In this document: in pieces, positions 1 through 64,000 of the stretch | Layout of the letters: every line of letters begins with the position of its first letter | Position numbering within the stretch: the stretch's first letter is position 1 | Origin: an uncultured Acidobacteriota bacterium | Lineage (GTDB): Bacteria; Acidobacteriota; Blastocatellia; RBC074 | Direction of reading: 5' to 3' | NCBI GenBank assembly: GCA_903862855.1 | Contig: CAIOZW010000046.1 | Coordinates: forward strand, 18,587 to 82,586 | DNA: 64,000 nucleotides | Translations under genes and position numbers: made by a program | Notes under the pieces: model-generated | The model's database searches: none | What the model was told of the DNA's origin: nothing | The model's input: the letters and a program-made list of their open reading frames with translations, nothing else

Positions 1-1391
1 AGGACAATTCCCTCAATGAGAGTGGATTTATGATCCGCCGGCGAACCGATTCAGATTACACCTGGTCGGTAATCGGCCAGGTTTCAAGGGGGGTGACCAC
101 TTTCCAGCATAGCAGTCTGCGCCCGGGGATGACCTACTACTACTCGGTCATCGCCTTCAACCCAACGGGGGAGTCGGAGATGTCGAATGAGGCCATGGCG
201 AGAACGCCCGATTCCGGGCCGGCCGCACCAAGCCGACTCACGGCGACCATTAGTGGCATCAGTGAGGTTACACTGAACTGGCAAGACAATTCGAACGAGG
301 AGACCGGATATCGCATCTATCGTAGTCGGGGAGGTGGTGATGGATGGTCACGGGTGCAGACCGTGGGGGCGAATCTGACTTCACTGCGCATTGGCGGACT
401 CAATCCGGGAATGGTCTACTATTTTGCAGTCAGCACCGTCAATCGAACCGGCGAATCATCTCTCTCCAACGAGGTAAGTGCGATTACCGGGCTTCTACCG
501 CCAAATGCTCCATCGTCCTTGCAGGTGGCCCCGATGTCGACCTCGAAGATAACGATAAGTTGGCAGGACAATTCCGGCAATGAACTGGGATTCCGCCTCC
601 GTCGTCGCGCCGGGAATTCTTCGAGCTGGAGCATTCTCGCCGATATCGCAGCCAACTCGACTGGCTTTGATGACACGGGGCTCGATCCCGGAACGGTCTA
701 CCACTATCTGGTCACCTCCTTCAACACGGCCGGCGAATCAACGCTCTCGAGAGAGGTATGGGCCGAAACGCTGATCAACGATGGAGTCTCGGCACCGGAA
801 TGCCCAAGCGAACTGATCGCCATGGCGACCTCTAACTCAAGTGTTGAACTGCAGTGGGCAGACAACTCGACCAGGGAGATGGGCTTTCAGATCTGGAAGC
901 GGACAGAAGAGAAGAGCGATTGGAGACTGGCCGGGATGGTCGGTGCCGACACAACTCTCTACGAACTGGAAGATCTCACGCCAGGAGAGACCTACTCGTT
1001 TATGATCCGGGCATACAATGGTGGTGGAGAATCGGTCGACTCGAACAAGGTTGCGGTCATGATCCCCAAGATGAACTTCATCCCGCTCGGCAACAACCAG
1101 GTGATCAGTCGAACCATCGATCAATTCGAGAGTCTCTACTTCCGGCTCTATGCTCCGGTCGGGGTTCGTCAGCTGACGATCGAAAGCAGTGGTGACGGCA
1201 ACGTCGACCTCTACCTGCGGGCCGAGAACCAGCCGAATCGCCTCATCTTCAACTGTCGTTCGATGCGCAGTGGCTCTCAAGAGCGATGTACAGTGACTCT
1301 GCCGCAGGCCGGAAACTGGCATATTCTCGCCTACGGAAATTCTCCATTGACGAGTCGATTCACAATCAGCGCCAGCTATTCGATGAAGTAG
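1..1391 (+). CDS. 5'-partial secreted protein with tandem fibronectin type III repeats and a C-terminal pre-peptidase C-terminal (PPC)-like beta-sandwich domain. The frame is open to the window edge, so the gene continues upstream.
   Basis: Repeated FN3 signature (LxWxDNSxxExGYxIxR...W...V...T...GLxPGxxYyyxVxAxNxxGES) occurs at least 4 times. The frame has no stop upstream of the M at position 30. The C-terminal ~100 aa resemble a PPC/collagenase-type domain. Confidence 0.6.
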   Translation, partial: DNSLNESGFMIRRRTDSDYTWSVIGQVSRGVTTFQHSSLRPGMTYYYSVIAFNPTGESEMSNEAMARTPDSGPAAPSRLTATISGISEVTLNWQDNSNEETGYRIYRSRGGGDGWSRVQTVGANLTSLRIGGLNPGMVYYFAVSTVNRTGESSLSNEVSAITGLLPPNAPSSLQVAPMSTSKITISWQDNSGNELGFRLRRRAGNSSSWSILADIAANSTGFDDTGLDPGTVYHYLVTSFNTAGESTLSREVWAETLINDGVSAPECPSELIAMATSNSSVELQWADNSTREMGFQIWKRTEEKSDWRLAGMVGADTTLYELEDLTPGETYSFMIRAYNGGGESVDSNKVAVMIPKMNFIPLGNNQVISRTIDQFESLYFRLYAPVGVRQLTIESSGDGNVDLYLRAENQPNRLIFNCRSMRSGSQERCTVTLPQAGNWHILAYGNSPLTSRFTISASYSMK

Positions 1392-1411
1392 GGTTGGCCT
1401 TGACCATTGAC

Positions 1412-1454
1412 CGAAAGGGCCCGGTGAGGAACGATCCTCACCGGGCCCTTTCGC
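1412..1454. terminator. Bidirectional rho-independent-type hairpin between convergent genes.
   Basis: Perfect inverted repeat cgaaagggcccggtgagga/tcctcaccgggccctttcg with a 6-nt loop. It lies between the FN3 gene stop (1391) and the Gfo/Idh gene stop (1474). Confidence 0.6.
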
Positions 1455-1473
1455 TATTTCAATGCAACAACAC

Positions 1474-2715
1474 TCAGATCGCCTTCTCGCGTCGGGGATC
1501 CCAGCGCATATAACGCTGCTTCCGATAGGACTGGACAGCCATTCCAACGGCGACGACGGTGTGGTATCCAAGGTGAACATCACACTTGAGGGCGGCGCCA
1601 TTCCTGATTGCATCCTGAAGATTGCGATGATGAAGGGCGATGTCCTCTCCACCGGTCTTGACGTGGACGATCTCCGGCTTGCCCTCACCAAAGAGGCGTT
1701 GGGGGCGGATGGTGAAGCCGGTCCGGTTAAACTCGATCGTTCCTTCGTGACCGCGGATCACGTGGGGGATCGGGGTGTCATTGGCCATTGACGAGATGCA
1801 GATGACCGTTGGCCCACCCGGATAGTCACAGATCATATTGAAGGTGTCGGGAATCTCGGCGACACTCGAGCCAAACTGCCACTTTCCACCGGTGGCGACC
1901 ACCTTCTCCGGGAACTTGAGATCGATCGCCTTGAGCATGCGGGTCAGGCGATGGACGAAGAGATCGGTGGCAATACCACCTGAATAGTCCCAGTAACGTC
2001 GCCAGTGGAAGAAGCGATCCGGATCGAAGGGACGCTTGGGGGCCGAGCCGAGCCAGGCATTCCAGTCGAGGTTGACTCCAGGTTTGACATCCGGGTCCAT
2101 CCGGCCAACCCAGAAATCGTCACGGTGGTTGCGCGAGTAGTCGATCTGCGCCTGAACGACCTTGCCGATCGCCCCTTCCTTGATATATTTGCGGGCTGTC
2201 TCGTAGGAGTCATCGGACATTCCCTGGACTCCGACCTGCATCTTGACGCCGGTCTGCTCGATCTTTTTGACGACCTTTTTCCCTTCCTCGATCGACCAGG
2301 TCATCGGTTTTTCGCAGTAGATATGCTTTCCGGCATCCGCGGCATCGAGGGTCATTCGGGCGTGCCAATGCTCGGGGGTGACGATTGCCACATAGTCGAT
2401 GTCCTTCGATTCGAGGATCTGGCGATAGTCAGTGTAGGCCTTGGCTCCGGTCGCCTTGACGCCAAGATCGAGGTTTCGCTGGTAAACATCACAAACGGCA
2501 ACGATCTCGACATTGTCGGTACTCTTCATGCCGAGGAGAGCCGGGATATGGGCGCCACGGGCCAGTCCACCACATCCGATGACCCCGACTCGCAGCCGGT
2601 TGTTTGATCCCTGAATCCGATCACGGCTTGCCGCATAGGCGACCGTCGACGCGACCGTGCTCGACACAAATGCCCTTCTGGTGATTCTGTTCTGATCTTT
2701 CATTGCTGGTATCAT
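1474..2715 (-). CDS. Gfo/Idh/MocA-family NAD(P)-dependent oxidoreductase with a twin-arginine (TAT) signal peptide.
   Basis: N-terminal RRAFVSS...AYAA TAT-like leader. [18 protein letters not shown] Rossmann motif. Family-typical EKP...W core. Confidence 0.75.
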
Positions 2716-2872
2716 CCACGGGGAGAACAGATGAACAACCGGCCCCCCGTTGAATGGATCTCCTCTGTTAAAATGAAAATGGACGATTGATCTTTGGTAG
2801 ACAGATCCGAATGATATTACCTTTTCCGATCCAAAAGCTCCAGAAGCAATGACACCTGATTGCGGTTGACGG

Positions 2873-2902
2873 TTGCCACGAATTGCCGGGTGAAACTATA
2901 CT
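2873..2902 (+). promoter_or_regulatory. Candidate sigma70-type promoter upstream of aroC.
   Basis: TTGCCA, 18-nt spacer, TATACT, located ~40 nt upstream of the aroC start. Sequence-only inference. Confidence 0.3.
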
Positions 2903-2939
2903 CTCACTTTTGGAGTAGAGACACAGGAACAAGAGAGAC

Positions 2940-4115
2940 ATGTCAATTAACTTTACAACGGCAGGCGAGTCACACGGACGAGCGCTGGTGGCCACCGTCG
3001 AGGGGCTGCCGGCAGGGCTACCGATCGATATCGGTTACATAAATCACGAACTCTGGCGACGGCAGCAGGGATATGGTCGGGGAGGTCGGATGAAGATCGA
3101 GACCGACCAGGTCCAGATTCTGACCGGAGTTCGGCACGGCGAGACGATCGGATCGCCGATCGCGCTGATGGTCGAGAACCGTGATTTCAAGAACTGGCTG
3201 GAGGTAATGGCGGTGGAGCGGCCGGAGCAGCCACCAGAGCGTGATCGGAAGGTGATCCGTCCCCGGCCCGGGCACGCCGATCTGGTTGGTGGCCAGAAGT
3301 ACGACCGGCACGACCTGCGGGATATCCTGGAGAGGGCGAGTGCGCGGGAGACGACGATGCGGGTCGCCGTTGGCGCCTTGGCGCGGCTCTATCTGCGCCA
3401 GTTTGGGATCGAGCTGGCGAGCCACGTCATTCAGCTCGGAGAGATCAGCGTCAGCAATCCGCAGATTGGCTGGGAGGAGATCGTCTCACTCTACGATGAC
3501 ACCCATCTGCGGTGTGCCGATGCGGCGGCCAGTGCGCGGATGACCGAGCGGATCGACCAGGCAGGAGTGGCCGATGGCGACACGCTCGGCGGGATCTTTG
3601 AAGTCGTCGTGAAGGGCTGTCCACCCGGACTTGGCTCACATACCGGTTGGCTGGGCAAGCTCGACGGGCAACTTGCCCAGGCGATCATGTCGATTCACGC
3701 CGTGAAGGCCGTCGAGCTCGGCGAGGGAGTGGCCAATGCCGGCCGGCCTGGCTCACAGGTCCACGATGAGATCGGGTTTGACGGCGACGATCACCGTTTC
3801 TACCGCCTCTCGAACCGGGCCGGCGGACTTGAGGGGGGCATGACCAATGGTGAGGAGATCCGGGTCCGCGGCTATCTGAAGCCGATCGCGACTCTCCGCA
3901 AGCGGCTGAAGAGCGTCAACATCGAGACGAAAGAGCCGATGGAGTCGGACTTTGAGCGGTCGGATGTCACCGCCGTCCCGGCGGCCGGGGTGATTGGTGA
4001 AGCGATGGCGGCAATCGTCATTGCCCGTGCCTTCCGGGAGAAGTTCGGCGGGGATTCACTGGTTGAGACGCGCCGCAACCTCGAGGGATACCTTGCCCAA
4101 TTGAAGGAGTATTAA
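2940..4115 (+). CDS. aroC: Chorismate synthase.
   Basis: N-terminal FTTAGESHG...GRMKIETD and conserved chorismate-synthase motifs throughout. 391 aa. Confidence 0.9.
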
Positions 4116-4123
4116 CGAAAGCG

Positions 4124-4648
4124 ATGAAACTGCATATCGTAAAGTATGGTGATCCGGTTCTTCAGCGGGCCGGGGATGAGATCACCAATATCGACGGTGA
4201 GCTGGTAGGATTTATCGACAATATGTTCGAGACCATGTACGAAGCTCACGGTGTCGGCTTGGCCGCGCCGCAGGTGGCGTTGTCAAAGAAGCTTTTTGTC
4301 ATGGATGTCAGCAGCGGCAAGGAGAAGAAGGAACGGATCACCTGCATCAACCCACAGATCGTCGAGACGAAGGGAAAAGTGATCAGTGAAGAGGGTTGCC
4401 TGAGCTTTCCGGGGATCTATTTCGAGGTTGAGCGGCCGGAAGTGATCACCGTATCGGCACTCGATCTGCATGGCAGAGAGTTCACCTTCGAGGCATCCGG
4501 GCTGGCAGCGCGATGTGTGCTGCACGAGAACGACCATATCAACGGCAAGGTCTTCATCGAGTATCTGAGCCCACTCAAACGTGAACTGGTCGGTAAGAAG
4601 ATCAGAAAGCGGATCAAGGCCGGTGACTGGGATACTGAGTGGGATTGA
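4124..4648 (+). CDS. def: Peptide deformylase.
   Basis: The three PDF motifs are present: [16 protein letters not shown] and HENDHINGK. Confidence 0.9.
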
Positions 4649-4675
4649 TCGACCGGCGATCACTCGACGAACCTT

Positions 4676-5623
4676 ATGAGACTGATCTACCTGGGAACAC
4701 CACAATTTGCCGTGCCGCCGCTTAAGAGTCTGATCGCCGCCGGTCACGAGATCCAGGCGGTGATTACTCAGCCTGACCGCCCGGTCGGGCGCAAGCAGAT
4801 ACTGACGCCACCGCCGGTAAAGGTGCTCGCGCTGGCCCACGGAATTCAGGTATACCAGCCGGAGAAGATCCGAACCCCTGAGGCGCGGGCGATCTTCGAG
4901 CCTCTCTTCAAGTCGGCCGAGGCAGCGGTCGTCGCTGCCTACGGTAGAATCCTGCCAGGCTGGATGCTCGAGGCTCCCCGTTGCGGTTGCCTCAACATCC
5001 ACTCTTCCCTGCTCCCAAAGTACCGGGGTGCGGCACCGATCAACTGGGCCATTGCCAGAGGTGAGAAAGTAACCGGAGTCACCCTCATGCAGATGGATGA
5101 GGGAATGGATACCGGGGCGATCATCGCCCAGCGAAGCGTCACAATTGGCCCGGAGGCGACGGCGGAGGAACTGACCCTGCGGCTCGCCGATCTGGGAGCG
5201 GAACTTTTGCTGGAGACCCTGCCCGCGATTGCCGACGGAAGAGTTGCGCCAGTCGCCCAGGACGACGCACAGGCGACCCTTGCCCCGATTCTCAAACGCG
5301 AGGATGGCGCAGTTGACTGGGAATTGACCGCGGAGCAGATCTGTCACCGGCGGCGCGGATTCACGCCCTTTCCCGGTTGCCACGCATTTCTCGGTGGACA
5401 ACGGTTGGAGCTGGTGACGATCAGCCCAACGGGGAATCCTTCGCTCCCGGGGGTGGCTCCAGGTACGATCACCCGGATCGAACGTGATTCATTCACCGTC
5501 AGATGCGGATCCGGGACTGAACTGCTGGTCATGGCCGTCCAGCCGGCTGGCAAGCGGGAGATGAGTGTACGCGATTTTCTGAACGGGTCGAAGCTGCAGC
5601 CCGGTGAACGGTTACAGGGATGA
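4676..5623 (+). CDS. fmt: Methionyl-tRNA formyltransferase.
   Basis: Formyltransferase N-domain with [21 protein letters not shown], plus a C-terminal Fmt domain. ATGA overlap with the downstream rsmB. Confidence 0.9.
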
Positions 5624-6999
5624 TGGAGTCCGTCAGCCCAGCCAGACAATCCGCCTTCGAAATCCTCCTCCGTGTAGCAGTCGATGGATCATTTGCCACC
5701 CCACTGCTCGCCAGCCAACGCTACCGGAATCTCTCACGAGAAGACCATCACCTGCTGCATGAGTTGACGCTTGGAGTACTCCGGCGACAGGGCTGGCTCG
5801 ATTTTCTGATCGAGTACTTCGCAGATCGTCCGGTGAAGAGGCTCGATGCCGAGGTCGTCATTGCACTGCGGCTTGGGCTCTACCAGTTGCAGTTCCTGAA
5901 CCGTGTCCCCGCCCATGCAGCAATCAACGAGTCGGTCAATCTGGTCAGATTGGCGCGGAAGAAGAGTGCCGTGCCCTTCACCAATGCGATTCTGCGCAAG
6001 GCACAGCGTGATGGAAGCCGTGCGGAGCTGGCGCTGCCGGCCGATCCGCTTGCGCGGTTGAGCATCGTGGCCTCGACGCCGCGCTGGATCCTGGAGAGAT
6101 GGCAGCAGCGGTGGGGGGTCGAAGAGGCGAGTGCACTGGCGATCGAGAGCAACCTCGCGCCAAACATCGCCTTTCGTTACAACGAACAGATTTCGCCACG
6201 CACGACGACCGACCTCTGGCTGGGAGAGAATGGTATCATCACTCGACCGTCCGTTCTCGTCGCCGGTGGGGCAGTGATCGAACAGGGCAGTCTTTCCCCC
6301 CACGCAACTCCGATCAGTCAGAACTGGATCTATCTGCAGGAGGAGTCATCGCAATTGACGGCCCGGCTGGCCATCCCCACGGAGAGATTGGCCGATGCGT
6401 CTGGCCCGCCATCGGTCTGGGATGTCTGTGCCGCGCCCGGTGGGAAGAGCGCCCTCATTGCAACGCTCCTGCCACCGTCGAGCCGACAGGTCGCGACCGA
6501 TCTTCACCAATCACGGCTGCGGTTGATGCGGGACCTCTTCGTTCGCCAGGGGGTTGAGAATATCCATCTCGCGCAGGTCGACCTGACGACGGCGGCCCCC
6601 TTTGCCCCCGGGAGTTTCGACCAGATCCTCGTCGATGCACCCTGCAGTGGTCTCGGTACCATCCAGAAAAATCCCGAGATCAAATGGCGAATGTCACGGG
6701 AAAAGATCGACGAACTGGCCACCCAGCAACAACAGATTCTCGAAAGGGCCTCGGAATCGCTTCGCACGGGCGGACTTCTCACCTATTCTGTCTGCTCAAC
6801 GGAGAGTGAAGAGGGCGAAGAGGTGGTGCAGTGGTTTCGAGACCGGCATCAGTGTTACCGGGATGTGACCAGAGAGCGGCTGGTCGAGATCGGGATCGAT
6901 CCGGCGTCACTGCTCACCATTTCGCAGGGTGCGCGAACCTTTCCGCACCGCCACCATACCGAAGGTTTTTTTATCTGTGTACTCTGGAAAAGGAGCTAG
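5620..6999 (+). CDS. rsmB: 16S rRNA (cytosine-C5)-methyltransferase RsmB/Sun.
   Basis: NusB-like N-domain plus a SAM methyltransferase with DAPCSGLGT and a C-terminal catalytic Cys. Conserved def-fmt-rsmB synteny. Confidence 0.85.
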
Positions 7000-7010
7000 A
7001 CCAGGCAATC

Positions 7011-8093
7011 ATGAAGAGCGAGTTGATGAGAGGACTTAATGTACCCGCGTTGAGCATTGTCGATGAGAATGGGCGAATACTGATCGAGGAGCAGCGGCGA
7101 CTGCTGCGCCATCTCGTCCAGGATGGTGCCGGAACCAATGTCATCTTTGGAGTCGGAACGACCGGCGAGTGGAACCGTCTGCGGAACGAAGAGCGACTGC
7201 GGGCGATGGAGGTAACGATCGATGAGGTCCGGGCGATAAACCAGAACCTTGGCACTTCGGTCGAATCCTGGGTTGGGGTCAACGGCAACACGCGGGCAGA
7301 GGTTCTCGCCAACCTCGAGGCGGCGATCCAGCTCGGCGCCGATGCGGCAGTGATTGCCCCGACCGCCATCGACGATCTGCACGTCGACGAGATGGTTCGA
7401 TACTTTCAGCGCGAGGTGACCGACCTGGTCGAAACGCAGTCTCGCGAGATCCCCATCTTCCTCTATGACAATGCTGACATCGCCTCGCCCGGCAATGTCC
7501 CACACATCCCAACCCAGGTGGTCAAGCAACTGAGCCGACTGCCATGGATCCGTGGCATCAAGGTCTCCGCCTCGATGCGTGAACTCGGTAACTACATGAA
7601 GGCCGCACTCCATTACAAACTGCCGGGCGAGTTTGGAGTCTACATTGGCAACGCCATGCTGGTCTTCGATCTATACCGCCCGAAGGACGGGATGATCGGG
7701 CGGTTGCAGGAGGGCTGGCACGAGTATCTGCTCAACTACTCGCCCCCGATCGGGGTGATCTCCGGACCGGGCAATGTTCTGCCCCGCGAGTGGCAGAAGG
7801 CCTGGCGTGTCTGCTGGGCGGGTGACGAAGAGATGATCGACCAATACCAGTCAATTTGCGGAAGATTTGATGAGATTGTCGTCTTCGATGAGGGCGGACG
7901 ATCTGTCTCAAAGATGCTCGCCGGTCTGAAATATGCCCTGGAAATCGACGGGATTGTCAGCAGCAGCCTCGTCGCCAAAGGAACTCCGGCACTGAGTGAA
8001 GAGCAGCGATCGATCTTTCGTGATCGCTATGCAGCGCTGCGCGAATCGATCCGGACGACGACCAGCCCACGCTGGCAGACCCGTCCGGCCTGA
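7011..8093 (+). CDS. DapA/DHDPS-family class I aldolase (dihydrodipicolinate synthase / N-acetylneuraminate lyase family). Substrate unknown.
   Basis: GVGTTGEW motif and an RGIKVSAS Schiff-base lysine motif. Start moved to the ATG at 7011; the ORF-track start at 6831 would overlap rsmB by 170 nt. Confidence 0.65.
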
Positions 8094-8112
8094 TATACCT
8101 GCTTTCTGAGGA

Positions 8113-9861
8113 GTGAGGTTGATGATGAAAAGGTTGATCATTCTACTTCTGGTATTGACCGCGGGGGCATTCAACCACGCGGAGGCTCAGGAATTGCCAC
8201 GAGTCGTGCTGATTGGAGACTCGATCCGTCTCGGCTATGCTCCAATCGTGGCCAAAAGACTGGAGGGGCGGGCGCAAGTGATCACCGCAGAGCAGAATGG
8301 CGGTGACAGCAGTCGCGTGCGGGCCAACCTCGCGCAGTGGGCGATCTCGGTGAGACCACAGGTCGTGCACTTCAACGCCGGCCTGCATGACCTGAAGCTG
8401 CTCAAGGCAAGCGGGAGACATCAGGTGCCACTCGACCAGTACCGGGAGAACCTGCGTGAGATCGCCGCTCGGCTGCAAAGGGAGACTTCAGCGCGAATCA
8501 TCTTTGCCGCAACGACTCCGATCATCGACGTGCGACATGCCGCGCGCAAAGCCGATTTTGACCGTCTCGAGGCAGATGTCCGCCGTTACAATACGGCCGC
8601 AGGCGAAGTGATGCGCGAAACTGGCATTCCGATCAACGACCTTCACTGGTTGGTCGATCGCGCCGGCACGGAGAGGCTGCTGCTGAAGGATGGCACCCAC
8701 TACACCCCTGAAGGGTATGAGCTCCTCGCCAGTGCAGTAGCCGATTCGATCATCCGACAGCTGACCATTCTCAACTATCGTCCGCTGCCGCCGCAACCTG
8801 CAGGCCCGGAGGCCGCTGCCGCCTACCAGAAGGCGGAGAGAGATCGTGATGCGCTCGTCCCGGAGCGCTACCGGATCGAGGTACCCGACTTCCCGCTGCC
8901 AAAGAGTCGAGCCGAGTGGCCACGCCAGCGGAAGGAGGTCGAACGGATCGTCGCCGCCTCGCTCGGAAATCTTCCCCCAAGACCAGTCAGGCAGAGGGTG
9001 CGAACGATCGCCCGCGAGGATCATCACGAATTTATCCTCGAGCGGGTGGCGATCGATAATGGCGTCGATGGAGAGATCTCGGCGCTGCTGCTGATCCCGG
9101 CGAATCTCTCCGGCCCGGCACCAGCCGTGCTCTGGCTCCACTCCTCGACGCCGGACAAGACACAGATCATCATTCCCGGAACCAATGGCGGCGCCGATTC
9201 ACTTGGTCTGGCTCTGGTACGACGCGGTTATGTCGTCTTCTCGCCTGACTCTTACTGGCATGGTGAGCGGGCCGGTACCGGCCCGTCGGGGTCGGCCGAG
9301 ACCGGATTCAATGAACAGCAGAGCCTCTTCAAGTACCATCTCTGGCAGGGCCGGACTCTGTGGGGGATGTTTGTCCGTGATGACCGGATTGCGCTCGACT
9401 ATCTGACCGCGCGGCCCGAGGTCGATGCGCGACGCATCGGAGCGACCGGAATGAGCATGGGCAGTACCCGGGCCTGGTGGCTGGCCGCCCTCGACCAGCG
9501 GATCGCCGCAACGGTTGGAGTCGCCTGCCTGACCCGCTACGAGAACCTGATCAACCACGGGGAGCTCCGCCAGCACGGAGTCTACTACTTTGTCAACGAT
9601 CTGCTCCGCCACTTTGACACTGAAGGGGTCATCTCGCTGATTGCTCCGCGCCCCTACCTCGCCCTGACCGGTGAGATCGATGCCGGTTCACCAGCCGACG
9701 GTATCAGAATCATCGACCAGGAGATGTCGAAGCTCTACCGGACTCTCGGCGCTGCCGAACGCTTCAGGAATGTCATCTACCCGGGTGTCGCCCACAGTTA
9801 TACGCCGGAGATGCGGGCCGCCACCCTCGACTGGTTCGATCGCTGGTTGAAGACCCCCTAA
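8113..9861 (+). CDS. Secreted bifunctional esterase: N-terminal SGNH/GDSL hydrolase fused to a C-terminal alpha/beta-hydrolase of the dienelactone hydrolase / acetyl-xylan-esterase type.
   Basis: Signal peptide, then VVLIGDSIRLGY (SGNH block I). The C-terminal half has a GMSMGS nucleophile elbow and a His near the C-terminus. Confidence 0.65.
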   Translation: MRLMMKRLIILLLVLTAGAFNHAEAQELPRVVLIGDSIRLGYAPIVAKRLEGRAQVITAEQNGGDSSRVRANLAQWAISVRPQVVHFNAGLHDLKLLKASGRHQVPLDQYRENLREIAARLQRETSARIIFAATTPIIDVRHAARKADFDRLEADVRRYNTAAGEVMRETGIPINDLHWLVDRAGTERLLLKDGTHYTPEGYELLASAVADSIIRQLTILNYRPLPPQPAGPEAAAAYQKAERDRDALVPERYRIEVPDFPLPKSRAEWPRQRKEVERIVAASLGNLPPRPVRQRVRTIAREDHHEFILERVAIDNGVDGEISALLLIPANLSGPAPAVLWLHSSTPDKTQIIIPGTNGGADSLGLALVRRGYVVFSPDSYWHGERAGTGPSGSAETGFNEQQSLFKYHLWQGRTLWGMFVRDDRIALDYLTARPEVDARRIGATGMSMGSTRAWWLAALDQRIAATVGVACLTRYENLINHGELRQHGVYYFVNDLLRHFDTEGVISLIAPRPYLALTGEIDAGSPADGIRIIDQEMSKLYRTLGAAERFRNVIYPGVAHSYTPEMRAATLDWFDRWLKTP

Positions 9862-9903
9862 CCCGCCGAGATCAACTTCCAGCGACTCGCAGAGGAGAAT
9901 GAT

Positions 9904-11274
9904 ATGACCAGACTGTCCAGGGTAATCATGCACCGAATCGATCAACTGTCCGGGTTGAGTGCAGCCGGGACCACCATCTCGCGTGAGTTTCGGGCGGCCT
10001 TGACGACCTTTCTGGCCATGGCCTACATCCTCTTTGTCAATCCGCAGATTCTCGGCGCGGCAATCAACCTCCCCGGTTCAACCAACATTCCCGCGCAACT
10101 CCTCTCAGCGACAGCACTGGCCGCCGCCTTCGGATCGATCCTCATGGGCCTGCTGGCCCGTCTCCCGATTGCGCTCGCTCCCGGGATGGGGCTCAATGCC
10201 TACTTCACCTACACTGTCGTCCTCGGTCAGGGAATTCCCTGGCCGACGGCGCTTGGAGCGGTCTTTATCAGCGGTATCGTCTTTCTCATTCTCTCGGTGA
10301 GTGGTGTTCGGGAGGCGATCGTCAACGCCATTCCCCTCTCGATCAAAAGGGCGAGTGGCGCCGGGATTGGGATGTTTCTCGGCCTGATTGGCCTGCAGGC
10401 AGGCGGGGTCGTCATCGCCAATCCCGCGACGATGCTCGGTCTCGGCAACCTTGGCTCACCGCGGGCGCTGCTGGCCTTGGGAGGCCTGGTCCTCATCGCG
10501 GTCCTGCTGGTGAGAAGAGTTCCCGGCGCGATTTTGCTCGGCATCCTCCTGGTCTCGGTGGTCGCAGTCATCCTCAAGTTGCCGGTCTATGACGGAAAGG
10601 TTTTCACTGGTTTCAGCTCGATCGCCAGTTGGCCAGCCTGGCCGCGGGATCTCTTTGGCGCACTCGATCTGCGAGGTGCGTTCAGCGCGAACCTGAGCGG
10701 CGTGGTCGTGACCTTTCTCTTTGTCGCCTTCTTCGACACTGCCGGTACGCTGCTCGGCCTCGCCGAGGCGGCTGGTTTTACTGATGCGACAGGTCGTATG
10801 CGCCGGGCCGGAGCCGCCTTCAGTACCGACGCCCTCGCGACCTCATTTGGCGCGCTCTGCGGGACTTCGACGACAACGGCCTATATGGAGTCAGCCGCCG
10901 GAATCGAGGACGGAGGAAAGACCGGGCTCGTCGCCATCTTCACCGGGCTGCTCTTTCTCATCTCCCTCTTCTTCTGGCCCCTCGCCGCCGCTGTACCTGC
11001 AGCCGCAACTGCTCCAGCCCTGCTGATCGTCGGAGCCATGCTCATCGAAGCCGCCGGGCGAATCGACTGGCGCGATCACCTTGAATCGATCCCCGCGCTG
11101 GTGACCATGCTCTCCATGCCCTTCACCTTCAGCATCGCCAACGGTATCTCGCTCGGAATCATTACCCACGTCCTGATCTCACTCCTCGGTGGGAGATGGA
11201 GAGAGGTTCATCCGGTCATGTACCTTCTGGCCGTCATCCTCGCCATCAGGTACCTCTGGGCACCGGCCCACTGA
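9904..11274 (+). CDS. NCS2-family nucleobase permease (AzgA-like adenine/guanine/hypoxanthine transporter).
   Basis: About 12 TM segments. AzgA-family N-terminal FxxxLTTFLAMAYILxVNPxIL motif. Confidence 0.8.
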   Translation: MTRLSRVIMHRIDQLSGLSAAGTTISREFRAALTTFLAMAYILFVNPQILGAAINLPGSTNIPAQLLSATALAAAFGSILMGLLARLPIALAPGMGLNAYFTYTVVLGQGIPWPTALGAVFISGIVFLILSVSGVREAIVNAIPLSIKRASGAGIGMFLGLIGLQAGGVVIANPATMLGLGNLGSPRALLALGGLVLIAVLLVRRVPGAILLGILLVSVVAVILKLPVYDGKVFTGFSSIASWPAWPRDLFGALDLRGAFSANLSGVVVTFLFVAFFDTAGTLLGLAEAAGFTDATGRMRRAGAAFSTDALATSFGALCGTSTTTAYMESAAGIEDGGKTGLVAIFTGLLFLISLFFWPLAAAVPAAATAPALLIVGAMLIEAAGRIDWRDHLESIPALVTMLSMPFTFSIANGISLGIITHVLISLLGGRWREVHPVMYLLAVILAIRYLWAPAH

Positions 11275-11424
11275 ATCGATCGACCCCTGACCTCGCTTGC
11301 ATTGCCGATTCTACCAATTAAAATCTATACTCGTTCCCTTCACCTGCACCTTTTTGCGGAGAGCCATTCGGATATGATGACTCCGTGATGATAACTTCTG
11401 TTGATCGAGATCAATGAGGTCGAG

Positions 11425-13140
11425 ATGAGACTTTCCATCGCCCGAACATTGCTATTGACCCTGACGCTGCTGGTCAGCTCCTGTCAGAAACCCGCCACTC
11501 CCGACAATTCAAGCACAACCAGGCCCGCCGCCCCGGCTGAATTGAAGAGCTCCCTCGCCAGTTTCAACGGTGAGAGCCTGCTTGAGCATATTCGTGTCCT
11601 CGCCTCGGATGAGTTCGAGGGGCGCGCTCCGGGAACACGCGGGGAGGAGCTGACGGTCAGGTATCTGACCGACAAGTTTACGGCTTTTGGCCTCAAACCG
11701 GGCAATCCTGATGGAACCTACATCCAGAAGGTTCCCCTGATCGGGTCGACTCCGCAGGCGAAGGTCAGCTTCACCGCCGAGTCGCGCAAGATCGAACCAG
11801 CTGAGGAAGATTTTCTGGCCCGGTCTTCGCGCTTCATCCCCGAGGTCGATCTGCGCAACTCGGAGATGGTCTTTGTCGGATATGGTGTCGTCGCGCCAGA
11901 ATACGGGTGGGACGACTTCAAGGATGTCGATGTTCGTGGCAAGACGGTCGTCATGCTGATCAACGATCCGCAGATCCCGGCCCCTCAGAATCCCGAGGAT
12001 CCGACGAAGCTCGACGAGTCCCTCTTCAAGGGGCGCGCCATGACCTACTATGGCCGCTGGACCTACAAGTTCGAGATCGCCTCCGCCAAAGGTGCTGCCG
12101 CGGCAATTATCATCCACGAGACCGCGACCGCGGGCTATCCGCTGAAGGCTCTCGCGAGCTGGCGACAGGAGAACTTCGGTCTGGCCGGATCAGAGAAGGG
12201 GCGCATCGGTGTCGAGGCCTGGCTGGCGTTCGACCGCGCAGCCGAGGTCTTCACTGCCGGCGGCCAGGATCTCAACGCACTCAAGAAGGCGGCCCTCAGC
12301 CGTGACTTCCGCCCGGTCACGCTCGGCGCCCGCGCCAACCTTGCCGTCAAATCGACCATCCGCCGCATCGAATCGAAGAATGTCGTCGCCAGACTGGAGG
12401 GATCTGATCCTGTCCTCAAAGATGAGTATGTCGTCTACACTGCACACTGGGATCACATGGGCCGGGATCCCAGACTGAGCGGCGACCAGATCTTCAATGG
12501 CGCCGTCGACAACGCCTCGGGCACGGCCTGCCTGCTCGAATGGGCACGCGTCTTTGCCAAACTCAGTCCGGCCCCCAAACGCAGCATCCTCTTTCTTGCC
12601 GTCACCGCCGAGGAGAAGGGGCTGCTCGGGGCAAAATATTATGCCGAACACCCGCTCTACCCGCTGACCAAGACACTCGCCAACCTCAACAAGGACGGGA
12701 TCAACCAGTGGGGACGGACGAGCGATATCACCGTCATCGGCCTCGGCAACTCGACCCTCGACGATCTCCTTGCCGCTGCAGCCAGTACCCAGGGCCGCAC
12801 ACTCCGGGCCGATGCGGAACCGGAGAAGGGCTACTTCTACCGCTCCGACCACTTCGAGTTCGCCAAACAGGGTGTCCCGGCGCTCAACACCGATGCCGGG
12901 GTCGAATATGTCGGCAAACCAGCCGACTATGCGAAAAAGACCCGTGACGATTACACCAACAAAGACTATCACGGTGTCGGTGATGAGGTTCGAAGTGACT
13001 GGGATCTCAGCGGTGCGATCGAGGATCTGCAACTGCTGTTGATCGTCGGCTGGGAGGTCGCCAACGGCGAGAGCTGGCCGGAATGGAGACCCGGAACCGA
13101 GTTCAAGGCTCTTCGCGAGAATAGCCTTGGCCGCCCCTGA
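11425..13140 (+). CDS. M28-family metallopeptidase with PA domain (secreted/lipoprotein aminopeptidase).
   Basis: Lipoprotein-like signal LLVSSC. M28 zinc-ligand blocks [20 protein letters not shown] and YRSDHFEF. Start chosen at ATG 11425; the ORF-track start at 11401 is a TTG. Confidence 0.8.
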
Positions 13141-13432
13141 GCCTCCTCATAGAATGGCAGGCGGGAGAGGCGATCCGTCACTCCTGCCTGTCGTCCGCCC
13201 AACCGCGCTGACTGTTCCAATCGGCCCCCCCATCTCCCAACATTGAAAACCACTAATCCCGAATATTCACTCCTTTTTGTTACAGCCCTATTGTGACAGC
13301 CCATAATTGATTCTCAATATCTGAATTGATTTACGGCGACGGTCAAATTCACCTCTTAATAAATAAATTGTATATAGCTCCCGTGCTAAGTTACGTCGTA
13401 TTTTTAATTTGAGCCGAGTCGAACGAAGGCAA

Positions 13433-16400
13433 ATGACAACCTCATTGATTGGCCTCGGCGATCTGGATGTATGGAAGAAGAGACAACTGCACACGGGGCG
13501 ACTCCTGAGAATGAAACACTATATTTTGCGACATCGAGCAAGCACTCTCTCGATTCTGGCCACGGTAATTCTGATGCTGGTCGGGATGATTGAGAGAGCA
13601 GATCTTCCTGACTCACCCAATCGACCGAGACGTGACCGGGATAGAGGTTCATCAGTGGATCCGCGCAATTCAGCCGGACGGCTCACCGCCATTCCGAAGC
13701 TTCCGGAAGGAGTCAGGGACGGAGACTGGCAAGGGATCGTTGCCGCTCATGAGCAGGCAAAGTATGAGATTCGCAGCGACGGGCGCGCTTGGAAGGCGTG
13801 GAATCCAGGCCAGCAATGGATGACCATTTTCGACCGGCGCGGTTTTTTGACGAGGTCGACCACCAGGACGGGCCGCGATAACTGGTCGTGGGGGTTGGAG
13901 CTGCAGGGATATGGAATTGGAATCGAGCAGACGGAACTGAAGAGTCTGGTGCCGGAGGTGCGCACATCCGGAGGCAGATTGAGCTACGACCGAATCGATC
14001 GTCAAGGACGGAAGATCGAGGAGTGGTACGAGAACGATCAGCGCGGTTTTGAGCATGGCTTCACGATCTTTGAGCGCCCCGCTGCGCGTGCGGTGGGCGG
14101 TGAGCTGACGGTTCGTCTTCGGATTCGAGGAGATCTTCAGGCAAATCGGTCGAGCGATGGACGACTGATCTCGTTTGAGCAGGAGAATGGCGAGCAGATG
14201 CTAAGCTACAGCTGGCTGAAGGCGTGGGACGCGACGGGCCGGGAGCTTCCATCCCATTTCGTTGACTTGGGGCCGCGTGAGTTCGGGATCGCCGTCGAGG
14301 AAAACGAAGCCGTCTATCCGATCACCATCGATCCGCTGGCGCAGCATACCTTCCTAAAGGCCAGCGTGCACAGCCCGACCGGAGAGGAGTTCGGCACCTC
14401 GGTGGCAATCTCCGGCGACACCGCCGTCGTGGGTGCGCCAAGCGATGACAGTGGATCCAGAGGAATCAACCAGCCACCAGACTTCGTCTACCCTTACGAC
14501 AATTCTGGAGCGGCCTTTGTCTTCGTGAGAAAAGATGGGATCTGGACGCAGCAGGCCCACCTGAAGTCGAGCAATTCGTGGACTGGTGACAGGTTCGGGA
14601 TCTCCGTGGCTATCTCCGGAAACACGATCGTGGTCGGAGCGAGCGGGGAGAGCCAGACCACCGACGGGGTCGACGGAGAACAGTGCCTTCTGGGTAGCGT
14701 CCCGTGCTCTCGAACAGATATTTATCCCATCTACACTGCGCCGGGAGTTGGGGCGGCCTACGTCTTTGTCCGCACCGGGACAACCTGGGTGCAGCAGAAC
14801 TATCTCAAGGCAAGCAACTCAGAGGGGGATGACTATTTTGGATGTTCTGTCGCAATTCACGGTGACACGATCGTTGTTGGGGCCAACGAGGAGGACAGTG
14901 GAGCGAGCCTCAATGGTAACCAGAGCGACAACAGTGTTGCCGGTGCCGGAGCCGCCTATGTCTTCTTTCGAAATGGAACATCCTGGATTCAGCAGGCCTA
15001 TCTGAAGTCCGCCTTGCCCGCTGCCAATGATCAGTTTGGATACGCAGTGGCGATTCACAACAACACAGCGATCATTGGTGCAGTCTTTCAGGGGGATGGG
15101 GCAGCAGTCTCCGGCGCCGCCGGCGTATTTGTACGCAGCGGTTCAACCTGGAGTCAGCAAGCTCTCCTGAAGGCTCCAACACCAGTTTCGGGTGACTATT
15201 TTGGTGCAGCAGTGGCAGTGTGGGGAGACCGGGTGGTGGTTGGTGCACAGGCTGAGGATACCAACGGAACCGATTCCGGGGCGGCCTATGTCTTCAAAAG
15301 GACGGGCACTTCCTGGAATCGGGAAGCAACACTCAAGCCGAGTGATACTGACGCCGATGACAACTTCGGATATGCCGTCGCGATTCAGGGTGAGGCGATC
15401 ATCGTTGCCGCCTCCAACGAAAATACGGTTGCCGAGGGAGCGGCCTACCTGTTCTACCTCCAATCCACTAATTGGGTCGAGGAGAAGGTTCTCCGGGGTC
15501 GGAAGACGGAGCCCCTTGATCGATTTGGTTCGTCGATCGGATTCTCCGAGGATATTGCAATCATCGGGGCACGCTATGAAGAGAGCAATGCGACGGGCAT
15601 CAATGGAGATGAGGAAAACAATCTGTTATCGCAGTCCGGTGCAGCATACACTTTCGATATCGAGCCAATGCAGATGGTCACCCGGATCGTCGCCGACACC
15701 GGACAGGTCAGTCCAGGTACGGTCGCAACCATCTACATTACCATTACCAATCCATCATCAATCAGCCGGAGTACAAACATCGACTTCACCGTGCCAGATG
15801 GACTGATCCTGATCCCCGGAAGCTGCAATGGGGGTGGAGGAGTATGCACGATGACTCAGAGTACAGCGATCTCCGTTGATGAAAGCAATCGGAACAAGCT
15901 CCGTGGAAAAGCGGGCCTCGACGCCTCAAGCTCCGGTCCGTGGCAGATCTTCTGGACAGGATCGATTGCTGCCAATGGCTCGATCGTCATCAGTTTTCAG
16001 GTACAGGTGGGGGGCCAAGCCGCGTCAGGGACGCAGTTCTGCTTCCCGGTGATCAACTCGGGAGTGACACAGAGCATCTGTTTCAGCGTCACGGCCCCAC
16101 CGCCAGGGCCTGGTATTATCGCTCCAACCGCCGCCGCTGCCAGTCAACTCAAGGCTGGCAGCGTTCTAATCTATAACCTCTACACGTCAGGGCTCAATAC
16201 AAACTTCCAGGATACCCGACTGACTATCACCAACATCAGTCCGGTCAACGGGGTCAATGTCCACCTCTTCTTCATCGACGGTTCGAACTGTACGGTCGCC
16301 GATCAGTTTGTCAGGCTGACCCAGAATCAGACGGTGAGCATGCTCGCGAGTGATGTCGATCCCGGAGTGACCGGCTATGTCATCGCCGTCGCCACGGATG

Positions 16401-16993
16401 AGCGGGGCTGTCCGATCAACCAGAATGAACTGATTGGTGGGGCACTGGTCAGGTTCGAGCAGGGACACCGAGCCTATCTGCCGGCGCTAGGGATCTCCGC
16501 GCTGACCGGTCAATTGCCCTCATGTACTGACAGCTCGGTGACGGCAACACTCAACTTTGATGGGGTGAGGTACAACACACTGCCCCGCACACTGGCTCTC
16601 GACAGCCTCCCCTCGCGGGCCAACCTGAACGAGACGATGCTGATCGTCAACCGACTCGGCGGTGATCTTTCGACCGGAACCTCGAGGCTCGAGTCGATCG
16701 CCGGGCTGCTCTTTGACGACCAGGAGTCCGCACAGAGTTTCGTGCTCACGGGGGGAACCTGCCAGTTGATCGGCATACTTGGAAACAACTTTCCCCGGAC
16801 CTCACCGCGTTACGACACGGTGATTCCCACTGGCCGGACAGGGTGGATGAAGATGAGCCAGATCAATGATGGCGCAATCAGTGGAGCAATGATCAACCAC
16901 TCGACCATTGGCTTCAGTCAGGGGCATAACCTGCACGTGTTGACGACAACGAGTACGGCCAGCCTGACCATTCCGGTCTTTCCGGCTCTTTGA
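13433..16993 (+). CDS. Very large secreted protein: N-terminal region, a 7-bladed FG-GAP/integrin-alpha-like beta-propeller, a DUF11/CARDB-like repeat, and a ~280 aa unassigned Cys-containing C-terminal domain shared with the gene at 20233-23601.
   Basis: Repeated FG-GAP-like blades (DxFGxSVAIxGDTxVVGAxxxD) occur about 7 times. The C-terminal domain is 60-65% identical in aa to the C-terminus of the Kelch protein. Alternative starts exist at TTG 13409 and ATG 13511; the latter gives a signal peptide. Confidence 0.7.
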   Translation: MTTSLIGLGDLDVWKKRQLHTGRLLRMKHYILRHRASTLSILATVILMLVGMIERADLPDSPNRPRRDRDRGSSVDPRNSAGRLTAIPKLPEGVRDGDWQGIVAAHEQAKYEIRSDGRAWKAWNPGQQWMTIFDRRGFLTRSTTRTGRDNWSWGLELQGYGIGIEQTELKSLVPEVRTSGGRLSYDRIDRQGRKIEEWYENDQRGFEHGFTIFERPAARAVGGELTVRLRIRGDLQANRSSDGRLISFEQENGEQMLSYSWLKAWDATGRELPSHFVDLGPREFGIAVEENEAVYPITIDPLAQHTFLKASVHSPTGEEFGTSVAISGDTAVVGAPSDDSGSRGINQPPDFVYPYDNSGAAFVFVRKDGIWTQQAHLKSSNSWTGDRFGISVAISGNTIVVGASGESQTTDGVDGEQCLLGSVPCSRTDIYPIYTAPGVGAAYVFVRTGTTWVQQNYLKASNSEGDDYFGCSVAIHGDTIVVGANEEDSGASLNGNQSDNSVAGAGAAYVFFRNGTSWIQQAYLKSALPAANDQFGYAVAIHNNTAIIGAVFQGDGAAVSGAAGVFVRSGSTWSQQALLKAPTPVSGDYFGAAVAVWGDRVVVGAQAEDTNGTDSGAAYVFKRTGTSWNREATLKPSDTDADDNFGYAVAIQGEAIIVAASNENTVAEGAAYLFYLQSTNWVEEKVLRGRKTEPLDRFGSSIGFSEDIAIIGARYEESNATGINGDEENNLLSQSGAAYTFDIEPMQMVTRIVADTGQVSPGTVATIYITITNPSSISRSTNIDFTVPDGLILIPGSCNGGGGVCTMTQSTAISVDESNRNKLRGKAGLDASSSGPWQIFWTGSIAANGSIVISFQVQVGGQAASGTQFCFPVINSGVTQSICFSVTAPPPGPGIIAPTAAAASQLKAGSVLIYNLYTSGLNTNFQDTRLTITNISPVNGVNVHLFFIDGSNCTVADQFVRLTQNQTVSMLASDVDPGVTGYVIAVATDERGCPINQNELIGGALVRFEQGHRAYLPALGISALTGQLPSCTDSSVTATLNFDGVRYNTLPRTLALDSLPSRANLNETMLIVNRLGGDLSTGTSRLESIAGLLFDDQESAQSFVLTGGTCQLIGILGNNFPRTSPRYDTVIPTGRTGWMKMSQINDGAISGAMINHSTIGFSQGHNLHVLTTTSTASLTIPVFPAL

Positions 16994-17194
16994 GCAACAA
17001 GCGGACTGACGGTTTACCACCTCAACCAACGGCTGCTGGTTGATCACCTCATTCAGCAACACAAAAATCCATCGATCAGGATGGATGGGGAACGTTTACT
17101 TTGGCGCGGGCCAGGATGCGGCGCCCCGTTGCGGCACGTCAATAAGTGCACCTGCAGATCCGAAGGGATAGTGCGATTCCCCTCGCACTTCTTA

Positions 17195-17428
17195 TGACAC
17201 AAACCTCTGACAGAAACATCGTCACTGCTTGTGTAACGATCCTCGAAAGCCACTGAAGACTGGTACCTGATGATCCCACGCCATACCATTTCATTGCCGT
17301 ACCGCTACTAGTGCTGATTTTGGTCACCTGGAATCATCACGCCTGGCTCGATCCAATCCCCATCTCCACTTCTTCGCCGTGACTCTATCTCCAATTTTTG
17401 ACCAGCATGATATCGCTCAGTCCAACAT
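17195..17428. repeat. Copy A of a ~215 bp non-coding repeat (about 96% identical to 23645-23866). It overlaps the last 14 codons of the regulator gene.
   Basis: Direct near-identity with copy B from tgacacaaac to ttttgaccagcat. Copy A has an extra 13-nt tandem duplication at its 5' end. Confidence 0.7.
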
Positions 17429-19505
17429 ATGGACGGCTAACGGCATAGCGCCGCTCATCTCTGGCGACGGTGAGCGAGTAGAGTCCATTGGCAGTGGCCT
17501 CGACAACCCTTCCCAGAGTTGTGATCCGGCGAGTCCGAAGATCGAGTCGCTCGATGGATGAAGCGGGCCCGGCTTCATAGTGGAAGAAGTAGATGGCATC
17601 TTTGCCGATATCCCAATTGCGATCAACATAGAGATTGGCCAGCTCGACGACCTCTGACTCGGTACCCGTGGCAAGATCGAACTGTACCAGCCGATTGTTT
17701 CGGCTATGGTAGAGAGTTTTGCCATCGGGCGAAAGTATCGGACACGTCCGCGTGTTTGTACCCGGCGGTGTGACAATGACCGCCTCTCCCCCCGATACCC
17801 TAACCTTCCAGGTCTGGTATGCAGTGCGGGGTATAGCCCGATTTGAAGAGTAATAGATCCACTCCCCTCCAGGTGCCCAGAATGGAAGGACGTTCGATCC
17901 AATCGAATCGCTGACCCTTGCCGTTTGAGCGCCATTGAGATCGATCGTGTAGATGTCACTGTCTCCCCTGTTCCGACGGTCAAAAACAATTCGGGTACCA
18001 TCCGGAGACCACCGTGGACTTCCCACACCCAGCTCTCTGAAGTTGGTCAACTGCCTCACCTTGGAGCAATCAGCGTTGACTTGGTAAATCTCATCCCATC
18101 CAGATCGATCTGATCCAAAGACCAGTTGTGACCCATCAGGGGAGAGTTGGGGAAAGTTGTCGGCTCGGGTTGAATTGATTACACAAGGTTGATCTTTTTG
18201 ACTGGAGAGGTTGTAAACCTCGATTCGAAAGTCGATCACCTCACTGGTATATGCAAGGAGCGCGCCATTCCGTTCGATGGAGAAGGATGTAATCGGCACC
18301 GGTACCGAGGAAACTGGTGTTGCTTTATCACCATTCAGACCAACCTGGTAGAGCTGACCTGGACCACCCTGTCGTGAAATAAATAAGATCTTCGTGCCAT
18401 CAGTATCCCAGCTAAGGGAACCCGGTTGAATCAGGTAGCGTTCTTTTGTCAGCTCGCGGATTTGGCCACTAGCTAAATCGACAATCGTGACGTGATTATC
18501 CTCGTTACCTTTTGAACGGAGGAAAGCAACTGAGCGACCATCTGGAGAGAAACGCGGAGTTGAATCATAAATGGTACCTGCCGCATCCTGGCGGGTGATC
18601 TGCTGCCGCACGAATCCGTCAACAGAGATAATGAACAGTCCCATCCCTCCACCAGCGCCAGCAAGTCCGGTCACAACCAGTTTTTTGCCATCGGGAGACC
18701 AGTCCAAACCACCATCAACCCGGGCCAATTCCCGCTCGGGTCCTCCAAGGGTTGGAACGATAATCAGATGGTTCGGCGAACCAGCCTTTTCATCGACCCG
18801 CTGAAATGCAAGTTGCAGTCCATCTGGTGACCAGACAGGCTGCAGATCCGCCCCTGGATTTGTTGTGACCCTGACTTGCTTGCCACCATTGGTCTGCTGA
18901 ATGTAGATATCACGATTATTAATATCTCCACCGTCCCAGGTATAGGCGATGAAATGGCCATCGGGTGAGAGTGCCGGATACTGCTCGACACCAGGATAGG
19001 CCGTAAGCTGAATCGGTAATGGCATTTCCCAAGATGCAAGCCGTTGAGAGCGAACCAACACCAGCACACCAATAATCGCCGCGATCAAGAGAATGGCCAG
19101 TAGACCTGCCACAATTAGCCAGACCTGTTTATTGCGCGACATTTCATCCAACCGGCCTGTGTTGACCTCAGCAACCGGTGGGGTCACCGAATCGTTGACA
19201 ACCGTCACCTCCGGTTGGAACCTATAGCCAAAGCCTTGGACTGTAATAATGACTGTTGGATTGCGCGGATCGTCACGAAGCAACCGGCGAATCGAGTGGA
19301 TCTGGTTGGAGAGATTTCCCTCCTCGACATCCTGATCTGGCCAGACTTGTTGGAGGATCTCGTTCTTGGTGAGCAGCCGACCTGCATTCGTCACGAGCAT
19401 TAACAGTATGTCGTACCTCTTGCGGGTCAAGGGCACAAGGTCATTGCCATCGATCAAAACTACCTTATCGGTATCCAGAATAAATGGCCCAAAGTGATAC
19501 CGCAT
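17385..19505 (-). CDS. CadC/ToxR-like one-component transcriptional regulator: OmpR/PhoB-type winged-helix DNA-binding domain, a single TM helix, and a periplasmic TolB-like (PD40/WD40-like) beta-propeller.
   Basis: N-terminus has LTRKRYDILLMLVTNAGRLLTKNEILQQVW...GYRF (trans_reg_C). The TM segment is VWLIVAGLLAILLIAAIIGVLVLV. At least 8 PD40-like repeats of the SPDG type. Confidence 0.8.
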   Translation of the reverse strand: MRYHFGPFILDTDKVVLIDGNDLVPLTRKRYDILLMLVTNAGRLLTKNEILQQVWPDQDVEEGNLSNQIHSIRRLLRDDPRNPTVIITVQGFGYRFQPEVTVVNDSVTPPVAEVNTGRLDEMSRNKQVWLIVAGLLAILLIAAIIGVLVLVRSQRLASWEMPLPIQLTAYPGVEQYPALSPDGHFIAYTWDGGDINNRDIYIQQTNGGKQVRVTTNPGADLQPVWSPDGLQLAFQRVDEKAGSPNHLIIVPTLGGPERELARVDGGLDWSPDGKKLVVTGLAGAGGGMGLFIISVDGFVRQQITRQDAAGTIYDSTPRFSPDGRSVAFLRSKGNEDNHVTIVDLASGQIRELTKERYLIQPGSLSWDTDGTKILFISRQGGPGQLYQVGLNGDKATPVSSVPVPITSFSIERNGALLAYTSEVIDFRIEVYNLSSQKDQPCVINSTRADNFPQLSPDGSQLVFGSDRSGWDEIYQVNADCSKVRQLTNFRELGVGSPRWSPDGTRIVFDRRNRGDSDIYTIDLNGAQTARVSDSIGSNVLPFWAPGGEWIYYSSNRAIPRTAYQTWKVRVSGGEAVIVTPPGTNTRTCPILSPDGKTLYHSRNNRLVQFDLATGTESEVVELANLYVDRNWDIGKDAIYFFHYEAGPASSIERLDLRTRRITTLGRVVEATANGLYSLTVARDERRYAVSRPYVGLSDIMLVKNWR

Positions 19506-20232
19506 AGATCTGATAACCTCTACCCCAACATCTCAGTTGTTCGAGCTGAAGAACTGTTGTTGCTCGATTATTGTGATTTTGAGGAATGTGAACGAGCACC
19601 AACCGGGACTGTCTGTACGGTTGTGCTCCCTTGTTTCTTCAAGCATTTTTGACCATTTACTTCACCTCTATTCCTTACGATCTGTATTGTAGACTACTGA
19701 TCCATTCAATGGGAAGCAGGAGCCAGGCGGCCAACTGGTGTTAATCTCACTGCTCTCTGTAGGCAGTCCCAAGTCAATAACTATCCACCCCATTCCATTT
19801 CATAACGGATTCCGAATGCATAATCAGGCACTTCAACGCTGAATTGATAAATTTTGAGACTCTTTTCAACTGGCTTTATGAGAATTTTAAGAATTTTAAC
19901 CTCCGCTAAAGGATTTTGGTGGAACATTCTACATAGATTTGAATTTCTTAGATCGGCAAATTAATAGCTCTCGGTAACCATATTCAACAATGAGAAGACC
20001 AGGGAGAAGACTGGGGCCTTCCGTTTACAAAGTCAGGCTTGAATTTAAAGACCTGCTGTTTTGCTTGAAGCATCTTTGCCCCTGAGTCACTTGATTGTTC
20101 AATAATTCCAAAATTTAAGCATGGCTTCTATCTGGCCACTGTGAATAGATAACACCCGATCTCCTGGCATTCATCAAGAATTGATGATTTTTCTAAGATT
20201 ACGGCTGCACATACAAAGAAAGGAATTGTTAA
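19506..20232. promoter_or_regulatory. A 730 bp strongly AT-rich divergent intergenic region between the regulator and the Kelch gene. It contains gaatttta and ttgaattt direct repeats that may be promoter/operator sites.
   Basis: GC falls to roughly 35-40% against ~60% flanks. Motifs gagaattttaagaattttaac and gatttgaatttctt / cttgaatttaaag. Confidence 0.35.
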
Positions 20233-23200
20233 ATGATATTCCAGTCATCGTTGAAGAGATATAAAATGACTTTTTCGGTCATTCTTCTACTCCTATTGAT
20301 AGTCAGTAGGCCACAAAATGATGATGTCAGTTCGTCGCATAACCGATCACAATTCAGAGAAGGCTCAGTGCAAGTGGACGGGGTTGAATATTACGGACAA
20401 GTCGTAGGTGGAGCTCACACCGACTTCAAGCCTGCGGTGCAGCCGATTGTGAGCCGGAAGAATAGCCAACTGGGGCTTTTCTTTCCAGAGAGGGCCAATG
20501 AACCCTTTGTTGTCGATGCTGAAGGAGTTCGTGTCACGCTCAAGGCCATCGGTGTGAACGCTGCTCCAATCAAGGTTGGTGAGGGGGAGATTCGTTACCA
20601 GGCGGTCTACACCAAGACAGACAGTCTCCACAAGATAGAAGATGGTCGGAGCGAGGAGTTTCTCTATCTACACGACAAGACTGCCCCAACCAGCTTCGAG
20701 TATGAGTTGACTGCGATTGATGGAACTGACGACGTCTCGCTTAAGTCAGGAGCGATCATCTTCAGTCGCAGTGGAAGCCCAAAACTTCAGATTGAGGCAC
20801 CTTGGGTGATCGACGCTGATGGAAAGCGAAGCGATGAAGCCGTGCGCTGGGAACTTGCTCCATCAGATGATAACGGGAGCCGCCGCTTGCGGCTCAATCT
20901 TGACCCCACAGGTCTGCGTTATCCCCTGACTGTCGATCCGAGCTGGTCGGTTGTTGGATCAATGTCTGTCTCACGTGGTGCGCCAATGGCAGTAAAGCTC
21001 CAAAATGGCAAGGTACTCGTTGTGGGGGATTCGAGTACTTGCGAGCTCTACGATCCAGCTGCGGGGACTTGGAGCACAACCGGATCGCTCTCAGGGTTTA
21101 GAGGTGACGCAACACTTACTCTGTTACAAGATGGAAGGGTTCTTGCAGCCGGTGGGTATGATGGTGCAAGTACATACGGAATGGCCAGCGCAGAGATCTA
21201 TAACCCGTCAACTGGAACCTGGAGCTTGACCGGATCGCTTAGTCAAAAGAGGCAGTCGCATACCGCTACATTGTTGCAAGATGGAAAAGTATTAGTAGTT
21301 GGTGGATACAACTATCCATTTACCGGAGCTGGCACCGACCTCGAATATCCTGAATTGGCAGAGATATATAATCCTTCCACAGGTACTTGGACATCTGCTG
21401 GTAATTCAAGACCGCGTTTGTACCATAAGGCAACTCGGCTAAACAACGGTAAGGTGCTAGTTGTAGGTGGGTATAATAATACCGTCGGAAATACGCAGAC
21501 TGCCGAGCTCTTTGATCCAACTACCAGTAGCTGGGCCGATGCGGGGTCGACCGGAACTCGAATGGAACCCACGGCAACGCTTCTTTCTAATGGCAAAGTA
21601 CTAGTCGTCGGTGGTCGAACCTCTGGAGCTCCTGGATCAGATTCTTCACTGACAACCTCATTGATTTACGATCCAGTGGCTGGAACCTGGTCAAGTACTG
21701 GATCACTAAGTGGGAAGCGCGCGGATCACACTGCAACTTTGTTGTCAAATGGTAACGTTCTGGTTACCGGAGGCGAAAGTCCCCTATTAACATCTTTGTC
21801 AACTTCAGAGATCTATGATTCGACTGCGGGAACTTGGAGTTCATCAGGATCAATGGCAACTGCGCGTCGAAGACATCAGGCAGTATTACTTACAGGTGGG
21901 GCCACGCTAATCATTGGAGGATTTTCAGACAGCACCACAAAGCTGAGCAGTGCTGAGCGCTATGGCGATCCGAATCAGGCCCCGACCATCACGGCAGCGA
22001 GTGGGGTGTCACGAACGGCGGGAAGCGGTTCGAGTAACTCAACCATCGCCACGGTAACCGACGCCGAGACCGCCGTGGGAAGTTTGACCGTCACTGTTAC
22101 CAGCACCAATCCTTCGAATGGGGTGACTGTCTCAAACATTGCCAATACGACTGGAACGATCACTGCTGACATCGTTGCCGCGAGTGGAGCGACGAACGCG
22201 ACCTTCACGCTCCAAGTGAGTGATGGAACTGCAACTACAACTGCCCAGCTTAACGTAACCGTGTCGTCCACACCACCCGTGACTGTTGATACTGGTGATG
22301 CCAGTGGTAGTGGGGTGTCAGCGCAGACTACACCAGGAAGTGTCATTCCTTTGACACAGGTACTTCGCAACAATACATCCACCCCAGTGACTACGACATA
22401 TGTCGGGACTCTGCCCAATGGGTTGGAGCTGGTCACTGGAGGCTGTCAAGCAAACATTGGAACCTGCACTGTTGGTCCTCTTATCGCGCCCTATAATGGG
22501 CCGGATTCACTCCGGCGCAAATTTGTCCAGACTGCTTTGCAAAGTAATGGAGTTGCGACCTGGGTTGGCACAATTCCGGCTAACAGCACGGTGACGATCA
22601 CGTTGCTAGTCAAGGTTAACCAAGACGCATCCAGCGGGACTCTCTGTATCGCATCGACAATTGGTGGAGTAGGAGCGACATCCTCCTGTGTCAAGATTGT
22701 AAACTCATTTGCAGGTCCTGGATTCCCCCAGATTTTTGCTTCGCCACCCAGTCAACAACGCCCGGGGAGTCTGCTCATCTACAACCTTTACACCTCCGGA
22801 ACCAGCAGCGCTTCACAAGACAGCAGAATCGCCTTGACCAACACCAACTCGGTCAATCCGGTCTCGGTGCACCTCTTTATGGTCGATGGGTCGAACTGTT
22901 CGGTTGCCGATCTCTACGTGACACTGACGCAGAATCAGACGGTAAGCCTGATGGCGAGTGATCTCGATCCCGGAATTACCGGGTACATTATCGCTGTCGC
23001 CACTGACAAAAATGGATGTCCAGCCATTCACAACGACCTGATTGGCGAAACATTCGTGAAGTTCGAGAGTGGTCATCGAGCAAACCTGCCGGCGCTCGGC
23101 GTCGCCGGTCTTCTTCCGGGAAATCCACTCTGTACACCAGACTCGGTTACCGCGACCATTGCCTTCGATGGCGTACAGTACAACGAACTGCCAAGATCTC

Positions 23201-23601
23201 TGACCATCAGCAACCTGCCGCCACCGGCGACTGGCAATAGTACAATGCTCATCGTCAACCGCATCGGAGGAGATATGGCCGTCGGAGCACAGACTCTCGG
23301 AAATATTGCCGGCTTACTGTTTGACGATACCGAGACTTCACAGAGCTTCGTTCTAACCGGAGGTAGCTGCCAGTTGCGAGGTATCCTCGGGAACAACTTC
23401 CCCCGGACGGCTCCACGCTACACGACGGTCATACCCGCCGGACGGTCGGGGTGGATGAAGTTCTGGACGAACGACAATCAGGCGATCACTGGTGCGGTGA
23501 TCAACGAGGCCTCGATCGGGTTCAGTAACGGTCATAACCTCCACTATCTGACAACAACCAATACCGCCAGCCTGACTATTCCGGTCTTCCCGGCTGAATA
23601 G
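20233..23601 (+). CDS. Large secreted Kelch/galactose-oxidase-type beta-propeller protein with a DUF11-like segment and the same unassigned C-terminal domain as the 13433-16993 protein.
   Basis: Signal peptide. Repeated Kelch-like blades (GKVLVVGG / DGRVLAAGGYDG ... Y.P.TGTWS). C-terminal 280 aa are paralogous to the FG-GAP protein. The N-terminal 2.5 kb has markedly lower GC. Confidence 0.7.
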   Translation: MIFQSSLKRYKMTFSVILLLLLIVSRPQNDDVSSSHNRSQFREGSVQVDGVEYYGQVVGGAHTDFKPAVQPIVSRKNSQLGLFFPERANEPFVVDAEGVRVTLKAIGVNAAPIKVGEGEIRYQAVYTKTDSLHKIEDGRSEEFLYLHDKTAPTSFEYELTAIDGTDDVSLKSGAIIFSRSGSPKLQIEAPWVIDADGKRSDEAVRWELAPSDDNGSRRLRLNLDPTGLRYPLTVDPSWSVVGSMSVSRGAPMAVKLQNGKVLVVGDSSTCELYDPAAGTWSTTGSLSGFRGDATLTLLQDGRVLAAGGYDGASTYGMASAEIYNPSTGTWSLTGSLSQKRQSHTATLLQDGKVLVVGGYNYPFTGAGTDLEYPELAEIYNPSTGTWTSAGNSRPRLYHKATRLNNGKVLVVGGYNNTVGNTQTAELFDPTTSSWADAGSTGTRMEPTATLLSNGKVLVVGGRTSGAPGSDSSLTTSLIYDPVAGTWSSTGSLSGKRADHTATLLSNGNVLVTGGESPLLTSLSTSEIYDSTAGTWSSSGSMATARRRHQAVLLTGGATLIIGGFSDSTTKLSSAERYGDPNQAPTITAASGVSRTAGSGSSNSTIATVTDAETAVGSLTVTVTSTNPSNGVTVSNIANTTGTITADIVAASGATNATFTLQVSDGTATTTAQLNVTVSSTPPVTVDTGDASGSGVSAQTTPGSVIPLTQVLRNNTSTPVTTTYVGTLPNGLELVTGGCQANIGTCTVGPLIAPYNGPDSLRRKFVQTALQSNGVATWVGTIPANSTVTITLLVKVNQDASSGTLCIASTIGGVGATSSCVKIVNSFAGPGFPQIFASPPSQQRPGSLLIYNLYTSGTSSASQDSRIALTNTNSVNPVSVHLFMVDGSNCSVADLYVTLTQNQTVSLMASDLDPGITGYIIAVATDKNGCPAIHNDLIGETFVKFESGHRANLPALGVAGLLPGNPLCTPDSVTATIAFDGVQYNELPRSLTISNLPPPATGNSTMLIVNRIGGDMAVGAQTLGNIAGLLFDDTETSQSFVLTGGSCQLRGILGNNFPRTAPRYTTVIPAGRSGWMKFWTNDNQAITGAVINEASIGFSNGHNLHYLTTTNTASLTIPVFPAE

Positions 23602-23613
23602 TCACAATCTGTC

Positions 23614-23645
23614 AAAAGAAGAGGGCCTGCTGGCCCTCTTCTTTT
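23614..23645 (+). terminator. Rho-independent terminator of the Kelch gene.
   Basis: aaaagaagagggcc-tgct-ggccctcttctttt perfect hairpin with a T-run, 13 nt after the stop codon. Confidence 0.7.
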
Positions 23646-23866
23646 GACACAAACATCATCACTGCTTGTGTAACGATCCTCGAAAGCAACTGAAGACTGG
23701 TACCTGATGATCCCCCGCCATACCATTCCATTGCCGCACCGCTACTAGTGCTGATTTTGGTCACCTGGAATCATCACGCCTGGCTCGATCCAATCCCCAT
23801 CTCCACTTCTTCGCCGTGACACTATCTCCAATTTTTGACCAGCATAATGTTACGCAGTCCGACACT
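23645..23866. repeat. Copy B of the ~215 bp repeat. It includes a 14-codon remnant (...VGLRNIMLVKNWR*) of the regulator's 3' end on the minus strand.
   Basis: About 96% nucleotide identity to 17208-17428. The remnant reading frame ends with the same stop as the regulator gene in copy A. Confidence 0.7.
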
Positions 23867-24410
23867 GGGACTGCGTTAGGGGCGCGGGACTCCGGCTCGC
23901 ATTCACTGCGCCACAGGTCAACTCCGCCTGATCATCGAGGCGATCTACCCCTGATCCGGGGTTTATTGGATTGGTCTGGTGGATGGCGATTGGCCGATGG
24001 GGTAGGGCGAATTCCATCCAGTTCGAAGAGGTATCTTCCGGGACAACCAGGCCATCCCGGCGATATCTATTTTCCCTCTCTTCTCCCTTGATATGAATTC
24101 CCATCCGGGTTCGCCTTCCGAGTCCCACAAAAAATTGAGTCAGTTCAAGTGGAGGAGACCAGATGCAGCCGTTCACTGTTAAACTATTCTCTTACCTTTT
24201 ATGCACCAGGCCGGTAATATTCTTTCAGGCGCAACGGTCGGGAAAGAGTCGGGCTGGATTCCCCCTATTCTTTAACAAGAGTTGACAAGGGTTGGGGGCG
24301 ATCTGATTACTGCGGTTATTTTGCCATCCCATCAACCTGAAAGACCGGCAAGAATGATGCCAGCTTTATCAAATGGTGTGAGCAATCCTCTGGAAACAAG
24401 GTCAAGTTCT

Positions 24411-25991
24411 ATGTTGAGAGTATCTTCATTACTACTGGTAACGATTCTGCTCTTCTGGTCAACCGCCGCCTCGGTAAAGGCGACGGACGACGTAGGTGAG
24501 TCCACTGGAGCGGCAGTCTATTTTGAAGAGAAGGAACTCTTCAGGTTGCACGACCGGGTCGGTTCAATAACGCCCACGGAGCGGGCCGAGCTGATCACAC
24601 GCCACATCGATGACCTCGCCTACAATCCGTTTCGTGAGTATGAGGGACTGACGATTGTCGAGGGTGAGTCGTGGACCGACCTGGTCGCCGCACGACGGAT
24701 CATCCTCACCCTCACCGATATCGACGCCCGCGCTGAGGGAATGGAGCGTCGCCAAATGGCAATGCGCTGCCAGGAGATCATCGATCGTGCGGTGCGCGAG
24801 GCTCGGGAACGTCACCGATCCTCTTCACGACTGAAGAGTGCGCTGATCGCCGTGTTCAACACCATACTGCTTGTGCTCGTTCTGAATCTGCTCGGACGGG
24901 CCTTCCGTTTCGCCGGTAACTGGATTGAGGGAACGCTTGGATCGACTGCCGGAAACGGCTGGCTGCAGCGGCTCCGCGTCGTCAGGTCGGGACGGTTGCA
25001 GCGATTTCTGACCGGGCCGCTTCAACTCGTTCGCCTGCTGCTGGTTCTTCTCCTCCTGGTAATCTACCTCACCTCCACGCTTGGACTCTTTCCCTCGACC
25101 CGGCGTATCGCGACGCAGATTGAAGATCAGATTCGCCAGGCCATGGCTCTCCTCTGGGAGATGTTCATCGGGTATCTTCCAAATCTCTTCGTCCTGCTGA
25201 TGATCATCCTGATTGTCTGGGGAGCACTGAAGATTGCACGCGTTGTATTTGAAGAGCTTCGCCACGGGACGGTGAAGATTATCGGGTTCGATGCCGAATG
25301 GGCCGGCTTCACCCACCGGATCGCGGCCTTTCTGATCATCATTGTCGCCGCCATTGTCGCATTTCCCTACCTGCCGGGAGCCAAGTCGCCGGCCTTCCAG
25401 GGCATCTCGATCTTTCTGGGCGTGCTCATCTCTCTCTCATCCAGTTCGCTCATCTCGAACATCCTGGCCGGAGTTATCCTGACCTATACTGGCGCTTTCC
25501 GGATCAACGACCGGATCCGCATCGGCGAGGTGACTGGCGATGTGATCGAAAAGCGGCTGCTGGTGACGATTCTGCGGACGATCAAGAATGAGGACGTCTC
25601 CATTCCCAACTCGCTGGTCATCAACAACCACATCGTCAACTACTCTGCCCAGGCCCGATCAACCGGACTGATTCTTCATAGCACGGTGACCATCGGTTAC
25701 GATACTCCCTGGAGAAAGGTGGAGGAGCTGCTGGTCAATGCCGCCCTCTCCACCCAGGGTGTCATGCCCCAACCGCCACCATTCGTGCTCCAGACGGCGC
25801 TCAACGACTTCAATGTCAGTTATGAACTGAATGCCCACACCAGTCTTCCATTCGAGATGGCCAACATCTACTCTGAACTCCACCGAAACATCCAGGAGAA
25901 GTTCACCGCAGCCGGCGTCGAGATCATGTCGCCGGGATACCTCGCGCTCCGTGATGGAAACAGATCGACCGTGCCGACGTCGAATTCCTGA
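24411..25991 (+). CDS. Mechanosensitive ion channel, MscS family, with an N-terminal signal peptide and periplasmic domain.
   Basis: TM3/MscS core ISIFLGVLISLSSSSLISNILAGVILTYTGAFRINDRIRIGEVTGDVIEKRLLVT. Start chosen at ATG 24411 (signal peptide); the ORF-track TTG at 24282 coincides with a TTGACA -35-like hexamer. Confidence 0.75.
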   Translation: MLRVSSLLLVTILLFWSTAASVKATDDVGESTGAAVYFEEKELFRLHDRVGSITPTERAELITRHIDDLAYNPFREYEGLTIVEGESWTDLVAARRIILTLTDIDARAEGMERRQMAMRCQEIIDRAVREARERHRSSSRLKSALIAVFNTILLVLVLNLLGRAFRFAGNWIEGTLGSTAGNGWLQRLRVVRSGRLQRFLTGPLQLVRLLLVLLLLVIYLTSTLGLFPSTRRIATQIEDQIRQAMALLWEMFIGYLPNLFVLLMIILIVWGALKIARVVFEELRHGTVKIIGFDAEWAGFTHRIAAFLIIIVAAIVAFPYLPGAKSPAFQGISIFLGVLISLSSSSLISNILAGVILTYTGAFRINDRIRIGEVTGDVIEKRLLVTILRTIKNEDVSIPNSLVINNHIVNYSAQARSTGLILHSTVTIGYDTPWRKVEELLVNAALSTQGVMPQPPPFVLQTALNDFNVSYELNAHTSLPFEMANIYSELHRNIQEKFTAAGVEIMSPGYLALRDGNRSTVPTSNS

Positions 25992-25998
25992 TATGGTC

Positions 25999-28020
25999 TC
26001 AGCGGTGCCGATATCTCAAACCACTCCCGAACCGATAGAGCGGGTGCGGAGTATCATATGGCCGATCTTCGGCCTGCGCTCGCACCTCATCCATCGACGA
26101 CGGCAGCTCGAAGGGGAGCCTCCCCTGCGGTGGAACTCTGCCGAGGAGGACATCGAAGAGCGCCGGGTCGCTGACACCAAAATTGGCGAGAAGGGCACTT
26201 GACTTTTCACGGACATTGGTGAGGATCGCCGGTCGATCGAGGTAGATGCTGACAATCGTCGGTACTTTTGCGCTGGCCGCCTTGATCACCTCATAATCGG
26301 GATGTCCATCGATGAACCGCAGATCTCCCTCATGCTGCCGAAGACCAAAAAAGTAACCTGGATGAAGCGTCTCAAATGGCGCGACGACGCGCAGGATCGC
26401 CAGATCGGCGTCCTCCAGACGCTCAACAACGGTGAAACCGTTCGCCCTTGCTACCGCCGGATCGATCTTGTAAAGAAAGAGTCTCTGCGGGCGGTCCGTA
26501 CTGGCAGGTCGCAGAGGGAGTATCTGCTGGCGATTCTCGAGCAGGACGATCGCCCGGCTCTGAGCGACACGACCGGCAGAGATAAAGCGGCGGTTGGCAA
26601 AGAGCGCCTCGGCCTTCGCCAGCTCGACATATGGATTGTCGAAGAGACCCAGTTCAAACTTCTGGCGCATGATCCTTGTCACGGACTGATCGAGACGAGC
26701 CTCGGTGAGCCTTCCCGCCCGGACCGCCTCGACCAGCAGCGACGTCTCCTCCACTCCCCCAAACTGATCGAGACCGGCTTCGACCCCCTTGATGAAACGC
26801 TCAATTCTCGTCAGCCCCTCGACTCCCCATGGCATGCCGATATGGGCTGGTGTCGGAACCTCTCCTGCCGGTAGTCCATCGACGCAGGGGCCGGTACAGT
26901 CATTGGTGATCGCCCAGTCGCTGAGAATCACCCCGCGAAAGCCATATCGCCCGCGCAGCTCTTCGGTCAGCAGCTGCCGACTGAATCCTGCCCCAACCTG
27001 TTCAAGCCGTCGTCCATGCAGGACAACATCCCGCGGGATCGGATAGGTCGGCATGACTCCGGCAACTCCAGCGGCAAAGGCTCCGGTAAATGGAATGATG
27101 TGGTACGAGAAGTTACGACCCGGAAAGTTGCTGTACTTACCATAGGCTGAATGGCCATCAAACCCCTCCGGCTGGGCCCCATACCCTACCCAGTGCTTGA
27201 CGACCGTAATCACACTTCCCAGGTTGAGTCCGGTCGCCCCATTCTGGAACCCGGTGATGTATGACTCGACCATCCGTCTTGTCAACCGGGCATCCTCTCC
27301 AAAAGTGCCGACCGTCCTGCTCCAGCGCGGCTCGGTTGCCAGATCGGCTTGCGGTGAGAGGGCCATGTGGATGCCAACTGCACGATACTCCTGACGTGCA
27401 ATATCACCAAAGCGACGCGTCAAGGCCGGCTCCCCGATGGCCGCCAGGCCTAGTGTCTCCGGCCACTGCGAGAATCCGTTCCCACTCTCGTTGGCTCCCA
27501 GAACATATTGAAAATGGTGGCGTGGATCGGTACTGATTGTCAGTGGGATTCCCAACCGGGACTCCTCTGCCAGCTCCTGCAGGAGATTGCTCTGCTCTGC
27601 CAGCTCGCGGGGCGTCCCACGAAGCCGGGTGATGAAGCTGTTGACCTTTGCCTGATCGATCAACCCGCGGACCGCCGTGAGATCATAACGGGTTCCTGCG
27701 CCAATCGAACCAAGTGGACCATCCGCGCGAAGAGTCCCGTGCATCATTGCCCCGGCCTTCTCTTCAAGCGTCATCCTTCGAACCAGATCTCGCGTCCGCT
27801 CCGCGGTTGTCCGGCGCCAGTCCTCGTATGGATCAAGCTGACCATTCCGGTTGAGATCCCGGAAACCAAGCCGGCCAATCGTCAACTTCGGGGCTTTTCG
27901 CGACGTGACGCGCTGTTGCGCCTCAACATTCAACTGAAGAGGCCTCCAGAACGACCAGACTGTTGAGCATCCGATCAAGGCCGTGATCATTGCCCACCGA
28001 AGAGGTGATCTTACATTCAT
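25999..28020 (-). CDS. Glycoside hydrolase family 3 (beta-glucosidase / beta-hexosaminidase-like), secreted.
   Basis: Signal peptide. The GH3 N-domain contains KHWVGYG. About 673 aa. Confidence 0.75.
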   Translation of the reverse strand: MNVRSPLRWAMITALIGCSTVWSFWRPLQLNVEAQQRVTSRKAPKLTIGRLGFRDLNRNGQLDPYEDWRRTTAERTRDLVRRMTLEEKAGAMMHGTLRADGPLGSIGAGTRYDLTAVRGLIDQAKVNSFITRLRGTPRELAEQSNLLQELAEESRLGIPLTISTDPRHHFQYVLGANESGNGFSQWPETLGLAAIGEPALTRRFGDIARQEYRAVGIHMALSPQADLATEPRWSRTVGTFGEDARLTRRMVESYITGFQNGATGLNLGSVITVVKHWVGYGAQPEGFDGHSAYGKYSNFPGRNFSYHIIPFTGAFAAGVAGVMPTYPIPRDVVLHGRRLEQVGAGFSRQLLTEELRGRYGFRGVILSDWAITNDCTGPCVDGLPAGEVPTPAHIGMPWGVEGLTRIERFIKGVEAGLDQFGGVEETSLLVEAVRAGRLTEARLDQSVTRIMRQKFELGLFDNPYVELAKAEALFANRRFISAGRVAQSRAIVLLENRQQILPLRPASTDRPQRLFLYKIDPAVARANGFTVVERLEDADLAILRVVAPFETLHPGYFFGLRQHEGDLRFIDGHPDYEVIKAASAKVPTIVSIYLDRPAILTNVREKSSALLANFGVSDPALFDVLLGRVPPQGRLPFELPSSMDEVRAQAEDRPYDTPHPLYRFGSGLRYRHR

Positions 28021-28255
28021 GTCGCTTCCCCCATTACTGTAAAGGTGTGATCTGAATCGTCATCAGGGTGCGTCATACGCTGCGGTTTGGCAATACCAGA
28101 ACGATCAGAAGTGAGTTCCAGCCTGTTCAAATGCGACTGGCCGATTTTATCGGCATAGATCACGTGAATTACCAATCTGGCTGGCTTTCTGTTTATGCTG
28201 GATGGTGGTGATTCTTGGTATCGGTGAGGAGTTGAGAATCAGGGAGGAGGGTTGA

Positions 28256-28329
<74 letters not shown>

Positions 28330-28411
28330 GCTTTTTTGAGGTCACTCAAAAAAAGCAAAGTAGCATAATTCAGCCCATACTTCCAGAGGATCAGCCATTT
28401 TTTTGACCAGG

Positions 28412-28850
28412 TGTCGTACCACTACCGGGGCAATCGCATTCTCCCTCAGAATCTGCACTAGCCCAGTTTGAAGTGCCCCAACAGGGCGCAGCATACCAGC
28501 CCAAGGCAAGGTCCTGGGAAAATTTAACCAAGCCACAAATAACCTCGACACATTGATGCGATCACCGGCCCCATCGAAACAAAACGAATGTATGGGCGGT
28601 TCGTCAACCGGTCCTCCTTCGCGCCTTTGCGTCTTCGCGTGAGGCCACCAGGAACCCTCCAGTCAGAGAGATCTCACACAAAGACACGAAGCCAAAGAGC
28701 CAAAGAGATAACTGGAATGTAAATGCGATTGTCCTGGTGCCACTACCCGGGGCAATCGCACTTTCCCGCCATGATCTTCGCGGCCGGCCTACTTATTGGC
28801 TTCGTGTGCGGTCCCTCTGAGAGTCCTGGTAGCCTCACGCGAAGGCGCTC
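28412..28850. repeat. Repeat-rich non-coding tract between the tRNA and plsC. It has a ~35 bp direct repeat (ccactaccggggcaatcgca...tccc at 28412-28447 and 28730-28768) and a 22 bp inverted repeat (28629-28650 vs 28829-28850).
   Basis: tcttcgcgtgaggccaccagga vs its reverse complement ccttcgcgtgaggctaccagga 200 bp away. The ggcYaccagga motif occurs 3 times in both orientations. Confidence 0.5.
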
Positions 28851-29471
28851 TCAAGTGGCGAGGGCCGAAGCGACGATCTGGCGGAGTTTGTCCGTCTGAG
28901 TGCGGAGAAACTCTCTTGACGGCTCCTCACCTGCTGGAAGTTGAAGATGGATCGGTGGATGGTAGACGATGCGGACCTTTCTTGGTCGAGGAAGGAGATG
29001 GTGAAACGAGAAGGCCTGATAAGCCCCGATGATCGTCACCGGGACAATCGGCACTCCAGCTTCGATGGCCAGAAGAACCGCACCAGCCTTGAACTTCATG
29101 AGCGCACCGGTCTGAGTTCGACCACCCTCCGGGAAGACGACCAGACCGCCTCCGCCGCGAAGCTGTTCCGCGGCGACGCGGAGGGCCTGGCGATCGGCCC
29201 GGTCGATATTGACCGGAAATGATCCAAAAGCGCGCATCAGCGGACCGATCAGCGGCTTGCGGGTCATGACATCCCAGGTCATATAACGCATTGGCCGGCG
29301 CACGGGCACCGAGATCCAGATCGGGTCAAAGTAACTGACGTGGTTGGGCGTCATCAGAAATGGGCCCGTAGTCGGGATGTTCTCCACTCCACGATACTCG
29401 ACTCGGAAATAGACGTGGGAGATGATCGAGGCCATCAGTCTGACTATTCTGAAGATCCAGATATTGGGCAT
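28851..29471 (-). CDS. plsC: 1-acyl-sn-glycerol-3-phosphate acyltransferase.
   Basis: LPLAT motifs NHVSYFD (HxxxxD), FPEGGRT and a PIVPV block. 206 aa. Confidence 0.8.
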   Translation of the reverse strand: MPNIWIFRIVRLMASIISHVYFRVEYRGVENIPTTGPFLMTPNHVSYFDPIWISVPVRRPMRYMTWDVMTRKPLIGPLMRAFGSFPVNIDRADRQALRVAAEQLRGGGGLVVFPEGGRTQTGALMKFKAGAVLLAIEAGVPIVPVTIIGAYQAFSFHHLLPRPRKVRIVYHPPIHLQLPAGEEPSREFLRTQTDKLRQIVASALAT

Positions 29472-29651
29472 AGGTCAAATTCGCCAGAATTCCTTAAGAT
29501 CCTTTAATATGTTCCACATTCGATTCTGAGTGCCATCCATTTTTCCCATATCCGTGACACATTCTCAACCAATTAAACAATCGTATGGTGAGATTTTCCG
29601 GTAGAAACCATCTTCACTTTGAATAGAATGTTTTTTGTGGAGGTAACTTTA

Positions 29652-30098
29652 ATGCCCTATTCCGAACTCTTGATCAAACCGATGCGCGAGGATCTGACGA
29701 ATGCCGGCATCGAGGAAGCGCGAACACCTGAGCTGGTTGACGAGGCCGTCAATGGCACGACGGGGACGCTGATGGTCGTTGTCAATTCGGTTTGTGGCTG
29801 CGCGGCCGGCAAAGCTCGCCCGGGGGTAGTCGACGCACTGCGCAATGATGTCCGCCCCGCCCGGACAATCACGGTCTTTGCTGGAGCAGACATTGCGGCC
29901 ACTGATCGTGCGCGGAGCTACTTCACTGGTTACCCGCCGTCATCCCCCTCAATCGCGCTCCTGAAGAATGGCAAACTTGTCTACATGATGGAGCGTTACC
30001 AGATCGAAGGACGCGATGCCCAACAGATCTCTGCCGAGTTGAAGAAGGCCTTCGATCTGTTCTGTCAAGCGCCCGGACAGATGGCCACCGGTGGCTGA
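29652..30098 (+). CDS. Bacilliredoxin-family protein (BrxA/BrxB, YphP/YqiW, DUF1094) with a CGC redox motif.
   Basis: TLMVVVNSVCGCAAG...TVFAGADI...YFTGYPPSSPSIALLKNGKLV closely matches the B. subtilis YphP/YqiW pattern. Start placed at ATG 29652. Confidence 0.7.
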   Translation: MPYSELLIKPMREDLTNAGIEEARTPELVDEAVNGTTGTLMVVVNSVCGCAAGKARPGVVDALRNDVRPARTITVFAGADIAATDRARSYFTGYPPSSPSIALLKNGKLVYMMERYQIEGRDAQQISAELKKAFDLFCQAPGQMATGG

Positions 30099-30201
30099 TT
30101 CTGATCCTTTGCGAACAGGTCTGTTCGCCACGAAGTGATTTCGAAAAAGCGTGCCGACCGGAACGGTCGGTCAACTGGCTTTTACATCCTGGAACCTGTC
30201 A

Positions 30202-30235
30202 GGACCAGTGAGTTCAATTCTCACTGGTCCTTTTT
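30202..30235 (+). terminator. Rho-independent terminator for the plus-strand brx transcript. It is embedded in the last codons of the convergent recD2.
   Basis: ggaccagtgag-ttcaatt-ctcactggtcc 11 bp stem followed by ttttt. The right arm encodes the final KKDQ* of recD2 on the other strand. Confidence 0.5.
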
Positions 30236-32467
30236 CATTTCTGACGACTGGTCGAAGTCGAGTCGGACGGGGTTAATGTGGAGGGACTCGACCAGACCGG
30301 TATGACGGATCATGGCTTCGGTGGAGTTCATGGCGAGGGCAATCGCGCGGGTTGAGCCGATGAGCACGACCGTCCTCTTTGCTCTGGTGAGAGCCGTGTA
30401 GAGGAGATTGCGACTGAGCATGAGAAAGTGCGAGGTATGGAGTGGCAGAACGACCGCCGGATACTCGCTCCCCTGAGATTTGTGGACAGTAACGCAGTAT
30501 CCGTGTGCAAGTTCAAGGAGGTCGGCGTAGTCATAGGCGACAAGCCGGTCGCCGAAGCGGATGGCGACCAGTTGATCTTCGAGATCGATGGCCTCGATCA
30601 ATCCCATATCGCCATTGAATACCTCGAGCCTGTAGTTGTTGACTCTCTGGATGACCTTGTCACCGACCCGGAGAGCGCGGTTACCGCGCACAAGTTCAGG
30701 TTGCCCGGGGAGAGGTGGATTGAGTGCCTGCTGAAGAGTATTGTTGAGTGAGTTGGCGCCAACCTGGCCACGATTCATCGGAGCGAGTATCTGAATGTCA
30801 CGGCGCGGATCGAAACCAAACCGTTTGGGGAGGCTGGTGACAACTGCTTTGACAAGGAGATTGACGATCTCGGCCGAGTCTTCGGTTTCGATGAAGTAAC
30901 AGTCACTCTTCCCCTCCCCGGGGGTGATCAATTGCGGAAACTCGCCGCGGTTGATGCGGTGGGCATTCTGAACGATGAGACTCTCGGCAGCCTGGCGAAA
31001 GACCTGGGTCAGCCGGGCGACCGGGATACGGCTGGAGCGAATCAGATCCTGCAGAACCTTACCTGGTCCGACAGAGGGAAGCTGGTCGACATCACCGACG
31101 AGGACCAGGCGGGCATTTGGTGAGACAGCCTTGAAGAGGCTGTTGGCAAGGAGGAGATCGATCATCGAGGCCTCGTCGATGATCACGACATCGGCCTCGA
31201 GGGGGTTCTGTTCATCGCGACGAAAGGCCATCTGCGATGGATCAAACTCCAGCAGGCGGTGAATGGTCCTGGCCTCGCACCCGGTCACCTCTGCCAGACG
31301 CTGGGCAGCGCGGCCGGTCGGACTGGCGAGTGCGACACGGAGACGCATGGCAAGAAAGAGCTGAACCATGGCCCGCAGGGTCGTCGTCTTGCCCGTTCCC
31401 GGCCCCCCGGTCAGAATAAGCAGTCGGCGGGCCGCCGCTTCGAGAATGGCTTCACGCTGTTCGGGTGAGAGTTCGATCTCGTGGTGACCGGTATAGCGGG
31501 CAAGCCATTGTTCGACGCGTGGGGCATCGACAGAGACCGGTTGGGAGAGTAGAAGCCCGAGGCGCCGGGCAATCGATCGCTCGGCGAGCCAGAAGGGTGG
31601 CAGGTAGACGGCCAGATCGGTGGAGAGGGTCTCGCGGCGCAGCTCACCGGCGGCAATCATTTGCGCCGAGACTGCAGCCAGACTGGCTGGCATCGCTTCA
31701 CCTTCGAGCTCGAGAATGCGGGCCGCTCTCTCGAGCAGATCGTTCTGAGGCAGGAAGCAGTGGCCTTCATCGGCCGCCTCGGAGAGGACGAAGCGGAGCC
31801 CCGACTGGAGTCGCTCCGGTGCATCGATTGGCAGTCCAAGATTGCGGGCAATCTGATCGGCGGTGCGAAAGCCGATTCCATAGACCTCCGCCGCGAGCCG
31901 GTAGGGGTTCTGCTCGACGATCGCGATCGCTTCGTGGCCGTAATGCTTGAAGATCTTGACGCCGAAATGGGTCGAGACACCGTGGCTCTGCAGAAAGAGC
32001 ATTACCTGCTTGATCGACTGCTGCTCGGCCCATGCTCGCTCGATCAGTTCGACCCTTTTTCTGGCAATCCCCTTCACTTCACCGAGCCTCGAGATCTCAT
32101 TCTCGATGACGTCAAGCGTCTTCTCGCCAAAGTGATCGACGATCCGCCGCGCCGTGATCGGACCAACCCCCTTGATCAGACCTGAACCGAGGTATTTCTG
32201 GATACCGGCAATGGTTGCCGGACGAAGGACCTCATACGACTGTGACTTGAACTGATCGCCATACTTGGGATGGGTCGTCCACCAGCCACTCAGCCGCAGT
32301 TGTTCGCCCGGTGAGACGGTTGAGAAGCTGCCGATGACCGTTACCGGATCTGACATACCGGCAACGACGAGGCGAAGAACGGAGTAGCCGTTCTCCTCGT
32401 TATGGTAGGTGACCCGCTCAACCGAGCCAGTCAGTGCCTGCTGTATGGTTCCCTTCTCTGATGACAT
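30221..32467 (-). CDS. recD2: RecD2-type SF1 5'-3' DNA helicase (RecD/TraA family).
   Basis: Walker A LTGGPGTGKTT, motif VLVGDVDQLPSVGPG, and a C-terminal RecD SH3-like region. The N-terminus MSSEKGTIQQALTGSVERVTYHNEENGYSVLRL matches RecD2/YrrC. Start trimmed to ATG 32467, with GAGAGGA 6 nt upstream. Confidence 0.85.
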   Translation of the reverse strand: MSSEKGTIQQALTGSVERVTYHNEENGYSVLRLVVAGMSDPVTVIGSFSTVSPGEQLRLSGWWTTHPKYGDQFKSQSYEVLRPATIAGIQKYLGSGLIKGVGPITARRIVDHFGEKTLDVIENEISRLGEVKGIARKRVELIERAWAEQQSIKQVMLFLQSHGVSTHFGVKIFKHYGHEAIAIVEQNPYRLAAEVYGIGFRTADQIARNLGLPIDAPERLQSGLRFVLSEAADEGHCFLPQNDLLERAARILELEGEAMPASLAAVSAQMIAAGELRRETLSTDLAVYLPPFWLAERSIARRLGLLLSQPVSVDAPRVEQWLARYTGHHEIELSPEQREAILEAAARRLLILTGGPGTGKTTTLRAMVQLFLAMRLRVALASPTGRAAQRLAEVTGCEARTIHRLLEFDPSQMAFRRDEQNPLEADVVIIDEASMIDLLLANSLFKAVSPNARLVLVGDVDQLPSVGPGKVLQDLIRSSRIPVARLTQVFRQAAESLIVQNAHRINRGEFPQLITPGEGKSDCYFIETEDSAEIVNLLVKAVVTSLPKRFGFDPRRDIQILAPMNRGQVGANSLNNTLQQALNPPLPGQPELVRGNRALRVGDKVIQRVNNYRLEVFNGDMGLIEAIDLEDQLVAIRFGDRLVAYDYADLLELAHGYCVTVHKSQGSEYPAVVLPLHTSHFLMLSRNLLYTALTRAKRTVVLIGSTRAIALAMNSTEAMIRHTGLVESLHINPVRLDFDQSSEMKKDQ

Positions 32468-32604
32468 TGCCGATCCTCTCAAGCCAGCGCTGAAGACCAA
32501 GAGTAGCATGGCTTGACATTCACTGACACAGTTCATACTCTTGATTTTATTGTTGTGTGACACCTGTCTCGCTATTATGACGATGGAGATGGTGTAATGG
32601 ACCG

Positions 32605-33666
32605 GTGCTGAGTGACTTAACCGGCCTGCTGGCAGGGGGGTTAGTTGTGCCATTCTTTTTTGATCTGTCATCTCTTGCGCCGCTTGTTGAGCGCAATCCA
32701 TTCGAACCATTGCTGGTCAGGGATGACGAGTCCACTCAACCTTTGACAGAGGCCATCGGTGCCGAACCGGTCGCCGACTTTGGACTGCCGATCCCGGATC
32801 AGTACGATTTCGACCTCATGCGGGCGCTGGTTCAGGATCCATTCCGCCTCTACGTCTACTGGAATCTCCGTCACAGTCCGTGGGATCGGCTACGCCGCAT
32901 CTTTCCGGCACAGGAAGCAGATAACTTCAGACTGACCTTGCGGCTGATCGATGAGACGAACAACATCGCCGTCTTCTTCGAGGTTCCCTACACGCGCGAA
33001 TACTGGTTCAATGTCTTTCCCGACCGCACCTACCGGGTCGAGCTGGGCCTTCGTTCACCAGGATCCGGCTACATCAGACTGCTCAGCACCCAGGCGGTGA
33101 CGACACCGCGCGGGGGGCCGTCGAATCAGGTTGCGGCAGATGAAAATTACACGATCAGTGCCGATGACTATCTGCAGGTGCTGCGGGAGAGCCACCTCAT
33201 CCCGGAGAGGGCGTGGCAACCGGCAGGTCTGGGGATAGATCAGTGGCGTGAAGTAGCGGGATCGTCCTGGGATTCGCTCCCCCCCACCTTTCGCCGCATC
33301 CTGAAAGTGATCAGAGACATTCAGGCCGGGCGTGAATACGATCGCTGGTGGGAGCAGCTCGCGCAGGAGGAGCTGGCCGACCTGGTCCGCGAGTTCCTCT
33401 CGATCATCCGCAGTATGGGTGATGGTGAGACTGGATATATTCTGCTCATGCGTTATCTGCCGGAGCTACTGCGCCGGGCCATTCGGGCCGAGGGTGGAGA
33501 AGAGATCCGGGTCGACAAGCCGGTGGAGATCTTCCTCGCCGAGCGGCTGGGTCAGTCATCATCGGAGATGGGTCCGGCAAGCAGTGCCGAGGCGGACTCG
33601 GCCGCACCAGCCGGCGGTGCGGCGTCCTCGATGGGCCAGTGGATACCGGGACTCACCGACAATTGA
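32605..33666 (+). CDS. Hypothetical protein, conserved unknown function. It is divergent from recD2 and directly upstream of the GH57 gene.
   Basis: 353 aa ORF with GTG start and a Trp/Arg-rich core (YVYWNLRHSPWDRLRR...). No assignable catalytic motif; start uncertain. Confidence 0.4.
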   Translation: MLSDLTGLLAGGLVVPFFFDLSSLAPLVERNPFEPLLVRDDESTQPLTEAIGAEPVADFGLPIPDQYDFDLMRALVQDPFRLYVYWNLRHSPWDRLRRIFPAQEADNFRLTLRLIDETNNIAVFFEVPYTREYWFNVFPDRTYRVELGLRSPGSGYIRLLSTQAVTTPRGGPSNQVAADENYTISADDYLQVLRESHLIPERAWQPAGLGIDQWREVAGSSWDSLPPTFRRILKVIRDIQAGREYDRWWEQLAQEELADLVREFLSIIRSMGDGETGYILLMRYLPELLRRAIRAEGGEEIRVDKPVEIFLAERLGQSSSEMGPASSAEADSAAPAGGAASSMGQWIPGLTDN

Positions 33667-33805
33667 ATAGAAACAGCCGACATCGGAGGAGCCAACCGTG
33701 GAGCGTTTCGCTGCTTCGCGGCGATTCAGGCCTGTAGCGTCCCAATGTTGCCTGTTCCGATTCAGGGTCTGACAAAATTCGGCAATCAAGGATCGGAGCT
33801 AAGTA

Positions 33806-35407
<1,602 letters not shown>

Positions 35408-35518
35408 TCCGGCTACCACACCACACTCTCCGGTCTGCTCGGGCAGTCAAGCCGGTCTTCGCCCGATTCGCCTTGCGAAAAAAAATGGTCTCAAAACAGG
35501 CGTAAGCGCTGACTTCTC

Positions 35519-35548
35519 ATGCCAAAGATGCCTGGCTGGGGCTATAAT
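35519..35548 (+). promoter_or_regulatory. Candidate sigma70 promoter for the Mo-hydroxylase operon.
   Basis: ATGCCA, 18 nt spacer, perfect TATAAT at 35543-35548, about 60 nt upstream of the start. Confidence 0.3.
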
Positions 35549-35608
35549 CCGGTGTCTGTTTGTAATCACTATACCGTACATACCAAAACCATAATGGGAG
35601 GCATGCGC

Positions 35609-36263
35609 ATGAGCAGTTCAGATGAACGGCGCGATGAGGCTGAGAAGCCAGTTGTATCGCGGCGCAATTTTCTCAAAGGGACCGGAGTCGCCGGGGTCGC
35701 CCTGACAATACCGCTCGCTCCCGGAGCCGAGGCCCAGGCCGGCGTAGCCGGCGTGACGGTCATTGGTCCGGAGAGGAGCAAGATCACCCTCAACGTCAAT
35801 GGAACTCCGCGCGCGCTCGAGGTTGAGCCACGCGTGACGCTTCTTGATGCGCTGCGGAACGATCTGGACGTGACCGGAGCCAAGCGGGTCTGCGATCGGG
35901 CGACCTGTGGAGCCTGCTCGGTCATCCTTGACGGCAAGCTGGTCTACGGCTGCTCGGTCCTCGCGATCGAGGCCCAGGGTCGGAAGATCGAGACGGTCGA
36001 GAGCCTCGCCAGCAATGGCCAGCTCCATCCGGTCCAGAAGGCTTTTGTCGACAACGATGCGCAGCAGTGCGGATTCTGCACGCCAGGTTTCGTTATGGCC
36101 TGCAAGTCGCTGCTCGATCATCATCCGGAGCCCTCGGCTGATGATATACGGCTGGGACTCGGCGGCAATCTCTGCCGTTGCGGAACCTATGTCGGAATCA
36201 AGGCAGCGGTAGCCCAGGCGGCAACCGAGATGAAGAAGACCCGCACGAAAGGAGGCCGACGCA

Positions 36264-36271
<8 letters not shown>
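35609..36271 (+). CDS. Xanthine-dehydrogenase-family [2Fe-2S] small subunit with a TAT signal (CoxS/PaoA-like).
   Basis: SRRNFLKGTGVAGVALT TAT leader. Two 2Fe-2S Cys clusters (CGACS..., CGFCTPG, CRCGTY). GGGAGG RBS 7 nt upstream of ATG 35609. ATGA overlap with the large subunit. Confidence 0.85.
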
Positions 36272-38413
<2,142 letters not shown>

Positions 38414-38417
<4 letters not shown>

Positions 38418-39400
38418 ACAAGTTTGAATATGCCAGTCCAACCACTAAGGAGCAGGCGGTAGCGATGCTCGGCAAGGCCTGGGGAGAGACCGAGATCCTT
38501 GCCGGAGGGACTGATCTGCTCAGCCTGATGAAGGACTTTGTCGCCACTCCCCAGCGGATCGTCAACATCAAGGGGATCAAGGAGCTCTCGAGTCTCCAGA
38601 TTCTTCGTGATGGATCGGCCCGGATCGGTGCACTGGTGACCATTGACCAGCTGCTCGAGGCGACCCGGAAGAGCCATCCCGCGCTCTCCCAGGCTGCCGC
38701 CGGTATCGCCAGTCCGCAGATTCGCAACATGGGGACTGTTGCCGGAGACCTTTGCCAGCGCCCGCGCTGCTGGTACTACCGTGCCGGTTTCGGGCTGCTG
38801 GCCCGCAATGATGCCGGTCAGGCACTCGTTCCCAGTGGTGACAACCGTTACCACGCTATTCTTGGCAATAAGGGACCTGCTCTCTTCGTCAACCCCTCGT
38901 CACTCGCCCCGGCGCTCATCGCACTGGCGGCCAAGGTCCAGATCTTCGGCCCCGATGGCGCTCGTGAAGTGGAGGTCGAGAAGTTCTTCGTCGCTCCGCA
39001 ATCATCGGCTGATCGTGAGTATGCGCTCAAGTCGAACGAGCTGGTCACCGGGATTTCAATCCCCAAGTCGACCGGACTCCTCAGCGCAACCTATGAGGTA
39101 CGGCAACGTGAAGTCCTCGACTGGCCCCTGGCAGCTGCCTCGGTCGCCATCAAGCTCGATGCAGCCAAGAAGGTCACTTCGGCACGCATCGCGCTTGGAC
39201 ACGTCGCTCCAACCCCCTGGGTCGCGACGGAAGCGGCGTCGACTCTGATTGGCAAAACGATCAGTGAAGAGTCTGCGGTTGCTGCCGGCAAGCTGGCCAC
39301 AGCCGGGGCCCAGCCGCTCAGCCACAACGCCTACAAGGTCCAGCTTACCCAGGTCGCCGTCAAACGGGCGCTCCTCGCGGCGGCTGGCATTTCGGCCTGA
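38414..39400 (+). CDS. Xanthine-dehydrogenase-family FAD-binding medium subunit (CoxM/PaoB-like).
   Basis: FAD-binding PCMH domain with AGGTDLL and the CO-dehydrogenase flavoprotein C-terminal domain. ATGA overlap with the large subunit. Confidence 0.85.
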
Positions 39401-39414
39401 TCTGGAGGTAGAAG

Positions 39415-39636
39415 ATGACTGAATCAGAACGCTACGATACAAACCGTCCCAATCTCTGTCCTTCCCTCCGCTGGAAGGGAATGTTCATCTGGACGGAGCA
39501 CGACCCAACCGTTCAACGCTCCAATACCGGCAGCTTCTGGTGCTTCCACACTCAGAACTGTCTTGGACCTGACGGGAAGGTTGCTGAACCGGAATTTTGC
39601 TGCTCATCCGATCGCGGTTGCCATGCGCCGGAATGA
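39415..39636 (+). CDS. Small cysteine-rich hypothetical protein (73 aa, 6 Cys) immediately after the Mo-hydroxylase operon.
   Basis: GGAGG RBS 6-7 nt upstream of the ATG. Cys at positions 15, 43, 49, 62, 63 and 69. No recognisable family. Confidence 0.4.
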   Translation: MTESERYDTNRPNLCPSLRWKGMFIWTEHDPTVQRSNTGSFWCFHTQNCLGPDGKVAEPEFCCSSDRGCHAPE

Positions 39637-39783
39637 GTCAGTAAAATAAGAAACGTTTTCATATGGCCGTAAGGCTTGAAGGGCGGAGAGATCCTCGACT
39701 GTTGGCTCTCTTCGCTCTTCTTCTCTTTTTCCCCCGCGAGATCTGCACTGCAGATCCGACATTATTTGAGGAGGCTCTCACAA

Positions 39784-40458
39784 ATGAAAAGACTGGCGAT
39801 TCTTCCTGGTGTTTGCCTGTTGGGGATCTTGCTCACCACTGGCGTAATGGCTCAACAGATCCATGGTGATTACATCGAATCGCGAAATGCCGACGTCTAC
39901 ACCGGCCATTGCTTCGCGATGTCGGAACTGAATCTGGCCGGTGACCAGGCAATCCTTGCCTGGCGGGTCTCGAAGGGTGAATGGGACGGCGTGCCGCTTG
40001 ACGGACTGAGTGTCGTCGGTGTGACGCGGGCCTCGGGTACTCTCGGCAGCCCGTACAGCGAGAACCTGACCTCAAAGACCGTGCTCATCCTCGATGAGCG
40101 TGCCACTTCCGAACAGAGAAAAGCTCTCGCCTCACTTGCCCGGACGATGAGCGGAAACCTGCTCGATGATGTCGTCCGTACGGAGATCGCACCAATTCGG
40201 CTCGAGCTGGAGTTCATGGGTGAACATCCCAGTGGTGGTCGCGTCGAGGCCGGATCGATCGCCAGTATCGTCGCCCGCAGCCTGACGGCCAAGGACCATA
40301 TCTGCGGCAATGAACAGACCTACTATCCTCCTCTCGCTTCAACGGCTCATAGCATGCCTGTCGTCGCTTCACTCGACCAGTTCAATGGTGCCGGTCTTGG
40401 CGTCTCCTGGACGCTCCGAGGCAAGCGCAGTGCTTTTGTGGGCCATTTTGCCCGCTAG
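39784..40458 (+). CDS. Secreted hypothetical protein.
   Basis: Signal peptide MKRLAILPGVCLLGILLTTGVMAQQ, with a mature region starting HGDY.... No family assignable. Confidence 0.5.
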   Translation: MKRLAILPGVCLLGILLTTGVMAQQIHGDYIESRNADVYTGHCFAMSELNLAGDQAILAWRVSKGEWDGVPLDGLSVVGVTRASGTLGSPYSENLTSKTVLILDERATSEQRKALASLARTMSGNLLDDVVRTEIAPIRLELEFMGEHPSGGRVEAGSIASIVARSLTAKDHICGNEQTYYPPLASTAHSMPVVASLDQFNGAGLGVSWTLRGKRSAFVGHFAR

Positions 40459-40503
40459 ACCGGGATTGTTCAAAGACAGATCCGGGTCAACTTTGGAGTA
40501 GAA

Positions 40504-41160
40504 ATGTTCAAGCAAGTTCTGACAATGCTGTTCCTTTTTCTCTTCCTGCCTCTTACCGGACTTGGGGGAGATTACAAGGTCGAACCGATTGGCGAAATGG
40601 CCGCTTCACCAATCGCCGATTCAGTGCGGGGAGTCATCGATACCAAAGGGCTGCGGGTCATCGACAGCCAGGGAAAGACGGTCTGTGAGATCTGGCTGCG
40701 AAAGGAGATCCCGGGTGGAGCTGAAGAGGTCCCCGGGGCAGTCTTCTCGAAGATCGGTGAAGGCGCACTCGCCGGGGTGATCAATTTTCCAGGTAACGCT
40801 GGTGACTTCCGTGGACAGGGACTCAAGGCGGGCTGGTACACCATTCGTTACGGAATGATCCTTCAGGATGGTAACCATCTGGGAGTCTCGCCAACCCGTG
40901 ACTTCTTTGTTCTCTGCCCGGTTGCCGAGGACAGGGATCCGGAGAAAAAGCTCAGCTTCGAGGAGATGATGAAGATGAGCCGCAACGCCTCTGGCACCGG
41001 CCACCCGTCGTGCTGGAGCCTTGTTCCGGCGACGGACGAAAAAGGGCTTCCGCACATTGTCAAAAACGAACACGAGCACGTCGTCGTCGAGTTTATGCTC
41101 CCGATCAAGGGTGGTGCCTTGGCTGCTGGTCTCATCGTTGTCGGAAAGACGGAGGGCTGA
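40504..41160 (+). CDS. Secreted hypothetical protein.
   Basis: Signal peptide MFKQVLTMLFLFLFLPLTGLGGDY. 218 aa. Its stop overlaps the RBS of the next gene. Confidence 0.5.
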   Translation: MFKQVLTMLFLFLFLPLTGLGGDYKVEPIGEMAASPIADSVRGVIDTKGLRVIDSQGKTVCEIWLRKEIPGGAEEVPGAVFSKIGEGALAGVINFPGNAGDFRGQGLKAGWYTIRYGMILQDGNHLGVSPTRDFFVLCPVAEDRDPEKKLSFEEMMKMSRNASGTGHPSCWSLVPATDEKGLPHIVKNEHEHVVVEFMLPIKGGALAAGLIVVGKTEG

Positions 41161-41165
41161 TACTG

Positions 41166-41522
41166 ATGAAGATAACCTTCTTCTACAAGTCGACCTGAAC
41201 GACCTGTCGTAACGCGAGGAGTCTCCTCCGCGATGCAATGGGTGAAAAGGCTGCGAGCGGTCTCGTGGAACGTGACTATTCCAAAAAGCCGCTGACAGAG
41301 TGTGAGGTAAGAGAGATCTTTGGAGACGATGCTCTTCTCCCCTTCCTCAATTCGCGTCACGTGATATTCAAGGAACGTGGATTTGCGACCAGTCTCCCCC
41401 CGATCGAGGAGCTGATCGAACTGATCATTGGTGAGCCGAATCTGCTGCGTCGACCAATTCTTCGCCGTGGCAGAAAGTTTGTGATCGGGTCCGATCAGGA
41501 GGCGATCCGGGCACTGATCTGA
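41166..41522 (+). CDS. ArsC/Spx/YffB-family thioredoxin-fold protein with an in-frame TGA (41196-41198) at the first position of the redox motif (U-T-T-C). Candidate selenocysteine-containing protein, 118 aa.
   Basis: MKITFFYKST-[TGA]-TTCRNARSLL...LRRPIL...IGSDQEAI matches the family N-terminal pattern (IYxxxxCxTCRKA) with Sec in place of Cys. The reading frame is continuous across the TGA into the ORF-track ORF 41238-41522. GGAGGG RBS sits 11 nt upstream of ATG 41166. Confidence 0.6.
41213..41232 (+). promoter_or_regulatory. Candidate bacterial SECIS-like stem-loop 14 nt downstream of the in-frame UGA.
   Basis: cgcGAGGA-GUC-UCCUC(c)gcg: 5 bp GAGGA/UCCUC apical stem with a GUC loop, then 3 bp CGC/GCG separated by a bulged C. 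Position and G/U-containing loop resemble the fdhF-type SECIS. Confidence 0.4.
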
Positions 41523-41830
41523 TCCTCTGAGCGTCACCAGGTACGCCAGGGATCGATCGTGACCAGAGATCGATCCTGGATGGTCTGCCTGGTCACGATC
41601 TTATTCAACTACGGCCTCCGGGTTTTGTCTGGGGGCTCCGCCCCCCCCGGTTCTCGGCAAAGAGTCAACCGCATTAAAATCAATCTTGGATTAATCGAAC
41701 GGATGAACAACTGATCAATTCCAATGCGGCGTTGCTTGGGAACACCTTCGATTTCACTTCCATACCCGGGGTTGCACCCTGGGTAGTCTGGATTTATTGG
41801 CTAAAAATCTTCCACACGCAAAATAGAAAA

Positions 41831-41866
41831 CCCCGGGGATCTTCACCATTCTGAAGATCCCCGGGG
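41831..41866 (-). terminator. Rho-independent terminator for rne, in a bidirectional position.
   Basis: ccccggggatcttc-accattct-gaagatccccgggg 14 bp stem. On the minus strand it is followed by ttttctatttt. It sits 40 nt after the rne stop. Confidence 0.65.
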
Positions 41867-41908
41867 GGTATGTTTACGGCAGGTGTGGTTTCAGTCCGTC
41901 CGGTAATT

Positions 41909-44536
41909 TCAGGCCAGCGCGATATCGAACTGCTCCTGATGAACAGTTGGATCGCTCTTGATCGTCACTACACCACCAAGATAGGCCTCAACCTCGTTCA
42001 GGATGTCACGCTCTGAGGAGCGCAGTGCCTTCGCCACATCCGGATTGACTCGCAGAATGACCTCATTGTGGCTGTCGACGCTCTTCGAGACACGCCTTGC
42101 CTCGGCGAGAATCTCATAGCAGATGGTCTGGGCACTCTTGATCATTCCACCACCGCCGCAATAGTGGCAGGGCGTACAGAGCGTCCTCTCCAGCGACTGC
42201 TTGACCCTCTTGCGGGTGATCGCCACCAGCCCAAAGTCGTTGAACTGCAGAATCTTCGAAGGTGAGCGGTCGTTCTTCAGCTCCATCTCCAGAGCCTGCA
42301 TGACCTTCTGCCGATTGCGCCGCTCCTCCATATCGATAAAGTCGAGCACAATGATACCACCAAGATCACGCAGGCGAATCTGGCGGACGATCTCCTTGGC
42401 CGCCTCGAGATTGGTCTTGACGATCGTGTCCTCGAGCCGGTTCGACTTGCCGACAAACTTGCCGGTATTGACGTCGATGGCCACCAGCGCCTCGGTCTGG
42501 TTGATGACGATGTATCCGCCAGATTTCAACCAGACGCGTGGCTTGACAGCCTTGTCGATCTCTCCTTGAATGCCATAATGTTCGAGGATCGGGGTCTCAC
42601 GGGTATAGAGCTTGACCCGATTGACCAGCTTCGGAGCAAAGCGATTGACGAAATCGACAATCCGCTCATACTCAAACTCATTATCGACCCGGATGGCCGA
42701 GAACTCGGTCGAGAGCTGATCACGCAGAATGCGCTGGATCAGGTCAAGATCACGATGGACGATCGTCGAGGCCTTCATCCGCTCTGAGCGGCGTCGAATC
42801 TCGGTCCACGTTCTGATAAGGTACTGCATGTCCTCACGCAGCTCCTCGGTCGGGCAGCCATTGGCCGCCGTCCGCACAATGAACCCGCCGCTTGCCCCGG
42901 CCTCGGCACGCAGGGTGTGAAGAGTCCGCTTCAGCCGCTGCCGCTCGTCATCCGTCCCGATCTTCCTGGAGACACCAATGTGCTCAACCGTCGGCATATA
43001 GACAATGTACCGTCCGGGCAACGCGATGTGTGAAGTGATCCGCGCCCCCTTCTGTCCAATCGGCTCCTTGGCGATCTGGACGATTATCTCCTGTCCCTCG
43101 CGCAGAAGATCGGAGATGACCGGTCGATGATACCGCTCGGTCGTGCGGGCTGCAGGCATGGGAACCGTTATCGTTGGCTCCTCTGCCTCAGCCGGAGCCG
43201 GGGCTTCCCCCTCACCACCCTCTTCACCACGCGGGCGATAATTTCGTCGACGGCCACGTCCCCCCCGCCGAGTGGCAAACTCACCACGGCGCGGCTTCTG
43301 CCGAACTACGGCCTCTGCATCCTCGAGTGGCTCCTCGCTGCCAGCCGACTCCTCGATCGTCTCTGCCTGCACCGGAATCTCCTCACTCAGTGCCGTGGTT
43401 CCGGAATCATCACTCTCCCCATCATCACTGATACGCTCCAGCTCGGAGCCAACCGGAAGATTGGATTGGAGGGAGCCTACTGTCACATCGGGAGTCGGCT
43501 CAACTTCAACCAGAGAGACTCGCCGCTCCTCTTCGTGAATCCTTCCGGAGATGCGATCCTGCATGATCGCATCCTTGAGCATCTCCCCGTCAACGAGACC
43601 TGACTCGTCATCGATGATCCGCTCGAGCGGTTCGTGATGAGAGAGAACAAGTTGAGCAAGTGTGCCTACCTTGACCCCCGTCTCATCATCATCCTCGGCG
43701 TCGGCTGAAACACTATCCCGCCCATCCAGGTCTGCCCCGGATGTCGCAAGTCCTGCGCCCTGCTCATCCTCCCCAGCCTCAGACTGACGTCGGCGCCGCG
43801 GACGCCGTCTCCGCCGGCCACCTCCAAACTCCTCGTCACCTTCGCCGCGCCTCTCCGACCCGGCCTCTCTTTGAGCCTCGGATTCACCAGCGCTCTCGGC
43901 CTCTTCCTCTCCGCCTGCAGTGACAGCCGGCGCCTCCGCTGGAGCCTCCTCGCCATAGCTCAGTCGCCGCTGCCGCCGCTGGCGTGACGAGTGCTTTCCA
44001 CCCTCCCGGGCCGGACGCCGGTTCTCGCCAGCCTCCCCCATGCCCGCTGCCTCTTCGGTCAGTTCATCATCGGGCAGACTCTCGAGCACCGGCTCCTCGG
44101 CAATCTCCTCGATATGACCGATCGCGGCATTGAGATCGATCTCTTTCTCTTCATCACCTGCTGCCGTCTGGGACTCATATCGTGACGAATCACGCTGTCC
44201 CCTTCCTCTTTCGCTCCGCTCACCTCGCTCAGAGTGACGATCTGACCTTCCCGGCCCTCGTCCGGACTCCTTCTTCTCGTCCCCTGCTCCCTCATCAAGA
44301 TCATCCTCATCAAAGAAGTCCGAGACATACAGAAACGAATCCCGCTCGAGACCGATGTCGACAAATGCCGACTGCATACCGGGCAGAACCTTCATCACCC
44401 GACCCTTGTATATATTGCCAACTATCCCCTGGTTCTCATCACCGCGTTCAACATAGAACTCCGTGACCAGATCATCCTCGACAATGGCAATCTTCTTTTC
44501 GCGTCCATTGACGCTGACTATTAATTCTTTGGACAT
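41909..44536 (-). CDS. rne: Ribonuclease E/G family endoribonuclease with a ~390 aa low-complexity acidic/Arg-rich insertion inside the S1 domain.
   Basis: S1 N-part IYKGRVMKVLPGMQSAFVDIGLERDSFLYVSDF, then ~390 aa rich in E/D/R/G/S. S1 then resumes at LREGQEIIVQIAKEPIGQKGARITSHIALPGRYIVYMP, followed by the RNase H-like/DNase I-like catalytic core and CPxCxGxG. Confidence 0.8.
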   Translation of the reverse strand: MSKELIVSVNGREKKIAIVEDDLVTEFYVERGDENQGIVGNIYKGRVMKVLPGMQSAFVDIGLERDSFLYVSDFFDEDDLDEGAGDEKKESGRGPGRSDRHSERGERSERGRGQRDSSRYESQTAAGDEEKEIDLNAAIGHIEEIAEEPVLESLPDDELTEEAAGMGEAGENRRPAREGGKHSSRQRRQRRLSYGEEAPAEAPAVTAGGEEEAESAGESEAQREAGSERRGEGDEEFGGGRRRRRPRRRRQSEAGEDEQGAGLATSGADLDGRDSVSADAEDDDETGVKVGTLAQLVLSHHEPLERIIDDESGLVDGEMLKDAIMQDRISGRIHEEERRVSLVEVEPTPDVTVGSLQSNLPVGSELERISDDGESDDSGTTALSEEIPVQAETIEESAGSEEPLEDAEAVVRQKPRRGEFATRRGGRGRRRNYRPRGEEGGEGEAPAPAEAEEPTITVPMPAARTTERYHRPVISDLLREGQEIIVQIAKEPIGQKGARITSHIALPGRYIVYMPTVEHIGVSRKIGTDDERQRLKRTLHTLRAEAGASGGFIVRTAANGCPTEELREDMQYLIRTWTEIRRRSERMKASTIVHRDLDLIQRILRDQLSTEFSAIRVDNEFEYERIVDFVNRFAPKLVNRVKLYTRETPILEHYGIQGEIDKAVKPRVWLKSGGYIVINQTEALVAIDVNTGKFVGKSNRLEDTIVKTNLEAAKEIVRQIRLRDLGGIIVLDFIDMEERRNRQKVMQALEMELKNDRSPSKILQFNDFGLVAITRKRVKQSLERTLCTPCHYCGGGGMIKSAQTICYEILAEARRVSKSVDSHNEVILRVNPDVAKALRSSERDILNEVEAYLGGVVTIKSDPTVHQEQFDIALA

Positions 44537-44645
44537 TTATATCTCCTGTTTGATACGGAGGGGAGGAGGGGCTGACGTCGCTGCCACTCTCCTCCCAATC
44601 GAATATATGTTTTCAAATATGATGTCTGCACCAGCCGGTCAATCG

Positions 44646-45821
44646 TCAATTGACGAAACGGCGCAGACGGACGTTGATCGCCAGGCCCAGCCCAAAGAAG
44701 GTGGCGATGACCGATGTTGAGCCATGGCTCATCAGTGGCAGCGGTATCCCCATAATCGGCAGCAATCTGAGCACCATTCCTACATTTACCGTCACGTGAT
44801 AAAGCAACAGGACGGCGAACCCGGTCACCAGAAAACTGCCCAGTCGCTCGCTGGCATCACTGGCAATCCAAATCAACCGGAGAATGATGAAAAGATAGCC
44901 GAACAGAACCAGGGAGGCTCCAACAAATCCCCATTCTTCACTGGCCACGGCATAGATAAAATCGTTATGAACCTCGGGCACGAAACCCAACGTCCCCTGG
45001 GTGCTTCCACGCAACCCCTTCCCGTAAATGCCTCCGGAGCCAACAGCAATCTCTGCCTGATCGTTCTGGTAACGAAAGCGCTTCCCGGCCAGTTCAGGCC
45101 AGTAGACAGCTCTGATCCGCTCGCACTTATATCCACTGCAGCTCTTCAGGTATGGGATTACACGCAGCGGGAAGACCAGTGCTGTCACAATCAGGATCGT
45201 CACCAGACCAGCGACAATCCAGCGCCAGTTGATCGCCAGAAGGAGGAACATTCCTCCCAGAAATGAGATATAACTGAGTGCGCTTCCCGTGTCATTCTCG
45301 AGATACACGAGCCCTGTCGGCAGAGCCCAGATCAGGATTATCTTCACCCAGGGAAAGATCCACCTGACCACTATCTCCTCCAGAATCAACTTGGCCGGCC
45401 AACTCTTCATACTTCGAAGATCGACCTGCGGAATTCTGAATCTGGACAAATACGACGCCAGATAGACGATCGTAAAAAGTTTGGCAAACTCGGATGGCTG
45501 AAACCCGACCGGACCAAGATCGAGCCAGTTCTGATTGCCGTTGACCTTTTTTCCAAGAGGTGTCAAAACAAGGCCAAGCAGAAAAACCCCGATCCAGTAA
45601 AGAATCAATCCATAGTGATTCGCAATGATCCGGTAATCGATCGTCGTCGTCACGAGGATGGCGACGAGACCGATGATGATCCCGACGAGCTGCCTTTTCC
45701 AGAGCCCGGAGACAGGCTCCGCGCTCGAGATCTCCAACAACCCAAATGAGGCGATCATGACCGCCACAGTGAGCAGCTTCCAGTCAAAGTCCTTTATGTA
45801 ACGTCGATTGACCGCAAACAT
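44646..45821 (-). CDS. rodA: Rod shape-determining protein RodA (SEDS family).
   Basis: FtsW/RodA/SpoVE 10-TM topology and conserved motifs. Last gene of the mre-mrd operon. Confidence 0.85.
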   Translation of the reverse strand: MFAVNRRYIKDFDWKLLTVAVMIASFGLLEISSAEPVSGLWKRQLVGIIIGLVAILVTTTIDYRIIANHYGLILYWIGVFLLGLVLTPLGKKVNGNQNWLDLGPVGFQPSEFAKLFTIVYLASYLSRFRIPQVDLRSMKSWPAKLILEEIVVRWIFPWVKIILIWALPTGLVYLENDTGSALSYISFLGGMFLLLAINWRWIVAGLVTILIVTALVFPLRVIPYLKSCSGYKCERIRAVYWPELAGKRFRYQNDQAEIAVGSGGIYGKGLRGSTQGTLGFVPEVHNDFIYAVASEEWGFVGASLVLFGYLFIILRLIWIASDASERLGSFLVTGFAVLLLYHVTVNVGMVLRLLPIMGIPLPLMSHGSTSVIATFFGLGLAINVRLRRFVN

Positions 45822-45831
45822 ACTCAGTCGA

Positions 45832-47880
45832 TCAGCGCCGGGACGGCAGTCCGGTCGCCGGCCTCTTCTCCCCTTCTCCGGAGATAGAATCCCCGGGAGT
45901 ATTCTCCTTGGTCAGGTCACCTTCACTCACGAGAGGTGGCAGTCCTCGCGTCCGACGATAGTACTCTTCATAGATCGGGCGCGCCCGTGGCGCTGACTGT
46001 TTCCCGCCAAACCCGGCATTCTCGGTCAGGATGACCATGGCCAGCTCCGGATTGTCTCGTGGAGCAAAACTCATGAACCAGGCATGATCTTTGTTCTTTG
46101 CTCCGGCCTTGTCATTTGAAGCGACCTGCGCGGTGCCGGTCTTGCCACAGACATCGAAACCAGGAATCGCCGCGGCCGCCGCGGTTCCGGAACCATTGAC
46201 CGCCTGCCACATTCCACGACGGACGATCTCCTGTATCTCCGGGCTCATTGGGACGACATAGGTTCCCTTATCAATATAGTAGGTCTCATTTTGTAGTCGA
46301 CCAAAGCGGTCGGTGCCGCCAGCGGCACGCTTCAGCAGATGCGGAGTATGCATCTGCCCTCCGATCGACAGACCGGCAACGTAACGCAGCAGCTGGATCG
46401 GAGTCGATGCATTGGTTCCCTGCCCAAATGACGATGCGGCCATGTCGTAGTCTGTCCAGTGCGACTCACGCCGTACCAGCTCATCGTCCTTTTCGGACCA
46501 TACTCCACCCTGGTCGAGTTTGCGACGCTTCAGCACATTGCGGGTAATGTTCTCCTTGACTGAGCGCGTCGGGGGCAGCCCGCTCGATTCCCGCGGCAGG
46601 TCGATGCCGGTCTTCTCACCAAACTTGAAGAGTTTGACCCATTTCTCGAAACGGTCAACTCCCAGCTTGATCCCCAGACGATAGTAGTAACCGTCAGCCG
46701 AGAGGGCGATGGCCGTCACGACATCGGGCATCCCGAGATTGGAGAGAGAGTTCATAAAGTAGTTGCCAAGCTGAATCCCCCCATCCTGCACCCGTGAGTC
46801 ATCAGGAGTGATCACATTTTCATTGAGTGCGGCCACCGACGTCAACAACTTCCAAGTCGAACCGGGCGGGTAACTGCCCTGAATGGCCCGATTATAGAGC
46901 GGTTTATCCGGATCCTCATAGAGATCACGGATCTCTTCGCGCCCCTCGTTTGTCTTGGCTCGTACCGAGAAGAGATTTGGATCGAAGGCCGGATGTGAGA
47001 CCAGGGCGAGAATCTCTCCGTTTCGCGGATCTGAAACGATGATCACCCCACGATCTGCCGGCATCGATGTTGTCTGCGCTTCGGCCATCCGCTGGATCCG
47101 CATATCGATCGTTGCATAGAGATCACGACCCGGGACAGGCGGCTTGACGCTGATCTCACGCTGGATTCTCCCCACACTGTCAACAATTACCGTCCGTTCA
47201 CCATCCTGTCCGCTCAGTATCTCATTGTAGGTGCGCTCGATGCCTGCCTTGCCGACGATATCGCCAAGCTTGAACCCATTCTCCTTTGAGAACGGAGACT
47301 TGGTATCGTTGAGCTCACTCCGGCTCACCTCACCAACATAACCGATGACGTGGGCAGCAACCATTCCGAGCGGATAGGACCGACGGGGCGCCTCCTCAAA
47401 ACGAATCATCGGATATTCATACCGATGGGCCTCGACCCAGGCGACATCTGACGGCGAGGCCATCTCTTTGACGACGATCGATTCGTATTTTGGCTCGAAC
47501 TTTGCGTTCTCAAAACGCCTCTTCAACCACTCGCGGTCGATGGTCAGATTCACGGTCAGCATATCGGCAATGTCGTCGATGTCTCGAACATCCTTGCGAC
47601 TGATGACGATATTGTAGGATGGCTGACTGGTCGCGAGGATCTCGCCATTGCGGTCAAAGATCGTGCCGCGACGCGCCTGAATCGACAGCACTCTCGTGCG
47701 ATTCTGCTCAGCCCGCTCGATGAACAGCTCATTGTTCATGACCTGGAGATACCAGAGTCGACCGATCAGGATCACAAAGATCACGATAGCCAGAACATAA
47801 AAGAGAGAGATACGCCTTCCAAGCTGTCCCGGACTTCGAGACAGATCATCAATCTCCAGATTAGGTTCCCTAGTGAGCAT
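45832..47880 (-). CDS. mrdA: Penicillin-binding protein 2 (elongasome transpeptidase).
   Basis: N-terminal TM, PBP dimerisation domain, and transpeptidase SxxK/SxN/KTG motifs. Synteny between mreD and rodA. Confidence 0.85.
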   Translation of the reverse strand: MLTREPNLEIDDLSRSPGQLGRRISLFYVLAIVIFVILIGRLWYLQVMNNELFIERAEQNRTRVLSIQARRGTIFDRNGEILATSQPSYNIVISRKDVRDIDDIADMLTVNLTIDREWLKRRFENAKFEPKYESIVVKEMASPSDVAWVEAHRYEYPMIRFEEAPRRSYPLGMVAAHVIGYVGEVSRSELNDTKSPFSKENGFKLGDIVGKAGIERTYNEILSGQDGERTVIVDSVGRIQREISVKPPVPGRDLYATIDMRIQRMAEAQTTSMPADRGVIIVSDPRNGEILALVSHPAFDPNLFSVRAKTNEGREEIRDLYEDPDKPLYNRAIQGSYPPGSTWKLLTSVAALNENVITPDDSRVQDGGIQLGNYFMNSLSNLGMPDVVTAIALSADGYYYRLGIKLGVDRFEKWVKLFKFGEKTGIDLPRESSGLPPTRSVKENITRNVLKRRKLDQGGVWSEKDDELVRRESHWTDYDMAASSFGQGTNASTPIQLLRYVAGLSIGGQMHTPHLLKRAAGGTDRFGRLQNETYYIDKGTYVVPMSPEIQEIVRRGMWQAVNGSGTAAAAAIPGFDVCGKTGTAQVASNDKAGAKNKDHAWFMSFAPRDNPELAMVILTENAGFGGKQSAPRARPIYEEYYRRTRGLPPLVSEGDLTKENTPGDSISGEGEKRPATGLPSRR

Positions 47881-47996
47881 AATTTATGATCCCCTGCAGT
47901 CCACTTGATCCATATGAAACTTCAGAAATGTTGAAACATCAGAAATGGACAGATCAGGGTAGTCAGCCGTTCAAGGGCGAACCCTCCTTGCGCCGT

Positions 47997-48563
47997 TTAC
48001 AACCGGCGCCGTCGGGCCCCATCACGTCTGCGCTGCATATTGTCAGCACGGTGATAAACTCGATCCAGTATGATGTAGAGCAGAGTCGAAGCGATCAGAT
48101 GAGCGAGGATTGCAAAGATGAAGAAGGCCGCCAACCTTTGCCCACCTGCGAGGGCCGGAAAAGACAGCTTGAGAATGGCATAAAAGATGAGCCGGAGACT
48201 GGTGTTGATGAGTGTTGATACCGTGACGGCAATAAATCTTACCAGCAGGTTGTCAACGATGATCAGTACCGCGATGCTGTGCGTAACATATGCGGCGAGC
48301 ACATAAGACAACCCGCTCACCCCAGCCATACTGGCACCGGTCATTGAGTCGTAGAGGAGACCGGCCACGACGCCCGTCAACATTGCCCGCACCGGATCGC
48401 GTCTCAATCCGATATAGACGGTCACCAGCAACAACCAGTCGACTTGGCCAGTCCATTGGCCAATCGACTCCGGAATGATCCGGATCAGCGTCGTCTGCAC
48501 GAAGACCGCTCCAAGCAGAGAGACGAATATTACCAGTGTCTTCCAGCTATTCTCTTTCTCCAA
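47997..48563 (-). CDS. mreD: Rod shape-determining protein MreD.
   Basis: Small polytopic membrane protein in the mreC-mreD-mrdA position. Confidence 0.7.
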   Translation of the reverse strand: MEKENSWKTLVIFVSLLGAVFVQTTLIRIIPESIGQWTGQVDWLLLVTVYIGLRRDPVRAMLTGVVAGLLYDSMTGASMAGVSGLSYVLAAYVTHSIAVLIIVDNLLVRFIAVTVSTLINTSLRLIFYAILKLSFPALAGGQRLAAFFIFAILAHLIASTLLYIILDRVYHRADNMQRRRDGARRRRL

Positions 48564-48786
48564 CGATTTCGTTCCATCGATTCTGATACATCAATTCTGT
48601 ACTGATCCAGTCTGGCAGTTGATCGACTCGACCGGGTCAACCCGACCCGAGTGATCACGCCTGAGCAATAAAGGTAGAGACCTCTTTCAGATCAGTCGTC
48701 CATACCTGCAAGCAATCTCAGGCACTCTGTTACAGCGGAGAGTAGGGTATGGACAAAGTATTTCAACGATAAAGTTTCAGCGGAGG

Positions 48787-49710
48787 CTATTTTTTACTTG
48801 CCGCCTCGGCCTCCTGTCTCTTCTCTTCCGCCTCGACCAATTTGGCGGCGGCACGAATCTGATCACCAGTGACCTGAAGCACAGAGACGAGGTCGAGACG
48901 ATCGAGTGCCGCTGCCGGTGCGATCACGTTCCGCTGCTGAGTTGAAGCAGACTTGTCGACCGGATTGGCGACTCGTCCGACCAGCAGGCCCCGGGGATAG
49001 AGCCCATCCTGTCCCGAGGTGACGACCGTTTGGCCATTTTCGAGAAGGACCGGTGTAGTCAAAAAGTCCATCTCGCAGTAGAAGTTGTCACGGATGCCAC
49101 GGATCACCCCATAATGATCAACTCCAGGGACTTTGGTAATCAGGGCTCCAGAACCGTGGCGCTCATCAGTGATCAGAAGAACCCGCGAGGATAACGTGGT
49201 GACCAGAATCACCCGACCGACCAGGCCGGTGGCATCAACGACCGGCTGATCCTTCTGGATGCCATGAAATGAGCCTTTGTCAATGATCACCGTTCCGAAG
49301 AGGTGATTGACGTCACGGGAGACGACCCGTGCCGTGATTCTCTGATAACCATCGTAGTTTGTCGTCTCGAGCAGATTTTGCAGATTACGATACTCTGCCA
49401 GCTTCTCACGCAGCCGGACCATCTCCGAATCGATCCGAACCAGATCGGTCTTCAACTGCCGGTTCTCTTCGCTCACCCCACGCAGATCGATGTATCGCTG
49501 CCACAGTCCAGCTACCATGGAACGACCACCGCTGACACCCGACCCAAGCAGGGTGACTGGAATGAAGACGACCCTCTGGATGATCCGCAGGTCGGGACGA
49601 TCAGACGAACGATTGAATGAGATCAGAATCAGGTGAAAGATGATGAGAAACCCAAAGAGCAGATTGGGGTTCTTTTTCGCCCGTTCCTTCGCTTTATCCG
49701 TGATCGACAA
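48787..49710 (-). CDS. mreC: Rod shape-determining protein MreC.
   Basis: N-terminal TM, coiled-coil (ENRQLKTDLVRIDSEMVRLREKLAEY) and MreC beta-domains. Confidence 0.8.
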   Translation of the reverse strand: MSITDKAKERAKKNPNLLFGFLIIFHLILISFNRSSDRPDLRIIQRVVFIPVTLLGSGVSGGRSMVAGLWQRYIDLRGVSEENRQLKTDLVRIDSEMVRLREKLAEYRNLQNLLETTNYDGYQRITARVVSRDVNHLFGTVIIDKGSFHGIQKDQPVVDATGLVGRVILVTTLSSRVLLITDERHGSGALITKVPGVDHYGVIRGIRDNFYCEMDFLTTPVLLENGQTVVTSGQDGLYPRGLLVGRVANPVDKSASTQQRNVIAPAAALDRLDLVSVLQVTGDQIRAAAKLVEAEEKRQEAEAASKK

Positions 49711-49798
49711 TACTATTCCTTAAGAGATCTTCTCATCCTGTCCCGCATCCCGACCCACAGTCAGGTATCCGCAACTCGCACTATGGTCTGAAAGCTGG

Positions 49799-50839
49799 CT
49801 AGGGTAAAAGTCCCCCGTCCCAGCGGACACGTTTCAAAAGCTGAAAATCAGAGAGCATGTTCCCTGCCCCAAGAACCACCGAGGAGAGCGGATCCTCAGC
49901 CTTGGAGACCGGCAGACCGGTCTCGTTCATGATCCTCACGTCGAGATTCTTGAGCAACGCCCCGCCGCCCGTCAGAACGATTCCCCGGTCGACGATGTCG
50001 GCAGAGAGCTCGGGGGGAGTCCGCTCGAGCGCCACCCGAATGGCATTGACAATCGTCGCCACCGAGTCGGAGAGGGCCTCACGAATGTCGTCATCGGTCA
50101 CGACTACCGTCTTTGGTATGCCCTCGATGATATTTCGCCCCTTGATCTCCATCGACAAGGGCTCATCGAGCTTCCAGGCTGAACCGAGTTCGATCTTCAC
50201 CTGCTCGGCAGTCCGTTCGCCGATGAGCAGGTTGAACCTGCGCTTGCAGTACTGGGCGATCGACTCGTCCATCTCGTTTCCGGCAACCCGGACGCTCTTC
50301 GAGTAGACGATTCCAGAGAGGGAGATGACGGCGATATCGGTCGTCCCGCCCCCGATGTCGACAATCATGTTGCCGTAGGGTTCAGTGATTGGCATCCCGG
50401 CGCCAATCGCGGCCGCCATAGCCTCCTCAACCAGGTAGACTTCGGAGGCCTTGGCCCGGTAGGCGCTGTCTTCAACCGCTCGCCGCTCAACCTGGGTAAT
50501 CTCTGAGGGTATGCCGATGACAATGCGCGGACTGACCCACTGCTTGCCATTGTGGGCCTGCTGGATGAAGTATTGAAGCATCTTCTCGGTAACTTCAAAG
50601 TCGGCAATAACCCCGTCCTTCATCGGACGGATGGCAACGATATTTCCCGGGGTGCGACCAAGCATCTCTTTGGCTTTGTTGCCAACAGCTTCCACTTTAT
50701 GGGTTACCTTATTGATGGCGACGATCGATGGCTCGGAGACGACAATTCCGCGTCCCCTTGCGTAGACCAGCGTATTGGCCGTACCCAGATCGATCGCCAG
50801 ATCACTTGAAAACAGACTGAAGATTGAACGTAGATTCAT
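49799..50839 (-). CDS. mreB: Rod shape-determining actin homologue MreB.
   Basis: IDLGTANTLVY ... actin/Hsp70-fold motifs. 346 aa. Confidence 0.9.
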   Translation of the reverse strand: MNLRSIFSLFSSDLAIDLGTANTLVYARGRGIVVSEPSIVAINKVTHKVEAVGNKAKEMLGRTPGNIVAIRPMKDGVIADFEVTEKMLQYFIQQAHNGKQWVSPRIVIGIPSEITQVERRAVEDSAYRAKASEVYLVEEAMAAAIGAGMPITEPYGNMIVDIGGGTTDIAVISLSGIVYSKSVRVAGNEMDESIAQYCKRRFNLLIGERTAEQVKIELGSAWKLDEPLSMEIKGRNIIEGIPKTVVVTDDDIREALSDSVATIVNAIRVALERTPPELSADIVDRGIVLTGGGALLKNLDVRIMNETGLPVSKAEDPLSSVVLGAGNMLSDFQLLKRVRWDGGLLP

Positions 50840-51459
50840 TTATGCGCTCTTAAAAATTCCTTCGAACCCGCCAAGTCTGGCCGTGTAAGGCTGGCGTGGG
50901 CCAGCGAGGATCAGTTCGTCAATATTGAAGTTTCAGGACAGGGGCCAGGCAGATCTAGAGGTGCCGGTTCCGATGATGACTTCATATGTTCTGCATAAGC
51001 TCTGAAACCGTGTCTGGTCTCCCAACTTACCAACAAACTGACTGGCATTACCACTTGGACATCACCCTCTACAAGTCAGGCTCGACATTTCCTGGTGTCA
51101 ATCACAAGCTCTAACGTGAATCATGAGCACCAATTTGACTCATGAGCATTAATGTAACAAATCAATGCTGCTAATGACCATTACTGTGCCTTACTATGGC
51201 TTAATGTAAACAATCATTAATGCAAGTAATAAGTATTATCGTAAATCACAAGGTGACAGGATAAACCATAATCAATGATATTTGAAGCTGTCAGAGAGAA
51301 AAGGTAAGCGAGGAGGAAAATTGTCTGCAGGAGAGGTTCAGACTGATCTGAAGTTGAGTCGGAACGGGAGTAGTGAAAGGAGCAGAGATGGGGATACAAG
51401 TCGCTTTTGTGCATCGCCCATCCCTTGACTCCGGGTTGTGAGATAACCAGCCCCAACTC

Positions 51460-51657
51460 TCAGGAGATGCTGTCATTGGCCGAGCTGAGCCGGGTATTGA
51501 TCTTGTTGAAGATTCCCGTGATGGTTGTCCCCATCGAGGTCAGAATGAAGATGGCCGCCGCACCGATCAGAACCAGCAGCAGCGAGTACTCGACAATATC
51601 CTGTCCATTCTCATCATTGATAAACGATATAAGCCGCGATTTATTCATTTGATCCAC
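51460..51657 (-). CDS. flp: Flp/Fap-family type IVb prepilin (orphan; no tad genes adjacent).
   Basis: Leader then G|QDIVEYSLLLVLIGAAAI: the Flp G/xxxxEY processing motif followed by a hydrophobic helix. 65 aa. Confidence 0.65.
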   Translation of the reverse strand: MDQMNKSRLISFINDENGQDIVEYSLLLVLIGAAAIFILTSMGTTITGIFNKINTRLSSANDSIS

Positions 51658-51935
51658 TCCCCTGCGATATTAATTGTCAGTAGTCAGCATCAATCTGGCG
51701 TTCGATCCGCACCCGAGCCGTCTCAACTACTGTGAGCCGTTGCCAAGCTCGGTAAATATGATTTGTGAGGGCCATCGAGGACTGACTCTCATTCGGCCAC
51801 GTAAAACGATCTCTTTGATTCAAAAAAGTACGGTTTTGATGCCACCACTTAATTAAAAAAGTGGCCTGGTAAATCAAGAATCACCTCGCCCTTATAGACT
51901 TGGAGACGGAGTGTGTGGGTGATTCTCGGCGAATG

Positions 51936-53567
51936 TCAAGACCGTTCATCACCATTTGACCGTTCCTCAATATTTGCAACAACTGGACCGAAGCCGCCAC
52001 CGCCCGGAGTCTCGATGCAGAGGCGAGTCCCAGCCTCCGCCTCGATCGAGAACTTGCCGGGGAGTGTCTGAAAAGATCGGCCCGGACGCCGGAGACGATT
52101 CAGCCCGCATTTGCCCGGTTCTCCGCCGGAGAGACCATAGGGTGCAAGCTGACGACGGTCGGAGAGGAGCGAGAGACGGGCAGGCGAGAGCAGTTCAATC
52201 TCGCGGATCAGTCCATCACCCCCCCGGTACCGGCCCAGGCCGCCCGAATGGCGGCGGATCTGATAGCGATGAACGAGGAGCGGATAGCTGTACTCGAGCG
52301 CCTCGACCGGGGTATTGAGCGAATTGGTCATATGGGAGTGGACAGCCGAGAGACCATGACTCGCGGGTCCAGCCCCCATTCCCCCGGCAAGCGTTTCGTA
52401 ATAGGCAAACTCTTGTCCAAGACGTGTGTCCCAACCCCCGATGGTCAGATTGTTCATGCTGCCCTGGGAGGCGGCTGGAATTCGATCCGGAAGAGCGCGG
52501 GAGAGGGCAAGTAGCAACACATCGACGATCCGCTGTGAGGTCTCGACATTTCCACCGGCGACTGCAGCCGGTGGAAGGGCGTTGACAATCGTTCCCGGTG
52601 GAGCAATCACTTCGAGCGGACTGAGCAGACCGGCACCGGCGGGGACATCAGCGTCGACCAGACAGCGGAAGACATAGAAGACCGCGGAGACGGTGATCGC
52701 CTCGACGGCATTGAGCGGTCCGGCCACCTGCGGCGAGCTTCCGGTAAAGTCGATGCGTGCCCGGTCGCCGGCGATGGTGATCCGCGCTGCGATGCGCACA
52801 GGCTGTAGACTCTCTCCATCATCATCGAGGTAGTCGATGGCCTCATAATCTCCATCAGGGATACTGGCGAGTGTCCGGCGCATGATGCGTTCGGCATAGG
52901 TGAAGAGATGGGCCGCATAGAGGCTGGTCTCGGCTCGTCCATACCGTTCGACGATCTCGAGAAGCCGCAGCTGTCCGACACGAATCGCCCCAAGCTGGGC
53001 GGCAAAGTCGCCTTCGCGCTCCTCCCGTCCCCGGACATTGGCCAGAAGAAGATCCCACAGATCCTGCACCAGTTCTCCACGCCGAACAAGGCGGACGGGA
53101 GGAATGCGCACTCCCTCCTGGTAGATCTCAGTTGCCGCCCCCATCGACCCCGGGGTCGCCCCGCCAATATCGGCGTGATGGGCACGGTTGGCCACATAGA
53201 AGAGAGGCTGGGTGGCTCCTTCGCTGTAGACTGGTGAAACCATGGTCACATCCGGAAGATGCGTCCCCCCGGCATAAGGGTCATTGAGGACGACGACGTC
53301 GCCGGGCGCGAACGGTCCACTCTCGATCGCCGCTCTGACAGACATGGGCATCGATCCAAGATGGACCGGCATGTGATCTCCCTGGGCAATCAGCCGACCT
53401 TCACGATCGAAGACCGCACAGGAGTAGTCACGCCGCTCCTTGATGTTGGGTGAAAAGGCAGTCCGACGCAGACTGACTCCCATCTCCTCGGCGACTGAGG
53501 TGAAGAGGGATCGAAAAATTTCCAGCTTGATCGAGTCCATTGGCGACGAATGCCTCATCCTGCTCAT
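51936..53567 (-). CDS. hyuB: Hydantoinase B / 5-oxoprolinase B-type subunit (HyuB family).
   Basis: HyuB family core (PDVTMVSPVY..., GGGGFG). Start at ATG 53567 forms an ATGA overlap with the upstream HEAT-repeat gene stop. Confidence 0.8.
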   Translation of the reverse strand: MSRMRHSSPMDSIKLEIFRSLFTSVAEEMGVSLRRTAFSPNIKERRDYSCAVFDREGRLIAQGDHMPVHLGSMPMSVRAAIESGPFAPGDVVVLNDPYAGGTHLPDVTMVSPVYSEGATQPLFYVANRAHHADIGGATPGSMGAATEIYQEGVRIPPVRLVRRGELVQDLWDLLLANVRGREEREGDFAAQLGAIRVGQLRLLEIVERYGRAETSLYAAHLFTYAERIMRRTLASIPDGDYEAIDYLDDDGESLQPVRIAARITIAGDRARIDFTGSSPQVAGPLNAVEAITVSAVFYVFRCLVDADVPAGAGLLSPLEVIAPPGTIVNALPPAAVAGGNVETSQRIVDVLLLALSRALPDRIPAASQGSMNNLTIGGWDTRLGQEFAYYETLAGGMGAGPASHGLSAVHSHMTNSLNTPVEALEYSYPLLVHRYQIRRHSGGLGRYRGGDGLIREIELLSPARLSLLSDRRQLAPYGLSGGEPGKCGLNRLRRPGRSFQTLPGKFSIEAEAGTRLCIETPGGGGFGPVVANIEERSNGDERS

Positions 53568-54460
53568 TTGACCAACGATTGAAGTATGAGTTGGGCCGCC
53601 TCGCGAACCCGCTGGTTCGCATCTGCGGCGGCAATCTCCTCGAGCATTGGTCGAACCTCCCCCTTCTTCCATTGAGCCAGCCACTCCATTGCCCTGATCC
53701 GCAGTTGTGGTGTTCCCTGTTTCCGGGCGATCCCGACCAGTTCGTGATATCCGTTCCGGGTCTTCTCGAGTTCGGCGACCGTTTCGATGACAATCGACTT
53801 CAACTGCGGCTCAGTGTAATCGGCAAAGGTGGTAAGAAAACCGATGCTCTTCCTCGAAAAACGGACATCGCGCAGCTGATTGACCATGAGGATCGCCTGA
53901 CAGCGAACACGGAGGTCATCACGATCAAGAATGCTCTGCATCCCGGGGTTGGCCATGAGGTTAAGAACGGTATTGCTGGCCTGGTAGACCTGGAGCGAGG
54001 CCAGGGTGCGTGTCAGAACAAATCGAACTCGCCAGTCCGGATCACGGGCAAGGCGGATGAGGGAGTCGACCAGTGGATCGGAGGCACTTTCGAGAGGCTG
54101 CGGCGGCGGGGCGACCCGCAGGTCGCGCAGCTGCCCGATCGCGACGATCGCTGCCCTGCGTATCTCCGGATCGTCGTCGGCGAGAACTCCTGTCACCGCC
54201 TCAAGTCCGGCCGGGTGGCAGAGTCGGGCGAGGCCATCGATCGCTTCGCGCCTCCGGAGTGGCGCCGTGGACTTCAACCCGGCCAAGGCCTCGGCAATCC
54301 GCTTCTCGGCTCCCGCGACCGGCCGACAAGGCTCAATGAGCGGCCGCGCGCGAATCTCAAGCTCCTCTGCGTCGTAACGCTGTGCGAGGACTGGCACGGA
54401 AAGGATCGATCCCCAGATCGTCAGCAGCAGGAGATATGCCGGGAGCTGCAGCTTTTTCAT
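53564..54460 (-). CDS. Secreted HEAT-repeat protein (PBS-lyase-like HEAT repeats).
   Basis: Signal peptide. Repeated DxxxxVRxxAxxALGxL HEAT-like units (DDDPEIRRAAIVAIGQL, DPDWRVRFVLTRTLASL). Confidence 0.6.
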   Translation of the reverse strand: MKKLQLPAYLLLLTIWGSILSVPVLAQRYDAEELEIRARPLIEPCRPVAGAEKRIAEALAGLKSTAPLRRREAIDGLARLCHPAGLEAVTGVLADDDPEIRRAAIVAIGQLRDLRVAPPPQPLESASDPLVDSLIRLARDPDWRVRFVLTRTLASLQVYQASNTVLNLMANPGMQSILDRDDLRVRCQAILMVNQLRDVRFSRKSIGFLTTFADYTEPQLKSIVIETVAELEKTRNGYHELVGIARKQGTPQLRIRAMEWLAQWKKGEVRPMLEEIAAADANQRVREAAQLILQSLVK

Positions 54461-54471
54461 GTCAACCTCAC

Positions 54472-55890
54472 TCAGACTGCCTTATCGGGATTTTGCGGGG
54501 TGAGTAGCTTGAGCGCCCGCGCATTATGCCCGAGGGCAATGACAATATCGCTGATGAATTTGTCACCCAGACTGCGCCGGAGCAATCCCCAGTCCATCCC
54601 GCGCAGCTTGGTGAGGCTTTCGTACATGGACTGGGCGCCGTAGGAGATGCGTCGCTCCTGCGCCGGCGTGAAGGTGACCAGCTCGTTGAGACGGGCGTAA
54701 TTGATGGCCTCGAACGCATGGCCGTACAGTTTGACGAGCGCCCGGGTCGTGAAGGCCTCGACCAGGTAGGATGCCGCACCGGCCGCCTCCTTCGTGTACT
54801 CATTCTGGATGGCCACGGCGTCACTCGTCAGCCGGTAGGTCAGAAGATCCATCATCTGCTTGACCCTTTGCGGCAGATCATTGTTACGGTAACCGTGCCT
54901 GAGTCCTGCCAGGAATCCATAGACCGAGTGAAGGCCGAAACAGCTATACTTCTTGATCTCGTTCCTGAACCCGGCCGGCGCCTCCCCGCCCTGCATGATC
55001 TGTTGCTCCCCAAGTGCGCAGGTGCTCTCATACTCTGCCAGACTCTGGTCGATGATCGCGGCAAGATCGATCTTTTCGTTCCAGGCATTTTTCCAGGAGG
55101 TCACGGCACCTGCCCCCGTCGCCGGATGGAGAACCGAGAAGGCGATCATGCCCCAGGGGAGATGCTCGTGAACAAGCTCTCCGCGCTGGTCTGCTACCTG
55201 GCCCGGCGCAACCTGCCGTTTATTCTGATAGCTCAGGTCATAGCGAAACTGGTCGTCGTCGAACCTGAAGAGATTCTGCGGATCACAACGAAAGAGCGCC
55301 TTTGCTCCGTCGACCACGTCACGCATGGTATAGCGTCGGTCACCAACCTGGACCGGCTGTTCGAGCGAGACTCCAGCCTCGAGGAAGGTCTTCAGAAAGC
55401 TGTTCTCGTGAACCTCCGCTTCACGCTTGAAGAAGACGTAACGGCGACCATTGACCTCACGATCGACCGCGTATCGTGTGCAGAGGTGCTCGACGCCATT
55501 CGTCCCATCGGCAAGCTGGAATCCCTTTCCAAAACCGCGAATGGCATGGATGATTGCCGATGGATTGTTCAGCTCGTGCGTGTAGAAGCGCAGCATATCA
55601 TCGCAGGCCGCCAGCGCATTCCCGGCATCAGCCGTTAGCAGCAGTGGGGGCAGATTTTTACCGGTTCCCGCAGCCGGTCGGGTCGGTGCAGTCGAGCCCT
55701 TCTTCTCATTTCGGGAGGCATACCATCCGGCAACCCCTGCTCCGACCAGCGCAACCGATCCGACCCCGGCCCAGATCAGCTGTCGCCGTCCCTGGTCTGC
55801 CTGATCGCCTGATCTGCGCCTCCCACGGTCACCAGCCTTTTTCACAACACCCTTTTGTCTGCCCTGTCCAATCTGCTTGTCACTCATCAT
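54472..55890 (-). CDS. Hypothetical membrane-anchored/periplasmic protein (basic N-tail, one TM or TAT-like RRQLIWAG segment). Unknown function, located inside the hydantoinase operon.
   Basis: 472 aa. No recognisable family. 11 nt from the downstream HEAT gene. Confidence 0.45.
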   Translation of the reverse strand: MMSDKQIGQGRQKGVVKKAGDRGRRRSGDQADQGRRQLIWAGVGSVALVGAGVAGWYASRNEKKGSTAPTRPAAGTGKNLPPLLLTADAGNALAACDDMLRFYTHELNNPSAIIHAIRGFGKGFQLADGTNGVEHLCTRYAVDREVNGRRYVFFKREAEVHENSFLKTFLEAGVSLEQPVQVGDRRYTMRDVVDGAKALFRCDPQNLFRFDDDQFRYDLSYQNKRQVAPGQVADQRGELVHEHLPWGMIAFSVLHPATGAGAVTSWKNAWNEKIDLAAIIDQSLAEYESTCALGEQQIMQGGEAPAGFRNEIKKYSCFGLHSVYGFLAGLRHGYRNNDLPQRVKQMMDLLTYRLTSDAVAIQNEYTKEAAGAASYLVEAFTTRALVKLYGHAFEAINYARLNELVTFTPAQERRISYGAQSMYESLTKLRGMDWGLLRRSLGDKFISDIVIALGHNARALKLLTPQNPDKAV

Positions 55891-56146
55891 CTTCCCCTGA
55901 TCCGATTATGAAACAAACTGTTACGATTTGCGCCTGCGCTGCGCGAGGTCGGGGATGCTCATCCGCTCGACCCGCCGGCAGCCTGACGCAGCTCGCCTGC
56001 ATCCTCGCCAGCCCTCTGATACGCCGCGGGTATCGACTCCGCGCCGGCCAGGCTCCGACCCGGCACAGATTACCACAACTCTCTCGCCCGAACACTGGTC
56101 AGGCAATGACCCGCCTGCTTCGCACGCCTCTCTCGCCTCAAACCTG

Positions 56147-58201
56147 TCATGACGCTGAACGCGAGATGATCAGGTTACCATATCGGTCGACAACCATCCC
56201 CCATCCGGTGGGAAGCAGAGTGGTCGATCCATACTCGACGATGATCGCCGGTCGACTGATCTCGTCTCCAGGATGGAGACTTGAACGATCATAGACCGGC
56301 AGAACGGTCGATCGGCGCCCAAGCCAGACGCGGGATGTTCCGGCCGGTTGGAGCCCTGAACCGGCGCGGCGCGGTCGCGCTGGCCGAAGTGGCGGCTTCT
56401 CGGTTATTCCAATGGCCCGCAGGCGCAGACTGACAATTTCGCTGCTTCTTGCCGGATTGGCATGACCGTAACGCTCCCGGTGGAGCCGGTGAAAAGTCTC
56501 CACCGGATTGCCGGCCGCCGGAACCAGCAGTTCATAGGACTGGCCCCGATAACGCATGGCCTGAAAGCGCTCCAGCCTCATCCGTGCCGAGTCGAACCCT
56601 TCCTGTCTCAATGCCTCAATGGCCTGCCTCTCCAGATCGGCAAAACCCTTCGCTGCAGCCAACTCGACCTCTCGGCCCACTCCCGATGCCTCCAGTGGCA
56701 GCATGACCGTCCGCGAAAAGTCCTTGACGACATCCGCCAGTAGAACGCCGAGCGCCGAAAATGCCCCCGGATCGGCGGGGATGAGGACCTGCGGAATACG
56801 GAGCGACTCGGCAAGGGCGACTGCGTGCAGCCCCCCACTCCCGCCAAATCCGACCAGCGTGAAGAGTCGCGGATCGTGTCCCCGTTCGACCGAGACCAGC
56901 CTGAGCGCCCTCTCCATGTTGGCATTGGCAATGCGCACCACACCCAGCGCCGCCTCGACCACCCCGATGCGACGCCCCGCAACCTCGCTCAAACGATCGG
57001 CCAGCCCCTGCAGCGCCTCCCGGGCTCTCGATTCATCAAGAACCATTCCACCATTGAGCAGCCCACCTCCGGCCAGCCTTCCCAGAATCAGATTGGCATC
57101 GGTCACGGTCGGCAGGCTCCCCCGACCATAGGCGGCCGGTCCCGGATCGGCCCCAGCCGACTCCGGGCCAACCCGCAGAGCCTGCCCCTCATCCACTCTC
57201 GCAATCGATCCGCCTCCTGCGCCGACCGTGTGAATATCGAGCACCGGTACGGCGACGGGGAGACCTGCGACCTGGGCTTCACTGGTCGTCGGGGCCTCTC
57301 CCAGACAGACCGCAACATCGGTCGATGTTCCACCCATATCGAATGTGATCAACCGGGAGATCCCGGCCAGCTTCGCGATCCTGGTCGCCGCCACCACGCC
57401 GCCTGCCGGACCGGAAAGGATCGTCCGGACCGGTTCCCGCGCCGCAACCTCGGCCGAAATAGATCCTCCCGACGACTGCATCACCCGAAGCCCTACTCTG
57501 CCCCCTCGACCATAATCGGTCAACCCATCTGCCAGTCGACCAAGGTATCGACTCATCCGTGGCGCGAGATAGGCATTGATCGCCAACGTCGAGACACGCT
57601 CATATTCACGATACTCGGGCAGTATTCGATTCGATACCGAGACAGGAATTCCAAGCTCACCGAGGCGCGTTGCAACCCGCTCCTCGTGCTCCGGATTGAC
57701 AAATGAGAAGAGCAGCGAGATGGCCACCGACTCGACGCGCGCCCGCCGCAATCTCTCCAGCAGACGCTCCAGTCCATCCTCTGACAGAGATCGATGTACC
57801 CTCCCATCCGCAAGGACCCTCTCCTGCACCCCAAACCTGAGCGGACCCGGTATCAGTGGATCTCGAACTCCCCGTGAATCTCTTCCCCGCCCCGTCAGAC
57901 TGTATGGCTCAGGCCGCGCCTGCCGACCGATCTCCAGCACATCCTCAAAGCCCTCCGTCGTTACCAGCGCGGTCCTGGCCCCCTTTCTCTCAAGCAGGGC
58001 ATTGGTCGCCACCGTCGTTCCGTGGACTACCTCTTTGAGTCCGGTTTCCACCCCACCACTGATCGCCGCAGCGATCCCGGCGAGGATCGCCCGCTCCGGC
58101 TCCTCCGGGGTCGAGGGGATCTTGAAGGCCCGCCGATGTCCTCCTTCCAGAACTACGAAATCGGTGAAGGTACCTCCCGTGTCGACCCCAATCCTTATCA
58201 T
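56147..58201 (-). CDS. hyuA: Hydantoinase A / 5-oxoprolinase A-type subunit (HyuA family).
   Basis: MIRIGVDTGGTFTDFVVL N-terminal ASKHA-fold motif. Start trimmed to ATG 58201, with GGAGAGG SD 7 nt upstream. Confidence 0.8.
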   Translation of the reverse strand: MIRIGVDTGGTFTDFVVLEGGHRRAFKIPSTPEEPERAILAGIAAAISGGVETGLKEVVHGTTVATNALLERKGARTALVTTEGFEDVLEIGRQARPEPYSLTGRGRDSRGVRDPLIPGPLRFGVQERVLADGRVHRSLSEDGLERLLERLRRARVESVAISLLFSFVNPEHEERVATRLGELGIPVSVSNRILPEYREYERVSTLAINAYLAPRMSRYLGRLADGLTDYGRGGRVGLRVMQSSGGSISAEVAAREPVRTILSGPAGGVVAATRIAKLAGISRLITFDMGGTSTDVAVCLGEAPTTSEAQVAGLPVAVPVLDIHTVGAGGGSIARVDEGQALRVGPESAGADPGPAAYGRGSLPTVTDANLILGRLAGGGLLNGGMVLDESRAREALQGLADRLSEVAGRRIGVVEAALGVVRIANANMERALRLVSVERGHDPRLFTLVGFGGSGGLHAVALAESLRIPQVLIPADPGAFSALGVLLADVVKDFSRTVMLPLEASGVGREVELAAAKGFADLERQAIEALRQEGFDSARMRLERFQAMRYRGQSYELLVPAAGNPVETFHRLHRERYGHANPARSSEIVSLRLRAIGITEKPPLRPARPRRAGSGLQPAGTSRVWLGRRSTVLPVYDRSSLHPGDEISRPAIIVEYGSTTLLPTGWGMVVDRYGNLIISRSAS

Positions 58202-58286
58202 TCCGTGCCTCTCCCGTCGCCCCATTCTTCTCAATCCCCATCTCGATGATTTTGTCCCGGAACCGTTCACGGCTCCTCCCTGAGTC

Positions 58287-58304
58287 TAGAGACGATTGTC
58301 TCTA
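58287..58304. promoter_or_regulatory. Palindromic hairpin/operator candidate upstream of hyuA.
   Basis: tagagac-gatt-gtctcta 7 bp inverted repeat, 85 nt upstream of the hyuA start, in a 580 bp lower-GC divergent region. Confidence 0.25.
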
Positions 58305-58850
58305 CACATAATCGTCTTTATACCCGCTTGTCACCAAACTCCCAAACCACCCCCTGAACCGAACCTGGAAAATAATCTGAAACATTCTGACTCCCGATGC
58401 GTTGACAAGTCTGGGTCAATTTGATGCGCTCGGGACGAAAGTTGTTCTCACTGGGGAATTTTCGACGAGCGCATTGGCCTCACCTTTCTAAAAAGGCGTT
58501 TTTAATGTTGCTGCCAATGCGCATTCAGGTTTTCGATAACCCGAGCGAAGTGCCTGCACCGGCAACCGAGGGTTGTTGTGACAAGAACCACTTGAACGAT
58601 CTGGCCCTTGTGCACCAGATTCTTGAACTCCGGGGTACGAATCTTTTTCTACTGGAATTTTTTGATAACTGAGAGCGCATTGAGAATACTCATCAGACGA
58701 TTCCACTCGATCTTCGGCACACTCTGCCTCGACAAGGATCTTCCCGGGGGAGGCTCCGCCACCCGTCATCTGTCCACCATCACCCGGAAGTTCTTCACTA
58801 AATCACCAACCCCCACAGACAACATCTGTACCTTTTGACTCAGTTTTCCG

Positions 58851-59405
58851 ATGATTCAATACCACTCAACGATATTGGCCGGATTCACCGGTTTGTTGAT
58901 CGGCCTGAGCGCGCTTCAGGATGCAGGCCCTCGCCCTGCAGTCTTCACTACACCACCCCAGCGAATCGCGATTCGCTTCGCCGGTGAGCCGCCAGGCTAT
59001 CAGAATTACGATGGCCAGGTCACGCTGACCCTTCTCGAGGCAGGCAGTGATGATACTCTTCGTGCACTCCTGGTCCTGACTCTCCCTCCCGGAGAACGGC
59101 AACGTCTTGTGAAGCGTGGCCTCGAGCTGCCCGAAACGATCCATCGCGAGGAGCTGCGGCTGAACTGGCGCCGAGGAACATCCTGTCCGGACATCGATCT
59201 TGATCTGCCGGCGGTCAAATTTACCGGACAAGGCAGAGAGATGTCGACCGAACCAACCCGAGTGCGAATCGATGTCTCATTGCGAACGGTCGAGACCCTG
59301 CCCCAGCTGCTCTGCAGTTGGACGAGGCAGATCAACTCGCGCCGACCACGGCTGGGGATCGTCATGGCCATCAATCGTCTCCTCATCCCTGATGGTGGAG
59401 ACTGA
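58851..59405 (+). CDS. Secreted hypothetical protein, paralogue of the next gene.
   Basis: Signal peptide. Shares RP.V(F/Y)TT.P, the SDDT block and the C-terminal WTRQIN motif with 59615-60229. Confidence 0.5.
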   Translation: MIQYHSTILAGFTGLLIGLSALQDAGPRPAVFTTPPQRIAIRFAGEPPGYQNYDGQVTLTLLEAGSDDTLRALLVLTLPPGERQRLVKRGLELPETIHREELRLNWRRGTSCPDIDLDLPAVKFTGQGREMSTEPTRVRIDVSLRTVETLPQLLCSWTRQINSRRPRLGIVMAINRLLIPDGGD

Positions 59406-59614
59406 TCGATCCGGCTCCTGATCCCACCGGATCCATTATGGTGCATTTTGGGGTTTGAATTTCTTTCGTGGAATTCGTATCCTAAGTTTTTGTGGCAGGG
59501 CGGTAAGTTCTTTTGAGCTGACCGTCATCATTTGACAAGTGGATCATAAGAAACGCCACAGGCAATAAAATTCTGATTTCAACCAACGATTCGATTATGG
59601 AGGCAAGCTTAGAA

Positions 59615-60229
59615 ATGAAAATGTCAACCATCAGATTGACCGCCAGCGCCATCACCCTCGCGATTGGCCTTCTCGCCTTGACGGGTTTTGTCGCCCCGGC
59701 AATGGCCCAGGATGACCAACCACGCCCGGTCGCATACACTACCGCACCGAAGCTGGTCATCGCCAAGATCCGCAGTGGTGACGCCGATGTCTATGATGTG
59801 CGCGGCAAGGTGACCTTCACCGTCACGGCCGCCAACAGTGATGATACGATCGCCGGGACCCTCAACTATACGATCCCGGACGATGCGCGACAGAAAATAT
59901 CACAGTTGACCGGTCGTCCGCTCAACACCATCAAGTCGACGCTGACCCAGCCGGGTGTGGTGGCCAACTTCCAGAAAGGAACCGGTGCACCACTGATCCA
60001 TCTCGAGATCAGTCCATTCGACAGCGATGTCAACGGGGCCAAACTCCGTTTCAACCGCATCGTCGTCGATATTAACGGTCGCCAGGGTGGTCCGACGATC
60101 AGGAAGTACACCAATGAGGAGATCGAGGTTCTCTTCACGGTCTGGACTCGGCAGATCAACAACGGTCGCCAGGCGCGTGGCGTGATTGCCCGCCTCAATC
60201 GGGCAATCAACGGTGAGGCAGACCAGTAG
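59615..60229 (+). CDS. Secreted hypothetical protein, tandem paralogue of 58851-59405.
   Basis: Signal peptide MKMSTIRLTASAITLAIGLLALTGFVAPAMA. Conserved ...FTVWTRQINNGRQARGVIARLNRAI C-terminal block. GGAGG lies upstream of ATG 59615. Confidence 0.5.
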   Translation: MKMSTIRLTASAITLAIGLLALTGFVAPAMAQDDQPRPVAYTTAPKLVIAKIRSGDADVYDVRGKVTFTVTAANSDDTIAGTLNYTIPDDARQKISQLTGRPLNTIKSTLTQPGVVANFQKGTGAPLIHLEISPFDSDVNGAKLRFNRIVVDINGRQGGPTIRKYTNEEIEVLFTVWTRQINNGRQARGVIARLNRAINGEADQ

Positions 60230-60311
60230 GCTGGACCGGCCTTGAGCCGGACCAGACCATTGCTTGATCTGACATAACCTGAGGCGGACCGATTGTCGAG
60301 AGATTGACCCG

Positions 60312-61544
60312 ATGATCGATCCGCCTCATCTCTTTTACTTTCCAGCCCAGGAAAATCCCACTGCCGTGAAAGATCGACTCCAACATCGGGTGAAGAGTTG
60401 CACCTCGCTGATCTTGAGGGTGGCTCTTCTAATGGTCTGCGCTGGAGGTGGAGTCTGGAATCGAGCCCAGGCCCTCGGGAATGGAGTCGTCGCCGAGGTT
60501 CGGCCAGCAGGCCGGCAGCTGGTGCTCGAGGTGACCAATGAAGGGCGGAAAAGAGTTCTCCAGATTGTGCTCTCCCTTGGATCTGAGAGTGAAATGCGCG
60601 AAATCGGACAGGCAGTGCTGACGATCCTGCCCGATCAGTCACTGAGCCTTCTCCTCGACGGGCTGAGCTGGAATAGTGGGAGCGAAAATCGCTACGTTCT
60701 CGCCGTCTATGAGATCTCGGGGGTGAATGAGAGGACGGGACGGAGTCTCATCATCTACCGCCACGCCACTCTCCGCCAGAACAGCGACCCGGCGCCCGGC
60801 AACAGACTTGCACTCAATCCGATCCAGCGGAATGGCCGAACGACTGAATCCAGTGATCTCTCCATTACCCGCCCTGAAACATCCCCACAACCCATTCGGC
60901 AATTCGAGACCTTTGTTCCTCCACCCCCGGTCCAGCTCCAGGCACAACTTCTTTCCAACCCGGGAAATCCTGTCGGGGCGATCCTCTCGATCGATCTCCA
61001 GGCCGAACGCCCGATCGAGAAGGCAACTCTTGAGATCTCATACCGTAAATATCGCGACAGCAAACCCGTCAACATCGAGCGGAATCTGAATCTGGGCTTC
61101 GAGCTACCAGACAATTTTGCCGATGATGAGGGTGAGCCATCCGTCCACTACCGGCTTCTCGACCGTGATCGAAGCCTGCTGATCGAGGGTGATCTACCGG
61201 TGAGTGGACTGACTGAGGTAGAGCAGATCGGGCTGAAAGACCTGCAGACCGATCAGCCAAGCTACCGGCCGGGTGACCAGGTCAGGATCACCATCTTCAC
61301 CGAGGGAAGCACGCGTCACGGGATCAACATCGAGCTGGCGATCCGCAACGAGAAGGGTGAGTTCTTCCATCGGGATCAGCGGCTTATCCCCCCCAACGGC
61401 CAGGATCAGGCCCCAATCTTCATTTTTCTCATTCCGGCATCCATCAAGGGCCCTCTGACCATCGAATACCAGCTTCTCGACCCTCGCCAGGGTCGACTGC
61501 ACGATGCGGGACAACGGGAGCTGGTGATCCGCGAAGAGATGTAG
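60312..61544 (+). CDS. Hypothetical secreted protein with a C-terminal alpha-2-macroglobulin MG2-like domain.
   Basis: QTDQPSYRPGDQVRITIF resembles the MG-domain DKPIY(R/K)PG(E/Q)TV.F signature. N-terminal hydrophobic segment. Start uncertain. Confidence 0.4.
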   Translation: MIDPPHLFYFPAQENPTAVKDRLQHRVKSCTSLILRVALLMVCAGGGVWNRAQALGNGVVAEVRPAGRQLVLEVTNEGRKRVLQIVLSLGSESEMREIGQAVLTILPDQSLSLLLDGLSWNSGSENRYVLAVYEISGVNERTGRSLIIYRHATLRQNSDPAPGNRLALNPIQRNGRTTESSDLSITRPETSPQPIRQFETFVPPPPVQLQAQLLSNPGNPVGAILSIDLQAERPIEKATLEISYRKYRDSKPVNIERNLNLGFELPDNFADDEGEPSVHYRLLDRDRSLLIEGDLPVSGLTEVEQIGLKDLQTDQPSYRPGDQVRITIFTEGSTRHGINIELAIRNEKGEFFHRDQRLIPPNGQDQAPIFIFLIPASIKGPLTIEYQLLDPRQGRLHDAGQRELVIREEM

Positions 61545-61859
61545 CCTCCCGAGCCATGGCGGGTCGGGAACACTGTTCGATCAACTTTATTTGACTCCCC
61601 GCAGTGAGTCGACAAAATTGACCCGACCGTGTGCTACAATGCCTTTGCAGTTATCCCCGAGCCATCGATGCCCATCCTGCTGGTCCAACCCGGCGGGAGC
61701 CGCTTCCAGACAGGCTTCTCTGCTCACCGGGCTCCCCAAGTCCGGCCGATCAGGGAGAATGGACGGCGCAGTTATTCTCCGATGACCCGGAGGCTTTTTA
61801 CGGCCTCCGCATTTGAAGATCGAGCCAACCTTGAGTGGCCCAGTTCGCAGGAGATTGAG

Positions 61860-62885
61860 ATGGTTTCCAAACAGTACAAGATGACCGACCGGTTGAGGGT
61901 GCTCGTGTCGTCGGCGTTGCTTGTGGTCACGCTCTGCGGAGGTGTGATTCTTGCCCAGTCACCTCCCGCCACACCTCCGAAGACTCAGCCGGGCCAGCAG
62001 AGTCAGTCCCCATCGAAGGTCGAAGGTCGATCTGATGAGCGGATCCGCCTCGATACCGACATCGTCACCCTGACCGTGACGGTAACCGATCCATACAATC
62101 GTCTCGTCACCGGGCTCGATCGCCAGCATTTTGAAGTCTTTGAGGACAAGGTCAAGCAGTCGATCGAGTTCTTCAGTGACGATGATGTCCCGGTCAGCCT
62201 GGGAATCGTCTTCGATGTCTCGGGAAGCATGAAGGGCAAGATGGATCGCGCACGGGAATCGCTTCGGGCATTCATCGAGACCAGCCACCGCGAAGACGAC
62301 TTTTTTCTCGTCGGCTTCAATCAACGTGCCAATCTGATTGCGGAATTCTCTGATGGCGATACCCTCGCCAACAAATTGACCCTCATCGACGCAAAGGGGC
62401 AGACGGCACTCTACGATGCATCCTATCTCGGCATCGAGAAGGTCAAGCAGGGACGCCATTCGAAACGAGCCCTTCTATTGATCTCGGATGGTCAGGACAA
62501 TTCTTCCCGTTATACCTATGGCGAATTGCGGAAGCTGCTCCGCGAAGCGGGTGTCCAGATCTACTCTATTGGTATCGTCGAGATGGGTGGATCTGCCGGT
62601 GGAACGCTTGACATGCAGGGACAGGCAATTCTGGAAGAGATTGCGCAGGTAACGGGCGGAAAGGCCTTCTTCCCGCGCTCAGCTGCCGAACTTGAGGATG
62701 CAACGACCCGTATCGCCCTCGAATTGCGCCACCAGTACAGCATTGGCTACTCGCCAACCAATGTCAATCGTGACGGTCAGTGGCACAAGATCAAGGTGCA
62801 GGTAAAACCCCCACGCGGCCTGCCGAGTCTGAAGGTCCAGCACAAAGAGGGCTATTATGCAATCACGCGCAAGGCTGGACCATAA
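61860..62885 (+). CDS. Secreted von Willebrand factor A (VWA) domain protein.
   Basis: Signal peptide. VWA/MIDAS motif DVSGSM and GQTALYDA ... LISDGQDNSS. Start at ATG 61860, with AGGAG 8 nt upstream. Confidence 0.7.
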   Translation: MVSKQYKMTDRLRVLVSSALLVVTLCGGVILAQSPPATPPKTQPGQQSQSPSKVEGRSDERIRLDTDIVTLTVTVTDPYNRLVTGLDRQHFEVFEDKVKQSIEFFSDDDVPVSLGIVFDVSGSMKGKMDRARESLRAFIETSHREDDFFLVGFNQRANLIAEFSDGDTLANKLTLIDAKGQTALYDASYLGIEKVKQGRHSKRALLLISDGQDNSSRYTYGELRKLLREAGVQIYSIGIVEMGGSAGGTLDMQGQAILEEIAQVTGGKAFFPRSAAELEDATTRIALELRHQYSIGYSPTNVNRDGQWHKIKVQVKPPRGLPSLKVQHKEGYYAITRKAGP

Positions 62886-62961
62886 ATGATGAGCATCGAC
62901 TGAGTTGAGAATCGGGCCCGGCAGTCCTTGACTAACCGGATGACTTCCGGGCAATTCTCTT

Positions 62962-63360
62962 CTACTCGGAATCTGACTGCTGATCCTTGTCCTTTTTGCG
63001 GGGGCGCCCCTTCTTCTCCTTGCCAAAGCTCCCGACAGCATCTTCCTCTGTCTTATGGCTCTCAATCAGATCGAGAAGCTGAGTAATCCGGAGAGCTCCG
63101 TAGACCCGATCGGTCAATCCGACCAATTTGAGCACCCCGCCCGCCCCATGCACCTTGGTATAGGCACGGACGATCTCTCCAATCCCCATGCTGTCGATGA
63201 TCGGCACATCGGTCAGATTGAGAAGAACCTTGTTGGTTCCAGCCGTCAGAACCTTGTCGATAAGAATCTGGAGCTGGTGGCCGCCCTGCCCCTTGATAAA
63301 TTTCCCCTTCAGATCGAGCACCGCAATGGTGCCGTTGTAATGTATACCTATCGTCATCAT
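62962..63360 (-). CDS. STAS-domain anti-sigma-factor antagonist (SpoIIAA/RsbV-like) with a basic C-terminal tail.
   Basis: ILDLKGKF ... PIIDSMGIGEIV ... GGVLKLVGL STAS pattern. Start placed at the ATG pair 63360/63357; the ORF-track start is a TTG. Confidence 0.55.
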   Translation of the reverse strand: MMTIGIHYNGTIAVLDLKGKFIKGQGGHQLQILIDKVLTAGTNKVLLNLTDVPIIDSMGIGEIVRAYTKVHGAGGVLKLVGLTDRVYGALRITQLLDLIESHKTEEDAVGSFGKEKKGRPRKKDKDQQSDSE

Positions 63361-63779
63361 AACTGGGATATCCCAAAGCAAAAGCCATCGGCGATGGTTC
63401 TTGTCCTGGAGATCAAGGTTGATCAGAAATCAGGACGACCATCATTGAAAGAGATGTTGCCGAGGCTGTAATCAATAGTCAAATCAAGTCAAACTCGGGA
63501 CGTGCAGATTCGTCCATTCAAGAAGAACTTTGATCTTACACGCTTGTACCTTTCAGGGGAAGCTGAATGAGTGAACTTTGTCACACTCTTTTTCTGCAGT
63601 CGCGGGGTAGAGGGGACGATAGACTCATCCAGACAGGGTGTTGAGCCGGTTTCGAAAAAACTCGACGACTTGAACACGCGAGTAAAAATAGAGGATTTTG
63701 CCAAAGCCTTGAAAGGATGATCACGGACTGAATCGTCCGTGATCTGGTGCCAGGCCCGCTCGTCAGTATCTCTGCCCAT

Positions 63780-64000
63780 TCACCCCTCCTTCCCACTCTG
63801 ACCCGAACCGAACGAGATTCGCTTCTCGGCCAGCTCGATCAGGCGAACCTCGACTCGCTGGTTGATGCTGCCATAGGGAAAGTGGCCCTGGAGGTCACGG
63901 GAACCGGCGGGGAGACCAGTCAGGATTTCGATCCCCTCATCGATGGTACTGACCGGATGTATGTGGAACTGCCCGGCCGCGACTGCCGCGACGACATCGT
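63780..64000 (-). CDS. 3'-terminal fragment of a Lon-family (S16) protease-like gene, continuing beyond the window end.
   Basis: The C-terminal peptide ...GQFHIHPVSTIDEGIEILTGLP... resembles the Lon proteolytic-domain end (IHPVKRIEEVLTLAL). The frame is open to the window edge. Confidence 0.4.
   Translation of the reverse strand, partial: DVVAAVAAGQFHIHPVSTIDEGIEILTGLPAGSRDLQGHFPYGSINQRVEVRLIELAEKRISFGSGQSGKEG

Follow-up and report, generated by a model that had tools for sequence, protein, structure and literature searches.

Why should two giant secreted proteins with unrelated propellers share their last ~283 residues? The question is raised by a locus in the window (the whole stretch of DNA that was analyzed, 64,000 nucleotides from an uncultured acidobacterium), where two large genes, ORF A and ORF B, flank a gene encoding a membrane regulator, ORF R. 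All three ORFs had been described in a first-pass annotation of this DNA and are confirmed by the ORF list. Their features are as follows.

13409..16993, plus strand: ORF A, 1194 aa counted from the first possible start (ORF list)
15698..16126, plus strand: pre-domain of ORF A, residues 764-906, Cys-rich and Ig-like, DUF11-like at motif level only
16142..16990, plus strand: C-terminal module of ORF A, residues 912-1194 (lobe 1 ~16142-16504, lobe 2 ~16505-16990)
17385..19505, minus strand: ORF R, 706 aa, membrane one-component regulator
17388-19013, minus strand: periplasmic PD40/TolB-like propeller of ORF R (PD40, E 5.6e-41; TolB model, E 2.5e-59, below its cut-off)
19053-19124, minus strand: TM segment of ORF R, a hydrophobic 24-mer, residues 128-151
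19218-19436, minus strand: wHTH of ORF R (Trans_reg_C), residues 24-96, E 2.7e-18
20233..23601, plus strand: ORF B, 1122 aa (ORF list)
22318..22734, plus strand: pre-domain of ORF B, residues 696-834, without significant Pfam match
22750..23598, plus strand: C-terminal module of ORF B, residues 840-1122 (lobe 1 ~22750-23112, lobe 2 ~23113-23598)

Two unrelated propellers with a common C terminus

ORF A, for which the ATG at 13511 is the likelier start (giving MKHYILRHRASTLSILATVILMLVG), consists of an N-terminal hydrophobic signal/anchor (a 13-mer at residues 49-61, with a Kyte-Doolittle score of 2.9), an N-terminal region of ~250 aa, a propeller recognized by the Pfam model FG-GAP_2 in seven stretches (E 6.4e-73, 241 bits, above threshold), the pre-domain, and the C-terminal module. 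ORF B has a signal-like N terminus (13-mer at residues 12-24, score 3.0) followed by an N-terminal region, a Kelch propeller at residues ~240-570 (Kelch_1, E 1.2e-34, 118 bits; Kelch_4, 99 bits; both above threshold), an Ig-like module (residues 581-690) that is seen again in other family members with 46-70% identity, a pre-domain, and the C-terminal module. When the two proteins are compared by BLASTP, A764-1193 aligns to B696-1121 with 53% identity over 431 aa (E 9e-134), a likeness that is, at the sequence level, far above chance. Identity reaches 65% in the last 283 aa, drops to 29% in the preceding ~140-aa pre-domain, and is 19% in the passenger parts, which bears out the earlier claim of unrelated propellers joined to a common C terminus. 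The extreme C terminus is conserved as had been stated, the two modules ending in TIPVFPAL (A) and TIPVFPAE (B) with the stop codon next. No third copy of the module was found within the window. The HMM check that had been recommended for this domain gave no match with Pfam and NCBIfam models even at E <= 10, sorting models included, in agreement with the initial impression that it resembles no common sorting domain.

The label DUF11, which had been given to the segment upstream of the module, finds no direct support in the window proteins but holds for some homologues. There is no Pfam match to DUF11 (PF01345) in A and B, and the pre-domain of A gives E 0.099 with TIGR01451, which is under the curated threshold, and E 0.36 by BLASTP with the bona fide DUF11 of homologue P0085. 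In most homologues with several domains, an equivalent segment lies ahead of the module, as judged from the alignment consensus, and DUF11 scores above threshold at this position in P0085 (56.9 bits) and P0035 (50.7 bits), and below it in P0046 (18.6 bits). By its sequence, the window pre-domain is likely to be a divergent DUF11 relative.

ORF R is transcribed divergently from ORF B, across a 727-bp AT-rich spacer. Its predicted features are those of a ToxR/CadC-type regulator, i.e., an OmpR/PhoB-type wHTH, a single TM helix, and a periplasmic sensor domain. R is thus similar to CadC in topology, but its sensor is a TolB-like propeller rather than CadC's periplasmic domain, and we rejected it as a CadC orthologue. 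While the regulator reported between the two genes is present, a general link between the family and CadC-like regulators is not, since a comparable gene adjoins a family member at only 1 of 77 loci (L010, 46% identity). R is therefore not part of the family system in general; it may control B locally.

Size, range, and architectures of the module family

A profile search retrieved 1,381 representatives of clusters formed at 50% identity (741 with E <= 1e-30), and 787 one-domain hits; the family is spread over at least 563 genomic stretches. The first-pass annotation had proposed a modular family in which a constant C-terminal domain is attached to variable secreted passengers, and had allowed for a one-off duplication; the size of the family upholds the former and eliminates the latter. 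The source names of the matches are all Acidobacteriota/Blastocatellia, to which the family appears limited, and genomes have many module copies each.

Passengers are variable as predicted, but they are not propellers in particular, since we found 52 Pfam families across 54 proteins, including He_PIG, HYR, DUF11, subtilase plus P-domain, EEP nucleases, SdrD_B, Laminin_G, Ig repeats, and propellers. Moreover, 12 of 56 complete ORFs (~20%) are stand-alone members composed of a signal peptide and the domain, and these small genes often adjoin large passenger-bearing ones (L030, L042, L067, L002, L034). The question of whether the module is always C-terminal has a two-part answer. In the canonical group it ends one to three residues short of the stop codon in 94/94 ORFs from the fetched loci, but 13 divergent proteins have it at the N terminus or internally, which accounts for 24 of 290 copies, and 12 of the 13 have two or three copies; 17 loci have two to three. 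Since the module occurs alone and in N-terminal or internal positions, it is an autonomous module, and an extracytoplasmic one. A strongly hydrophobic N-terminal segment is present in 44/56 complete hosts, as in A and B, and the conserved disulfide cysteines point to an oxidizing compartment. No TM segment, basic tail, or sorting motif follows the domain, the proteins ending one to three residues past the last β-strand. Within ±10 kb of 77 loci there is no recurring partner gene, the commonest family (a generic one) being found in 7/77, nor do glycan-synthesis or other informative genes recur near family members.

Fold of the module and what it may do

The structure model, for which the module of ORF B was one of the aligned sequences, is a complete and confident monomer with two lobes, in which the C-terminal strand is built in. 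By this model, the most likely fold is a pair of β-sandwich lobes packed together and linked by disulfides. Lobe 2 of the model has the ASRT/TM1070 ("ASRAH") topology, an eight-stranded β-sandwich, which lobe 1 probably shares; by sequence, the similarity of the two lobes is not significant (E 0.19-0.25). The four Cys highlighted as conserved between A and B are found in 209-214 of 216 family sequences. In the same set, the terminal Cys and Cys68 are both present in 157 sequences, both absent in the 57 that make up the window's subgroup, and found singly in only 2. The patterns observed (CCCCCC, C-CCC-, --CC--, C---C-, CC--CC) resolve into three pairs, each spanning both lobes. This co-variation indicates three inter-lobe disulfides in most members, the pairing of which we infer to be intramolecular; the copies in A and B would keep two. 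Since the terminal Cys co-varies with an internal one, the conserved C terminus has a structural role rather than that of a sorting tag.

We propose that this Blastocatellia double β-sandwich is a binder of a common ligand, probably a glycan, which targets or retains secreted proteins, a reading to which we give an even chance as a whole. The host proteins would be exported by Sec, and the variable N-terminal passenger would perform the protein-specific job (FG-GAP and Kelch here; Ig-repeat adhesins, subtilases, and nucleases elsewhere). The constant module would most likely bind one ligand, probably a cell-envelope or extracellular-matrix glycan, in a predicted cleft formed by the dyad, so that many different secreted proteins would be directed to, or kept in, one shared location. 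In the stand-alone copies, this binder would occur in a free form. To the family, position, fold, Cys pattern, and passenger diversity described above, and to the lack of sorting motifs and partner genes, we add what we infer, namely that the module binds a ligand, that this ligand is a glycan, and that proteins are retained at the surface or in the matrix.

The strict C-terminal position, the many paralogues per genome, and the very diverse cargo, which includes proteases and nucleases, are also a classic signature of secretion/sorting domains. Restriction of the family to one lineage fits such a role. The module might hence be comparable to the C-terminal domain (CTD) of T9SS substrates, being recognized, and maybe cleaved or covalently anchored, by a lineage-specific outer-membrane machinery of Blastocatellia, and T9SS CTDs are β-sandwiches too. 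We consider this unlikely, however, since the module with its ~283 aa and two lobes is approximately threefold larger than known CTDs, a fifth of its members have no cargo, some copies are N-terminal or internal and some proteins have two to three, its terminal residues form a structural strand with a Cys from a co-varying pair, and no sorting-domain model matches it. Nor does any candidate machinery turn up repeatedly in the 10 kb around the 77 loci, although linkage is not required of such machinery. The N-terminal/internal copies (24/290) and stand-alone members (12/56) rule out an obligate C-terminal, single-copy, cargo-bearing sorting domain. A module serving as the recognition/attachment domain of an undescribed Blastocatellia sorting pathway strikes us as somewhat more doubtful still; as a large CTD, it would guide dozens of proteins from each genome, exported by Sec and folded with disulfides, through the outer membrane or onto it, and stand-alone copies would be pathway components or decoys. 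Of the anchoring or secretion role that had been suggested, ligand-based anchoring is favored, and secretion or sorting is weakened by the structural C-terminal strand and the stand-alone, N-terminal, and internal copies.

A fiber, sheath, or surface layer that self-assembles from the module, with stand-alone proteins as major subunits, paralogues displaying passengers, and the terminal Cys-Cys68 bond maybe intermolecular, is in our opinion very unlikely. The frequent adjacency of small and large genes fits such an assembly, TM1070 and ASRT are tetramers (PMC2739507), and co-variation is as compatible with inter- as with intramolecular disulfides. However, the monomer model is complete and confident with an integrated C-terminal strand, all three Cys pairs are inter-lobe as expected for an intramolecular staple, the terminal pair is missing from the window's subgroup (57/216), and no usher, sortase, or chaperone genes recur nearby. 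The many polar residues invariant in canonical members (H51, D56, D83, H119, E205, R229, H275) would be explained by an enzymatic role, such as that of a hydrolase or transferase with envelope polymers as substrates, joined to targeting passengers. This is hardly credible, since D83 alone of these seven survives in divergent copies, the sandwich fold is noncatalytic with binding modules as nearest neighbors, and some passengers are already enzymes. The set conserved across canonical and divergent copies consists mostly of Gly, Pro, and core hydrophobics, plus N41, D83, N105, K114, R181, Q218, W245, and N273. We therefore prefer a binding/targeting module, and regard a role as secretion signal as less likely.

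Few bacteria in soil and fresh water are as abundant as the Acidobacteriota, and the way they build and decorate their surface is, to our knowledge, poorly understood. The module marks a large share of the Blastocatellia secreted proteome (proteases, nucleases, adhesin-like proteins), with dozens of paralogues per genome, some >5,000 aa, that automated annotation calls "hypothetical" or names only by their Ig repeats. Defining the domain opens the way to a catalogue of the surface and secreted proteome in uncultured organisms and points to a shared ligand, or else to a sorting pathway. With the module as modeled, the little-studied ASRT/TM1070 fold also enters a new setting, outside the cell, in which three inter-lobe disulfides form an unusual staple. 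Whatever its function, the module merits a new Pfam/InterPro entry.

Comparison with known systems

As a constant C-terminal element on diverse exported paralogues of one lineage, the module resembles the T9SS CTD, PEP-CTERM, LPXTG, GlyGly-CTERM, and the autotransporter β-domain, from which it differs in matching no model and in having neither a TM helix nor a basic tail. TIGR03437 (Soli_cterm), an uncharacterized C-terminal domain of Solibacter, is likewise lineage-specific and found in dozens of secreted paralogues of an acidobacterium. That domain belongs to another class of Acidobacteriota, and the module gave no NCBIfam match to it even at E <= 10.

The ASRAH superfamily comprises ASRT (Anabaena sensory rhodopsin transducer; PDB 2II7), TM1070 from Thermotoga (PDB 1NC7), and Pfam PF07100/DUF1362 (De Souza, Iyer & Aravind 2009; PMC2739507). 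Its extracellular members are dyads or tetrads with a cleft walled by the dimer interface, its marks are a near-invariant Asn ending strand 2 and a conserved Trp starting strand 1, and its binding of sugars is a prediction (PMC2739507). In the model, our module shares the dyad arrangement, with two lobes of which lobe 2 is ASRAH-like. The invariant N41 of lobe 1 ends predicted strand 2 (residues 34-41) and may correspond to the superfamily Asn. In contrast to the superfamily, the module has no SHExxCxxN signature and no conserved Trp in the first strand of either lobe, its lobes are fused into one ~283-aa unit with up to three disulfides, and the giant secreted proteins that bear it come from another phylum. 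There is no Pfam match to PF07100 at E <= 10, a PDB profile search with the module found neither 1nc7 nor 2ii7, and when each lobe was compared in hhalign with an alignment of 11 ASRT/TM1070 sequences, E was 0.17 and 0.045 (probability <= 1.2%). Since profile-profile comparison gives no link, it is the fold that argues for homology to the ASRT family. A known lectin or CBM, which had been named as the finding that would undo the case for a new domain, is approached by this fold, but the sugar binding of the superfamily is itself predicted.

Surface-retention and carbohydrate-binding modules (CBMs, SLH domains) also count among the closest known systems. Within the superfamily, an actinobacterial cell-surface lipoprotein with two ASRAH domains and secreted Chloroflexi amidases with four provide a parallel, being extracellular tandem ASRAH-type sandwiches proposed to bind polysaccharide or peptidoglycan and so localize a protein or enzyme domain (PMC2739507). 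PSI-BLAST started from ASRT can find those families, which have fixed architectures and conserved neighbors (WhiB, glycosyltransferase) (PMC2739507), whereas the Blastocatellia family, with no conserved neighbor, is found in hundreds of architectures.

The shared C-terminus of two propeller proteins

The three ORFs that the first-pass annotation had described are indeed present in the window, with a CadC-like regulator (R) lying between the propeller proteins A and B.

Features of the A-R-B region
13409-16993, + strand: A, FG-GAP propeller ORF, 1194 aa counted from the first possible start
17385-19505, - strand: R, CadC-like regulator ORF, 706 aa
20233-23601, + strand: B, Kelch propeller ORF, 1122 aa

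The likelier start of A is the ATG at 13511, which yields a basic-then-hydrophobic N-terminus. Pfam finds seven FG-GAP_2 repeats in A and Kelch repeats in B; in R it finds a winged helix of OmpR/PhoB type and, beyond a 24-residue hydrophobic segment, PD40/TolB repeats. A764-1193 and B696-1121 align by BLASTP over 431 aa at 53% identity (E 9e-134). Identity is 65% over the last 283 aa, the module, and 29% over the Cys-rich, Ig-like pre-domain of ~140 aa just before it. It is 19% between the variable N-terminal parts, or passengers, which judged by sequence are unrelated, so that the earlier picture of unrelated propellers on a common C-terminus holds. No third copy of the module was found within the window. 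No model in the 2025 copy of Pfam or in NCBIfam of June 2026 matches the region common to A and B, even at E <= 10. The original description is accurate but for its "DUF11" label, which finds no direct support in the window proteins (TIGR01451, E 0.099); the pre-domain matches true DUF11 by BLASTP at E 0.36 only, and positionally equivalent segments in some homologues clear the DUF11 threshold. Identity of the module with Soli_cterm (TIGR03437) was rejected, with no NCBIfam match between them and no literature found.

N-terminal regions of ~150 aa in A (residues 162-309; 13892-14335) and B (residues 98-236; 20524-20940) are weakly alike (E 0.07) and close on YP(I/L)T(I/V)DP directly before the propellers. 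Locus L026 (2684-5705) encodes, next to a family member, a protein that resembles A in its N-terminal region and FG-GAP part (31% identity over 747 aa) but has no C-terminal module. Many other family members contain the Ig-like module of B (residues 581-690; window 21973-22302), frequently as tandem copies and with 46-70% identity (for example L004, four times, L007, L017 and L038); passenger modules have evidently been shuffled among paralogues. A further protein of secreted type, in which three fn3 domains are combined with a PPC domain, is encoded at the start of the window (30-1391).

Size, range and architecture of the family

A single-sequence search with the module returned 787 proteins, the best 120 of which all have E < 1e-82 and no Pfam assignment over the module. 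Scanned species-representative genomes hold at least 563 stretches encoding it. When 1.84 billion cluster representatives were searched exhaustively with a profile, 1,381 matched at E <= 1e-3, of which 741 reached E <= 1e-30. With a family of over 1,000 representatives and the E value of the A/B alignment, chance or a one-off duplication is ruled out as the source of the A/B likeness. Source organisms, where named, are all Acidobacteriota or Blastocatellia, and the most divergent copy, used as a query for modules outside Acidobacteriota, again returned only such names. On this sequence evidence, the module defines a large family found in one lineage only. A few module-bearing MAGs (loci L016, L022, L029, L031, L035, L037, L039-L043, L049, L052, L055, L057, L060, L061, L064 and L066) are titled "Heliomicrobium sp." or "Heliobacteriaceae", that is, Firmicutes. 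These titles are probably mislabels, since at least the "Heliomicrobium"-titled L041 encodes a TonB-receptor-like outer-membrane protein. Copies are found on at least seven contigs of one MAG and at three sites of one 9.5-Mb chromosome. Two to three lie inside 20 kb at 17 of the 77 fetched loci, a general clustering that the A/B pair fits.

In all 94 six-frame ORFs with the module from these loci, only 1-3 residues separate it from the stop codon. The shortest hosts have about 320 aa and the longest >3,600 aa, a maximum that rises to 5,807 aa among the representatives. The 54 N-terminal passenger regions contain 52 Pfam families, including He_PIG, HYR, DUF7933, DUF11, subtilase with P-domain, FG-GAP and other propellers, SdrD_B, Big_9, LTD, EEP nucleases and Laminin_G. 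The consensus of multidomain homologues shows the Cys-rich Ig-like pre-domain to be conserved in most of them. Judged by a crude measure of hydropathy, a strongly hydrophobic N-terminal segment is present in A, in B and in 44 of 56 complete hosts, and 12 of the 56 are stand-alone, consisting of this segment and the module. Thirteen proteins of the representative set carry non-terminal copies, twelve of them having 2-3 copies and one (P0233) a single N-terminal one; two of the clusters concerned are named Blastocatellia. N-terminal or internal modules make up 24 of 290 copies, and most lack the cysteines.

Two individual proteins deserve mention. The supposedly stand-alone P0064 (283 aa; L001 7207-10852) starts inside the module (MIYNLYTS...), directly after an 887-aa DUF4394/Calx-beta gene. 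The two are likely one gene, frameshift-split or with a miscalled start, and some short database members would therefore be fragments. The divergent relative P0128 (L080 603-4049) has two Cys-poor modules, one N-terminal and one internal, and ends in three SLH-like repeats (SLH match of 19.5 bits, just below the Pfam cut-off of 20.8).

Predicted fold and conserved cysteines

The AlphaFold2 model of the module, based on a 45-sequence alignment, is all-β and two-lobed (pLDDT 92, pTM 0.90). Foldseek found no global PDB match to it; the top matches, two-jelly-roll capsids and vicilins, were disregarded with TM scores < 0.25. [quoted passage not shown] Lobe 1 is probably another, since it has ~8 strands in ~113 aa, an invariant Asn ends its strand 2, and the full model and lobe 2 by itself give slightly different best alignments. 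The superfamily was defined as ASRAH by De Souza, Iyer and Aravind, who predicted that its members bind sugars or small molecules, in a cleft to whose walls a dimer interface contributes, and noted dyads or tetrads among the extracellular versions (PMC2739507). Sequence homology to the ASRT family is not significant when each lobe is compared separately by hhalign with a rebuilt ASRT/TM1070 alignment (E 0.17 and 0.045, probability <=1.2%), nor is an internal duplication of lobe 1 and lobe 2 (E 0.19-0.25). A sequence-profile search of the PDB with the module gave nothing but noise (type IV pilin, E 0.035).

The four cysteines noted at the outset as conserved (domain positions 60, 100, 138 and 217) are kept in 209-214 of the 216 sequences compared. 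A further two occur in most members, one in the "CLT" motif at position 68 and the other at the very end or one residue before it ("PVFPPSC"). These two co-vary with hardly an exception, both being present in 157 sequences, neither in 57 and one only in 2; A and B are among those without them. Across 290 copies, the loss patterns are CCCCCC (209), C-CCC- (43), --CC-- (12), ------ (8), C---C- (2), CC--CC (2) and -C---C (1). These patterns yield three pairs, C60-C217, C68-C-terminus and C100-C138, every one of which connects lobe 1 with lobe 2. The simplest reading is that pairing is intramolecular and the module a rigid, disulfide-stapled unit. Since the extreme C-terminus would then be the last β-strand and a disulfide partner, its conservation is most simply explained by structure, not by a sorting tag.

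Genomic context and possible roles

When every ORF around the module genes of the 77 loci was clustered, no recurrent partner gene emerged. The commonest neighbour families, each at <=7 loci, are generic acidobacterial genes (TonB-receptor-like, Ser/Thr kinase with TPR repeats, SDR and FtsX-type permease). An R-type regulator (46% identity) lies beside a family member only in L010, and one other locus has a wHTH protein unrelated to R. A CadC-like regulator of this type is thus adjacent in 1 of 77 loci and does not belong to what the family generally comprises. R may act on B locally, because the two genes are transcribed away from each other on either side of an AT-rich spacer of 727 bp. An exact look-up of R in public assemblies found no record of it. 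No RNA families were found near A-R-B, the sole match in the whole window being a tRNA-Met (28256-28329, - strand), and promoter and terminator scans gave background levels. GC content is 49% at 18001-22000 against 54-63% in the rest of the window. This low-GC stretch spans R, the spacer and B in its 5' half; it could mean that an R-B unit was acquired separately, or be a matter of local composition. At L002 (594-7460), two stand-alone family genes lie beside a type I CRISPR-Cas system (Cas3, Cas_GSU0053 and Cas_GSU0054) and a WYL-domain gene, probably by coincidence.

Beyond the family, fold and architecture of the module, which the analysis establishes, we hold with middling confidence that it is an autonomous extracytoplasmic binding or targeting unit, a covalently stapled ASRAH-type dyad. 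Its ligand would most likely be the same throughout the family, plausibly a glycan of the envelope or matrix, and the module would let Blastocatellia bring diverse secreted activities to a single site or keep them there. Chief among the rivals is a large secretion or sorting signal akin to the C-terminal domains (CTDs) of T9SS, which would account for the strict C-terminal position, the number of paralogues and the diversity of cargo. We nevertheless consider it unlikely: the module is large, some members have no cargo, some copies are non-terminal or multiple, the terminus has a structural role, and no linked machinery was found. That the module is a self-assembling subunit seems more doubtful still. 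An enzyme is highly improbable, as only D83 of the catalytic-looking His, Glu, Arg and Asp residues of close relatives is kept in divergent copies. Residues that every copy shares include N41, D83, N105, K114, R181, Q218, W245 and N273. Polymorphic toxins have a constant N-terminus and a variable C-terminus; the layout here is the reverse, which rules out that reading.

The family would be of use for annotating and studying acidobacterial surfaces and deserves a domain-family definition, although it would be striking only if the module marked a new sorting pathway. We found no literature on a Blastocatellia C-terminal domain of this kind. By its predicted fold, the module is tied to a known, barely characterised superfamily, as a putative extracellular β-sandwich binding unit of ASRAH type. 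What is new, compared with the known ASRAH type, is the fused dyad with its triple disulfide staple, and the use of a constant C-terminal module across hundreds of architectures in one bacterial class.

Follow-up and report, generated by a model that had tools for sequence, protein, structure and literature searches.

Two nearly identical non-coding sequences in an uncultured Acidobacteriota bacterium very likely arose when the tail of a regulator gene and the spacer behind it were duplicated locally long ago, have since been kept alike by gene conversion, and are neither a conserved RNA nor a mobile element. The window, by which we mean the whole 64,000-nt stretch of DNA that we analyzed, contains only two copies of the sequence, separated by 6.4 kb. 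The original prediction had described a ~215-bp non-coding sequence duplicated downstream of both of the window's propeller genes, and this sequence is real, although several of the numbers attached to it need correction. In our view, the two copies are this similar owing to their recombination history, and purifying selection acting on an RNA or binding site is not the cause.

The copies are embedded in a short series of genes (Table 1). Copy A consists of the 3′ end of an intact regulator gene together with its downstream spacer, and copy B follows a Kelch repeat gene, so that the regulator and the Kelch gene form a 6.4-kb segment with a direct repeat on either side. The names that sources attach to homologues point to Acidobacteriota, and probably to Blastocatellia. 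Orthologues of the regulator have 67–79% amino acid identity to it; a search of the contigs of species-representative genomes with the regulator found no related locus. Downstream of one orthologue with 67% amino acid identity (contig L006, positions 4705–5200), we observed ~500 nt of G-rich tandem heptamer arrays, composed of (GGTGTCA)n, (GGGGTGA)n and (GGGGCGA)n. A separate repetition occurs inside the window's FG-GAP gene, where a 58-nt unit is present five times between 14499 and 15327 at a spacing of 165–243 nt; at the nucleotide level, these units mirror the FG-GAP repeats of the protein (...GAAYVF...G..W.QQ...).

Table 1. Genes, repeat copies and boundary features in the window (positions in the 64,000-nt stretch)
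Feature	Position	Strand	Description and basis
M28 peptidase	11401–13140	+	
FG-GAP repeat protein, 1194 aa	13409–16993	+	Upstream of copy A; Pfam
Hairpin GTGCGA-TTCCCC-TCGCAC with TTCTTAT tail	17171–17195	+	Follows the FG-GAP gene and borders copy A on its left; stem unrelated to the terminator at copy B; read from the sequence
Left edge of A/B homology in copy A (CTTCTTATGACACAAAC)	17189–17207	.	13-nt tandem insertion relative to copy B (23636–23644); alignments
Copy A core	17208–17408	.	177-nt spacer past the regulator stop plus the last 8 codons including the stop (IMLVKNWR and stop)
Regulator, 706 aa	17385–19505	-	Winged-helix Trans_reg_C, transmembrane segment and PD40/TolB-like propeller; Pfam, NCBIfam
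Regulator codons just beyond the putatively converted tract in copy A	17409–17440	-	Diverged edge of homology; follows the locus tree, not the species tree
Kelch repeat protein, 1122 aa	20233–23601	+	Upstream of copy B; Pfam
Intrinsic terminator of the Kelch gene	23610–23649	+	Perfect 18-bp palindromic hairpin plus T-run
Copy B core	23645–23845	.	Follows the terminator of the Kelch gene
Relic of a lost second regulator copy	23822–23875	-	17 codons plus stop (RSPSVGLRNIMLVKNWR and stop); in-frame stop ahead
MscS-type channel	24282–25991	+	

A repeat search of the window and a MAFFT alignment show a direct repeat that pairs 17208–17437 with 23645–23874 at 93% identity over 230 nt. Base by base, the copies differ at 7 of the 201 core positions (96.5% identity), and there are no differences at all between 17301 and 17383. 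The prediction had counted about 8 differences and ~96% identity; these values hold for the 201-nt core, and the longer span to which they had been assigned (17208–17428) contains 14 differences (93.7% identity) because the identity falls to 19 of 29 positions (65%) in the regulator codons from 17409 to 17437. The homology probably extends leftward to 17189 in copy A and 23636 in copy B, judging from a shared CTTCTT[A/T]TGACACAAAC stretch in the alignments. Across this left edge, at 17196–17218, copy A carries a 13-nt tandem duplication (TGACACAAACCTC followed by TGACAGAAAC) that copy B lacks. The dead remnant of the regulator that had been noticed in copy B is confirmed by translation, where it reads RSPSVGLRNIMLVKNWR followed by a stop, against VSRPYVGLSDIMLVKNWR and stop in copy A. 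Also as described, the element's GC content (49–50%) is lower than the average, here that of the window (57%), and a lower value of this kind is normal for a spacer.

The excess identity of the element over its coding neighbors is real. At the 30% mismatch rate of the coding flanks, the probability of observing 7 or fewer mismatches in 201 positions is 5e-22, and the coding and non-coding identities are clearly dissimilar (67–71% versus 96.5%). The adjacent coding sequence had been put at only ~70% nucleotide identity, which agrees with the 68% and 71% that we obtained for the flanking coding repeats and with the 67% of their last 250 codons. These flanks encode the C-terminal ~430 amino acids that the FG-GAP and Kelch proteins have in common (window 15698–16990 and 22318–23598), which are 53% identical and match no Pfam or NCBIfam model. 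Their four-fold sites are 37–39% identical (39% in the last 250 codons), a level that represents saturation. The ~70% nucleotide identity therefore reflects protein-level constraint on ancient paralogues, and the duplicated C-domain coding sequence is an unfair yardstick for the conservation of the element. We also considered an older conversion into the C-domain coding sequence and rejected it, as synonymous identity shows no gradient toward the 3′ end; third-position identity ranges from 27 to 53% throughout the C-domains, with no rise toward that end.

The C-domain belongs to a large family, with more than 200 homologues in Acidobacteriota/Blastocatellia, in which it is either fused to FG-GAP, Kelch, HYR, DUF11, Ig, RCC1 or delta-60 N-termini or occurs as a standalone protein of ~330 amino acids. 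The end of the domain bears a conserved ...TASLTIPVFPA motif, and in at least one other genome the domain adjoins a homologue of the regulator (EBZ36_03980/03985). The FG-GAP C-domain is up to 58% identical to proteins of other genomes, compared to 53% to its Kelch neighbor, and a search for its orthologue returned nothing above 58%, which is consistent with this gene being missing at the corresponding locus of the sister species described below. A segmental duplication that comprised the C-domain, the 3′UTR and the regulator's 3′ end, as had been proposed, is consequently doubtful: the two C-domains are saturated paralogues of an ancient family, each of them as similar to homologues in other genomes as to its partner, and a propeller gene is lacking altogether from locus A of the sister species.

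We now turn to this sister species, whose coding sequences are ~82–87% identical to those of the window at the nucleotide level. Its 'genome' is a set of short contigs from several metagenomes: L005 carries the regulator and the N-terminus of the Kelch gene, L011, L012 and L013 span the 3′ end of the regulator with the sequence behind it (locus A), and L008 carries the 3′ end of the Kelch gene and its downstream region (locus B). L008 and L013 are the only two that share a sample. The comparison takes in two lineages only, and our reconstruction of conversion events draws on few independent sequences. The orthologue of the Kelch gene, present on L008 and on a further contig, L010, shares 85% nucleotide and 90–91% amino acid identity with the window's gene.

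The element occupies the same positions in the sister species, both at locus A (L005, L011, L012 and L013) and at locus B (L008), where the window's copy B aligns from end to end with its L008 orthologue at 72–73% identity. Behind the sister's copy B lies a similar relic of the regulator (SRHYVWQRDIMLVKNWR and stop) with the same end position, and the homology of B to A ends within ~3 nt of the same place in both species. Because the sister's copy B shares its site, its relic and its end point with the window's, copy B is older than the species split. To the right of copy B, a local alignment between the species scored no better than shuffled sequences.

Locus A is arranged in another way in the sister species. 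There the regulator converges directly on the orthologue of the M28 peptidase, with 247 nt between the two stop codons, and the FG-GAP gene is absent. Aligned with L011 750–996, the window shows an indel of ~4.06 kb (~13228–17283) that takes in the left half of copy A as well as the FG-GAP gene. This left half (17208–17283) has no counterpart at the sister's locus A, and the sister's copies A and B have in common only the right half, ~105 nt, and the coding tail. The indel may represent a loss in the sister species or a gain in the window's lineage; the left half of A either disappeared from the sister species together with the FG-GAP gene or was copied from B to A by a less ordinary event. 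An integron-like cassette with an attC site as the source of the FG-GAP indel was set aside: there is no attC-like inverted repeat, the gene is 3.6 kb long, and a regulator of opposite orientation separates the 'cassettes'.

Between the species, the element has diverged about as fast as synonymous sites. The right half (17284–17384) is 69–74% identical between the window and the sister species under any pairing of loci, and the left half of the window's copies is 69–73% identical to the sister's copy B. A comparison of the species at four-fold sites gives 67.5% identity in the regulator and 70.6% in the Kelch gene, and whole coding sequences are 83–87% identical. The element's divergence therefore matches the neutral rate, with no excess constraint. 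The element also contains 4-nt indels between the species, which are not multiples of three, and thus it holds no conserved reading frame. A small protein in plus-strand frame 1, where three of the four within-window differences are synonymous, was accordingly set aside, as it has no start codon and these indels break its frame.

This rate bears directly on a second reading, in which the element is a functional RNA on the minus strand, a 3′UTR-derived sRNA or a cis-regulatory RNA, whose two copies are kept alike by selection. Such RNAs derived from 3′UTRs are chiefly known in enterobacteria, for example CpxQ and SroC. Similar to them, the element begins in a gene's last codons, directly downstream of the regulator's stop codon for its non-coding part, and runs through the 3′UTR to a hairpin, here one on the minus strand with a T-rich tail at 17240–17218. 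An RNAalifold consensus of the two window copies and L008 has 94.7% of cells paired, with 8 pairs kept through double changes. The 37 nt after the regulator's stop codon are ~84% conserved between the species, somewhat above the neutral level, and the changes since the last homogenization lie on copy A only. However, the element as a whole is no better conserved between the species than four-fold sites (68–71%) and is less conserved than the flanking coding sequence; its left half is missing at the sister's locus A; and the hairpin at 17240–17218 is not kept in the sister's copy B.

A scan of 16900–24400 against Rfam 15 at E ≤ 10 gave no match in the element and only chance matches elsewhere. 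Single-sequence folding yielded z-scores from −0.2 to −1.9 and column shuffling of the alignment yielded z-scores from −0.3 to −1.8 on both strands, neither of them significant, with two independent lineages only in the alignment. The element differs from 3′UTR-derived sRNAs in that its conservation does not exceed the neutral rate, that no conserved structure reached significance in these two lineages, that it matches no Rfam family and that copy B has no parent mRNA. Given the synonymous-rate divergence, the 4-nt indels and the results of these searches, the suggestion that the non-coding part is under stronger constraint as an sRNA or a cis-regulatory RNA is not supported, and we regard an RNA maintained by selection as quite improbable. 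The functions in this stretch are likely those of an ordinary spacer and of terminators between convergent genes.

The second part of that suggestion, that the non-coding sequence was gene-converted, is borne out by the comparison of loci within and between species. In the right half, the window's copies are 97% identical to each other; the sister's copies A and B are 87–88% identical, and 93% when L013 is compared to L008 from the same sample. Each of these values exceeds the identity between orthologues. Between 17284 and 17408, 19 to 21 informative sites group the sequences by species (the window's A with its B, and the sister's A with its B), and none groups them by locus. The assignment reverses in the tail from 17409 to 17437, where, in 29 nt only, no informative site follows the species and two follow the locus, and where the window's copy A matches the sister's copy A at 27 of 29 positions (93%) versus 65% for its match to the window's copy B. 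The boundary of the similar tract is consequently sharp. Concerted evolution is defined by high similarity within species together with high divergence between species (PMC3036644). From the aligned sequences, we judge with good confidence that the pattern observed here is concerted evolution by non-allelic gene conversion.

The sister population's copy A alleles are mosaics with B-type patches. Alleles L011 and L012 differ at 22 sites, 17 of which fall in a 120-nt stretch of the spacer (17 of 134 compared spacer positions, or 12.7%), compared to 4 of 745 coding sites (0.5%); the stop codon adds one more difference (L011 746). A cluster of six sites in L012 and L013 has the B state and matches copy B of L008. 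Conversion in the sister lineage also follows from a relative-rate test: with the regulator on L006 as the outgroup, we counted 157 versus 119 lineage-specific changes, which is far from the roughly threefold difference in rate that would be needed to account for the similarity of the sister's copies A and B if no conversion had occurred.

These data also weigh on a simpler account, a single recent duplication or patch-copy in the window's lineage alone, without recurrent conversion. One copying event of ~200 bp would by itself give the 96.5% identity and the sharp boundaries that are seen in the window. It would leave unexplained why copy B and its relic are already present at the orthologous site of the sister species with the same end point, why the tail that adjoins the core is only 65% identical, and hence old, and why the sister's own copies are 87–93% identical versus ~72% between species in the absence of strong rate heterogeneity. 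The sister's copy A alleles are, moreover, mosaic. A recent patch copied onto an older paralogue is, in addition, gene conversion itself. We therefore consider a single event unlikely, and retain recurrent conversion between the two copies as the preferred reading.

Within the window, the differences that have accumulated between the copies are unevenly distributed. Six of the seven are derived on copy A (window 17213, 17221, 17251, 17291, 17300 and 17384), with copy B in the state of the sister species, and none is clearly derived on copy B, a departure from a neutral clock with p ~0.03. The restriction of derived changes to A could hint at weak constraint on B. The Jukes–Cantor distance between the copies is ~0.036 and that between the species is ~0.35; under an assumed neutral clock, the last homogenization in this lineage would date back about one tenth as far as the separation of the species. 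The most recent conversion in the window's lineage would have covered ~200–220 bp, from 17189 or 17208 to 17408.

The edges of the copies suggest how the repeat arose. To the left of 17189 and 23636, the sequences of A and B are unrelated. The unrelated part at copy A is 195 nt long (214 nt when counted to the core at 17208) and has a hairpin at its end (17171–17188), and that at copy B measures 43 nt and consists mostly of the Kelch gene's terminator, a perfect palindrome of 18 bp. The descending arm of this terminator and its T-tract form the left limit of copy B, and its stem is kept at the sister's locus L008. On the other side, only the last 8 codons of the regulator relic lie inside the homogenized tract. 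Farther to the right of the relic, ~70 nt of the window (23916–23984) are 77% identical to L009 2215–2283, a stretch downstream of a different FG-GAP/C-domain gene in the sister's metagenome. The two share the pattern GGTCAnCTCCnCCTGATCATCG...GATCC...TTTATnGGAT...TGGTGGAT, and the window's stretch contains a terminator-like site (23949–23961); a non-coding motif that follows genes of the FG-GAP/Kelch C-domain family may be conserved here.

The sequences themselves show the repeat, its neutral-rate divergence between the species, the grouping of its copies by species, the sharp boundary of the tract and the mosaic alleles of the sister population; the recombination mechanism, the origin of the repeat and its timing we infer. 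Before the species split, a duplication would have placed a second set of the regulator's last codons, with the spacer downstream of them, immediately behind the Kelch-gene terminator. The simplest route would be a tandem duplication of the block that comprises the spacer, the regulator and the Kelch gene, followed by a deletion of nearly all of the second copy, which would leave the spacer and a 17-codon relic of the regulator's tail. Since that time, the resulting direct repeats, 6.4 kb apart, would have been repeatedly homogenized by homologous recombination between them. A tandem duplication with a subsequent deletion would account for the direct orientation of the repeats and for the 6.4 kb between them, the same length as the block, as well as for the abrupt left boundary past the Kelch terminator and for the relic to the right of B. 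In each of these respects, namely the direct orientation, a spacing equal to the spacer–regulator–Kelch block and a truncated regulator 3′ end after copy B, the repeat resembles known relics of tandem duplication. It differs from them in that the duplication is here reconstructed from its traces and in that the right flank of B has no demonstrable orthology between the species.

A further likeness to such relics is found on contig L010, which carries the junction that a duplication is expected to leave. Positions 1–2618 of this contig (ENA ERZ28656614, scaffold_21885) correspond to window 21973–23864 joined to 17321–17717: the 3′ end of the Kelch gene (98.7% identical to L008) is followed by its terminator, by the element and then by 337 nt of the intact 3′ end of the regulator (99% identical to L012 and L013). 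The switch from one locus to the other takes place inside the element, within a shared stretch of 19 nt. At its far end, the contig has 96 nt of unrelated sequence and thus a second, unexplained junction. L010 may represent the junction expected of recombination between A and B, from a tandem duplication or an excised circle, or it may be an assembly chimera. The same contig also contains a ~300-nt segment of the Kelch gene twice in tandem (2015–2321 and 2312–2618, 83% identical), which the window has once (21973–22265); either an internal domain was duplicated or the assembly is at fault.

Errors of assembly could in principle have produced the window's repeat as well. The window was taken from an assembled contig of 85.7 kb, derived from a metagenome, and assemblers err at repeats, of which L010 is perhaps one case. 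The two copies can nevertheless be told apart by 7 core positions and by their flanks, and both loci are reproduced by independent assemblies from other samples, which makes an artifact exceedingly improbable.

A small non-autonomous mobile repeat, similar to a MITE and inserted at both sites, could instead have supplied the last codons of the regulator by chance. In common with MITEs and REP-like repeats, the element is short, AT-richer and non-coding, has sharp ends and lies between convergent genes; the FG-GAP gene beside copy A is, furthermore, an indel relative to the sister species. Unlike such repeats, it has two copies only in 64 kb, and both have a counterpart at the orthologous site of the sister species, where just the left half of copy A is missing, as part of the 4-kb indel that contains a gene. 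The C-terminal codons of the regulator are also conserved in orthologues with unrelated downstream sequence (L006). The original prediction had suggested looking for terminal inverted repeats and target-site duplications. We found no terminal inverted repeats in the element, where the only inverted sequences are an internal 11-nt pair and the terminator hairpins, and no target-site duplication was evident in the flanks of either copy.

Copies elsewhere were sought with an exact 20-mer from the invariant core (CTGGAATCATCACGCCTGGC). It had no match in 185,579 species-representative genomes and none in viral contigs, and its four matches in metagenome contigs were all due to chance. Only one of the four (L002) shares as many as 26 nt, inside an unrelated GC-rich coding region (...TWNHHAWL...). 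A distant blastn search of a plasmid collection likewise gave no match. With two copies, no terminal inverted repeats, orthologous sites in the sister species and none in the genome, viral and plasmid collections, the proposal of a mobile repeat is not supported, and we assign it only a minimal probability.

The history that we favor, an old duplication followed by gene conversion, has counterparts in other bacteria. Ectopic gene conversion is known from the tufA/tufB pair and from rRNA operons. Conversion at repeat loci of Mycobacterium tuberculosis, PE_PGRS among them, has also been described (PMC13061034, PMC1762029). As in known systems of concerted evolution, the copies are alike within a genome and have diverged between species, the tract is well delimited and its flanks have diverged, alleles contain patches of the paralogue in a mosaic, and the copies are direct repeats a few kilobases apart. 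The repeat differs from these systems in its unit, a ~200-bp spacer with 8 codons, and in that one of the partners is a dead relic. The classical cases concern intact functional genes, whereas here there is no sign of a selective benefit from homogenization.

The repeats might nonetheless be kept as a substrate for the reversible amplification or excision of the 6.4-kb regulator–Kelch module, a proposal that we consider quite improbable. If it were true, the bacterium would switch the copy number, or the presence and absence, of a propeller protein, located at the surface or secreted, along with the neighboring regulator, and L010 would be a real duplication or circle junction that segregates in the sister population.

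The repeat is an ordinary product of known processes and leaves the understanding of bacterial genome evolution unchanged. It also provides a cautionary case: a repeat that is better conserved than the paralogous coding sequence around it looks like a constrained RNA, and a single comparison across species shows that its recombination history is responsible. For this uncultured Acidobacteriota lineage, the sequences document what is probably short-tract ectopic gene conversion, with the relic of a dead gene as one partner. As a module of a regulator and a propeller gene, 6.4 kb in length, lies between recombinogenic direct repeats, its copy number could vary between strains.

Follow-up and report, generated by a model that had tools for sequence, protein, structure and literature searches.

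The 64-kb stretch of DNA analysed here (the window) contains a gene for a cytoplasmic protein of 118 residues with an ArsC/Spx fold, in which the UGA at codon 11 is very probably decoded as selenocysteine (Sec) by SelB together with a hairpin immediately downstream. The presence of an in-frame UGA within a single 118-codon gene is confirmed and goes far beyond chance, and the original prediction that the gene encodes a selenoprotein is supported by the comparative data described below. In the mechanism that we propose, which is the standard bacterial route, SelB would be anchored on a hairpin of the mRNA immediately after the UGA and would deliver Sec-tRNA(Sec) to codon 11, and this hairpin (41213-41232) would expose an invariant GU in its loop at positions +26/+27, counted from the U of the UGA. 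The resulting U11-T-T-C14 centre would be placed at the N-terminus of helix alpha1. Sec11 would most likely be the exposed nucleophile there, and could form a selenenylsulfide with Cys14 during thiol/selenol-disulfide exchange or a reductase cycle. The replacement of Cys by Sec in the UxxC motif of thioredoxin-fold proteins is the commonest origin of bacterial selenoproteins.

Rereading of the sequence agreed with the gene structure as it had been predicted, with a ribosome binding site followed by a reading frame interrupted only by a TGA. Ten sense codons (MKITFFYKST) run from the ATG at 41166 to the TGA at 41196-41198, and the frame then stays open for another 107 codons up to the stop codon TGA at 41520-41522, giving 118 codons in all (Table 1). 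The Shine-Dalgarno-like GGAGGG falls inside p218, at the 3' end of this preceding gene (stop codon TGA, 41158-41160). Only 5 nt separate the stop codon of p218 from the ATG, a spacing suggestive of co-transcription and of translational coupling in this genome. The 118-residue product has no signal peptide. A reassignment of TGA in the genetic code was considered and rejected, because TGA serves as the stop codon of this gene as well as of p218.

Table 1. Positions in the window of the candidate selenoprotein gene, its sequence elements and the neighbouring features.
Feature	Positions	Strand	Remarks
TAT-signal 2Fe-2S subunit, PaoABC-like hydroxylase	35519-36271	+	
Mo-binding subunit, PaoABC-like hydroxylase	36264-38417	+	
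FAD subunit, PaoABC-like hydroxylase	38414-39400	+	
Cys-rich 73-aa protein (p73)	39415-39636	+	
Secreted DUF1326 protein	39784-40458	+	
Secreted 218-aa protein (p218)	40504-41160	+	
Co-directional cluster 5' of the selenoprotein gene	35519-41160	+	Context, not demonstrably part of selenoprotein function
Shine-Dalgarno-like GGAGGG	41151-41156	+	9 nt 5' of the ATG; read from the sequence
Full CDS, ArsC/Spx-fold selenoprotein (predicted)	41166-41522	+	118 codons including Sec11; stop TGA 41520-41522
In-frame UGA, read as Sec (U11), first residue of the U-T-T-C motif	41196-41198	+	From conservation and alignment
Extended lower stem around the apical hairpin, optional	41202-41243	+	MFE folds
Cys14 codon TGT, partner in U-x-x-C	41205-41207	+	Cys in 79/79 distinct UGA forms, third position variable
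SECIS-like apical hairpin, CGCGAGGA-GUC-UCCU(C)CGCG	41213-41232	+	Begins 14 nt 3' of the UGA
Loop G-U at +26/+27 from the U of the UGA	41221-41222	+	Likely SelB contact
ATG chosen by gene callers, wrong start	41238-41240	+	Yields 94-aa truncated database proteins
Perfect 15-bp GC-rich palindromic hairpin, likely bidirectional terminator	41831-41866	.	Between the selenoprotein gene and the convergent RNase E/G gene

The TGA is kept at the identical codon in 76 of 80 species-level genomes and is replaced by TGC (Cys) in three, so that the Sec form far outnumbers the Cys form in the lineages studied. These genomes are independent assemblies from Acidobacteriota, Myxococcota and Planctomycetota. 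The identical TGA was also seen in several metagenome contigs, and UGA is likewise present in two distant relatives with truncated N-termini (L100 and L102). Four full-length Cys orthologues (P0021, which is L010, and L055, L076 and L093) have TGC exactly at the column where the others have TGA, as a Sec/Cys correspondence would predict, and the wider clade yielded 43 cluster representatives that are full-length and have CxxC. The TGA had been predicted to stand where the first active-site Cys of the family belongs, and it does: U11 aligns with Cys10 of Bacillus subtilis Spx and with Cys12 of Escherichia coli ArsC, and C14 aligns with Cys13 of Spx. Codon-position entropy has the same pattern upstream and downstream of the UGA, showing purifying selection in one frame on both sides. 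No substitution occurs at residues K-3, T-1, T+1, C+3 and R+4 (relative to the UGA), even though the third bases of their codons vary. The base directly 3' of the UGA is A in all 79 distinct UGA forms.

A stem-loop had been proposed to lie 14 nt after the UGA, at the distance of a bacterial SECIS element, and comparison across the family bears this out. In the window it reads CGCG-AGGA-GUC-UCCU-(C)-CGCG. The hairpin was found in all 79 distinct UGA forms (dG -8.4 to -14.2) but in none of the four Cys forms, and the same is true of the loop GU at +26/+27 (79/79 versus 0/4). The distant relatives L100 and L102 have the hairpin GCAAGA-AGUU-UCUUGC, also with GU at +26/+27. There are at least seven different stem sequences among the UGA forms. 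Double compensatory changes occur in four of the seven stem pairs, 86% of cells pair, and the observed covariation score was reached by none of 500 shuffles; the counts come from related coding sequences and are for that reason not independent events. The hairpin lies in the codons for helix alpha1 (N-A-R-S-L-L-R), and codons +8, +9 and +11 are frozen at their third positions. In one Sec form (L058) the residues V-R-G-L-V-R are encoded as GUA CGA GGU CUC GUA CGC, which is a perfect hairpin, whereas the Cys form L010 encodes V-R-G-F-V-R as GUC CGC GGG UUC GUG CGC, without such a hairpin. The family offers a clean natural example of a putative SECIS element co-evolving with the amino acids that it encodes (A-R-S-x-L-R versus V-R-G-L-V-R).

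The register of the stem differs between Acidobacteriota and Myxococcota. A second stem register evaluated over the whole alignment showed no covariation, the two clades using slightly different registers. An extended lower stem forms in the window sequence and in L006, L008 and L015, and we treat it as optional because it is not conserved family-wide. The 71-nt fold of the window sequence alone is thermodynamically unremarkable (z = -1.45), and the significance of the hairpin lies in the comparative data and not in thermodynamics. The Rfam SECIS models, the covariance models against which the stem-loop was to be compared, gave no match in the whole window at the gathering threshold, nor in positions 41150-41300 at E<=10. 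If the bacterial SECIS models of Rfam derive from certain genes and lineages, the missing match is weak negative evidence.

With U read as C, the product matches the Pfam family PF03960 (ArsC) over residues 7-116 (48.2 bits, cut-off 24; E=1.4e-12) and its alignment with B. subtilis Spx (PDB 1z3e; E=7e-10) runs over the full length; Spx was also the best sequence match in a profile search (E=6e-20). For the Cys orthologue P0021, AF2 run with a sequence alignment gave a model with a pLDDT of 90.4. The model has a strand beta1 at residues 3-7 and places the CxxC motif (residues 11-14) at the N-terminus of a helix formed by residues 12-23, so that both beta1 and CxxC are integral parts of the fold. 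The top Foldseek matches to this model were Spx, ArsC and YffB (TM 0.81-0.87), with Spx 1z3e at TM 0.87. Among NCBIfam models the best matches were NF002459 and TIGR01617, both of them for Spx. On TIGR01617 (Spx/MgsR) the window protein reaches 36.2 bits, below the cut-off of 75.05, with UxxC at the CxxC position, and the distant Sec-containing relative L100 passes it (78.4 bits). The window protein is also below the cut-offs of NF041106 (ArsC_rel_Se_1; 25.8 bits, cut-off 85) and TIGR00014 (arsenate reductase; 37.9 bits, cut-off 106); among 27 family members, the best E-value on NF041106 was 1.2e-11. The original assignment to the ArsC/Spx family is borne out by PF03960 and by the Spx alignment, with the refinement that the closest relatives are Spx/MgsR-type proteins and not arsenate reductase proper.

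The similarity to Spx raises the question of whether the protein is a Spx/MgsR-type regulator that binds the alpha-CTD of RNA polymerase, its Sec-Cys pair serving as a redox sensor and not as the active site of an enzyme. We consider this unlikely. Spx is the best match in both sequence and structure, its C10-x-x-C13 switch (PDB 1z3e, 3gfk, 6ghb) aligns with U11-x-x-C14, and both proteins have the R of the S/T-R motif and the LLRRPI motif. However, the identity to Spx is 29%, with Sec where Spx has Cys10, and the window protein does not reach the TIGR01617 cut-off. In the alignment, the column of Spx Gly52, a contact to the RNA polymerase alpha-CTD, is variable in this family (A, P, D or G), as is the segment around it, which is two residues shorter. 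The C-terminal tail of Spx (approximately residues 115-131), which we take to be the ClpXP/YjbH degradation signal, is missing, the window protein ending at approximately Spx residue 113. In addition, the characterised Spx proteins are from Firmicutes, whereas the present family is from Acidobacteriota, Myxococcota and Planctomycetota, which are Gram-negative phyla. If the protein were nevertheless such a regulator, Gram-negative bacteria of soil and freshwater would possess a transcription factor that binds RNA polymerase and depends on selenium.

A two-part proposal, that the protein is either a Spx-like global regulator with a Sec11-Cys14 selenenylsulfide switch or a dedicated partner of the PaoABC-like/p73/DUF1326/p218 cluster, seems to us distinctly unlikely. 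The second part, a cytoplasmic partner of the cluster in Acidobacteriota, is the weaker alternative of the two. The position of the gene after a Mo-hydroxylase operon had been pointed out in the original prediction. Synteny of the upstream cluster is kept in approximately 35 Acidobacteriota loci but is absent from all Myxococcota and Planctomycetota loci; the location is thus a feature of Acidobacteriota and shows no family-wide association. A functional operon with the Mo hydroxylase was rejected as a family trait because two phyla lack the linkage and because RNase E/G and RodA are equally syntenic. A search for a conserved neighbour in Myxococcota revealed only local synteny among close relatives. 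PDB sequence searches with p73, the DUF1326 protein and p218 gave nothing significant.

It is very unlikely that the protein is an arsenate reductase, coupled to glutaredoxin or to a low-molecular-weight thiol, with Sec in place of the catalytic Cys12. Membership of PF03960 is compatible with such a function, as is the alignment with E. coli ArsC, in which R96 falls on Arg94 in addition to U11 on Cys12. We take Cys12 and the triad Arg60/Arg94/Arg107 to be the defining residues of glutaredoxin-coupled ArsC, but the Arg107 column holds S, F or K in the present family and Arg60 is not aligned with the invariant Arg of the family. PDB entries of ArsC R60A/R60K and C12S mutants are consistent with the Arg triad. 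An arsenate-reductase selenoprotein family with a UxxS motif is known (PMC2398784). The motif here is UxxC, as in Spx, and not of the CxxS type; the TIGR00014 score argues against an arsenate reductase as well, and there are no ars genes nearby in the window. A bacilliredoxin (BrxA/BrxB) is encoded in the window at 29619-30098.

Translation of the UGA as Sec requires decoding machinery, and a suppressor tRNA that reads the UGA as Cys or Ser, such as a tRNA(Sec)-like tRNA(Cys) (selC*) or an acidobacterial allo-tRNA, would be another way to obtain a full-length product. Both kinds have been reported (PMC5389517), the allo-tRNAs from Acidobacteria and the selC* tRNA(Cys) from deltaproteobacteria, and Sec machinery was not seen within the window. 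Neither selA, selB, selD nor a tRNA-Sec gene was detected within the 64 kb, Pfam annotation of its approximately 45 ORFs revealed no Sec machinery, and ARAGORN identified no tRNA-Sec in the window and 84 loci. A tblastn search of the window and 1.3 Mb of loci with E. coli SelA, SelB and SelD gave a single match, a selA gene in L025. This selA (TIGR00474, 573 bits, cut-off 268) is located 5 kb from the UGA-containing orthologue on the same contig, which argues against a suppressor. So does the strictly conserved SelB-type hairpin with its loop GU, which points to delivery by SelB, and lineages with a Cys form simply use TGC and have lost the hairpin. Furthermore, selC* is reported from Firmicutes, Thermodesulfobacteria, Nitrospirae and Proteobacteria that are anaerobic, but not from Acidobacteria (PMC5389517). 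Insertion of Cys or Ser by a suppressor tRNA is therefore highly improbable. Acidobacteria and deltaproteobacterial lineages are reported to include Sec-decoding organisms (PMC1794560). A crude scan of the window for further selenoprotein genes, based on an in-frame UGA and a hairpin, yielded only out-of-frame noise, and scanning all loci for the same loop motif likewise gave out-of-frame noise and no additional selenoprotein genes.

If the UGA were instead a true stop codon, a 10-codon upstream ORF would be followed by a separate protein of 94 aa starting from the ATG at 41238. That ATG exists and every gene caller has annotated the gene in this way. The database members of the family are accordingly proteins of 75-95 aa in which at least 20% of the query is missing at the N-terminus, with the exception of the full-length Cys form P0021. 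In the wider clade, approximately half of the 149 best cluster representatives seem to be truncated in a similar manner. However, an independent start at this position, which would have undermined the original prediction, is not a property of the family: in 67 of 79 relatives, the 29 codons that follow the UGA include no in-frame ATG. Both the 10 codons before the UGA and the 13 codons from the UGA to the ATG are under purifying selection at the amino-acid level, the Cys orthologues are continuous proteins of 113-120 aa, and the 94-aa product would miss strand beta1, the CxxC motif and helix alpha1. Together these observations make a true stop extremely unlikely. A pseudogene, or a sequencing or assembly error for TGC or TGT, can be dismissed even though TGA is one base from either codon and Cys forms exist, because approximately 80 independent assemblies, which stem from different projects and cover three phyla, show the same TGA, the hairpin goes together with this codon and the frame is otherwise undisrupted.

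Reading the UGA as Sec corrects a systematic mis-annotation, in which the truncated database entries are deprived of their active site, and many more truncated relatives are present in public data. It also extends the predicted use of Sec to many uncultured Acidobacteriota (Blastocatellia) and Myxococcota and to some Planctomycetota, from soil and freshwater.

The predicted SECIS element resembles that of E. coli fdhF in being a coding-region hairpin just 3' of the UGA whose apical loop presents a G-U. In fdhF the loop GGUC is at +22 to +25 with the GU at +23/+24 (G23 and U24 being the bases contacted by SelB), whereas the GU is at +26/+27 here. The members from Myxococcota share with fdhF a GGUC tetraloop closed by A-U. 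No equivalent of the bulged U of fdhF is evident in the present hairpin and, unlike in fdhF, the stem sequence is dictated by the A-R-S-x-L-R codons.

Among known selenoproteins, the nearest in kind are the ArsC-like UxxC proteins (NF041106), which include those of Desulfuromonas acetoxidans and Desulfotalea psychrophila (Zhang et al. 2006, PMC1794560) and the GOS 'Arsenate reductase 2' (PMC2398784). They have the same superfamily fold and likewise carry Sec in place of the first Cys of an N-terminal CxxC motif, and both they and the present family are bioinformatic predictions. The published members have the motifs G-U-T-S-C-T-K ... GN[LM]RAPT, in contrast to K-S-T-U-T-[TS]-C-R ... LN-T-R-H ... 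EPNLLRRPI in the present family, and the Desulfuromonas protein is 18% identical to the window protein. The GOS 'Arsenate reductase 1' is a UxxS selenoprotein of the TIGR00014 type (PMC2398784). It too belongs to the ArsC family and has Sec at the position of the catalytic Cys12, but its motif is H-N-P-x-U-G-x-S-R with no second Cys, its identity to the window protein is 27%, and it retains the character of an arsenate reductase, which the present family does not. A literature search that combined Spx with selenoprotein yielded no paper in which both terms occur. With 18-27% identity and scores below all curated cut-offs, the Spx/MgsR-like family is distinct from the published ArsC-like selenoprotein families. 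UxxC selenoproteins of the ArsC superfamily were already known; the Spx/MgsR-like branch adds a member to them and changes no concept.

The gene structure described in the original prediction, a short ORF with a ribosome-binding site that is closed by an in-frame TGA and then continues in the same frame, was confirmed in every detail when re-read from the sequence (Table). Translated with Cys in place of U, the 118-aa protein scores 48.2 bits against PF03960 (ArsC; cut-off 24) and aligns over its full length with Bacillus subtilis Spx (PDB 1z3e; E = 7e-10). In this alignment the UGA position corresponds to Spx Cys10 and the next cysteine of the window protein to Spx Cys13, which places the TGA at the first active-site cysteine of the ArsC/Spx fold, as had been proposed. 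TGA also terminates the neighbouring p218 gene, so it is an ordinary stop in the host genome and the internal TGA requires a special context.

A protein search returned 23 relatives, of which 22 are N-terminally truncated calls (75 to 95 aa) and one is a full-length 116-aa Cys form (P0021, from locus L010). The contig DNA of the relatives encodes a conserved beta-strand peptide and, after it, an identical in-frame TGA (e.g., FYYKST*TTCRNARSFLR). A scan of GTDB, using one genome per species, identified 80 loci from Acidobacteriota (mostly Blastocatellia), Myxococcota (Kofleriaceae, Nannocystaceae and Polyangiaceae) and two Planctomycetota. The codon at this site is TGA at 76 loci and is cut by a contig end at one; the remaining three have TGC, giving the expected match between Sec and Cys columns. 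Among 79 distinct UGA forms, residues K-3, T-1, T+1, C+3 and R+4 are invariant with free third codon positions on both sides of the UGA, which indicates a single translated frame across the UGA under purifying selection. An independent downstream start, the alternative raised in the original prediction, does not fit the homologues: 67 of the 79 UGA forms have no in-frame ATG in the 29 codons past the UGA, and the start chosen by gene callers (41238 in the window) is not conserved. The selenoprotein reading of the window gene is thus supported.

The stem-loop predicted downstream of the UGA is present in the sequence (Table), although its stability by itself is unremarkable (z = -1.45) and none of the Rfam SECIS models match it. 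Folding placed a hairpin at +18 to +37 (counted from the U of the UGA) in every UGA form, and the loop nucleotides G26-U27 are present in 79 of 79 UGA forms and absent from all four Cys forms. Stem sequences are of at least seven kinds (CGCCAGGA/UCCUG-CG, CGCGAGG/CCUUGCG, CGCGCGG/CUGCGCG, CGUACGA/UCGUACG, CGCACGC/GCGUGCG, UGCACGA/UCGUGCA and GCGCGCGA/UCGUGCGC). Covariation in a 7-bp register was assessed on 68 distinct 45-nt stretches (alignment A2) against 500 shuffles and slid-register controls. In this register 86% of cells are paired and four of the seven pairs have changes on both sides; its score was equalled by none of the shuffles and every slid control scored lower. In Acidobacteriota hairpins the register is offset by one to two bases and includes a bulge. 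Because the hairpin lies within the region encoding helix alpha1, hairpin and peptide covary (A-R-S-[FS]-L-R versus V-R-G-L-V-R), and codons +8, +9 and +11 hardly vary at their third positions across the 79 UGA forms. Two loci provide a natural control: the Sec form L058 encodes V-R-G-L-V-R as GUA CGA GGU CUC GUA CGC, a perfect stem-loop with GGUC as its loop, whereas the Cys form L010 encodes V-R-G-F-V-R as GUC CGC GGG UUC GUG CGC, without such a hairpin. In the SECIS of E. coli fdhF (NC_000913.3) the GGUC loop occupies +22 to +25, and the element of this family is one codon farther downstream. The family is a clean example of co-evolution between a SECIS and its protein.

The only tRNA gene in the window is tRNA-Met, and selA, selB and selD were not found among its approximately 45 ORFs by Pfam annotation. 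Searching the window and 1.3 Mb of relatives' loci with E. coli SelA, SelB and SelD (tblastn) gave a single match, a selA gene (44% identity; TIGR00474 573 bits, cut-off 268) located 5 kb downstream of the UGA-containing orthologue on the Acidobacteriota contig L025; selB and tRNA-Sec were not found in the remaining 2 kb of that contig. Sec-decoding bacteria in surveys include Acidobacteria and deltaproteobacterial lineages, among them Anaeromyxobacter (PMC1794560). Together with the L025 selA, this supports Sec decoding without proving it for the host genome.

Features of the window gene, its upstream neighbours and the selA gene of a relative
Feature	Coordinates	Strand	Remarks
PaoABC-like Mo hydroxylase	35519-39400	+	three subunits; TAT signal (TAT-exported); co-directional, upstream of window gene
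p73	39415-39636	+	Cys-rich, 73 aa; 6 Cys including a CC pair; without signal peptide
DUF1326 protein	39784-40458	+	secreted; cleavable-looking signal peptide
p218	40504-41160	+	secreted, 218 aa; cleavable-looking signal peptide
Shine-Dalgarno-like GGAGGG	41151-41156	+	sequence
p218 stop TGA	41158-41160	+	5 nt ahead of window-gene ATG
Start ATG	41166	+	sequence
In-frame TGA	41196-41198	+	after ten codons (MKITFFYKST)
Hairpin CGCGAGGA-GUC-UCCU(C)CGCG	41213-41232	+	14 nt past UGA
Window-gene stop TGA	41520-41522	+	107 codons past internal TGA, frame unchanged
L025 selA	8216-9616 (in region 7316-10227)		Acidobacteriota MAG contig; flanked by CysQ-like phosphatase and Fur-family regulator

An AF2 model of P0021 (alignment A5; pLDDT 90.4) has strand beta1 at residues 3-7 and a helix at 12-23 capped by the CxxC motif (11-14); after these come the helical insertion typical of ArsC/Spx proteins and beta3-beta4. 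Foldseek ranked Spx first (1z3e, TM 0.87), followed by the ArsC-family structures 3f0i (0.85), YffB (1rw1, 0.83) and E. coli ArsC (0.81); the family profile likewise matches Spx (E = 6e-20) and ArsC R773 (approximately 5e-5). The window protein falls below the cut-off of all four curated NCBIfam models scored (NF002459 Spx, 46.7 bits versus 123; TIGR00014 arsC, 37.9 versus 106; TIGR01617 Spx/MgsR, 36.2 versus 75; NF041106 ArsC family (seleno)protein, 25.8 versus 85). U11 and R96 align with Cys12 and Arg94 of E. coli ArsC, but the column of Arg107, which forms a triad with Arg60 and Arg94, is S, F or K in the family, and we therefore rejected a canonical arsenate reductase. Relative to Spx, the position aligned with Gly52, a contact to the RNA polymerase alpha-CTD, is not conserved in the family and the C-terminal tail, the ClpXP/YjbH degron, is missing, so Spx-type regulation would be possible but is unsupported. 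The window protein lacks a signal peptide and is therefore cytoplasmic. Most economically, Sec11 would act as an exposed nucleophile at the helix N-terminus and may cycle through a selenenylsulfide with Cys14, on the model of other UxxC thioredoxin-fold selenoproteins.

The window also encodes a BrxA/BrxB-family bacilliredoxin (29619-30098, + strand; TIGR04191 194 bits, cut-off 100; PF06491), which hints at a bacillithiol-type low-molecular-weight thiol in the host acidobacterium. Such a thiol could serve to reduce the ArsC/Spx-like selenoprotein.

The Mo hydroxylase, DUF1326 and p218 genes form a conserved cluster. The hydroxylase is closest to the PaoABC (periplasmic aldehyde oxidoreductase), XdhABC and 4-hydroxybenzoyl-CoA reductase models, far under every equivalog cut-off, and no XdhC/PaoD-like maturation gene is adjacent to it. 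p73 directly follows the FAD subunit in all Acidobacteriota loci (53-97% identity) and has no match in Pfam, NCBIfam or PDB; p218 matches no family or solved structure. The order of hydroxylase, p73, DUF1326, p218 and window gene is kept in approximately 35 Acidobacteriota loci, and so are RNase E/G and RodA, two unrelated genes farther downstream. In some Acidobacteriota, 1.3-3.4 kb of other genes are inserted or the Pao cluster is missing within 10 kb (L020 and L047). The cluster occurs at none of the Myxococcota or Planctomycetota loci, and no family-wide neighbour was found in Myxococcota. The linkage is lineage synteny and not evidence for a common function; in the host genome, the window gene is plausibly co-transcribed with the upstream cluster. 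The selenoprotein and RNase E/G genes converge on a perfect 15-bp palindrome (CCCCGGGGATCTTCA...TGAAGATCCCCGGGG, 41831-41866), which is likely a bidirectional intrinsic terminator. Several MAGs whose record titles name them 'uncultured Heliomicrobium sp.' or 'Heliobacteriaceae' (L016, L023, L031, L036 and L054) carry the Acidobacteriota-type block (PaoABC-like, p73, DUF1326, p218 and RNase E/G; 84-88% identity), and their taxonomic labels look wrong. Elsewhere in the window, the genes for subunits B and A of a hydantoinase/oxoprolinase (51936-58270, - strand; PF02538 and PF01968) flank two ORFs without a family match (53540-54643, +; 54472-55890, -).

When 1.84 billion cluster representatives were searched with a profile, 769 relatives were found, and the best 149 comprise 74 truncated just past helix alpha1, 43 full-length CxxC proteins and 32 fragments or other forms. 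In two distant truncated representatives whose DNA was checked (L100 and L102), UGA occurs at the same site (T-U-[TG]-S-C-K-K) with a GCAAGA-AGUU-UCUUGC hairpin that has GU at +26/+27; L100 with U replaced by C scores 78.4 bits, above the TIGR01617 cut-off. The window gene thus belongs, as a single branch, to a wide and mostly unannotated group of Spx/MgsR-like Sec proteins. Selenoproteins of the ArsC superfamily were described as early as 2005-2008, including 'ArsC-like' and 'Arsenate reductase 2' with a UxxC motif, listed under NF041106 in a 2026 review, and 'Arsenate reductase 1' with a UxxS motif (PMC1794560, PMC2398784, PMC9312934, PMC13188914). The table of that review has no entry under TIGR01617, PF03960 or the four CDD accessions searched, and our literature search found no paper combining Spx with selenoprotein. 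The window gene adds to a well-known kind of bacterial selenoprotein a subfamily member that is new and apparently uncurated; it is useful for annotation and conceptually unsurprising. Published UxxC ArsC-like sequences (G-U-T-S-C-T-K...GNLRAPT) share 18% identity with the window protein, and published UxxS Arsenate reductase 1 sequences (H-N-P-x-U-G-x-S-R) share 27%.

Follow-up and report, generated by a model that had tools for sequence, protein, structure and literature searches.

In the 64,000-nucleotide stretch of DNA from an uncultured Acidobacteriota bacterium that we analysed (the window), the genes encoding the two subunits of a hydantoinase/oxoprolinase-family enzyme, hyuA and hyuB, are separated by genes for a 472-residue protein of an unnamed family (X472) and a HEAT-repeat protein. 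We consider it reasonably likely that this cluster is a nested operon of two functionally separate modules that are tied together by transcriptional dependence. One module would be an intact cytoplasmic HyuA and HyuB, forming an ATP-dependent lactam or cyclic-amide hydrolase, and the other an extracytoplasmic pair, in which X472 is inserted by the Tat system, anchored at its N-terminus and carries a periplasmic toroid, and the HEAT protein is its Sec-exported partner. A pre-existing X472-HEAT pair would have come between formerly adjacent hyuA and hyuB in an ancestor of the Blastocatellia, leaving hyuB as the 3' gene, preceded by short spacers and probably dependent on read-through of X472-HEAT, and hyuA at the 5' end, where the longer spacer would have allowed it to drift away several times.

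The four open reading frames reported in a preliminary description of this DNA are all present on the minus strand (Table 1). The 11-nt spacer between X472 and the HEAT gene given there was confirmed, with GAGG 7 nt ahead of the HEAT ATG, as was the size of the gap between hyuA and X472, which holds no open reading frame of note. The letters of the ATGA overlap reported between the HEAT gene and hyuB are also present, but this is probably not the true start of hyuB. In the closest relative (L060) the ATG equivalent to 53567 runs into an in-frame TAG, and in all relatives hyuB starts at a conserved ATGGACTCG (MDSIKLE), which in the window lies at 53540. A start at this position, which is probably the true one, leaves a 23-nt HEAT/hyuB spacer with GAGG 11 nt upstream, and translational coupling through the ATGA was dropped in favour of this conserved downstream start. 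Spacers of 11 and 23 nt in the window, and mostly of less than 150 nt in relatives, are operon-like, and we infer from this layout that the cluster is probably co-transcribed and that hyuB is subject to polarity. The hyuA/X472 spacer, by contrast, varies across relatives from a 4-nt overlap to approximately 360 nt, is conserved in sequence only with the closest relative, and marks the point where the cluster has come apart repeatedly during evolution. A structured RNA or riboswitch in this spacer was rejected, as there was no Rfam match at E<=1, the fold z-score was -0.17 and the sequence is unconserved. It possibly holds an internal promoter. A consensus scan found no sigma-70-like site in the spacer, and terminator-like sites were as frequent as in shuffled sequence (6 found, 5.9 expected), although such scans are uninformative for Acidobacteria. 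The HEAT gene has a slightly lower GC content, 0.55 (53500-53999), than the DNA on both sides (0.60-0.65).

Table 1. Features of the hyuA-X472-HEAT-hyuB cluster in the window.
Feature	Position	Strand	Description	Basis
hyuA	56147..58201	(-)	684 aa; alpha subunit, ATP-binding (ASKHA-type), of a hydantoinase/oxoprolinase-family lactam hydrolase	Pfam
hyuA/X472 spacer	55891..56146	(-)	256 nt; ordinary variable intergenic region	
X472	54472..55890	(-)	472 aa; member of an unnamed protein family	
HEAT-repeat gene	53564..54460	(-)	298 aa; predicted secreted alpha-solenoid, X472 partner	Pfam HEAT_2 and signal
hyuB	51936..53567	(-)	Metal-binding beta subunit; probable start 53540 (534 aa); 543 aa from ATG 53567	Pfam

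The four-gene order was found in 16 of the 29 fully covered Blastocatellia loci, and the trio X472-HEAT-hyuB without an adjacent hyuA in 10 more. Loci with the trio alone include L015, L020, L022, L029 and L033. Overall, hyuB follows HEAT in 30/35 loci. Over 20 independent assemblies share this gene order, with protein identities of 50-83%, so it is neither due to chance nor an assembly artefact. In a tree of X472 the four-gene state occupies the basal branches, while separation of hyuA is scattered over at least six lineages. The assumption that hyuA and hyuB are normally adjacent held in the outgroup metagenome loci, where hyuB directly follows hyuA within 600 nt in 36/46 and X472 and HEAT are absent from 80/80. 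Adjacent hyuA-hyuB is the outgroup and ancestral state, and the X472-HEAT insertion is ancient and has been inherited through the class, since it is basal on the X472 tree and found throughout the Blastocatellia. The suggestion that the operon had been invaded by unrelated genes was therefore correct in kind, but the event is old. Several loci depart from the common order. In L017 the X472-HEAT pair lies at the same site, between the o184 cluster and mreB, and both hyu genes have been lost; L012 is without HEAT; in the clade of L027, L032 and L034, X472 stands alone, adjoining xseA and xseB; and in some relatives X472 and HEAT are separated by unrelated cassettes, for example a VapBC-like pair. 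In two metagenome loci (L070 and L106) a solitary hyuA is beside a divergent VWA gene, an arrangement that is only suggestive as a possible place for hyuA where the trio stands alone. A literature search for oxoprolinase in Blastocatellia, and for HEAT proteins in connection with hydantoinase, turned up nothing relevant.

Both Hyu proteins belong to the hydantoinase/oxoprolinase family. HyuA is matched over its full length by the Pfam domains Hydant_A_N (PF05378, 1.1e-53), Hydantoinase_A (PF01968, 8.8e-95) and Hydant_A_C (PF19278, 1.3e-09), and its translation carries DTGGTFTD, DMGGTS and GADPGP, the phosphate-1, phosphate-2 and adenosine motifs of ASKHA, in agreement with the ATP motifs given for the alpha subunit (PMC8453981). 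Together these domains and motifs identify it as an alpha subunit. HyuB is identified as a beta subunit by Hydantoinase_B (PF02538, 7.2e-211), which aligns over profile positions 1-518 of 519, and by an Asp-His-Asp-His tetrad that aligns to the metal residues Asp41, His99, Asp102 and His124 of CapB (PMC8453981). HyuA is 59-64% identical to its Blastocatellia orthologues, and identity of the Hyu proteins across the class is 59-79%. The closest solved relatives of HyuB are N-methylhydantoinase (7hk5, E 5.5e-88) and caprolactamase CapB (6yra_B, 1.2e-77), and the window subunits share domain architecture, ATP motifs and metal site with CapAB (6yra), N-methylhydantoinase (7hk5), the bacterial 5-oxoprolinase OplAB and HyuAB. 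The difference is in gene arrangement, as the subunit genes in the window are parted by two genes for exported proteins, while those of the outgroups are adjacent and eukaryotic oxoprolinase and 7hk5 are fused. Two more specific identities were rejected. The NCBIfam caprolactamase equivalogs (NF050156 and NF050157) have a cut-off of 1000 bits, far above the 483.4 bits of the alpha subunit, which is the best NCBIfam match of HyuA, and the 314.6 bits of the beta subunit. Matches to acetophenone and acetone carboxylases reached 240, 178 and 85 bits against NCBIfam cut-offs of 1250-1500, and HyuB matched acetone carboxylase alpha at 2.1e-10 only. No gene for a gamma-like carboxylase subunit is present among the genes of the cluster, and neither HyuA nor HyuB has an export signal. 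Judged by sequence, HyuA and HyuB together make up, at the family level, an ATP-dependent hydrolase of lactams or cyclic amides that is intact, cytoplasmic and built of two subunits, and for which 5-oxoproline or another small lactam is a plausible substrate.

X472 matched no family in Pfam or NCBIfam. From the N-terminus, its predicted layout comprises a Tat-type signal-anchor, then a disordered linker as far as approximately residue 87, and an (alpha/alpha)6 toroid over residues 88-461. We took as a Tat signal an N-terminal (S/T)RRxF(L/I) motif with a mildly hydrophobic segment after it, and X472, with the twin-arginine N-terminus GRRQLIWAGVGSVALVGAGVAG, has both, consistent with its description as a membrane or periplasmic protein. 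The RR motif is nearly invariant, with R35 and R36 at least 90% conserved. Models of Tat signals or anchors match members of the family (PF10399, Rieske, 20/68; PF25471, 12/68; PF10518, 2/68), and the window protein itself has no match to these three at E<=1. X472 shares RRxF(I/L) and a Gly/Ala-rich hydrophobic stretch with Rieske-type Tat signal-anchor proteins, but only this targeting segment is in common and the globular domain is unrelated; weak sequence matches to the PDB are likewise confined to the Rieske/HiPIP signal region. A Foldseek search of the PDB with the X472 model gave no significant match. The model has 12 helices in inner and outer rings, and its top structural matches are all toroids, which places X472 in this fold class as a divergent (alpha/alpha)6 toroid. 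Among the conserved residues, His, Cys and Arg predominate; there is one invariant histidine per alternate helix, and the model has a conserved polar pocket rich in His and Cys. Membership of GH105, GH88, GH76 or GH8 was rejected, with no Pfam match, and the invariant His/Cys set is unlike the carboxylate catalytic pairs of toroid glycoside hydrolases. As modelled, these residues might rather bind a metal or cofactor. The metal-dependent alpha/alpha-barrels of LanC-like cyclases and the protein prenyltransferase beta subunit are cytoplasmic, in contrast to the predicted export of X472, and LANC_like and Prenyltrans matched 0/68 family members. The X472 family is small, a search of 1.84 billion representatives giving 206 clusters at E<=0.001, and its primary clade has a mean column identity of 63%.

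The HEAT protein is a member of HEAT_2 (PF13646, 2.4e-19), scoring 69.8 bits in three stretches where the cut-off is 27.7, and is far below the NCBIfam cut-offs for the NblB and CpcF equivalogs. It has a Sec-like N-terminal signal, as do 47/48 homologues, which supports its earlier description as secreted, and we regard both it and X472 as predicted exported proteins. A role in anti-phage defence was rejected using PADLOC, in which HyuA, X472 and HyuB had no match and the HEAT protein matched only a generic HEAT-ARM model (4.6e-06 over 48 residues). HEAT comes after X472 in 41/45 primary loci and in 5/5 paralogous loci. In these five loci, a paralogous HEAT (approximately 34% identity) succeeds a paralogous X472 (approximately 40%) with no hyu genes, in unrelated contexts (LOG, ATE, GFO, sucD), and the MAGs concerned also carry the primary copy. 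For 5/6 loci in a distant branch of X472, glycan genes (EpsH exosortase, GT2/GT4, PMT_2, Polysacc_synt, Bac_transf, BNR) lie no more than 6 kb away, and 0/6 have hydantoinase genes beside them. In one of these loci the third gene downstream is a HEAT_2 gene, and the small proteins encoded after X472 relatives in this branch belong to no Pfam family. Periplasmic toroid glycanases and lyases in exopolysaccharide operons pair with alpha-solenoid scaffolds, as in BcsZ (GH8) with BcsC (TPR) and AlgL with AlgK. X472 differs from the toroids of these systems in lacking sequence-family membership (5-10% identity) and in being anchored by a Tat signal-anchor, and the window cluster, unlike those operons, contains no polysaccharide synthase or exporter. 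Because of this toroid/solenoid analogy and the neighbourhoods of the distant relatives, we infer that the X472-HEAT module probably acts on an envelope glycan, by binding or processing it.

The preliminary description had suggested a variant hydantoinase/carboxylase complex with periplasm-facing parts. If X472 and HEAT were extra physical subunits of a HyuAB holo-enzyme, comparable to those of the acetone and acetophenone carboxylases, their position between the subunit genes with short spacers would be expected, and accessory subunits are known in other members of the family (PMC8453981, PMC5214803). However, conserved export signals on X472 and HEAT, and none on HyuA and HyuB, would place the two pairs in different compartments. 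The pair is also found without Hyu, in the paralogous loci and in L017, Hyu is found without the pair, the distant relatives of X472 are not near hydantoinase genes, and there is no likeness to gamma or epsilon subunits, NCBIfam matches being limited to HyuA, HyuB and generic HEAT. Such a variant complex is unlikely, and physical incorporation of the exported pair into the holo-enzyme is a very slim prospect. A recent insertion, mobile-element invasion or assembly chimera private to the window genome might be suspected from the lower GC content of the HEAT gene and from the entry of small cassettes into the cluster in some relatives. This is refuted by the synteny data, with the insertion class-wide and the four-gene state basal, and there is no transposase or repeat signature among the window ORFs, so that we give it practically no weight.

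A different possibility is that the four genes encode one pathway over two compartments, with linkage selected for function, in which the toroid and HEAT protein would release or capture a lactam or cyclic amide derived from the envelope or a polymer, and HyuAB would open its ring with ATP after uptake. The ancestral and widespread four-gene order, the frequency with which hyuB follows HEAT, the strong conservation of primary-clade X472, and the persistence of X472-HEAT-hyuB as a unit that moves to new contexts after at least six independent separations from hyuA are all consistent with such a pathway. In contrast, the cluster contains no conserved transporter gene, paralogous and distant X472 never adjoin hyu genes, and the gene most frequently separated from the rest is hyuA, on which the ATP-dependent step relies. 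The absence of the hyu genes from L017, of HEAT from L012, and of all but X472 from the clade of L027, L032 and L034, together with the unrelated cassettes between X472 and HEAT, also argues against it, and we regard this pathway as unlikely. We hold as more doubtful still a specific proposal in which X472, HEAT, HyuB and perhaps HyuA form one functional system, the invariant histidines, of which each inner helix contributes one, form a ring that serves as a metal or cofactor site, the toroid and HEAT protein handle an envelope-derived cyclic amide or lactam beside the MreBCD/PBP2/RodA elongation genes, and HyuAB recycles the product. If true, this would be a new and Blastocatellia-specific route of envelope turnover or salvage, and would provide a first function for the X472 family. 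The nested operon of two separate modules would explain why X472-HEAT-hyuB is kept together although hyuA leaves, because hyuB would need read-through. The lasting linkage of this trio through several independent relocations could equally reflect a functional link of the exported pair with HyuB.

The cluster does not point to a hydantoinase complex of a new type, and emphasizes that membership of an operon need not be membership of a complex. It is a clean and datable case in which two subunit genes of one enzyme are parted by an unrelated module of exported proteins and the split is kept across a bacterial class. It suggests a simple rule by which transcriptional dependence traps the 3' gene and the 5' gene can move away. 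It also brings out a strongly conserved, unnamed protein family with a predicted Tat anchor, a predicted toroid fold and a conserved His/Cys pocket, encoded by a core gene of the Blastocatellia, a class common in soil.

Reading of the ORFs confirms that hyuA, X472 (a 472-aa protein of no named family), HEAT (a 298-aa HEAT-repeat protein) and hyuB lie head-to-tail on the minus strand where the preliminary description had placed them, and the 11-nt X472/HEAT spacer, with a GAGG within it, and the 256-nt length of the hyuA/X472 spacer were likewise as described. The ATGA overlap of HEAT and hyuB is present (53564-53567), but was rejected as the hyuB start: its ATG is doubtful because in the closest relative, L060, an in-frame TAG after the equivalent ATG makes it unusable, and because all relatives have a conserved start, ATGGACTCG. 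The true hyuB start is probably the corresponding window position 53540 rather than 53567, giving a 23-nt spacer with GAGG 11 nt upstream. Both Hyu genes look functional. HyuA matches Hydant_A_N, Hydantoinase_A and Hydant_A_C at full length, and HyuB matches Hydantoinase_B (7.2e-211, profile 1-518 of 519; all Pfam). HyuA has three ATP-site motifs (DTGGTFTD, DMGGTS and GADPGP), and Asp, His, Asp and His residues of HyuB align with the metal ligands Asp41, His99, Asp102 and His124 of the caprolactamase CapB (motifs and ligands described in PMC8453981). The nearest solved structures to HyuB are N-methylhydantoinase 7hk5 and CapB 6yra. NCBIfam places both proteins nearest caprolactamase (CapAB) but with scores far under the equivalog cut-offs.

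Downstream of hyuB are a mini-ORF resembling Flp pilin and then mreB, mreC and mreD. The mini-ORF matches PF04964 (E 1.3e-07, 31.8 bits) just below the 32.2-bit cut-off and lies in 1.1 kb of GC-poor sequence (45-47% versus 55-65% around it). Upstream of hyuA, and divergently transcribed, is a block of two secreted paralogs, a 410-aa protein and a VWA-domain protein that is conserved in most Blastocatellia loci.

Features of the window (window coordinates), invariant residues of X472, and genes in relatives' loci (L numbers; coordinates within each locus)
Feature	Position	Strand	Remark
hyuA	56147-58201	minus	ORF
X472	54472-55890	minus	472-aa ORF
HEAT	53564-54460	minus	298-aa ORF
hyuB	51936-53567	minus	with the start first described
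hyuB-mreB spacer	50840-51935		contains mini-ORF
Mini-ORF	51460-51648	minus	62 aa, Flp/Fap pilin-like, MNKSRLISFINDENGQDIVEYSLLLVLIG...
Two paralogous small secreted proteins	58851-59405; 59597-60229	plus	no Pfam family
410-aa protein	60312-61544		
VWA-domain protein	61629-62885		
X472 helix H2	H115, R118		invariant
X472 helix H4 and residues just before	E159, H161, E171		invariant
X472 helix H6	H243, W246		invariant
X472 helix H8	C317, H321		invariant
X472 helix H10	H391, E394		invariant
X472 helix H12	H455, R458		invariant
Gene between hyuA and hyuB	L092 9026-10300		424 aa, no assigned identity
Gene between hyuA and hyuB	L123 5139-6365		408 aa, aspartokinase-like
Solitary hyuA	L070 1356-3527; L106 6968-9082		metagenome contigs
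X472/HEAT cassette	L005 9436-10207		VapBC-like antitoxin/PIN pair
X472/HEAT cassettes	L038 9318-9734; L003 9510-9962		single small ORFs
Follower of distant X472-like gene	L055 7236-7760; L057 7143-7589; L064 7119-7607; L065 7239-7772		148-177 aa

The two inserted proteins are predicted to be exported, in keeping with their first labels of membrane/periplasmic and secreted, by Tat-type and Sec-type signals respectively. The N-terminus of X472 has a basic region, then GRRQLIW, with an RR pair at least 90% conserved, then a Gly/Ala-rich hydrophobic stretch; when 68 family members were compared with Pfam, no model recurred other than Rieske Tat-signal (20), PetC anchor (12) and TAT_signal (2), and a profile search of PDB sequences gave weak matches to Rieske and HiPIP signal segments only. 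HEAT matches HEAT_2 (69.8 bits against a 27.7-bit Pfam cut-off), and it and 47 of 48 homologues carry a classical Sec-type signal. X472 itself matched no Pfam or NCBIfam family, and its own family is small (206 clusters at E<=0.001 among 1.84 billion representative proteins), the named matches all being "hypothetical protein" entries, one of them from Krumholzibacteriia and the rest from Acidobacteriota or Blastocatellia. The AlphaFold2 model built from the 68-sequence alignment is confident (pLDDT 87.5, pTM 0.83), with residues 1-67 disordered or membrane-embedded and residues 88-461 forming 12 main helices and three small hairpins. Residues invariant across both paralogous clades sit on the even-numbered helices, one histidine per helix, as would be expected if they lined the central pocket of a barrel, which we infer from this pattern; H115, H161, C317, H321, R353, H391, E394 and H455 are invariant in a distant branch also.

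That branch was sampled at six distinct loci (27-29% identity to X472), none of which has a hydantoinase gene. In five of them envelope-glycan genes lie within 6 kb, including EpsH exosortase, GT2, GT4 and PMT_2 glycosyltransferases, Polysacc_synt, Bac_transf and BNR propellers, and in one a HEAT_2 protein is encoded three genes downstream. Fold class and these six neighbourhoods suggest a role for X472 related to envelope glycan. In exopolysaccharide systems, helical-repeat scaffolds accompany periplasmic glycanases or lyases of toroid fold, and X472-HEAT resembles that pairing by analogy only. Immediately after the distant X472-like gene there is a 148-177-aa protein of no Pfam family, the stop and start often overlapping, and then a 330-530-aa protein of no assigned identity, with BNR or PMT_2 genes nearby; these followers may represent another set of conserved partners.

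The pair also occurs apart from hyu genes. A paralogous X472 (~40% identity) shares MAGs with the primary copy and is followed by a paralogous HEAT (~34% identity) in 5/5 loci with enough sequence, with no hyu gene and among unrelated neighbours (LOG, arginyl-transferase, GFO oxidoreductase, sucD); the two genes were therefore duplicated together and function as a pair. Small unrelated cassettes separate X472 from HEAT in three relatives, and strict translational coupling is therefore not needed by the pair.

In the ancestral and usual arrangement hyuA and hyuB are adjacent, which the preliminary description took to be normal, and their interruption by X472-HEAT is a feature of Blastocatellia, since among 80 outgroup metagenome loci from a HyuA-profile scan (44-61% HyuA identity) none had X472 or HEAT, and hyuB lay within 600 nt of hyuA in 36 of the 46 with at least 2.3 kb downstream. 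In these 46, hyuB was further downstream in three and absent downstream in seven. A single other gene intervenes in two of the three (L092, L123), so that splitting of hyuA and hyuB is not unique to Blastocatellia. Two solitary hyuA genes (L070, L106) have a divergent VWA gene as neighbour, lack any hyuB in the surrounding 7 kb, and may be candidate copies left behind after relocation of X472-HEAT-hyuB.

Synteny was counted, from tblastn hits and ORF logic and uncurated, in 54 loci from one genome per GTDB species and three close relatives; the window's own species is not represented among the GTDB representatives, where the best X472 identity is 62%. Among loci of the primary type (X472 identity of 49% or more) HEAT follows X472 in 41/45, hyuB follows in 31/35 and hyuA immediately precedes in 21/39, with hyuA ~5 kb upstream behind inserted genes in two more. 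The four-gene order of the window recurs in 16 of the 29 loci with both flanks covered, ten others having X472-HEAT-hyuB without adjacent hyuA, and the wider order VWA, o184 (an upstream gene cluster), hyuA-X472-HEAT-hyuB-mreBCD-pbp2-rodA is retained in many. Every link in the cluster is breakable, as exceptions show: X472-HEAT-mreB with neither hyu gene (L017), hyuA-X472-hyuB without HEAT and with the hyuA stop overlapping the X472 start (L012), no hyuB (L003), X472 alone ahead of xseA and xseB (the L027, L032, L034 clade), and X472 separated from HEAT by a VapBC-like pair (L005). GTDB/ENA records with this Blastocatellia-type cluster bear the title "uncultured Heliobacteriaceae" or "Heliomicrobium" (L004, L014, L015, L016, L018, L022, L025-L027, L029, L031, L035, L048); their proteins and synteny match Acidobacteriota, and the labels look wrong.

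A variant hydantoinase complex with periplasm-facing parts, as first proposed, is very unlikely because of compartments: X472 and HEAT are predicted to be exported, and neither HyuA nor HyuB has a signal-type N-terminus. A pathway joining the exported pair and Hyu across compartments is a minority reading; persistence of the X472-HEAT-hyuB trio is its main support, but the pair lives independently of hyu, the cluster has no conserved transporter gene, and genomes such as L017 keep the pair without either hyu gene. The other early suggestion, an operon invaded by unrelated genes, holds in kind, hyuA and hyuB being adjacent in outgroups, but the invasion is not recent: a simple neighbour-joining tree of X472, rooted on the distant branch, places the four-gene state on the primary clade's basal branches as well as scattered through that clade, and shows loss of the hyuA link in at least six separate places.

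The simplest account of the window cluster is a nested operon, with an exported pair inside hyuA/hyuB, in which a pre-existing X472-HEAT pair would have lodged between the two genes in an early member of the Blastocatellia. hyuA is often unlinked and hyuB rarely; spacers ahead of hyuB range from 0 to about 280 nt (typically ~65), and the spacer after hyuA is the longest and most variable in the cluster. This asymmetry fits transcriptional polarity: hyuB, last and behind short spacers, would lose expression if cut off, and hyuA, being first, would be free to leave provided that X472 has or gains a promoter.
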